Source of the DNA: Candidatus Thorarchaeota archaeon
Lineage (GTDB): Archaea; Asgardarchaeota; Thorarchaeia; Thorarchaeales; Thorarchaeaceae
Assembly (NCBI GenBank): GCA_003345555.1
Contig: PRDJ01000041.1
Span: 60,001 to 92,000, forward strand
Direction: 5' to 3'
Length of the DNA stretch: 32,000 bases
Under the pieces are notes generated by a model that had not been told where the DNA came from, made no database searches, and worked only from the letters and a program-made list of their open reading frames with translations. The position numbers and the translations under genes were made by a program. Position 1 is the first letter of the stretch, and the number at the start of each line of letters is the position of its first letter. Below are positions 1 through 32,000 of this stretch, in pieces.

Positions 1-45
1 CATTCACCGTAGAGGTCATCCGCCTTTGGCTTTGGGAGGCTAAGC

Positions 46-1110
46 ATGCCCGCCTTTGCTGGAGTCACTATCGTAAGGGACACTGTGTTAGTCCTCGATT
101 CGGCTGTTGTGTTGTACACACTGCTATTCGGACTTACGCTCGTATATGAATGGCTCAGGAGCCCACTGCGGAAGCTCACAGATGTAAGATTGGCATGGTC
201 CGTCTTCATGTTCGGCATGGCCTCTAACTCGTTCTGCTTCATCATGTCGGATTTCTACTTCACTGCCGAGGCCGATTGGATATTGTGGGTCAAAGCAGGA
301 TATGTCTCCATGATGCTTGCGCTTGTCGGCTTCTCGGTTGCGCTTGAGAGAATACTGCCCTATCGTACACACCACGTATTCTCTTCCGCCGTGACTGTCA
401 TTGCTGTGGCTTCTCTTCTGGCTCCGAGGGAGACGTTGACCACTCTTGCGTTTGCAGCTTGTTTGGTCGCCTTTGGCATTCTGGTCTTGTTCTTCAGATT
501 CTTTGTGAGGAACACGACTGGTGTCGTCCGAAGCAGTATGAGAGTCATCTTGGTCGGCTTTCTTGTAGGGTTCGTGGGCTATATTGGTCGTAGCGACTTC
601 GTATATGCTGGCCTTGGTCCGGAGGTCTATATCCTAGGTGGATTCCTCTTGGCTGGAGGACTTCTGATTCTGGGCACTGCCGTGCTTGGGTCACCCGCTC
701 TCGACGAATTGGACTGGACTGACCAGATGCTTGAACTCTATTTGATACACACAAGCGGAATTCTGTTGTATCACCACAAGTTCGTGCCAGCAGTCAATAT
801 GGATGAGAGTCTAACAGCCGCAGGCATTACAGGAGTCCAGGAGCTGTTCAAAGAGATCACCCAAAGCAAGACCGGCCTGAACAATCTATCCGTGGGAGAC
901 TTCAACATTCTGTTCGCCCATCAAGTCGATTTCACATCGGTCCTCATAGCGAAGCAACCCTACCGAGTGCTCTTGGAAAAGGTGAAGGACTTCTCCGACA
1001 AGTTCCAGCTTGTCTTTGGAAAGGCAGTGCAAGAATTCTCTGGAAACACGAGTCAATTCGATGCTGCGGAACCGCTAGTTAAAGCCGTGTTCAGTCCGGG
1101 CTCCAAGTAA
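46..1110 (+). CDS. 7-TM membrane protein with C-terminal longin-like domain (paralogue 1)
   Basis: Seven hydrophobic segments in aa ~14-214. Soluble C-terminal domain (nt ~727-1095) has the longin beta-beta-alpha-beta-beta-beta-alpha-alpha pattern: MLELYLIHTSGILLYHHKF / DESLTAAGITGVQELFKEI / LNNLSVGDFNILFAH / FTSVLIAK / LLEKVKDFSDKFQLVF / FSGNTSQF. GGGAGG RBS at 34-39. Confidence 0.75.
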   Translation: MPAFAGVTIVRDTVLVLDSAVVLYTLLFGLTLVYEWLRSPLRKLTDVRLAWSVFMFGMASNSFCFIMSDFYFTAEADWILWVKAGYVSMMLALVGFSVALERILPYRTHHVFSSAVTVIAVASLLAPRETLTTLAFAACLVAFGILVLFFRFFVRNTTGVVRSSMRVILVGFLVGFVGYIGRSDFVYAGLGPEVYILGGFLLAGGLLILGTAVLGSPALDELDWTDQMLELYLIHTSGILLYHHKFVPAVNMDESLTAAGITGVQELFKEITQSKTGLNNLSVGDFNILFAHQVDFTSVLIAKQPYRVLLEKVKDFSDKFQLVFGKAVQEFSGNTSQFDAAEPLVKAVFSPGSK

Positions 1111-1271
1111 TCCCGAGAACAACCCACCCTCGCGAGCAGGCGCACCCACATCAGGTCTACTGCGTTCCCGTTGAGACATTCGTACGCGGAATGCTTTAGT
1201 TGGTTGCAGCCTGGCCTCAACACCGTGGGTCGCTCTAGACCCCGTTGGGTTTATGCTTCGGGAGGCCGACC

Positions 1272-2336
1272 ATGCCGCCGTTTGTTGAGGTCACTCTTGT
1301 AAGAGACATTGTACTGATTCTCGACTCAGCTGTTGTGCTGTACACACTGCTGTTCGGGTTGGCATTTGTGTACCAATGGCTGAGGAGCCCTTTAAGGAAG
1401 CTGACAGATGTGAGGTTGGCATGGTCAGTCTTCATGTTCGGGATGGCATCAAACTCGTTCTGCTTTGTTATGTCGGATTTCTACTTCACTGAGCCGACTG
1501 CGTGGGTGCTATGGGTCAAGGCGGGCAATGTCTCATTGACGCTGGCACTTGTGGGCTTTTCTCTTGCTCTGGAGAGGATCTTGCCATATCACACGCATCA
1601 CGCCTTCTCCATGACAGGGACCCTCGTTGCTGTGGCTTCTGCACTTGCCCCGAGGGAGTTGCTGAATCCTATTGCACTTGCAGCCATCCTGGCGGCATTT
1701 GGAATTCTTGTCCTCTTTTTCAGATTCTTTGTGAGGAACACGACTGGCGTTGTTAGAAGCAGTATGAGAATCATCTCGGTTGCGTTTGTTGTTGGGTTCG
1801 TGGGTTTTCTCGGTCGCAGCGACATCGTCTATTACGGCTTGGGTCCGGGGGTCTACATTCTAGGTAGTCTGTTTCTTGTCGGAGCGCTCCTGATTCTGGG
1901 GACCACCCTATTCGGATCACCGGCCCTTGATGAACTGGACTGGACCGATCAGATGCTCGAACTGTATGTTATTCATACCAGTGGGATACTACTGTTTCAC
2001 CGTAAGTTCGTGCCCGCAGTCAATATGAATGAGAGTCTCACGGCGGCAGGCATAACTGGAGTAGATGAGCTGTTCAAAGAAATAATGCAGAGTGTTGGCG
2101 GCCTCAACAACCTGTCTATCGGCGACTTCAGTATTCTGTTCGCTCACGAACCGGATTTCACTTCAGTCCTCATAGCCAAGCAACCCTACGGAGTGCTACT
2201 AGAAAAAGTGAGGGACTTCTCCCAGAAGTTTCAGCTAGTCTTCGCAAAAGCGGTTCATGAATTCTCAGGGAACACGGCCCAGTTCGAAATGGCCAACGCA
2301 CTCTTGGAAGCAGTGTTCAGTCAGGGCACCGGGTGA
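1272..2336 (+). CDS. 7-TM membrane protein with C-terminal longin-like domain (paralogue 2)
   Basis: Collinear with 46..1110: 354 aa, no gaps, 78 differences counted by hand. Start moved from 1245 to ATG 1272 because it aligns with the paralogue start (MPPF vs MPAF) and has GGGAGG at 1260-1265 with the same spacing. Confidence 0.75.
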   Translation: MPPFVEVTLVRDIVLILDSAVVLYTLLFGLAFVYQWLRSPLRKLTDVRLAWSVFMFGMASNSFCFVMSDFYFTEPTAWVLWVKAGNVSLTLALVGFSLALERILPYHTHHAFSMTGTLVAVASALAPRELLNPIALAAILAAFGILVLFFRFFVRNTTGVVRSSMRIISVAFVVGFVGFLGRSDIVYYGLGPGVYILGSLFLVGALLILGTTLFGSPALDELDWTDQMLELYVIHTSGILLFHRKFVPAVNMNESLTAAGITGVDELFKEIMQSVGGLNNLSIGDFSILFAHEPDFTSVLIAKQPYGVLLEKVRDFSQKFQLVFAKAVHEFSGNTAQFEMANALLEAVFSQGTG

Positions 2337-2469
2337 TTTCGAGAAAGTTCTGTGATGCGAGAAAGATGATTTCACACTTGCGCTTACTGCTTGAGACAGT
2401 GTCTCACTTGTGAGCCGACTGCGACAAAGGGGATAGTACTTTTCAGTTGGTTGTGCAGAAGATAGTCTC

Positions 2470-2736
2470 ATGTCCGCGAAGAAGACAAAGAAGAAGCAAG
2501 TGGGCGTGGTCACGCGCTTCTTCAGTAACATCAGTGTCGCTGCAATCAAGCTTGAGCAACCACTGCGCATGGGCAATAAGATCTCCATCGAGGGGCCTCT
2601 CGGAGCAATCGAGCAGGTTATCGAGTCAATGCAAATCGACAGGAAGCCAATTCAGCAGGGAGCGCCCGGTCAGGAAATAGCTATCAAAGTCAAGAGTCCT
2701 GTCAGGGAGAATGATAAGGTATTCGTGCTAGAATAG
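2470..2736 (+). CDS. stand-alone EF-Tu domain II-like / U32 peptidase C-terminal-like beta-barrel protein
   Basis: VGVVTRFFSNISVAAIKL...G.KI.IEG...EQVIESMQID...G.EIAIKV..PVRENDKVF matches the small translation-factor-type beta-barrel family as recalled. Confidence 0.7.
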   Translation: MSAKKTKKKQVGVVTRFFSNISVAAIKLEQPLRMGNKISIEGPLGAIEQVIESMQIDRKPIQQGAPGQEIAIKVKSPVRENDKVFVLE

Positions 2737-2794
2737 TAGTGACTTGGCAACCTTACTGCCACCTCGTATCATGCACCTAGAAGAGGCATGTTGC

Positions 2795-3727
2795 TCATTC
2801 AACCGCGACTGACAACTCACTCGCAGTCACTGTCGACCTCGGACTGTGATTAATGACCAGTATCCCTGCTATAATCAACACCATTCCCACAACGAATGTC
2901 CAGTAGATCGGGTCATTCAGTATCAACGCTGATAAGACAACTCCGAAGATGGGAACCAAGTTCAGGAATACCCCTGTTCGAGTCGGCCCTATTCTTTTGA
3001 CTGCTTGAAGATACAGCGTGTCCCCGACGAAGCTGCCCAAGATGCCCAAGTAGAGTATGTTGAACCAGAACACGGGACTCTGCATTCCTGGCTGAGTCCA
3101 GAACTGCTCAGCGACCGCGCCAACTGCAAACATGATCGTCCCCGTGATAGCCGCTCCGGTAATGGCTTCCAATGGTGAAACCGTTTGCATGACTCTCTTG
3201 CCGATCGCGGAGTACAGTCCCCATGAGAACATCGATGCAAGTACAATCAGATTGCCAATCACGTAAGAGGGTTGAAAGTCGAGCAGCGCCTGAATTCCGA
3301 TGACAAAGATGATGCCAACAAAGCTTACCATAAGTCCTAGGTATTGCCAGCGAGAGTCAAGGACTTCTTTGTCGAGCACGTAAGCGAATATGGCAACAGC
3401 GGCTGGGGAGATACCAGATATTATCACACCCTGTGCTGCGGTCGTGAGCTTGACGCCTACAAAGAAGAGTATGCTGTAACCAAAGAACCCCGTAAGGCCC
3501 AGCAAAACAAAACCCTTGAGTTCAGCCCGTCCATATCGGTGAGGTTGCTTCGAGCGCGTCAGTAGAAGCAGCATTGAAAGCAAGATGCTCGCTGGCACGT
3601 ACTGCACAAACCCAGCGGTGAAAGGAGGGACAGTCGTCGTCACCAGTTTGCCCGAGACCCAACCACCTGCCCAGATGAGCATCGTAATCACGAGCAGGAA
3701 GTACGATGCATGAATCTGGGACGGCAT
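2795..3727 (-). CDS. EamA/DMT family transporter
   Basis: About 10 TM helices in two repeats. Motifs LIWAGGWVSGK, GVKLTTAAQG, YLQAVKRIGPTRTGVFLNLVPIFGVVLSALILND. Confidence 0.9.
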   Translation of the reverse strand: MPSQIHASYFLLVITMLIWAGGWVSGKLVTTTVPPFTAGFVQYVPASILLSMLLLLTRSKQPHRYGRAELKGFVLLGLTGFFGYSILFFVGVKLTTAAQGVIISGISPAAVAIFAYVLDKEVLDSRWQYLGLMVSFVGIIFVIGIQALLDFQPSYVIGNLIVLASMFSWGLYSAIGKRVMQTVSPLEAITGAAITGTIMFAVGAVAEQFWTQPGMQSPVFWFNILYLGILGSFVGDTLYLQAVKRIGPTRTGVFLNLVPIFGVVLSALILNDPIYWTFVVGMVLIIAGILVINHSPRSTVTASELSVAVE

Positions 3728-3852
3728 TGCCTCTAGGCTCCTTAGTTGCTTTCCGCGGGGTTCCGAGCGCGTCTAATAACTAGACTGTAATAGGCAAATG
3801 CAGACCGGTACAAGGAACTGTCCCATCAGGCAAGTGGAATCTGATTCGGAAA

Positions 3853-4581
3853 CTAACGTCGATACTTGAGAATCAGCACAATACCGATGGAAATCACGAT
3901 TAATACACCGGTGATGGCTATCAGATAGAGAGAAGGAATGGCCCCCGTCTCGTAGACGAGGCGATCAACCTCGTAGTGATAGACTTCCTCTTGAGTGGTA
4001 ACATTGGTTATGATATAATGCCAATGGTTCCAAGCGCCATCCGATTTCAGGAGAGTCCAAACCGCATTCACCGTAGTGTTATCGTAGGGACCCTCCCCGG
4101 TGGCATGCCCGCCCCACATACTCTCGTTATTGATGATTTCGACTCCATGAGTGAGTTGCGGATCAAGGATCACAGTGGTCATCAAAGACCAGTTTCCGAC
4201 TGGGAGGATCTCGAGCGATGGGATGATACTAGGTGATGGCACGACACTAGGCAATATCCCTGAAGGCCCCATGTCAGAGCCATTCTTCCAGTAGAGAGTA
4301 ACGTTGGGAAGAGGAATATCTAGAACGTTGGCCACTCTTTCAGGTATAGTAGGGACGGCGTTCACCAGTATGTAGAAGCTTTCATTCATTGTTGCGAACG
4401 GGTTCGGAAGACTCCAATGATTGAAAACCTTGTAGTCGATTGTGTCACCGGTCTCAACACCCCAATACAGGCCTTGAGCATTGGCCGCAGATGCTTGGGG
4501 AGTGAGGAGCACAAGTGTCAGTACGGACGCGACCCCGAACGATAGTAGCCTACCCACGTTTGTGAACTTCCGCTGAAACAC
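3853..4581 (-). CDS. signal-peptide-bearing, C-terminally anchored surface protein (paralogue of 5582..6259)
   Basis: N-terminal signal peptide ending near ASA-A. C-terminal TM followed by KYRR. Seven N-x-S/T sequons. Shares QGL.WG...GD..DY, W.NGS, VGNWSL and LKSDGA with 5582..6259. GTG start. Confidence 0.7.
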   Translation of the reverse strand: MFQRKFTNVGRLLSFGVASVLTLVLLTPQASAANAQGLYWGVETGDTIDYKVFNHWSLPNPFATMNESFYILVNAVPTIPERVANVLDIPLPNVTLYWKNGSDMGPSGILPSVVPSPSIIPSLEILPVGNWSLMTTVILDPQLTHGVEIINNESMWGGHATGEGPYDNTTVNAVWTLLKSDGAWNHWHYIITNVTTQEEVYHYEVDRLVYETGAIPSLYLIAITGVLIVISIGIVLILKYRR

Positions 4582-4817
4582 TCAGGCGTCAGTATTCGCC
4601 TGCTCGCTGATAAGCCTTAGCACATCGCATGTACGGACTGGAAACTATGGAAGGTCTTAGGGCCTAGAAGACCTAATCCCGTAAACCCACAGACCCGCAG
4701 CGGGGCGCTCAGCAGATATGTTCAGTCCGGAGTGATTCTGAGAACCAAAGGGATTGACTGTCTATTGCTTGTCATTGAGCGACTTGGCACGTTCGTCACA
4801 GGAGTCTGAGACCTCGG

Positions 4818-4824
4818 TTTATAA
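4818..4824 (+). promoter_or_regulatory. candidate archaeal TATA box (TTTATAA)
   Basis: TTTATAA about 65 nt upstream of the 4890 CDS in an otherwise non-AT-rich intergenic region. Confidence 0.4.
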
Positions 4825-4889
4825 GCCGCGTCCGCCGAGAAACCTGCAAGAAGCAGCGGCCAGTACTGCCGCTTGAGGATAATGGTTTC

Positions 4890-5543
4890 TTGGCGAACCG
4901 TAACTGGCACTTAACCACTGGTTTTCTCATCTATGTCGTATTTACAATCGCTTGGAACCTATACGTAGGCTGGGACAAGGACAACCTTGTCTGGATGACG
5001 CTAGGAATTATGAGTGTCCTGTGGGGAGTAGACTTGCCCGACTACGACCAACAGATGATGTGGTTTGAGCATCGTGACATAAGAACGCACTCGGCACTGA
5101 TCGCGCTGGTGTTCTTTCTAGTGACATACCTCCTCACACCACCTGATGTTTATCTGTTCGTGGCCCCGGCATTAGCATTATTCTTTATGGGAAACGCTTC
5201 ACACTTCTTCCTAGACGAGTTTCCAGTATGGGCTGGTTCGGGAGATCCGAAAAAGGCAGGGGGGCTCAAGAAGGGAGGAACATTAGCGTCGGTGTTGTGG
5301 TTCATCCAGGGCATCAGTGGAGCGGAGATATACAAGAAACTTGAAGGGACCTATCTGATTCATCTGCCAATGAAGATTCCAGACGCTGATAGGCACAGGG
5401 ACAAGAGCGGGAAAGTCGAGATAGAAATCCACCAGAGAGAGACACTGGCGAAGAACACTACGCGTATCTGGCTCTTTGTCAACGCTTTGGTCAGTCTGGT
5501 TCTCGCATTCCTATCTCTTAACGCCGTAGCTCATTGGCTTTGA
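4890..5543 (+). CDS. YdjM-like membrane-bound metal-dependent hydrolase
   Basis: Family motifs DLPDYD...HRDIRTHS...SHFFLD embedded between TM helices. TTG start is uncertain. Confidence 0.7.
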   Translation: MANRNWHLTTGFLIYVVFTIAWNLYVGWDKDNLVWMTLGIMSVLWGVDLPDYDQQMMWFEHRDIRTHSALIALVFFLVTYLLTPPDVYLFVAPALALFFMGNASHFFLDEFPVWAGSGDPKKAGGLKKGGTLASVLWFIQGISGAEIYKKLEGTYLIHLPMKIPDADRHRDKSGKVEIEIHQRETLAKNTTRIWLFVNALVSLVLAFLSLNAVAHWL

Positions 5544-5581
5544 TGATTTCGAATAGTAAGTAAGAAGAGCAGCTTGTGAGC

Positions 5582-6259
5582 CTACTGCCGATGCTTCTTC
5601 ATTAATACTAATGCTATGACAATCTCGACTGCGATACTGGCGACTGCAATGAGAGTCAGGAATCCGTATCCTCCAGATTTCTCAGTAACACGAGTGATTT
5701 CGTATTCAAAAACGTCCTCGTCGGTGAACCAGTCATAGATGGTCTGATGGACCTTATAGAGAGCCCCGTCTGACTTGAGAAAGGTCATGCTCATATTGTT
5801 CGTTTGGCCCACCTCCGGACCGGGTTGATTGCCCTCTATGCCCCACAGCAACTCGCTGTCGACGATTCTGTACAACGATGGCATGGCGGGGAACACCAGA
5901 CTATTCACCAATGACCAGTTGCCTACTACAAACACAGTGACTAGATTTGGAAGCCCTGACGATGAACTTATCATAGAGCCATTACTCCAGTAGGCCTGAA
6001 AGGTTTTGTAGAGATTCGTGGCAGTCACTACGGTATCGGGTATGAGTGGAAGGTCATCGGCTATGAAATAGAACCCCTCGTCAATCGATGTGAATGGGAC
6101 CATGGTCGTGTAGCTAGAATGCACAACGAACCTGTAGTCCAATCTGTCGCCCTCATTGAGCCCCCAGTGAAGTCCTTGAGTGTTAGCTCCATAGACGCTA
6201 GGTGCAGATAGGGCGATTAAGAGCCCAAGCATGATGACGAACAAGCGTATCCTGCTCAA
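5582..6259 (-). CDS. signal-peptide-bearing, C-terminally anchored surface protein (paralogue of 3853..4581)
   Basis: Signal peptide, then GANTQGLHWGLNEGDRLDY, WSNGS, VGNWSL, FLKSDGA. C-terminal TM followed by KKHRQ. Three N-x-S/T sequons. Confidence 0.7.
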   Translation of the reverse strand: MSRIRLFVIMLGLLIALSAPSVYGANTQGLHWGLNEGDRLDYRFVVHSSYTTMVPFTSIDEGFYFIADDLPLIPDTVVTATNLYKTFQAYWSNGSMISSSSGLPNLVTVFVVGNWSLVNSLVFPAMPSLYRIVDSELLWGIEGNQPGPEVGQTNNMSMTFLKSDGALYKVHQTIYDWFTDEDVFEYEITRVTEKSGGYGFLTLIAVASIAVEIVIALVLMKKHRQ

Positions 6260-6312
6260 TGGTTGCCACGCACATGCAACTCACACGATAGCTGAAGGTA
6301 TCCGCTCTTTCG

Positions 6313-6320
6313 TTTATAAG
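6313..6320. promoter_or_regulatory. candidate TATA box between divergent genes, with nearby GTTACA-N5-TGTAAC inverted repeat (6336-6352)
   Basis: TTTATAAG on + and CTTATAAA on -, lying between the divergent starts at 6259 (-) and 6413 (+). Confidence 0.45.
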
Positions 6321-6412
6321 TATTAAGAACTCGCGGTTACAAACTCTGTAACAGAAGAACATTCAAGCCGGCTCTAAAACCTACTAGAATAGCAGACGAC
6401 TTTCGGGCAGTA

Positions 6413-7666
6413 ATGGATTCTGAGGTTCCTACCATGGGTGGCCGATCTGAGCGACGATTCCTGGGCCTTAGTCCAGCTCTCTGGCGATTGTCCAGTGTAA
6501 TTGCTGTCGCACAGTTTGGATGGAGCATATGGTACTGGCAGTTTTCGGTTTTTCTCATGGAATATGTGGAGGAATGGGAGATTGGAGTCGTGCTCGCAGT
6601 AGGTACGATAGCCACTCTGGTAGGCTACCCAGTCTCAGGTGCACTCGCCGACTCCATAGGCCGCAAGAAGACAGTAATTCTTTCCTTCGTGCCCATTTTC
6701 ATAGGTCTGGGACTCCTTGCCATTTACCCTGAATGGCCGGCTGTTCTCTATGAATATGCTTTGGCCGCCTTTGGTTGGTCGTTCGTCATGGTCGTCGAGA
6801 GGGCAATGGCGGCCGATGTCGTTGTTGAAGACAAAGGGCAGGATTCGGCAAGAACATTCTCTATGATTGTTGCACCGGCATTTTTCATTGACGGCGTCGC
6901 CCCCCTTCTTGCTTCAGGTCTGCTTCTCGGGGGAGTTTCGCAGAGAATGCTGATTCTGATCGGTGCCCTTGTATCTTTCTTGGCACTGATGATGGGACCA
7001 ATCATACTGAAGGAAACGCTGAGCCAAACGACGATGGAGCGAGCAAGGAAGGGTGCGAAGATTCCTATCCGCAGCTTCGGTAGGAGCTACTGGAGAATAG
7101 CTGCTGGCATGTCCAGCTTCTATTTCGTTTCGGGTATGACCCTTTCCTATTTTGGTAACCTCTTCGTTGATGAATGGCATCTGGATCTACCAACATACGG
7201 TCTCACTTGGGCCGCGTTCTCAATCACCCAAGCAGTACTATCATATACAATAAGCGGTCTCGCAGACAAGAATCTGAGAGCCTCCTTGATGGCGGGAGTC
7301 ATAGGCAACTCGCTCATGATCGGAGTGTGCGGCGCAGGCAATGGTCTCCTTCTTGCTTTCGCAGTGAACTTCACGTGGGCACCGCTGATGATTCTCTGGA
7401 TTGGGGCAGAGAACTCGCTCATAGCCGCCAATGTAAGCGAAGAGGCTCAGGGTCGTGCCATGGGAATCTATAGCCTAATGCTCAATTCACTCGGCATAAT
7501 CTCTGCACCAATCGGTGCCTTTCTTTGGGTAAGCCTTGGCAGTCTCAGAAGCCTCTACATGCTGACCAGTGTAGCAAGCCTTCCTTTCCTTATCCTGCTG
7601 GGCTACGTTCTAAAGACCGTGAGAGTCCAAATGCCAAGTCTAGACACTCAGGCTCAGCCAATGTGA
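6413..7666 (+). CDS. MFS transporter
   Basis: About 12 TM helices. MFS motif A (SGALADSIGRKK) and a second-half ANVSEEAQGRAMG motif. True start may be ATG 6434 (GAGGT at 6422-6426). Confidence 0.9.
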   Translation: MDSEVPTMGGRSERRFLGLSPALWRLSSVIAVAQFGWSIWYWQFSVFLMEYVEEWEIGVVLAVGTIATLVGYPVSGALADSIGRKKTVILSFVPIFIGLGLLAIYPEWPAVLYEYALAAFGWSFVMVVERAMAADVVVEDKGQDSARTFSMIVAPAFFIDGVAPLLASGLLLGGVSQRMLILIGALVSFLALMMGPIILKETLSQTTMERARKGAKIPIRSFGRSYWRIAAGMSSFYFVSGMTLSYFGNLFVDEWHLDLPTYGLTWAAFSITQAVLSYTISGLADKNLRASLMAGVIGNSLMIGVCGAGNGLLLAFAVNFTWAPLMILWIGAENSLIAANVSEEAQGRAMGIYSLMLNSLGIISAPIGAFLWVSLGSLRSLYMLTSVASLPFLILLGYVLKTVRVQMPSLDTQAQPM

Positions 7667-7679
7667 GAGGACCAGTACG

Positions 7680-8750
7680 CTATTTCGAAAGCTTCTGCTT
7701 CTCCTTCTCAATCTCTTCGGCGCGCTTCTGCTTCTCCTTCTCAATCTCTTCGATGCGTTTCTTCTTGGCCTCTTCGGCCTTCTTAATCTGCTTGTCCTTT
7801 TCATCGATGCGCTTCTCTGCTACAGACAGCTCCTTCTTTCTGATGCCTTCTGCATTCTTGTACTCTTTATCCGCATCGTCCCACTCTTTCTTCGCGGAAT
7901 GGGCCTCGCGCTCTGCGCTGTCAAGACGAGCTCTCTTTGCATCTGCGACAGCACGATAGCGCTCGACCTCTGCATCGAAACGGACACGCGTCTTATCGAG
8001 ATCTTGCTCAAGCTGTTGACGCTCGACCACAAAGCGCCTTATGTCGAACTCGAATTTCCTGGTTTTCTCATCCTTTAGATATTCACTCTCTGCAGCTGAG
8101 ACTGCTGATGCAGCCACCGAGGAAACGGGCCGCTCGGCCGCCCTCTCTTCAGGTCGAGAGGGCAATCGCTCTTCGACCAAAGATGCTGCGGGGGTCTCGA
8201 ATCCTGCCTCTCTCGAAGACGCAGATTCAGCTTTCGCCTCAGGTGAAGATGGGGCTAGAACCACTGCAGAAGGTTCCGGCTGTGCACCTTTCTCCTTCTT
8301 CGCCCGGGCCTCAGCTTCTCTAACCTTCTCAAGAACCATTCTGAGAGCCTCTCTTCCTTCCTCGGACTTGACTTCCGGTCCCGCGGCAGTTGCACCTACG
8401 CTTGCAGGTGCAAGAGGTTTCTCCTCCACAGAAGCGGGAGCCTCATCTTTCGCACGTGATTCTGCTACAAGGCCTTCAATTCCAGCTGCCCTAGGCATCC
8501 TCTCGCCTTGCTCACCAGGCTGAACGAAACCGCCGGTCTCCGCGGTGGTCGGCAATTCACCTGCCGCACCTTCTTCAGCTTGCTTAGAGGGTTGGAGACT
8601 TGCCCCGGTTACTACGCGTCCAGACTCAGGCACATGAGATGGTACCTTAGGCTTGGCTGTCTCTGCGGGAGCAAAGAGAGATGCTCCACATCGAACACAG
8701 AACTTGCGTGTTACATCATTGGCTCTCCCACATTTTGGGCACGTTCTCAA
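7680..8750 (-). CDS. zinc-ribbon protein with low-complexity linker and long C-terminal coiled coil
   Basis: N-terminal CPKC-x13-CVRC, Ala/Glu/Pro/Ser-rich linker, and a ~130-aa E/K/R/A-rich helical C-terminus. Confidence 0.75.
   Translation of the reverse strand: MRTCPKCGRANDVTRKFCVRCGASLFAPAETAKPKVPSHVPESGRVVTGASLQPSKQAEEGAAGELPTTAETGGFVQPGEQGERMPRAAGIEGLVAESRAKDEAPASVEEKPLAPASVGATAAGPEVKSEEGREALRMVLEKVREAEARAKKEKGAQPEPSAVVLAPSSPEAKAESASSREAGFETPAASLVEERLPSRPEERAAERPVSSVAASAVSAAESEYLKDEKTRKFEFDIRRFVVERQQLEQDLDKTRVRFDAEVERYRAVADAKRARLDSAEREAHSAKKEWDDADKEYKNAEGIRKKELSVAEKRIDEKDKQIKKAEEAKKKRIEEIEKEKQKRAEEIEKEKQKLSK
7691..7752. repeat. intragenic tandem repeat: 29-bp exact match with 33-nt period
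   Basis: GCTTCTGCTTCTCCTTCTCAATCTCTTCG at 7691-7719 and 7724-7752. It encodes EEIEKEKQK twice on the - strand. Confidence 0.9.
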
Positions 8751-8868
8751 GATGAATCCGCTCCTTTGTTATACAACGGTGGGCATAATAGAGAAGCATT
8801 GTCAGATATAGATTTGGAGTATCGTCTTGCAGGACCAGATAGGTCAGCCAGTGCCCACCATCCGTGTC

Positions 8869-9927
8869 CTAGCGCTTCTTGTCCTTCTTGTCCTTTGCTT
8901 CCTTCCGAACCCGGACCCCTTTTTGAGAAATGGTAATCTCCTGCCTCTCGAGCTTCAGCTTCTTCTCAAGGTCGACTGTCTTGGCACTCGAGACAATCTC
9001 CTTTCCGGCTGATTCAGCCAATATTCCTTCGGTGCTTACTCGAGTCGTCTTCTTGATAGCTTCCTTCTCAACAACGGTTGCCCCAAGCTTGATGGCCAAG
9101 TGTCCCATCTTCCTTCTAATCCGATCTTGAGAATGCTCGTTCACCACGACGACAGGCACAATGAATGCCATAACGAACAGAGGGACTCCGACGACGAGTG
9201 TAAGAGCACCAAGCAGCTCGGGGAGAGTTGGAACAACATCTGCAGCGAAGTATGGGCCATAGATATAGGTCGTGAACATCGTGATTGGGAATGCGATCAG
9301 CGCGTAGCCACCGAAGATGTTACTGACCCAGCGACCGACCCCCTGCGTGTCGGGACACTGGCGCACTTCGAGCTTGCTGGTCTTGAGGTGGGTCACGATG
9401 CCAGAGTCATTCAGCACCCACGTGGGCATGAATATCAGGAGGGCAATGGGCATGAAAATGAGTGCACTCATTAGAGACAGTGCTGCCTCGCCCAAGAAAG
9501 GACTCTCTGGGAACGGTCCGATCGCAAGGTATCCTGCTATGACTTCACGGAGCATGCTAGCTGAAGCGACACTAAACAGAGCAGGTGCAGCAGCCCTTCG
9601 AATTATGTGCCTGCCTGCAAACACCGGACCGATATTCATGATGTTCATCTCGTAGGATGCGGCTTTCACAGCTCGGTTGACGAACAGAAACATGGACGCG
9701 ATGGGAACGGCAAACAGGAAGTACTCAGCAAACAGCACTGGCAGCGAGATGCCAAGCAGAAGAACAATGAAGCTTGGCATCGTCAGGCCCATGATAGACA
9801 TCGTGCTCCCAGATGGTAGACCAACCGTAACTAGGTATATGATCTGGAGAGCGGATCCTCCTATGACTAGGCAAAACAAAGCAGGCAACACATATCTTCC
9901 TTTGCTCAGAACCACTTGAATCTCCAA
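8869..9927 (-). CDS. multi-pass membrane protein of unknown function with basic C-terminal tail
   Basis: About 6 hydrophobic segments and a Lys/Arg-rich C-terminus. No family recognised. TTG start. Confidence 0.65.
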   Translation of the reverse strand: MEIQVVLSKGRYVLPALFCLVIGGSALQIIYLVTVGLPSGSTMSIMGLTMPSFIVLLLGISLPVLFAEYFLFAVPIASMFLFVNRAVKAASYEMNIMNIGPVFAGRHIIRRAAAPALFSVASASMLREVIAGYLAIGPFPESPFLGEAALSLMSALIFMPIALLIFMPTWVLNDSGIVTHLKTSKLEVRQCPDTQGVGRWVSNIFGGYALIAFPITMFTTYIYGPYFAADVVPTLPELLGALTLVVGVPLFVMAFIVPVVVVNEHSQDRIRRKMGHLAIKLGATVVEKEAIKKTTRVSTEGILAESAGKEIVSSAKTVDLEKKLKLERQEITISQKGVRVRKEAKDKKDKKR

Positions 9928-10045
9928 TCGCTGAAAGAATCATGACTATGTAAACTCATCTACTAAAATGAGCTTCAAGAGGACTCCTACTCGCATAACT
10001 GACGATCAGACAGAACTTGGCGGCCAAGGAAACAATGCCCACTGG

Positions 10046-10714
10046 CTACTGAACCACGAACTCTTCGCCTTCCTTAGGTGCCAAGAATCTAATACCACCC
10101 CTTCGCTCTAGTTTCTTCCTGAAGTCCGAAGTATCCTTGTCCCAATTGTGCATCGGAACAACCAGCCGTGGTTTAATGGCCAAAGCCGCTTCTGCTGCTT
10201 CTGTGTTGTCCATTGTGTAGGTGTCACCGCATGGCAAGAGAGCGACATCTATCGGACCAAGCTCCTTCATCTCAGGAATGACGTCAGTGTCACCTGCATG
10301 ATAGATCGTTCTTCCCTGCACAGTTATGAGATACCCGACGCCAAATCCTCTGGGATGGAAGGGCTTACCGGGAGAGCGAAAGCGCTTGACGTTGTAGGCT
10401 TGGACTGCCTTGACCCTGATACCGCGAACGGTAGTTTCCTCTCCGGCCGTCAGTGACTTGAAGTCCCTGTTAATCTTCTCGGCACAGTCCTTGGGCGCAA
10501 TAATGACTGTGCTATCGCTAAGGAAACTCAAGATAGCATCCGGGTCACAGTGGTCGGCATGAGAGTGGGTCACAAGAACTAGGGTAGCAGGGTCGAATAC
10601 ATCCGGAACACGCTCCACATACTTCTTTGCGCGATACGGATCGACGTAGATCACCTTCCCGTCAGCCTTGATTTCGAAGCCAGCATGTCCTAACCATCGA
10701 AGTGATACAGTCAC
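10046..10714 (-). CDS. MBL-fold metallo-hydrolase
   Basis: WLGHAGF, VDPY, THSHADH (HxHxDH), YHAGDT, ALLPCG and PMHN motifs. Confidence 0.9.
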   Translation of the reverse strand: MTVSLRWLGHAGFEIKADGKVIYVDPYRAKKYVERVPDVFDPATLVLVTHSHADHCDPDAILSFLSDSTVIIAPKDCAEKINRDFKSLTAGEETTVRGIRVKAVQAYNVKRFRSPGKPFHPRGFGVGYLITVQGRTIYHAGDTDVIPEMKELGPIDVALLPCGDTYTMDNTEAAEAALAIKPRLVVPMHNWDKDTSDFRKKLERRGGIRFLAPKEGEEFVVQ

Positions 10715-11100
10715 TACGGTCGCCAGCTATGGAAGATATGTCGGAAGTATATGTGTCTAACCGTTCACCAGAATAGTAGCACAATAGATGACTCCATGCA
10801 AGTCTAACGGTACGATTGTTGAACTCCTAGCCATGGTACAGTCATCCCAACTGGGTCGACAGCTCAGCTTTCCCCGAAACAGCGGTTCGACGATCTGCTA
10901 TTCCGTTTCGCCAGCAGTCTCTTCGCTCCAACACACTGAATCTCTGTCCTGCGATGTATACTAGAGCACCCAATGCTTTGGACTATCGAATGTTGCATCT
11001 CCTTCTTGGTAACCTGAGGAAGCGGAATCTGAACAGCAACATTGAGAAGAAGGCGAAGAGTTGCGCAAGCCTCACTGGGTTTGGGGGATATGACAAGTCA

Positions 11101-11589
11101 ATGCGGATTGACGAATTCGACGTCCCGACAGAGCTTAACTTGCAAGAAGTAACAACGAGGACAATGCAATGGCTGAAAGCCGGCGAACCCGGCACCGATT
11201 ACGTCCTGATGGGAGAGTCAGACCAACAAGCAACAATCAGTAAGGACAAGCGCGACCTCAACATATGCGGCATTTCATTTTGCGAGACTTGCGGGATCAT
11301 CGTCCTGCTGGTCACGCTCATGATAGGAACCATATACTCGGGAGGACTAGACGCCTTCTATTTCCTCGTAGGCATTGTGAATATCGTCGGAATAATCGGA
11401 CTTGTCGGAGGATTCGCATGCTATCTCCTCACTGCTAAGAAGGTCACGTACACATTGAGATTCAGCGAAGGAACACCCTTTAACGTGACAGTCTACGGTG
11501 AGGGGCGAGTGGAAGCGACCAGACGAGACTATGACTCACTCAAGTCCGCCGTCTTGCATGGTCCTCGTCCTCCGCCAGGCCCTTGGTAA
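11101..11589 (+). CDS. hypothetical membrane protein with a central two-TM hairpin
   Basis: Part of ORF 10954..11589. ATG 11101 is preferred because the upstream extension looks non-protein-like. Two TM helices in the middle and a Pro-rich C-terminus. Confidence 0.55.
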   Translation: MRIDEFDVPTELNLQEVTTRTMQWLKAGEPGTDYVLMGESDQQATISKDKRDLNICGISFCETCGIIVLLVTLMIGTIYSGGLDAFYFLVGIVNIVGIIGLVGGFACYLLTAKKVTYTLRFSEGTPFNVTVYGEGRVEATRRDYDSLKSAVLHGPRPPPGPW

Positions 11590-11767
11590 CGCGTACTGCC
11601 CATTGTGCCCGTGGATTCAAGCCTATCCGGTTAAGAAGAAGTAACTATTACGTTCTCATCTCTTTTCAGAATTCATTGCCCATACCGGAGTGCCACGCCA
11701 CCAAGATTGGGCATCCAGAATGCATTTTACTGGCTCTTGACATTGCGCTTGCGGGAGTTGACCCGAA

Positions 11768-13486
11768 ATGATTCTCCTGAATCCGAACCACCTTACTCGC
11801 CCATATCCTGATGAAGCATCAAGAGAAATCATGGAGAAGACCGTTCAGTTCTTTGAGAACAAGGGCAAGGTCAAGCTGAAAAATGATGACCACGCTATGG
11901 TCTGGTATCAGGATTTCCTTGACTTCGTCAAGAAGGAAGAGATATTCTACAAGCTCCTGACGCCGCCGCAATATGGGGACAAGGACTGCCGGTGGGACAC
12001 ATGGCGCAACATGGAATTCAATGAGATTCTTGCTTTCTATGGGCTGCACTACTGGTACACCTGGCAGGTTTCCGCTCTTGGTCTTGGACCTATATGGATG
12101 AGCAAGAATGACGGTGTGAAACGTAAGACTGCTCAGTTGCTGAAGGGTGGTGGAGTATTCGCATTTGGATTGAGCGAAAAACAGCATGGTGCAGATATCT
12201 ACTCGTCAGAAATGCTTCTCAAGGTGCTGGGTGGTGGAAAATACAAAGCAAGAGGAAGCAAGTACTATATTGGCAACGGCAACGTGGCAAGCTTGGTCTC
12301 AGTCTTTGGCAAGAGTGACAAACCAATGGATCCGACTGACGAGAAGTACGGCAAATACGTCTTCTTCGTTGTCAATTCGCAGCATCCCAACTATGAGTGT
12401 GTGAGAAGCCTCGTAGCAGTCCAGTCGTACGTAGCCGAATACAAGCTGAACGATTATCCGCTGACCGATGCAGACATCCTTTCCTTTGGCCGCGATGCTT
12501 GGGACTGTACATTGAACACAGTTAATGTCTGCAAGTTCAATCTGGGTTGGGCATCAATAGGCATCTGTACCCATGCACTCTATGAGGCCATCAACCATGC
12601 TGCAAATCGCTTCCTATACGGTCAGTGGGTTACCGATTTCTCTCACATACGTAGTCTCCTTGTCGACGCCTATGCTCGCCTCGTGGCCATGAAGCTCTAC
12701 GCATTACGTGCAGGTGACTATATGCGGACGGCGTCTCTGCAGGACCGCCGCTACATCCTCTATAACAGTCTGGTAAAGATGAAGGTCACAACCGAAGGAG
12801 AGAAAGTCATCGATTTGCTTTGGGACGTGATCGCGGCCAGAGGTTTCGAAGGTGAAACGTACTTCTCTGCGGCAGCCAGAGACATTCGAGCGCTACCCAA
12901 ATTGGAGGGAACGGTTCATGTCAACATGGCGCAGATTATCAAATTCATGCCAGCCTTCTTCTTCATGCCAGAGAAGTGTGCAGAGATACCGACTGTCAAA
13001 GACGCCAAACATGATGGGTTCATGTTCAACCAGGGACCAACAAAGGGTGCGAGCCAGATACGCTTTCACGACTACCATGAGACATACGACAGTGTGAGCC
13101 TACCTAATATTGACATCTTCAAAGAGCAGGTCCACGTCTTCAACGAGTTCATGACAGATGCCACCCCCACGGAACAACAAGGGGCGGACCTGGATTTCAG
13201 TCTGAACGCGGGCGAACTGTTCACTCTCGTAGTGTATGGACAGCTCGTATTGGAGAACTTCAGGAATTATGATATAAGTGAAGGCTTGCTCGATCAGATA
13301 TTCGACTTCATGGTGCGCGATTTCTCACGATATGCTTTGCAGCTGTACTCCAAACGCAGCACGACAGAGAAACAGCAAGAGATACTCCTGAGATGCATTA
13401 GGAAACCACACGTAGATGAGGAGCGATTCAGACAAGTGTGGGAGGAAGTCTACTCACTGAAAGGCCTCTATGAAATGAGAAAGTAG
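11768..13486 (+). CDS. acyl-CoA dehydrogenase family protein
   Basis: AFGLSEKQHGAD (FAD binding), GSKYYIGNG, VIAARGF and a C-terminal KLEGT motif at the usual catalytic Glu position. Confidence 0.88.
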   Translation: MILLNPNHLTRPYPDEASREIMEKTVQFFENKGKVKLKNDDHAMVWYQDFLDFVKKEEIFYKLLTPPQYGDKDCRWDTWRNMEFNEILAFYGLHYWYTWQVSALGLGPIWMSKNDGVKRKTAQLLKGGGVFAFGLSEKQHGADIYSSEMLLKVLGGGKYKARGSKYYIGNGNVASLVSVFGKSDKPMDPTDEKYGKYVFFVVNSQHPNYECVRSLVAVQSYVAEYKLNDYPLTDADILSFGRDAWDCTLNTVNVCKFNLGWASIGICTHALYEAINHAANRFLYGQWVTDFSHIRSLLVDAYARLVAMKLYALRAGDYMRTASLQDRRYILYNSLVKMKVTTEGEKVIDLLWDVIAARGFEGETYFSAAARDIRALPKLEGTVHVNMAQIIKFMPAFFFMPEKCAEIPTVKDAKHDGFMFNQGPTKGASQIRFHDYHETYDSVSLPNIDIFKEQVHVFNEFMTDATPTEQQGADLDFSLNAGELFTLVVYGQLVLENFRNYDISEGLLDQIFDFMVRDFSRYALQLYSKRSTTEKQQEILLRCIRKPHVDEERFRQVWEEVYSLKGLYEMRK

Positions 13487-13550
13487 GAAATAAAAGACCG
13501 ACACGCGTCTGACAAGCATACTGCGGCCGCCTCAATCTGAGGGATGACAC

Positions 13551-13751
13551 ATGAAACGTAAGCTGATTGGATTGTTGCTGATCCTCGTGGGGTCGATCCT
13601 GTTCTTGGATGAACTGTGGTTCTTTGTGCCAGGCATTGTGCCACACGGTTGGCTCATCGGCGATTGGTCTCAGTTCCATGTGTACCCCTTTCATCACTGG
13701 ATGCTGGGCGTCGCCATGATTGTAGTCGGTCTATGGCTATTGAAGAAGTAG
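13551..13751 (+). CDS. small two-TM protein with His-containing loop
   Basis: 66 aa. Two clear TM helices flanking PHGW...FHVYPFHHW. Purine-rich GAGGGA upstream. Confidence 0.55.
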   Translation: MKRKLIGLLLILVGSILFLDELWFFVPGIVPHGWLIGDWSQFHVYPFHHWMLGVAMIVVGLWLLKK

Positions 13752-13929
13752 GTTCTCGATGCCGTGCTCTCCAAGGGTTTCGTGCGACGACAGGGAGAAG
13801 AACAAGGCATCTCAACATCTGTAATGCAGACGATTCGGCAATCGTGTGGCGCTTAGTAGTGGCGGTCATCCCAAACTTCTTAATGTGGTGGACTCCGGGC
13901 ATCGATAAATCACGGAGAGCGCCCCAGTC

Positions 13930-15420
13930 ATGAGTATAATCGCCCGATTCTTCGGCCTACAGCAGCCCACGGACAAGGCACTCTGGTTAGTGCGAACCAT
14001 GGTTCTTCTAATGCCAACCATGGCGGCCACGTTCATGATTTCCACAACCTTCTGGATGATCTTCATCGCCACCTCGCTGGGCGGCGGCGATCTCATGGCG
14101 GGCTTGCCCTTGATAGGAGTCCTAGTGATAATCCAGCTAGTCATACGGACCGTCTTGGACTATCCTAGCGGCGCCCTCGGAGATTACATTGGCCAAAGAT
14201 ACGTGATCGCAACAGCCCTAACATGCTATGCCATTGGCTTTTGGTTGACATCAACAGTGGACACAGGAACTCCATACATCGTGTTTGTGGCAATATACGT
14301 GGTCCTAGGAGTAGGGCAGTCGCAAGAAAGCGGGGCGTGGGCTGCTTGGTTTGACAATAACTATCGTGTGGCCATGCCTCATGACAAGGACAGAAAGATG
14401 TACGGTGTCATGCAGGGCCGCTCCGGAATGATCTTTCAGATCGTGTCAACCCTTGTTCTTCTTCCAGGAGCTTGGCTTGCTGTAGCCTATACTGAAAGGT
14501 GGGTCTTCAGATTCCAGGGCATCTTATGCCTCTTTCTTGCCCTTATCGTGCTAAGAGTCATTAGGGACTTCCCCGAAGCACAAGCTCTCAGGAAGAAGCA
14601 GAATGCATCATCCGGAGGGTATTCACGTGTCCTCGTTGACGGGTTGAAGTTTGTCGGTTCTAGCCGCTTCGTGTTTTTCATCTTCATGGGCGAGACTGTT
14701 CTCTTCGCAACAGGCATATTGTGGTGGGAAATCATCCTGTTTCCCTTCTACTTTATCTATCTCCTCAGCTACATTGGCATCTCTGGTTTCAGAACCCTTG
14801 TCTTCATACCAAACGTTGCGTCCCAAGAAAGAAGCGGAATCTGGTCACGCAGGTTTGACCCGGTGAAATGGATTCCTCGTCTCAGACTTCTCCAGTTCTG
14901 CGGATTCGTGTTCTACGTGCTGTTATCAGCTACGACCTTCATCTTCAAGCCGCCTGCGCCTGAAGAGGCTCACATGATAATGGTTTTCATCCCACTGACG
15001 AGCATTGCCCTTTTCGAGGTCCCCGCAGAATCAGTAATACCTTTGACGCTTATCTTTATGATTTTCCTACTTGGCGATTTCCTAGGAGCATTCGCCGATG
15101 TGCTAACTCAACGTGTATTGATAGATGTGATTCCGAACAGAATCAGAAACAGCCTATACTCCCTCAGACCTGCCCTCGCCATTCTGTGTGCCGTTCCCTT
15201 AATATGGTTCTTCAGTGTGTTCCTTCCTGCCTACGGATTCGGCTTGACATTCGCCTTGGTAGCAATCGTTGCTCTCGTAGGATCCGCTCTCATCAAGGTC
15301 GGCTTCTCGTACCCAATTCCTAAGGCAAAGGACATTGAGGTTACTATTGAGAAAGTCAGGACGGAAGACAACTTACAAATGTCTGCAGACGATGCAGGTC
15401 GCGACGCAGAGACCACATAG
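13930..15420 (+). CDS. MFS transporter
   Basis: About 12 TM helices. Motif A-like DYPSGALGDYIGQR, plus SQESGAWAAW and DVIPNRIRNSLYSL. Confidence 0.85.
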   Translation: MSIIARFFGLQQPTDKALWLVRTMVLLMPTMAATFMISTTFWMIFIATSLGGGDLMAGLPLIGVLVIIQLVIRTVLDYPSGALGDYIGQRYVIATALTCYAIGFWLTSTVDTGTPYIVFVAIYVVLGVGQSQESGAWAAWFDNNYRVAMPHDKDRKMYGVMQGRSGMIFQIVSTLVLLPGAWLAVAYTERWVFRFQGILCLFLALIVLRVIRDFPEAQALRKKQNASSGGYSRVLVDGLKFVGSSRFVFFIFMGETVLFATGILWWEIILFPFYFIYLLSYIGISGFRTLVFIPNVASQERSGIWSRRFDPVKWIPRLRLLQFCGFVFYVLLSATTFIFKPPAPEEAHMIMVFIPLTSIALFEVPAESVIPLTLIFMIFLLGDFLGAFADVLTQRVLIDVIPNRIRNSLYSLRPALAILCAVPLIWFFSVFLPAYGFGLTFALVAIVALVGSALIKVGFSYPIPKAKDIEVTIEKVRTEDNLQMSADDAGRDAETT

Positions 15421-15599
15421 TCGGTCAATAGGATGCCCGATTATGTGCCAGCTGTGGCGTGTTTACCGCAAGAAGGGAGATGCTCAAGTCCAGTTCCGTC
15501 GTGATATTCGATGGCGCGGACAATTCCGCTACCGATTGTCTTATACTCTCTCGCGAGAGAACAACGGGAATCGATGTGAAGAAAAGGGAGGCGAAAGAG

Positions 15600-16274
15600 A
15601 TGGAAGCACATGACATAGAAGGCCAACTGGTGAGGTGCCCCAGCTGTGGAGCGACGTATTCTTACCGCAGCGACAAGATCGCCACGGACGGTACCGTTCA
15701 GTGCCAGAACTGTGCAAAGTGGCTCTTTGTCCCCTCGAAGCTCGAACAGGACAAGGGTGCATCAGTTAGTGTTTCAGCTGAGAAAGAGGCCTCTGCGCGG
15801 ATACGGAGAAGCAGGCCAATAAGAGACTTTCATATCAAGAGAGACCTGCCGACTGCATTGTACCATGGACTCTATCTGTCTCTGACCATCATCGCGTCAT
15901 TCTGGATTTGGATCTACGTGAACTATTTCGCCGAGTCATTAGGAGGCATCAACGGGTTCTATGTCGGTCTCGCAGTCATTTCATTTGGCATTGTCGAAGT
16001 GGCTGGATACGTGAATGTGTTTCTTGTTCAGAACCTGTGGGAGGTCTATTGCAGAAGAGACTGGCCGGCAGTGCTCACTCACGGCGGCATCCTGACTCTG
16101 TTGCTTATCGCGATCATCTATCCGGGAACATACATTCTGCAATTCGTGAGCGCCCAGTCAATGAATATCCTTGTTCCAGTGGTCGGAGGAATGGCACTTC
16201 TGTACTGGGTCGCGATTGGGCTCATTGGCAGGTTTGTAGCGTACCCATTTGTCGCAGACAAACCTGAAGCATGA
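15600..16274 (+). CDS. MJ0042-type zinc-finger protein fused to a ~4-TM domain
   Basis: VRCPSCGATY...GTVQCQNC followed by hydrophobic helices. Start set at ATG 15600 (GGGAGG at 15586-15591) rather than 15459. Confidence 0.65.
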   Translation: MEAHDIEGQLVRCPSCGATYSYRSDKIATDGTVQCQNCAKWLFVPSKLEQDKGASVSVSAEKEASARIRRSRPIRDFHIKRDLPTALYHGLYLSLTIIASFWIWIYVNYFAESLGGINGFYVGLAVISFGIVEVAGYVNVFLVQNLWEVYCRRDWPAVLTHGGILTLLLIAIIYPGTYILQFVSAQSMNILVPVVGGMALLYWVAIGLIGRFVAYPFVADKPEA

Positions 16275-16481
16275 GCATACCTCTCTGTCGATGGGTTCTG
16301 ACTCAAAGTTCAGGACTGAACGCCCCGGTTATCCCCCCCGCCGTTCGACAACATCATTGCATGGCACGATATATGGGCTTCTTCAAGCACCTAGATAGAG
16401 GCTGAACTTTCCTTCATCATCCGTGCACAATTGGTTGATAACCTTCCAGAGACTAGTGCCACCCAGAGGTGAGAATGTGCC

Positions 16482-18785
16482 ATGAGGCACATTGGCAGGA
16501 AGATTCTCCCAGGGTTATTGGTGCCGCTCTTCCTCATTCTGGGGTCTTTTGTGGCTCCAGGAGCGGCGCTTCAGGCCAGTTCAATAATTGAGGAATATAA
16601 CCAGGCCATAGCGCCCGGACCTAATAATCATACATACATATTCAGCAAACCAGACCCGATCGATTTTGCGTCCTCGAGCAGGATGTACGTAAATGAAGAC
16701 CTAGACTATTTTGTCTACTCATATGATACCACGGGATGGACTAGGTCGGCCAGCTCATTGACTGCTCCCAGCAGTCCGCAGTTCGACTGGCAAGATTATT
16801 CTGAATGGACCAACGGCGCGTTTGGCAACCCGGCAACGATGCCACTCTTCTTCGACTTCATTGGCAGCGACGGAAGTGGTGCTGTCATCAACACAACCTT
16901 AGAGCGAAGATCTTTCGTTCTGACTATTAACCAGCACACGCCCATTGTCATGGATGGCGGCTTTGTCTCTTATGGGGCTCTGGCGATAAGCGGTCAGGAG
17001 TTCGTGAACCTGATAGTCAACTGTCGCCAAGATGTCGTGTCATGGGGTGCAGTGGTTGCCGACCCAGTTGGCAGGCTTGTGAACTCCGTTAGCGGTACTG
17101 GAGGCGACATACTCGTAGTCCCGTTCAGGCCCGCAATGGCTGGCAACTACATCGTAGTGCTCCGAGCGGATAATGCACCGGGTACTTCCGCACTCTTTGA
17201 TCTGTACCCTATTGCGGCGTCGGTCACAACAATCCCCTTTGGGGAAGTAATACAGGGAACACTTCCGACTGGCGAACTCATTGTCAGTAGTTCGGGCAGC
17301 TTAGTGCACCAAGAGATGGCACCCACCGTGAACACCTACAAGGTGACGTCTCCGGACAATCTGGCATCGGTGACATATGCGTTCAACTACCCTGAAGTGT
17401 CGACCGGCGTTCCACAAATAACCGGCATTCAGTTTACGAGGGATGCATATGAGTACGACACCAACGGCGGGATTCAGTACGTGCGTGGTTCCATCTCCCC
17501 GAATACTGCGGAGTTCTTCTATACAGGAGGACCCCTCTATGTGACAGTCTACGGTGGAGATAACGTTGAGTACACTCTCTACCATAAGGACAACGGTGCC
17601 GCGAACCTGCCGTTGAATAAAGAATTCCTACTCGAGAATGAATACGGTGTTACAATTCAGAAAGCCTACCGACTGCATGCGGAGCAGGACTCGCTCTTGA
17701 AGGCCAACTCCACTGGCGTTGGAGCTGACTATGATATCTCGGTGCTTGGAGTCAACGAGGATGGGTTCTTCAAGACTCAGACCATAACGGACGGTGCTAC
17801 AATTGAAGGGTCTACGGCATACTTCCTCCGAGCAGGGGACTACGTAGTAGTGATTAACATTGCTTCTACTACATCAGAGTACATTGAGTTCAGTCTCGGC
17901 GAGATAGTCGCTGATAGCTTGACGGCCGACTTGATGCGTCTTGGAGGCTTTAGGGTCCCAACAAACCCGTGTGAGCTCTACAACCTGACGCTACACCTCG
18001 ACACTCTCGACAACATCACGGTGACTGTCCAGATTGCGGCCTACACCAAATTCTACCAGTCTGTTTGGAGTACAAGTCTCACTCTTGCTAACCGATGGGA
18101 CGGAACCCACTGGGTGCCACACCCGACCTATAACAATTGGTCGACATTTCTCCCGGGTCGCACCTGGTCAGAGGGCTATTCCTACTTGACCATATCCTTC
18201 CGCGTGTACAACAACACGGGAGCACTGGCTGAGTATGCTAATCACCCAGTGAGGTTCACCGTCGATTGGAACGAGTACACCAATGAATGGTATGACGGAC
18301 ACGCAACGATGGACATCAGAAGTGCAGCGGCCATAAGCAATCTGACTCTAGAGTATCCAGGTACGAGCCCTAACTACATCGCACTAAGACTAGACACGAC
18401 GGCCGGGACATGGTACAACGTCTCAGTGAGGACAGCCGATGTGTCATCATTCACGGCTATTCTCTACAGCCTCTATGATTCTAGGACCCATTCTACCCCT
18501 TGGGCGGACCTTGATGACGATCTAGTGGGTTCAATACCCTACCTGTCATTCCAGTTTGGGGCTATCTCCGAGTATGCGATTCTCCATATCCAGTTGGGGC
18601 GGACACTAGCAGCAACAGGGTTCCTCTGGATTGAGATAACTCCACTAGAGAGTCACACACTGGGCTGGCTACCGCCTCTGAGTGCACCTGGACCGAACAT
18701 CCTAGCAATGCTAGCATTGCCAGTTTCATTGGGTGCCATTGCCGTTGTGGCCATATACGTCGTTTACGTCAAGAAGATAAAGTAG
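16482..18785 (+). CDS. large secreted, C-terminally anchored beta-rich surface protein (767 aa)
   Basis: Signal peptide (MRHIGRK + hydrophobic core), Tyr/Thr/Asn-rich beta-type body, nine N-x-S/T sequons, and a C-terminal TM followed by KKIK. GAGGTGA RBS at 16466-16472. Confidence 0.8.
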   Translation: MRHIGRKILPGLLVPLFLILGSFVAPGAALQASSIIEEYNQAIAPGPNNHTYIFSKPDPIDFASSSRMYVNEDLDYFVYSYDTTGWTRSASSLTAPSSPQFDWQDYSEWTNGAFGNPATMPLFFDFIGSDGSGAVINTTLERRSFVLTINQHTPIVMDGGFVSYGALAISGQEFVNLIVNCRQDVVSWGAVVADPVGRLVNSVSGTGGDILVVPFRPAMAGNYIVVLRADNAPGTSALFDLYPIAASVTTIPFGEVIQGTLPTGELIVSSSGSLVHQEMAPTVNTYKVTSPDNLASVTYAFNYPEVSTGVPQITGIQFTRDAYEYDTNGGIQYVRGSISPNTAEFFYTGGPLYVTVYGGDNVEYTLYHKDNGAANLPLNKEFLLENEYGVTIQKAYRLHAEQDSLLKANSTGVGADYDISVLGVNEDGFFKTQTITDGATIEGSTAYFLRAGDYVVVINIASTTSEYIEFSLGEIVADSLTADLMRLGGFRVPTNPCELYNLTLHLDTLDNITVTVQIAAYTKFYQSVWSTSLTLANRWDGTHWVPHPTYNNWSTFLPGRTWSEGYSYLTISFRVYNNTGALAEYANHPVRFTVDWNEYTNEWYDGHATMDIRSAAAISNLTLEYPGTSPNYIALRLDTTAGTWYNVSVRTADVSSFTAILYSLYDSRTHSTPWADLDDDLVGSIPYLSFQFGAISEYAILHIQLGRTLAATGFLWIEITPLESHTLGWLPPLSAPGPNILAMLALPVSLGAIAVVAIYVVYVKKIK

Positions 18786-18801
18786 GTCTAGAGCCCACTT
18801 T

Positions 18802-18834
18802 CGACCCGAGTGATCTCGGGTCGCTTCTTTTTTT
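18802..18834 (+). terminator. hairpin plus T-tract terminator
   Basis: Perfect 9-bp stem CGACCCGAG-TGAT-CTCGGGTCG followed by CTTCTTTTTTT, 16 nt after the stop codon of 16482..18785. Confidence 0.7.
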
Positions 18835-19003
18835 CCCGGATTTTCTTCACTCGACTTTGTAACAAGACTGACCAATGCCTGAGACTGTGGAGAAGCGCCG
18901 GTCTCCTTTTCAGATTCATGTCTTCGGCCCAGTCAGGACCAGGACTGAGAATGATTGCTCAATTGTGGATGAGTGAACAATGATGAACGGAAGCGCACCG
19001 AAT

Positions 19004-19687
19004 CTATGCCTTGCTTTCATTCTTGAGAGGAAGCTTAGGCTCCTGAACCAGTCTCATCCTATCATCCATCTCAATCATCAGGCGGGTCAGTTTTGTAAAT
19101 GCTTCGCGGATGTTCTGACCCGTCACAGCGGATGTCTCCTCGAAAACCACGGGGACTGTGAGCTTCTCACTGAAGAATTGGGCGAACTTGTGGCCCTCAT
19201 CATTTGTTACATTCTTCTCGAAGGGATTATCCTGTCTCAAATCTGTCTTGTTTGCCAACACCGCCGTTGGCGGAAGCTTGCCCATGTACTTGTACGCCTC
19301 CACAAGCCATTTCGAGGCGTTATCAAAGCTTTCGCGGTCAACCACAGAGTACACCAAGATTATGCCGCTGGAGCCAACGTAGTAGTGTCGCCGCACCTTC
19401 TCGAATGTGGGTTGACCTGCCAAGTCCCATATAATGAGACGAATGTTAACGCCATCGAGGTCAAAACGTGTCTGGGCAAAATCGACTCCGATGGTTGGCA
19501 TGTGACTTGTGATAAAACCCTCCCCAAGATACACCCTACGCAAGCTCGTTTTTCCTACCGCCCCGTCGCCAATTAGGACTACCTTGAATGTTCTATTGCC
19601 TGCGGCTTCGAATGTCAAGGGGGAGCGTCTCCTTAGGCTCTGTGGTGTACTCGTACATTCCTTATTAGAGCTCTCGTATGACATCAA
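19004..19687 (-). CDS. Rab-like small GTPase (Ras superfamily)
   Basis: G1 GDGAVGKT, G2/RabF1 PTIGVDF, G3 WDLAGQ, G4 ANKTD and G5 ETSA. RabF-like RLIIW, YYVGS and LVYSV. No C-terminal Cys. Exact start is uncertain. Confidence 0.93.
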   Translation of the reverse strand: MMSYESSNKECTSTPQSLRRRSPLTFEAAGNRTFKVVLIGDGAVGKTSLRRVYLGEGFITSHMPTIGVDFAQTRFDLDGVNIRLIIWDLAGQPTFEKVRRHYYVGSSGIILVYSVVDRESFDNASKWLVEAYKYMGKLPPTAVLANKTDLRQDNPFEKNVTNDEGHKFAQFFSEKLTVPVVFEETSAVTGQNIREAFTKLTRLMIEMDDRMRLVQEPKLPLKNESKA

Positions 19688-19862
19688 AGGGACCGGCTAC
19701 GTGAATGCCAGTCCAGTTCGACCACTCTGATCACAAAACGTCCTATATTCCCATTTCTGCTTTGAACCAATCCTTCATAGGTCACCTTTGGATGCTCGTA
19801 ACGCGGGACGCCATTCACCTGTCAATCGTGGGATTGAACCGACCGATACTGAGGAAAGAACA

Positions 19863-20804
19863 GTGTCTCTCGAGTCATCATCGACACTGCAGAACCAAGG
19901 GATATCTGAACCTTACTTCAGATTCAGGACGGTGTCTGTCAAGCATTTGTGTGAGCTGCAGCATCATATCGACATTCTGCGCCGCGATGGCCTCTTGAGC
20001 AACAATGAAACCTTCAGGAGCTACATTGACGGCAAGAGATTCGCAGTGCCCGAGTCGTTTCCTGACGCATGCTTCGTAATAATCATGGCCGTATTCGCGC
20101 CCTTGGCACTGGTCGGCTTCCATTACAAGGGAAAACGATTCGAGCTCATGCTGCCCCCCAATTACTACGACGATGGGATTTCGCAAGAGCAGCTGCAGAA
20201 CATGGTTTCAAACAGAATCATTCGAGAGCAAGGCCACCGAATCGAGAGGGCTAGCAGGAACCTTCTGGTCAAGACGCTTGCAGCAAGAAGCGGTCTCGGT
20301 AAGTACGGCAGGAATAACCTGTGCTATGTTGATGGGATGGGCAGCCTCTTGACGCTCCATGCGTTCTTCACTGACTACGCTTTCGAGCATGACGATTGGA
20401 CAGACATGCGGATGATGGATGCGTGTAAGAAGTGCAGGATCTGCATGAAGGAGTGTCCGAATGGGTGCATAACGGAGCAGAAGTTTGTCATCAATGTCGA
20501 CAAATGCCTGCCCTTGTACAATGAGGTGGAAGGGCAGTTCCCGGAGTGGATGCCAGCCAGTGCTCACAATGCCCTGATGGGCTGTATGAGGTGCCAGCTC
20601 AAGTGTCCGGCCAATCGCGATGCACTCAAGAGCAGCGTGCGGTTTGAAGATATCACTGAAGAAGAAACAGCGGCAATCCTAGAAGGGACAGTGGACGAGA
20701 GGCTCCTTCGGAGCCTGTCTGAGAAGCTCAGAGGCTTCTCTCCCACTACTTCGCTGGGGGAATTCCCGGTGTTGACGAGGAATCTGAGGGCACTGATAAT
20801 GTGA
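19863..20804 (+). CDS. QueG (epoxyqueuosine reductase)/reductive dehalogenase-like 4Fe-4S protein
   Basis: LAARSGLGKYGRNNL, CKKCRICMKECP...C and CMRCQLKCP. Start set at GTG 19863 (GAGGA upstream); the ORF track gives 19788. Confidence 0.7.
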   Translation: MSLESSSTLQNQGISEPYFRFRTVSVKHLCELQHHIDILRRDGLLSNNETFRSYIDGKRFAVPESFPDACFVIIMAVFAPLALVGFHYKGKRFELMLPPNYYDDGISQEQLQNMVSNRIIREQGHRIERASRNLLVKTLAARSGLGKYGRNNLCYVDGMGSLLTLHAFFTDYAFEHDDWTDMRMMDACKKCRICMKECPNGCITEQKFVINVDKCLPLYNEVEGQFPEWMPASAHNALMGCMRCQLKCPANRDALKSSVRFEDITEEETAAILEGTVDERLLRSLSEKLRGFSPTTSLGEFPVLTRNLRALIM

Positions 20805-21005
20805 TAACCTACGGGCGCGCGACACCGTTTTCCACTAACCATACTTTCGACCATCTCTCCCAGATTCGCGAGTACAAAAGAACAGACACGCTGTGACAGA
20901 AATGCCCTAGCAAGGGTCTGCCGCTCGACTCCCATCAGCGTGTGGCAGGTACCGTAAGCCTTACTTGTCGTTAGGCATGCGTTGCGCTGGTCGAGGCTCG
21001 AGCAG

Positions 21006-22985
21006 ATGGCAGGTTTCAAGCTGGTTGCCCCGTTCAAACTCACAGGAGATCAGCCCGACGCGGTGCAGAAGCTCGTGGAGGGCCTGAACAGTGGGCTTCA
21101 GCAACAAACTCTGCTCGGAGTCACTGGATCCGGTAAGACCTTCGTGATGGCCAATGTCATAGCTCACTACCAGAAGCCGACCATCGTCATCTCTCACAAC
21201 AAGATACTTGCGGCACAGCTCGCCGCTGAGTATCGACAGTTCTTCCCCGAGGATGCGGTGGAATACTTCGTCTCATACTATGACTATTACCAGCCAGAGG
21301 CATATGTCCCGACTAAGGACATGTACATTGAGAAGGAGACAGACATCAACGAAGAAATCGAGAAGCTTCGTAATTCCACGACTCGTTCTCTCAAGACCCG
21401 CAATGATGTTGTAGTCGTAGCTTCTGTGTCCTGTATCTACAACCTCGGCGACCCTAGGGAGTATGATGAGCTAGCTCTGACGCTAGAGGTGGGTCAGGAG
21501 ATCGAGAGGCGTACGCTGCTCGAGAAACTGATATCGATGCAATACGAGCGCAACGATATGGAACTCAAGGCGGGCATCTTCCGCGTTCGCGGCGATGTAA
21601 TTGATATTCATCCCGGTTACGAGTCAGAGACAGTAAGGCTCCAACTCGATGGCGACAGAATAGACCGAATCTCTATAGTTGACTCTCTGACATCCCATCG
21701 GATATTCGAGGAGCGTGGCATAGATATCTGGCCTGCGAAGCATCACGTTGCACGCCATGAGAAGACCTTGGCCGCCCTCGACTCGATTAAGGCAGAGATG
21801 GAGCAACGCGTTGAGTGGTTCAAGAAGCAGGGGAAGGTTGTCGAGGCAGACCGCCTCCGCCGAAGGACACTCTATGACATCGAGATGCTCCGACAGACCG
21901 GGTCTTGCGAAGGTGTTGAGAACTACTCCCGACACATAGATGCCAGAAAGCAGGGTGAAAAGCCCTACTGTCTCCTCGATTACTTCCCAGAGGACTTCCT
22001 GATGATCATCGATGAAAGCCATATGACCATTCCGCAACTTGAGGGGATGTATCACGGTGACATATCGCGTAAGCAGAGCCTTGTCGACTATGGTTTTCGG
22101 CTACCCTCTGCGTTTGACAATCGTCCATTGAAGTTCGACGAGTTCAAGGGTTACATGAAACACGTAATCTGCACGAGCGCAACACCGGGACCATACGAAA
22201 GAAAGTCAAGCAATCAGATTGTCGAACTGCTCCTGAGACCGACTGGTCTCATTGATCCGGAGATAACAGTAAAGCCCGTTGAGAATCAGGTCGACGATTT
22301 GTTGGCTGAGATAGGGAAAACAACGGCGAGACATGAGAGAGTGCTAGTGACAACGCTCACGAAGAAGACCGCGGAGATGCTTTCTGAGTATCTTGTGGAA
22401 TCAGGCGTCAAGGCTAGGTACCTCCACTCTGACATTAAGACAGTCGAGCGCATAGAAATCATCCGTGACTTGCGTCTCGGCAGGTTCGACGTGCTCGTGG
22501 GCATCAACCTGCTAAGGGAAGGACTCGACCTCCCAGAAGTCTCTCTTGTGGCCATTCTTGATGCCGACAAGGAGGGTTTTCTGAGAAGTGAGTGGGCACT
22601 CATCCAGACAATGGGGCGTGCTGCAAGGAATGTCAATGGCCGGGTCATACTCTACGGGGATCACATCTCGGCTGCCATGCAAGCCGCCATAAACGAGACC
22701 AACCGACGCAGGGAGTACCAGCTGCGATACAACGAGCAACACGGTATCACGCCCAAGACCATAGTGAAATCAGTATACGATATTGCCGAGCGCATCCCAT
22801 CGAAGAAGAAACCCGAGCAGGCGAAGATAGCTGACTTCGATTTCGTGGATATTGAAAGCATCACAGAGTTGATTGTCAATCTTGAGGAAGATATGAAGGA
22901 AGCAGCAAGGAACCTTGAGTTTGAACGAGCGGCGGAACTGCGAGACCAGATTCGTGAACTGCAGTCGAAGATTGAAGGGCGGTAG
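21006..22985 (+). CDS. uvrB: excinuclease ABC subunit B
   Basis: [46 protein letters not shown] and a C-terminal UVR motif [11 protein letters not shown]. Start at ATG 21006. Confidence 0.98.
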
Positions 22986-22988
22986 TGT

Positions 22989-25913
22989 ATGGCATCAAGT
23001 TCTAAGTCTCGTGCGAAGAGCGTGCGGCTGGATACGGAAGGTCCACAGGACATCGTTATCCGTGGAGCCGCAGAACACAACCTCAAGCACATCGACCTGC
23101 AGATACCTCGCAACAAGCTTACTGTTGTTACAGGAGTCTCCGGCTCGGGCAAGTCGAGTTTAGTATTCGATACCATATTCGCAGAAGGACAGCGCCGTTT
23201 CGTGGAGTCGCTTTCGCCCTATGCTCGACAGTTCCTTGGCATGCTTGAGAAGCCCAAGGTGGACTACATGTCAGGGCTGTCTCCTTCAATCTCAATCGAC
23301 CAGAAGAGTGCTGGTCACAATCCTAGGAGCACAGTCGGCACTATCACTGAGATCTACGATTTCTTGAGGCTCCTGTTTGCCCGTGTTGGAGTGCCCCATT
23401 GCCCAAAGTGTGGCAAGAAGATTGAACCCCAGACTGCGCAGCAGATTGTCGACAGGGTTCTTGCTCTTGGAGAGGGGACAAGCATCGCCATCATGGCACC
23501 AATCGTCCGAGAAAGAAAAGGAGAATACAGGAAGGAGTTCCGTGACCTACTTGAGAAGGGGTTCGTCAGAGTACGTGTTGACGGAGAACTGAAAGACATC
23601 GAAGAGGGCACGTCGCTAGACCGATACTACAAGCACACAATTGAGGTTGTAATAGACCGCCTCAAGGTATCTGATTCCCAGAGAGCAAGAATATCGGAAG
23701 CGGTAGAAACCGCCCTCACGATGGCTGATAGAGTGGTGACGATTGCTGCAGACTCAGGCGACCTCACACTTTCGGAGAAGTTTGCATGTGTAGATTGCGG
23801 CATCAGCCTTCCCGAAATGGAACCACGCCTATTCTCATGGAACACTCCACACGGGGCGTGTCCAACCTGCACCGGGCTCGGGGTCATCAGAGAGATAGAC
23901 ACAAAGCTTGTAGTGTCAGATGATTCGCTCTCAATCTCTCAAGGAGCAATCGCACCCTACAATTGGATGTCTAAGTCTACAACGATCAAGGCGGTTGCCA
24001 ATAGGTATGGATTCTCCATGGACACTCCCTGGAGAGATCTAACTCCAGATCAGAAGGACAAGATACTCTGGGGAACAGGTGACGAAGAAATCAAGATTGA
24101 CTGGCACTGGGGAGACGATCCCGCGAAAACCCAGTGGGAAGGGACAACGGTCGCTCCATTTCGCGGCGTGATTGCTCAAATGGAACGGAACTACAAGTCA
24201 ACCAAGTCAAACTACATCCGCGAGTGGCTTGAGCATTTCATGGTAGACCATGAGTGCTCGGTATGCAAGGGCTTGCGGCTTCGACCCGAGTCGACTGCCG
24301 TGAAGTTCAGAGATCTCTCGATAACCGATGTGAACAGTATGTCCATCAAGGACCTATCCGAGTTCTTCCAATCCGTGGTCCTGTCGCCGCGAGAAGAACC
24401 AATTGCCCATCCAATCATCAAGGAGATAATGGGAAGGTTGGGTTTCTTGATGGAGGTCGGCCTCGACTACCTGACACTCGATCGGTCTGCACCGTCACTC
24501 GCCGGAGGAGAAGCACAAAGAATCCGACTAGCGAGCCAGATTGGCTCCAATCTTGTGGGAGTGACCTACGTATGTGACGAGCCTTCTATTGGGCTTCATC
24601 AACGTGATAACCTCAGGCTTCTGCGCTCATTGAAGAGCCTACGAGACATAGGAAACACAGTGGTTGTAGTCGAGCATGATGAGTCCACTATGAGAGCCGC
24701 TGACTACCTTGTTGACCTCGGACCCGGGGCCGGCGATGAAGGCGGTCGAGTTGTTGTTGCGGGAAAGGTCGATGATGTGCTTGCATCGAAGAAATCGTTA
24801 ACCGCCAAATATCTTCGAGGCGATGAGAAGATACCAGTGCCTGCTGTTCGAAGACAACCGAACGGCAGATTCATTGAGATAAAGGGTGCCCGGCATCACA
24901 ACCTCAAGTCCATAGACGTTAAGATTCCTCTCGGACTCTTCGTTTGTGTCACGGGCGTATCGGGCAGTGGAAAGTCGAGCCTGATAGACGAGACGCTTCA
25001 GAGAGAGCTAGCAAGGAGGTTCTACAATGCTACAGCCACACCCGGTGAGTGCGATGCCATTATTGGTGCTGAACAACTCGACAAGGTCATTATCATTGAT
25101 CAGAGCCCGATTGGTCGCACACCAAGATCTAACCCCGCGACCTACGTAAGCCTGTTCTCGGACATTCGAGACCTCTTCTCAGGCTTGCCCGAGGCGAAGA
25201 TCAGAGGTTACAAACCGGGTAGGTTCAGCTTCAATGTGAAAGGCGGGCGGTGCGAAAAGTGCAGGGGTGCAGGTGTTGAAGTCATAGAGATGCAGTTCCT
25301 CCCACCTGTTGAGGTCACCTGCGCTGAATGCAAGGGGCGACGATACAACAGAGAGACACTTCAGGTCCGCTACAAGGGCAAGAACATAGCCGACGTCCTT
25401 GCAATGAGAACAGACGAAGCACTTGACTTCTTCGCAGACTTACCATCAATTCATCGCAAGCTGAAGACACTCTACGAGGTGGGCATGGGCTATGTTCAAC
25501 TGGGCCAGCCCGCGACGACACTGAGTGGCGGAGAGGCACAAAGAATCAAACTAAGCAAGTTCCTTTCGCGGCCCGCCACCGGTCAGACTCTGCTCCTCCT
25601 CGACGAACCGACGACCGGGCTCCATTTTGCAGACATCAAGAAGCTGCTTGAGGTTCTTCATAGGCTTGTGGACTTGGGCAATACAGTGCTCGTTGTGGAG
25701 CATCAGCTCGATGTTGTGAAGACCGCGGACTGGGTGATTGATTTGGGCCCTGAGGGCGGCGACGAGGGCGGCTACCTCATCGCAGAAGGTACTCCAGAGC
25801 AAGTGGCTGAACGCGAGAACTCATACACTGGGAAGTACCTCAGAGGGGTGCTTCACGAGGCGAGACCAGAAGCTGCAGTCCAAAGAAGCGGCACGAGGAG
25901 GAAGAAGCCATGA
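22989..25913 (+). CDS. uvrA: excinuclease ABC subunit A, copy 1 (full length, 974 aa)
   Basis: GAAEHNLK, two Walker A motifs (GVSGSGKSS), AEGQRRFVESLSPYARQFL, UvrB-binding domain, LAGGEAQR, DEPSIGLH, C-terminal Zn finger (CEKC...CAEC) and DEPTTGLH. Confidence 0.97.
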   Translation: MASSSKSRAKSVRLDTEGPQDIVIRGAAEHNLKHIDLQIPRNKLTVVTGVSGSGKSSLVFDTIFAEGQRRFVESLSPYARQFLGMLEKPKVDYMSGLSPSISIDQKSAGHNPRSTVGTITEIYDFLRLLFARVGVPHCPKCGKKIEPQTAQQIVDRVLALGEGTSIAIMAPIVRERKGEYRKEFRDLLEKGFVRVRVDGELKDIEEGTSLDRYYKHTIEVVIDRLKVSDSQRARISEAVETALTMADRVVTIAADSGDLTLSEKFACVDCGISLPEMEPRLFSWNTPHGACPTCTGLGVIREIDTKLVVSDDSLSISQGAIAPYNWMSKSTTIKAVANRYGFSMDTPWRDLTPDQKDKILWGTGDEEIKIDWHWGDDPAKTQWEGTTVAPFRGVIAQMERNYKSTKSNYIREWLEHFMVDHECSVCKGLRLRPESTAVKFRDLSITDVNSMSIKDLSEFFQSVVLSPREEPIAHPIIKEIMGRLGFLMEVGLDYLTLDRSAPSLAGGEAQRIRLASQIGSNLVGVTYVCDEPSIGLHQRDNLRLLRSLKSLRDIGNTVVVVEHDESTMRAADYLVDLGPGAGDEGGRVVVAGKVDDVLASKKSLTAKYLRGDEKIPVPAVRRQPNGRFIEIKGARHHNLKSIDVKIPLGLFVCVTGVSGSGKSSLIDETLQRELARRFYNATATPGECDAIIGAEQLDKVIIIDQSPIGRTPRSNPATYVSLFSDIRDLFSGLPEAKIRGYKPGRFSFNVKGGRCEKCRGAGVEVIEMQFLPPVEVTCAECKGRRYNRETLQVRYKGKNIADVLAMRTDEALDFFADLPSIHRKLKTLYEVGMGYVQLGQPATTLSGGEAQRIKLSKFLSRPATGQTLLLLDEPTTGLHFADIKKLLEVLHRLVDLGNTVLVVEHQLDVVKTADWVIDLGPEGGDEGGYLIAEGTPEQVAERENSYTGKYLRGVLHEARPEAAVQRSGTRRKKP

Positions 25914-28789
25914 CGGGCTACATCAAGGTCCGAGGCGCCTCTGAGCACAACCTGAAGGGTATCGACGTCGACATCCCGAGAGACAGGCTCGTTGTCGTCA
26001 CGGGACCCTCAGGTTCGGGGAAATCCAGTCTTGTCTTTGATACCATCTTTGCCGAAGGTCAGAGGAGATATGTTGAATCACTCTCATCATATGCCAGGAG
26101 GTTTCTGGGTCGACTCGATAAGCCGAGAGTTGAGTCAATCACAGGCTTGCCACCCGCAATCTCAATTGAGCAGAAAGGGGGAACCAAGAACCCCAGAAGC
26201 ACGGTTGGAACCAGTACCGAGATTCACGACTATCTACGACTTCTGTTTGCCAACATAGGCATCCCGCACTGCCTCAAGTGTGGTGCCGCTATGGAACAAC
26301 TCACTGCGGATTCGGCTGCAACACTTCTGCTTCAGGAGAATGGTGGCAAGAGAATCGTGGTTCTCGCCCCGGTCGCGAGAGAAGAGCCAGGAAAACTAGA
26401 GGATACGCTCCAGCATCTGACCGAGAACGGTTTCACGCGAGTCAGGGTCGACGGGGAGATTCGAGAACTTGAAGGACTAGAACTGGACGGCCGCAAGAAG
26501 CACAATGTGGACGTAGTCGTTGATAGAGTCGAGCTGGGCGAGAAGAGCAGAGAAAGACTGGTCGGTTCCATTGAGACTGCTCTAGAGTCAGGGCAGGGTT
26601 CGGCAGTCATAGCTCGGGAAGGGGAGCAGGATATAGTATTCGCAGAGAAACTCATGTGCCCACACTGCGGTATTCAATACGAAAAGCTCGAACCCAAGGC
26701 TTTCTCGTACAACACTCCTGCTGGCGCATGTCCGGCCTGCAACGGTCTCGGTGCCACAATCAGCATCGATCCGGAGAAGATTGTTCCAAATAAGATACTC
26801 AGTCTAACAGATGGTGCCCTGAAGCCATGGGCCGGGTCTCAACAGTCATGGCCGTATCGCTTGCTTGAAGCTCTATCTGCAGAAGCGAACTTCTCCCTTG
26901 ACACGCTGTGGAGCAAGCTTCCAGAGTCCGTTCACGACCTCATAATGTGGGGTCGTCCGCCACTCAGAGTGAAGTTCTCCTATCAGCAGATTGACTACAA
27001 GGGACGACTTCAAACAGTAAACGTGACCCGCACTTGGGAGGGCATGGTACCTAGATTTGAGAGGCACCTTCGCGGAAGACTATCCGAAGAGACCAAAGAG
27101 AAGATCATCAGTCTATACTCAAGCAGGAAGGTCTGTGCAGCATGTGGTGGCAAGAAACTTCGACCGGAAAGTCTCGCAGTGACAGTTGCAGGAAAGACAA
27201 TCGACAGCGTAACCTCAATGACAATCGAAGATGCTCTCGACTTCTTCAAGAATATCGAACTGACAGAGCGGGAGCACAAGATTGCTGGACTCATCCTGAA
27301 AGAGATCGTGTCCCGTTTATCATTCATAGTATCAGTCGGACTTGACTATCTCAACCTTGACCGTCCATCGATGACACTCTCGGGCGGAGAATCACAGAGA
27401 ATCCGTTTGGCGACTCAGATTGGGTCTGCGTTGACGGGAGTACTCTACTGCTTGGATGAGCCCTCGGTCGGTCTGCACCCTCGCGATATTTCACGGCTGC
27501 TTGTCACTCTGATTCGACTGAGGAGCCTTGGCAACACGGTTGTAGTAATCGAACACGACCGTGACACAATCAATGCGGCAGACTACGTTGTGGACTTGGG
27601 TCCGGGAGCCGGCGTCCACGGAGGAAAGCTAGTCGCATGCGGCACTCCTGAAGAAGTGCTCTCGAGTCCGAAATCACTCACTGCCCTCTATCTCGCAGGC
27701 AAGAAGCAGATACCAGTGCCCAAGACGAGAAGGGCGGGTAGCGGAAAGTCAGTAGTCGTAAGGGGAGCCCGTCAGAACAACCTGAGAAACATAGACGTTG
27801 CATTTCCACTTGGGAGATTCATCTGTGTCACGGGAGTCTCTGGCAGTGGTAAGAGTACGCTCGTCCACGAGACACTATACAAAGCCTTGGCCCAAGTCAT
27901 GGGTTCCTCCACGGAGACACCTGGTGACCATGACGGGATTGACGGAGCCGAGAACATTGACCGTCTAATACTGGTGGACCAGTCTCCCATTGGACGAACT
28001 CCTCGGTCAAACCCTGCAACCTACACAAAGGTCTTCGATGAGATTCGCAAGCTCTTTGCACTGACTCCCGAGGCAAAGGCGAGAGGCTACACGGCAGGCA
28101 GGTTCAGCTTCAACACGAGAGCCGGCAGATGTGAGAAGTGCCAAGGCAGTGGGCTTCTTCGAGTCGAGATGCACTTCATGACCGATGTCTACATCACCTG
28201 CGACGTGTGCAACGGTAATCGCTTTGACAGAGAGACACTCGAGGTGAAATACAAAGGCAGGAACATAACTGAGGTTCTCAGGATGAATATCGAGGAGGCA
28301 CTGGGATTCTTCCAAGACATTCCGCAGGTGGCCGACAGGCTGCAGACACTCGCTGATGTTGGTCTTGGATACGTCGAACTCGGCCAGCCCGCGACCACGC
28401 TCAGCGGAGGCGAGGCACAAAGGGTTAAGCTTGCAGCAGAACTCTCGCGCAGAAACACAGGGTCTACCCTATACATACTTGACGAGCCTACAACCGGCCT
28501 CTCAGCATCAGACGTGGATGTGCTCCTCAAGGTCTTGAATCGGCTTGTCGACTCTGGCAACACTGTCATCGTCATCGAGCACAACCAAGAAGTCATAAAG
28601 ACTGCAGACTGGGTGATTGATTTGGGTCCCGAAGGTGGGGTCAAGGGTGGTACCTTGGTTGCCGCAGGAACGCCAGAAGAGGTCTCATCAGTACCCGAGT
28701 CTTTCACTGGGCAGCATCTCAAAAGCGCTCTTTCAGGTCCCAAAGTGCGTCACAGTGTAGTTACCACACTGCCGCCTCCAAAGACCTGA
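25910..28789 (+). CDS. uvrA: excinuclease ABC subunit A, copy 2 (full length, 959 aa)
   Basis: [17 protein letters not shown] and [28 protein letters not shown], UvrB-binding-like domain, [16 protein letters not shown] and C-terminal Zn finger (CEKC...CDVC). ATGA overlap with copy 1. Confidence 0.95.
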
Positions 28790-28839
28790 TTTATCACTGA
28801 CTGCATCGCAATATCAGCTGACGAACGGAGATTCTCGAT

Positions 28840-30651
28840 GTGTCCGATCTTGCCAAACTGGTTGGTGACCTTCCTGAGCTTCCAGGGGTGTACCTCTGGA
28901 AGGATGAAGCAGGCAAGATCATTTACATTGGAAAAGCCAAGTCACTTCGGAAACGTGTTAGCTCATATCTCAGCAGAAAGGAATTGGACTCAAAGACTGA
29001 AGATCTCATGAACCATGCCCGTGACCTTGAGACGATAGTGACTAACAACGAGCTTGAGGCTGTGATACTCGAGTCAACACTCATCAAGCAACATATGCCA
29101 AAATACAACATCGCACTGAAGGACGATCGAAGGCATGCTTGGATACGTGTTGACCTCAACAAGGAGTATCCAGTGTTTGAGGTGACTCGCGATGTCGCAA
29201 AGGACGGGGCCAACTACTACGGGCCCTATGGAAGCACAAGGCGGCTCGACAGATTCCTAGATTCAGCTCGTAAGTTCATTCCTATTGCTATGTGCAAGAG
29301 CCCAGAAGCTGTCAAGAGGGAGTGCACAGATTACTACCTTGGTAGATGTGCGGGACCTTGCAAAGAGCATGTCCCAAGAGAAGAATACAGATCCATGGTC
29401 GAACAGATGCGTCTGTACCTTGAGGGAAAGGAAGCCCAGCTGACTCAAGCAGTCAAGAAGGAGATGGACAAAGCTGCTAACAACCTCGAGTTCGAGAGAG
29501 CTGCCAGACTCAGAGATCGGCTCAAGGACATAGAGATAGTCATGAGGAAACAGAAAGTCTTCGACGTCGCCGAAATTGACAAAGACGTTCTTGGAATATC
29601 CAGAACCGAACAGGCTGCTCTCGTTGAGATGCTCATCATTAGGACGGGAAGGCTTGTTGGCACAGACCATTTCTATTTCGAACTGAGCATGGATACGACG
29701 GATTCGGAAGTCCTCTCTTCATTTGTAAAGCAGTTCTACTTCAAACTCCCTCAGGTCCCTGATGAGATACTCGTGCCGGTCGAAATACCTGAAATGGAAC
29801 AGCTTGGCGATTGGCTTAGTCAAAACAGGGCCGTGCCCATTAAGCTGTATCTGCCCGCTGAGGGTAAAGCGAACGAACTCGTCAAGATGGCAAACGCAAA
29901 CGCCACGAGAAGCCTACGGAGGATACTCGTTCTTGGAGACCGGGACGAAGACATTGTTGACGAGGGCGTCAAACAGCTCAAGGAAGCTCTGGGACTCACT
30001 CGCGCGCCGTTCCACATAGAAGGCTTCGACATTGCTAACATTCAGGGAACCGACCCGACCGGTTCATGTGTGGTCTTCGTCAACGGTCAAGCCGCAAATA
30101 GCAGCTACCGGATGTTCAGGGTACGCGTGAAAGAGACCCCCGATGATTATGCCATGATGTCAGAAGTGGTGCTGAGAAGGTATAGAGGCGTCCTTGAAGA
30201 GGGCGGTGTCATCCCTGATTTGATAATGGTCGACGGAGGAAAGGGCCAGCTAAGTGCGGCGCTCAAGGCTCTTGATCAGCTCGGACTCGAATACCTCCCA
30301 GTTGCGGCTCTTGCAAAGAAAGAGGAGATCATCTATACTCAAGACAACATGGACGGAATTGCTCTCCCGCCTGAGTCGCAAGGCCTGCGATTGATTGAAA
30401 GTATACGAGACGAGGCACACCGATTTGCGCAACGATACCATCACATCCTGAGAGAGAAGAGATTCACGGGTTCGATACTGGAGGAGGCGCCGGGGATTGG
30501 ACCGAAGAGGAGAGCCGCCTTGCTCAATGCATTCGGCAGCTACGAAAAGGTCAGGTCAGCGAGTGTAGAGGAACTGGCGAAAGTTGAGGGGATGTCGCAA
30601 AAGACCGCAGAAGCACTCAAGGAGTGGCTTGACAAGGACGAAATTGCCTAG
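28840..30651 (+). CDS. uvrC: excinuclease ABC subunit C
   Basis: GIY-YIG domain (GVYLWK...YIGKAKSLRKRV), Cys cluster, UVR motif LEFERAARLRD, RNase H-like IEGFDIANIQG and DLIMVDGGKGQL, and a C-terminal HhH (PGIGPKR). Confidence 0.97.
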   Translation: MSDLAKLVGDLPELPGVYLWKDEAGKIIYIGKAKSLRKRVSSYLSRKELDSKTEDLMNHARDLETIVTNNELEAVILESTLIKQHMPKYNIALKDDRRHAWIRVDLNKEYPVFEVTRDVAKDGANYYGPYGSTRRLDRFLDSARKFIPIAMCKSPEAVKRECTDYYLGRCAGPCKEHVPREEYRSMVEQMRLYLEGKEAQLTQAVKKEMDKAANNLEFERAARLRDRLKDIEIVMRKQKVFDVAEIDKDVLGISRTEQAALVEMLIIRTGRLVGTDHFYFELSMDTTDSEVLSSFVKQFYFKLPQVPDEILVPVEIPEMEQLGDWLSQNRAVPIKLYLPAEGKANELVKMANANATRSLRRILVLGDRDEDIVDEGVKQLKEALGLTRAPFHIEGFDIANIQGTDPTGSCVVFVNGQAANSSYRMFRVRVKETPDDYAMMSEVVLRRYRGVLEEGGVIPDLIMVDGGKGQLSAALKALDQLGLEYLPVAALAKKEEIIYTQDNMDGIALPPESQGLRLIESIRDEAHRFAQRYHHILREKRFTGSILEEAPGIGPKRRAALLNAFGSYEKVRSASVEELAKVEGMSQKTAEALKEWLDKDEIA

Positions 30652-30716
30652 ATGAAGTCGGTCCCTGAGAATGAGCAAGCACTTAACCCGGAGAAGCGTA
30701 TGTATCGCCGATAGAC

Positions 30717-31007
30717 GTGAGGGTCTTCGTAGGAGTCAAAACGGAACTCGGTCGTGCGTATCAGGTTAGAGAACGTGTTCGCAAGCTCAGAGGCGTGAAG
30801 TGTGCATGCACGATCTACAGGGGTCCATATGATGTGATTATCACAGTTGACGTTCCAGACTTGAAAGACTTCGAGACCCTCGCCCTATACGAGCTTCCTC
30901 GCATTCAGGGTGTTCTGGACTATGAATCGTTTCTCACGGCAAGCCCTGATGACAAAGAGGAAGCAGGATGGACTCCGGATCCCATTTTCTCGCCGTCAAA
31001 GAAGTAG
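30717..31007 (+). CDS. stand-alone Lrp/AsnC ligand-binding (RAM) domain protein
   Basis: VFVGVKTELG...V...LRKL.GV...IYRGPYDVIITVDVPDL......I.GVLDYESF ferredoxin-like pattern, with no N-terminal HTH. Confidence 0.75.
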   Translation: MRVFVGVKTELGRAYQVRERVRKLRGVKCACTIYRGPYDVIITVDVPDLKDFETLALYELPRIQGVLDYESFLTASPDDKEEAGWTPDPIFSPSKK

Positions 31008-31030
31008 CAAGCCCTCCTCAAGAAGCTCAT

Positions 31031-31849
31031 TCAATGCTCCTTCGTAGCAAGTAGCGAATACATCAGAGGAAGCTGAACCTCAGCGTTGTCATAGTACCAT
31101 GACCCATCCTTGGCTTGCTTCAGGAATGGGAATTGCTGGAAAACCGAACTCGGAAACTCGTGAAGAAAACGAATTCGCAGGCCAGCATTTGATAATGCAG
31201 TGACGACATCACCCAACCCATGAGCCCACTCATAATCGACGTATGGTCCTATCTTCTTGTCGGTTTCTGCGTAGGACTTGTCAACGTCGAACCGACTTGG
31301 CTGGGTGTTGTGAAAGTAGCTGTATCTAATCTCGAACCCATCATGCGAGTCCGAATCGAACACCCACATCAAGGGGTGAAATTCGGCGATGTAGAACACT
31401 CCTTTAGGCTTCAGGAAACTGGCAACAATCTCCGCCCATCTGGGCAAATCTGGCAACCAGCACAGAACGCCGTATGAAGTGAAAACAACATCGAACTTCT
31501 TGCTCAGAACCTTCGGCAGATCATAGATGTTGGACTCGATAAACGTCCCCTTGAGACCTGTTTGCTCCGCCAATCTTCGTGCCAGCTGAATGGCCGCTCC
31601 TGAGAAGTCAACGCCAGTCACATTCGCCCCCTTGCGCGCCCACGATAGCGTGTCGAGACCGAACTGGCACTGGAGATGCAACAGACTCTTTCCCTTTACG
31701 TCGCCCAGCTCATTGAGTTCCACAGGATGGAGAGTTGTTGCTCCCTCGAGAAACTCCCTTGTCTTGTAGGTCTTAGAATCAAAATGGAGTCTGGAGAGTT
31801 CGTCCCAAAGCTTCTGATTGGCTCGGAAAGCTGCATCGATATCCTTCAC
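31031..31849 (-). CDS. class I SAM-dependent methyltransferase
   Basis: LGDVKGKSLLHLQCQFGLDT (motif I variant), VTGVDFS, FDVVFTSYGVL and LKPKG. Confidence 0.88.
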   Translation of the reverse strand: MKDIDAAFRANQKLWDELSRLHFDSKTYKTREFLEGATTLHPVELNELGDVKGKSLLHLQCQFGLDTLSWARKGANVTGVDFSGAAIQLARRLAEQTGLKGTFIESNIYDLPKVLSKKFDVVFTSYGVLCWLPDLPRWAEIVASFLKPKGVFYIAEFHPLMWVFDSDSHDGFEIRYSYFHNTQPSRFDVDKSYAETDKKIGPYVDYEWAHGLGDVVTALSNAGLRIRFLHEFPSSVFQQFPFLKQAKDGSWYYDNAEVQLPLMYSLLATKEH

Positions 31850-32000
31850 CGGTTGTCATACCTTCAACACGGACTGCAAACCTCATCGGTTATGCTTTTT
31901 GCTCGTCGCACGAGAAAAGATGGCGTACTAGTTTGCAGCAGAGCGAAACGTCGCCATTTGCGCATTGGAAAGCCACACCATTTCGTTTAAATTGGGGGGC

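Follow-up and report, generated by a model that had tools for sequence, protein, structure and literature searches.

UvrA is a textbook homodimer, yet it acts asymmetrically on a lesion that lies in one strand. MutS is likewise a symmetric ABC-type lesion sensor that is asymmetric on DNA, and in eukaryotes the homodimer has been replaced, after duplication, by two specialised subunits, MSH2 and MSH6. These belong to another protein family, and their heterodimerisation is proven, whereas that of the UvrA1-UvrA2 pair described here is something we infer. The canonical class I UvrA homodimer (E. coli; G. stearothermophilus, 2R6F and 3UWX; C. thermocellum, 9GXK series, PMC12796330) is encoded by one gene and consists of identical chains, each with two ABC modules, three Zn modules, a UvrB-binding domain and an insertion domain. 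Second UvrA-family copies, as at the present locus, include D. radiodurans UvrA2 (2VF7), Ecm16 (7SH1) and DrrC, which represent class II. Neither the UvrB-binding domain nor Zn module 1 is present in the UvrAs of this class (PMC10192343).

A further arrangement is the fused double UvrA (Chlamydia-type NF001885/PRK00635; Planctomycetes), in which two diverged units are joined in a fixed order and at a 1:1 dose, and the second unit is the more diverged. The fused doubles are very numerous, forming more than 100 clusters at the 50% identity level; NCBIfam has a curated model for them (NF001885, 1809 positions), and they have been published for Planctomycetes (PMC8567305). This makes heteromeric UvrA a recurrent and viable design. 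No relevant paper emerged from a literature search on class I UvrAs that are paired in tandem or heterodimeric, or on the UvrA of Asgard archaea or Thorarchaeota.

The window analysed here is a stretch of 32,000 nucleotides from a metagenome-assembled genome (MAG) of a Thorarchaeota (Asgard) archaeon, obtained from wetland metagenomes. It carries uvrB, two uvrA genes and uvrC in tandem. With uvrA, uvrB and uvrC all present and intact, this is a complete UvrABC excision repair operon of the bacterial type. The features discussed below are as follows.

21006..22985, + strand: uvrB, 659 aa; NCBIfam UvrB equivalogs at 1010 and 1001 bits against cut-offs of 743 and 750
22989..25913, + strand: uvrA1, 974 aa; full class I UvrA, the less diverged paralogue
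23229..23231, + strand: codon of UvrA1 Q81, the canonical wedge Gln, which is kept; mapped to the Ct-UvrA numbering of PMC12796330
25895..25913, + strand: A1/A2 junction; SD-like GAGGAGG (25895-25901) within the end of uvrA1, an 8-nt spacer, then ATGA
25910..28789, + strand: uvrA2, 959 aa; full class I UvrA, the more diverged paralogue
26096..26104, + strand: codons of UvrA2 R63-R64-F65; pattern match at G000:C41:86075-86104
26099-26101, + strand: codon of UvrA2 R64, Arg instead of the canonical wedge Gln (Q65 of C. thermocellum UvrA)
28840..30651, + strand: uvrC, 603 aa, GTG start; TIGR00194 at 528 bits against a cut-off of 285

The uvrB gene starts at the ATG at 21006 and not at the TTG at 20982, in agreement with the N-terminus of its orthologues; the protein has the Pfam UvrB_inter domain at residues 158-246. 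UvrC contains GIY-YIG, UvrC RNase H and HhH domains, and GGAG lies 8 nt upstream of its GTG start. Both uvrB and uvrC are the sole copies in the genome (G000). The uvrB stop codon (TAG, 22983-22985) is separated by a 3-nt gap from the uvrA1 ATG at 22989. The uvrA1 stop (TGA, 25911-25913) and the uvrA2 start (ATG, 25910-25912) share an ATGA overlap (25910-25913), and a 50-nt gap follows the uvrA2 stop (28787-28789) before the uvrC start at 28840. When the ORF coordinates were rechecked, the gene layout, lengths and junctions given in the initial annotation proved exact to the base.

Judged by their sequences, both copies are full class I UvrAs. A1 and A2 score 1422 and 1372 bits against the NF001503 cut-off of 1147, and 1350 and 1310 bits against the TIGR00630 cut-off of 730. 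Both match solved UvrA chains over their full length at E = 0. Two domains sit within NBD-I of each protein: the UvrB-binding domain (Pfam UvrA_inter; 123 bits in A1, 94 bits in A2) and the insertion or DNA-binding domain (Pfam UvrA_DNA-bind; 100 and 84 bits). Neither protein lacks any Cys pair of its three Zn modules (Cys4), and each has both sets of Walker A/B motifs, Q-loops, H-loops and signatures, all of them conserved in both clades. From this motif content, each protein is predicted to have four competent ATP sites. Sixteen diverse single UvrAs share 310 conserved columns, of which A1 keeps 278 and A2 keeps 283 (about 90%), so neither copy is degenerate. The pair shares this domain set, the dimer contacts and the operon partners UvrB and UvrC with the canonical homodimer.

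A few ATPase residues are odd: signature I of A1 reads LAGGE (Ser to Ala), and D-loop II of A2 reads GLS (His to Ser). These positions vary among single UvrAs too, and the oddities are therefore not counted as lost function. A complementary erosion of ATPase and UvrB-binding motifs, based on these two changes and on RGRKGEY versus KKH in the UvrB-binding domain, was considered and rejected, since the positions concerned lack strong conservation among single UvrAs.

[quoted passage not shown] With 714 bits for A1 and 697 bits for A2 against the NF001885 cut-off of 3054, they also fall outside the fused 'dimeric form' (PRK00635-type), and they are separate ORFs in all Thorarchaeia loci examined. 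In contrast to the fused doubles, the two units here are separate polypeptides, with a stop codon between them and an A2 start and SD-like site of its own. Moreover, both are complete, whereas many fused doubles lack the UvrB-binding or the insertion domain in one half. No class I UvrA other than A1 and A2 was found in the source genome. Its class II-like UvrA is a separate fused gene of 1619 aa on another contig.

The two copies are 52% identical over 939 residues. Where the canonical homodimer has one gene and identical chains, Thorarchaeia have two genes that have stayed together for the whole history of the class. Divergence is uneven, with the UvrB-binding domains 35% identical and the strongly diverged insertion domains just 22% identical. 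The NCBIfam, Pfam and motif checks thus agree with the earlier description of two complete, diverged UvrAs, each with both ATPase modules, the Zn-binding Cys pairs and the UvrB-binding domain. That the second gene is not a recent duplicate, as was also claimed, is borne out by the identity level and by the spread of the tandem over 17 genera.

The tandem is of great age and has been stably kept, being present in 17/17 sampled genera of the class. The uvrA2 type is confined to Thorarchaeia-type MAGs. Both copies lie adjacent on a single contig in about 55 genomes, invariably A1 then A2, and none of these assembled loci has lost one copy. The 4-nt overlap between A1 and A2 is seen in 15 of the 17 Thorarchaeia loci examined. 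In relatives, uvrB/A1 and A2/uvrC are joined by stop/start overlaps too, so the coupling is a habit of the operon and does not single out the A1/A2 pair. Constraint on both copies is strong. In comparison with a same-genus relative, dN is 0.097 for A1 and 0.103 for A2, with dS saturated; at a larger distance, the dN of both is similar to that of uvrB and lower than that of uvrC. A third class I-like UvrA, encoded outside the operon, is present in about 14 of 87 Thorarchaeia genomes, which shows that additional copies without a necessary partner are tolerated in this family. One same-genus genome (G003) has frame breaks in uvrB, A1 and A2, affecting the whole operon in that single assembly.

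In the UvrA phylogeny, the A1 clade (stem 0.21) and the A2 clade (stem 0.44) each have 100% support. The initial annotation regarded the pair as an unfused counterpart of the fused UvrA and proposed a phylogeny that includes both fused halves. We ran such trees on 47 rows, with an AU test under LG+G4 and a quick C20 tree as the site-heterogeneous version. A1 joins the N-halves of one fused family under both models (SH-aLRT 98 with LG+G4, 91 with C20). A2 joins the C-halves of fused proteins under LG+G4 (SH-aLRT 84), but this grouping is gone under C20, the better model; it was accordingly set aside as possible long-branch attraction. Sisterhood of A1 and A2 is not rejected (p-AU 0.34 in the 47-row LG+G4 test). 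The trees thus suggest that A1 lies near the N-halves, and the comparison with the fused form holds only by analogy, orthology of A2 with the C-halves being unsupported under C20. The fused UvrA of another genome, G028, was considered as a fused version of the pair and rejected, as its halves group with bacterial fused proteins. No unfused tandem of full-length uvrA genes was found in the 61 Planctomycetota genomes sampled.

The dimer contacts of C. thermocellum UvrA (PMC12796330) allow the two interfaces to be compared. A1 and A2 have the same residue at the published contacts R54, S58, A63, F66, L67, G80, L81, P83, I85, L507 and V510. Against the canonical homodimer, the fixed dyad differences are Y55F in A1, and Q65R and S82P in A2. 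UvrA1 has the wedge Y78/Q81/F82 and carries a Phe in place of the dyad Tyr55. Such paralogue-specific residues at dyad positions are 90-100% fixed within each clade. Fixed paralogue-specific departures are enriched at the interface and wedge (3 of 16 departure columns versus 15 of 310 columns; hypergeometric p = 0.035, post hoc). As each copy retains the interface, A1-A1 and A2-A2 homodimers face no more hindrance than the mixed pair, and no barrier to cross-dimerisation of the co-translated A1 and A2 chains is visible in the sequences.

The wedge residue is Arg in 102/102 Thorarchaeia A2-type proteins, and Gln in A1 and in 16/16 diverse single UvrAs. It is also Gln in 75/75 bacterial single UvrAs, a sample that is mostly Bacteroidota and non-independent. 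Among 43 fused double UvrAs, the wedge pairs are (Q,Q) in 29, (Q,R) in 10, (R,Q) in 3, (Q,T) in 1 and (R,R) in 0, so that 13 of the 43 have a one-sided Arg. A lone class I UvrA with a wedge Arg is encoded in one other Asgard genome (G404, 91% complete). This protein rules out, as an absolute rule, that wedge Arg is exclusive to paired UvrAs, and it indicates that an Arg/Arg wedge is probably viable.

We consider an A1-A2 heterodimer the best explanation of the tandem, with confidence evenly balanced between acceptance and doubt; mutual binding, the mixed dimer as the main form and the purpose of the asymmetry are all parts that we infer. The damage sensor would have become two unlike class I UvrA subunits through an old duplication. 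A1 and A2 would be made from one mRNA in roughly equal amounts; the ribosome-binding site of A2 lies inside the end of A1, and the stop and start codons overlap. The two chains could then dimerise through the conserved contacts of ATP-binding domain I, recruit the single UvrB at both ends and hand over to UvrC. Such a heterodimer would be a built-in asymmetric form of the canonical UvrA2, with a dyad wedge made of Gln from A1 and Arg from A2. Owing to this Gln/Arg wedge and to the unlike insertion domains, the two sides of a lesion or the two strands could be read differently. The heterodimer suggested in the initial annotation has gained circumstantial evidence (tandem, order and overlap across the class, constraint, a single uvrB, near-identical contacts, and wedge Arg in one half of fused doubles), while the lone Arg UvrA of G404 and the operon-wide overlaps count against it.

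A stronger version is offered tentatively, as possible and short of probable. Nucleotide excision repair in Thorarchaeia may use an obligate asymmetric UvrA1-UvrA2, in which the wedge and the unlike insertion domains give the two sides of the lesion different jobs (e.g., probing the damaged strand versus holding its partner) and so bias which of the two UvrB molecules is productively loaded; the same one-sided change from Gln to Arg would have arisen repeatedly in fused doubles. Divided roles in UvrB loading, which were part of the original proposal, find no support, because the UvrB-binding domains are conserved in both copies (68% for A1 and 65% for A2, each within its own clade). In the predicted complex of the A2 UvrB-binding domain with UvrB domain 2, the domain appears to dock weakly, with a score of 0.56 against 0.00 for the best of three controls; this is weak support, and the predictor may be reproducing a similar complex that is already solved (3FPN, 3UWX). 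At least 95% of contacts are shared by the runs, with a partner pLDDT of at least 82. In the benchmark of this score, the mark was reached by 58 of 80 solved complexes and by 2 of 110 mismatched pairs, but only 7 of the 80 reached it with a score of 0.60 or below, as did both passing mismatches.

The same features can be read as two separate homodimers, with A1-A1 as the general UvrA and A2-A2 as a specialist for another lesion class or DNA context, sharing UvrB and UvrC. Each copy has every domain needed for acting alone, and the divergence of the insertion and UvrB-binding domains fits differing substrate preferences. The lone UvrA of G404 with its A2-type Arg and the third off-operon copy in some Thorarchaeia point the same way. 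Nevertheless, nothing visible would keep apart two chains that have the same 11 published contact residues, strict adjacency, order and overlap across the class are needless for independent enzymes, and (R,R) is absent from fused doubles in which one-sided Arg is frequent. We regard this arrangement as unlikely.

A statistical mix of A1A1, A1A2 and A2A2 without preference, in which the pair is kept for dosage or mild subfunctionalisation and has no dedicated heterodimer mechanism, is unlikely too, and slightly more so. The conserved interface, the retention of most canonical columns in both copies and the lack of complementary ATPase-motif loss, given that the odd residues sit at variable positions, are all compatible with it. 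Redundancy predicts sporadic loss of one copy over class-level divergence, which the assembled loci do not show, and the paralogue-specific dyad residues, nearly fixed in each clade, also speak against it. Finally, although the window is from a MAG and G003 has broken frames, a two-strain misassembly, a recent duplicate or a pseudogene copy is refuted and retains a negligible probability, since the copies are only about half identical, an independent wetland run from a different study yields a contig spanning the junction (25480-27956) with 0 mismatches, the tandem is class-wide, both frames are intact and strongly constrained, and the G003 breaks affect the whole operon of a single assembly.

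In a lineage with two distinct, complete UvrA subunits, nature offers a sensor whose halves can be mutated independently, which is impossible with a homodimer. The pair could reveal what the wedge, insertion domain and UvrB site of each protomer contribute. A one-sided wedge change is, moreover, a testable idea that ties the pair to the many fused double UvrAs still awaiting study. For the Asgard archaea of this class, the locus documents reliance on an elaborated bacterial-type repair system. If the stronger version, with an obligate asymmetric pair, holds, heterodimerised UvrA would be a general design that has been overlooked, comparable to the replacement of MutS by MSH2-MSH6.

The uvr operon lies on the forward strand of the window, and its four genes are read from the ORF list and translations as follows.

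21006-22985, + strand: uvrB
22989-25913, + strand: uvrA1 (A1), 974 aa
25910-28789, + strand: uvrA2 (A2), 959 aa
28840-30651, + strand: uvrC, GTG start

Direct reading of the DNA places 3 nt between the TAG stop of uvrB and the ATG start of A1. A1 and A2 overlap in an ATGA (25910-25913), and a GAGGAGG motif precedes the A2 start by 8 nt; 50 nt separate A2 from uvrC, with GGAG 8 nt ahead of the GTG. The coordinates, protein lengths and junctions of the initial annotation are thus reproduced exactly. All four products exceed the curated NCBIfam cut-offs for the UvrB, UvrA and UvrC equivalogs. Both UvrAs contain the UvrB-binding (UvrA_inter) and insertion (UvrA_DNA-bind) domains in Pfam and share 52% identity over 939 residues, which confirms two complete, clearly diverged copies. 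Composition is even throughout the window. Upstream of the operon, a 767-aa ORF (16482-18785, +) and a 198-aa ORF (18980-19576, +) match no Pfam family at E <= 1e-5, and the ORF at 19788-20804 encodes a 4Fe-4S double-cluster domain.

The genome (G000) comprises 2.28 Mb in 82 contigs and is 93% complete; the window belongs to contig 41. Window DNA is found in wetland metagenome runs of two studies. One 20.8-kb metagenome contig spans the whole operon, and misassembly of the tandem is excluded by a 2,477-base contig from a run of the other study, which crosses the A1/A2 junction without mismatch. uvrB and uvrC are each single-copy in G000, and A1 and A2 are its only class I UvrAs. A third UvrA-family gene on its contig 17 (17852-22711, -; L060:1855-6711) encodes a 1619-aa fused double unit. 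Since this protein has no Pfam match for the UvrB-binding or insertion domain, it is regarded as a class II-like double UvrA. The gene is also present in genomes G002, G008 and G017.

The operon survey that had been proposed, carried out here on Asgard genomes, finds adjacent A1-type and A2-type genes on one contig in about 55 of 87 genomes of the class Thorarchaeia, covering all 17 sampled genera and the sole genome of the second family. Identity to A2 is 64-100% for the A2 type and 49-55% for the A1 type, and class genomes without a match are either incomplete or carry the locus at the edge of a contig. The order is invariably uvrB-A1-A2-uvrC, and both copies are kept without exception wherever the locus is assembled. 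Of 17 loci examined, 15 show the 4-nt A1/A2 overlap. Since uvrB/A1 and A2/uvrC overlap as well in several relatives, coupling belongs to the operon as a whole. A2 orthologues are found only in Thorarchaeia-type MAGs, the next best proteins being at most 52% identical. Other Asgard lineages have uvrB-uvrA-uvrC with a single uvrA or lack uvrA, and family f5 has a fused double UvrA of 1916 aa. In one assembly of the same genus as G000 (G003; L044 / L069), uvrB, uvrA1 and uvrA2 are all frame-broken or truncated, reflecting either assembly indels or whole-operon decay. A third full-length UvrA of class I-like type, encoded outside the operon, is seen at L048:3895-6816 (-) (G008 contig 5), at L049 (G017 contig 50) and in about 12 further Thorarchaeia genomes. 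It is 42-45% identical to A2 on a very long branch (1.11) and keeps the UvrB-binding and insertion domains, with all three wedge residues changed (Y62 to T, Q65 to T, F66 to M; C. thermocellum numbering).

Both copies are under strong constraint. Against a same-genus genome, A1 has a dN of 0.097 and A2 one of 0.103, and synonymous sites are saturated; against more distant relatives, both copies match uvrB in dN and fall below uvrC. An alignment of 16 single UvrAs from several phyla gives 310 columns with at least 85% conservation; of these, 278 are retained in A1 and 283 in A2, and a different residue is fixed at 8 and 10, respectively. The four ATP sites and three Zn modules are intact in each. 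Judged from these residues, the copies are neither degenerate nor complementary. Three oddities might suggest reciprocal loss: signature I reads LAGGE in A1, D-loop II reads GLS in A2, and the UvrB-binding domains differ by RGRKGEY against KKH. This reading is rejected, since the same positions vary in ordinary UvrAs.

A1 and A2 diverge most in the insertion domain (22% identity), followed by the UvrB-binding domain (35%), which is 68% and 65% identical within the respective clades. In a complex prediction, the A2 UvrB-binding domain paired with domain 2 of UvrB scores 0.56 (best of three controls, 0.00), with at least 95% of contacts shared between runs and partner pLDDT of at least 82. Of 80 solved complexes 58 reach the mark, as do 2 of 110 mismatched pairs; at scores of 0.60 or below, only 7 of the 80 do so, along with both passing mismatches. 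Support is weak, and the predictor may owe the pass to a like complex that is already solved. Given this predicted docking and the well-kept domains, nothing indicates that UvrB is recruited by one copy alone, and the suggested division of UvrB loading finds no backing.

The cryo-EM study of C. thermocellum UvrA (2025) lists two residue sets, one being the wedge Y62, Q65 and F66, which both protomers supply and which inserts into the helix at the dyad to flip bases (PMC12796330). When contact and wedge residues are mapped onto the pair by alignment, 11 contact residues are identical between A1 and A2. As fixed differences around the dyad, A1 has Phe for Y55 and Ser for A84, and A2 has Arg for Q65, Pro for S82 and Thr at position 508. 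Three of the 16 fixed-departure columns fall in the conserved interface/wedge set of 15 columns (hypergeometric p = 0.035, post hoc). Beside N270/N271 lies a Phe that deepens the wedge contact; A1 has Trp in its place and A2 has Tyr. The sharpest dyad signal in the alignments is the Gln-to-Arg change. Arg occupies this position in 102/102 A2-type proteins; Gln occupies it in A1, in 16/16 diverse single UvrAs and in 75/75 bacterial single UvrAs sampled (mostly Bacteroidota). Across 400 Asgard genomes, a single copy of the Arg motif is present in each of 60 Thorarchaeia genomes and in one further genome (G404, family f33). There it belongs to a lone 968-aa class I UvrA (L148:5038-7944, -), which lies between uvrB and uvrC with spacers of 1 kb and 3 kb, the genome's only other UvrA-family gene being a class II-like 827-aa ORF. 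One-sided Arg is thus typical of paired UvrAs, not exclusive to them.

The best matches of the library-wide search are mostly fused double-length UvrAs. This form is curated in NCBIfam (NF001885, 1809 positions) and has been reported for Planctomycetes (PMC8567305). About 25 of 61 Planctomycetota genomes sampled have a fused UvrA; full-length uvrA genes in an unfused tandem are present in none of the 61. In the 43 fused proteins with both wedge motifs recognisable, the pairs are (Q,Q) in 29, (Q,R) in 10, (R,Q) in 3, (Q,T) in 1 and (R,R) in 0. Among these proteins (from the set P0005-P0154), one half has Arg in 13/43 and both halves in 0/43; the one-half Arg appears in at least three separate clades, in the N-half in some and the C-half in others.

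The A1 and A2 clades are each monophyletic with 100% support (stems 0.21 and 0.44). In the proposed phylogeny with fused halves, A1 groups with the N-halves of one fused family (SH-aLRT 98 under LG+G4, 91 under C20); the matching placement of A2 with C-halves appears under LG+G4 only (84), and a sister relation of A1 and A2 is not rejected (p-AU 0.34). The pair may have arisen by duplication in the Thorarchaeia stem or by import as a pair or fusion. The f5 protein (G028, L046:3499-9249, +) comprises two full-length UvrA units in a single 1916-aa ORF. In the tree it is of bacterial type and not a fused version of the Thorarchaeia pair; being closest to a bacterial-type fused protein (P0011), it was probably acquired separately.

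A1 and A2 would be made from one mRNA, A2 via an internal ribosome-binding site. Fixed one-sided dyad changes, and the parallel in fused proteins, relevant because fused halves are necessarily 1:1, argue for the mixed dimer being the working form under selection. We give a preferred or obligate A1-A2 heterodimer, as initially proposed, an about even chance. Two specialised homodimers, A1-A1 and A2-A2, seem rather improbable: complete proteins with near-identical dimer contacts would form mixed dimers unless prevented, and comparison of sequences and contact residues reveals no feature preventing this. Unbiased mixing of the chains is a little less probable still, these contacts permitting it and the one-sided changes pointing to the heterodimer.

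Our literature search turned up nothing published about class I UvrA in tandem or heterodimeric form, nor about Thorarchaeota UvrA, and both proteins are named plainly "excinuclease ABC subunit UvrA" in databases. The fused double UvrAs, known but unstudied, are akin in design to A1/A2. The Thorarchaeia pair is a new variation on the well-known UvrABC system.
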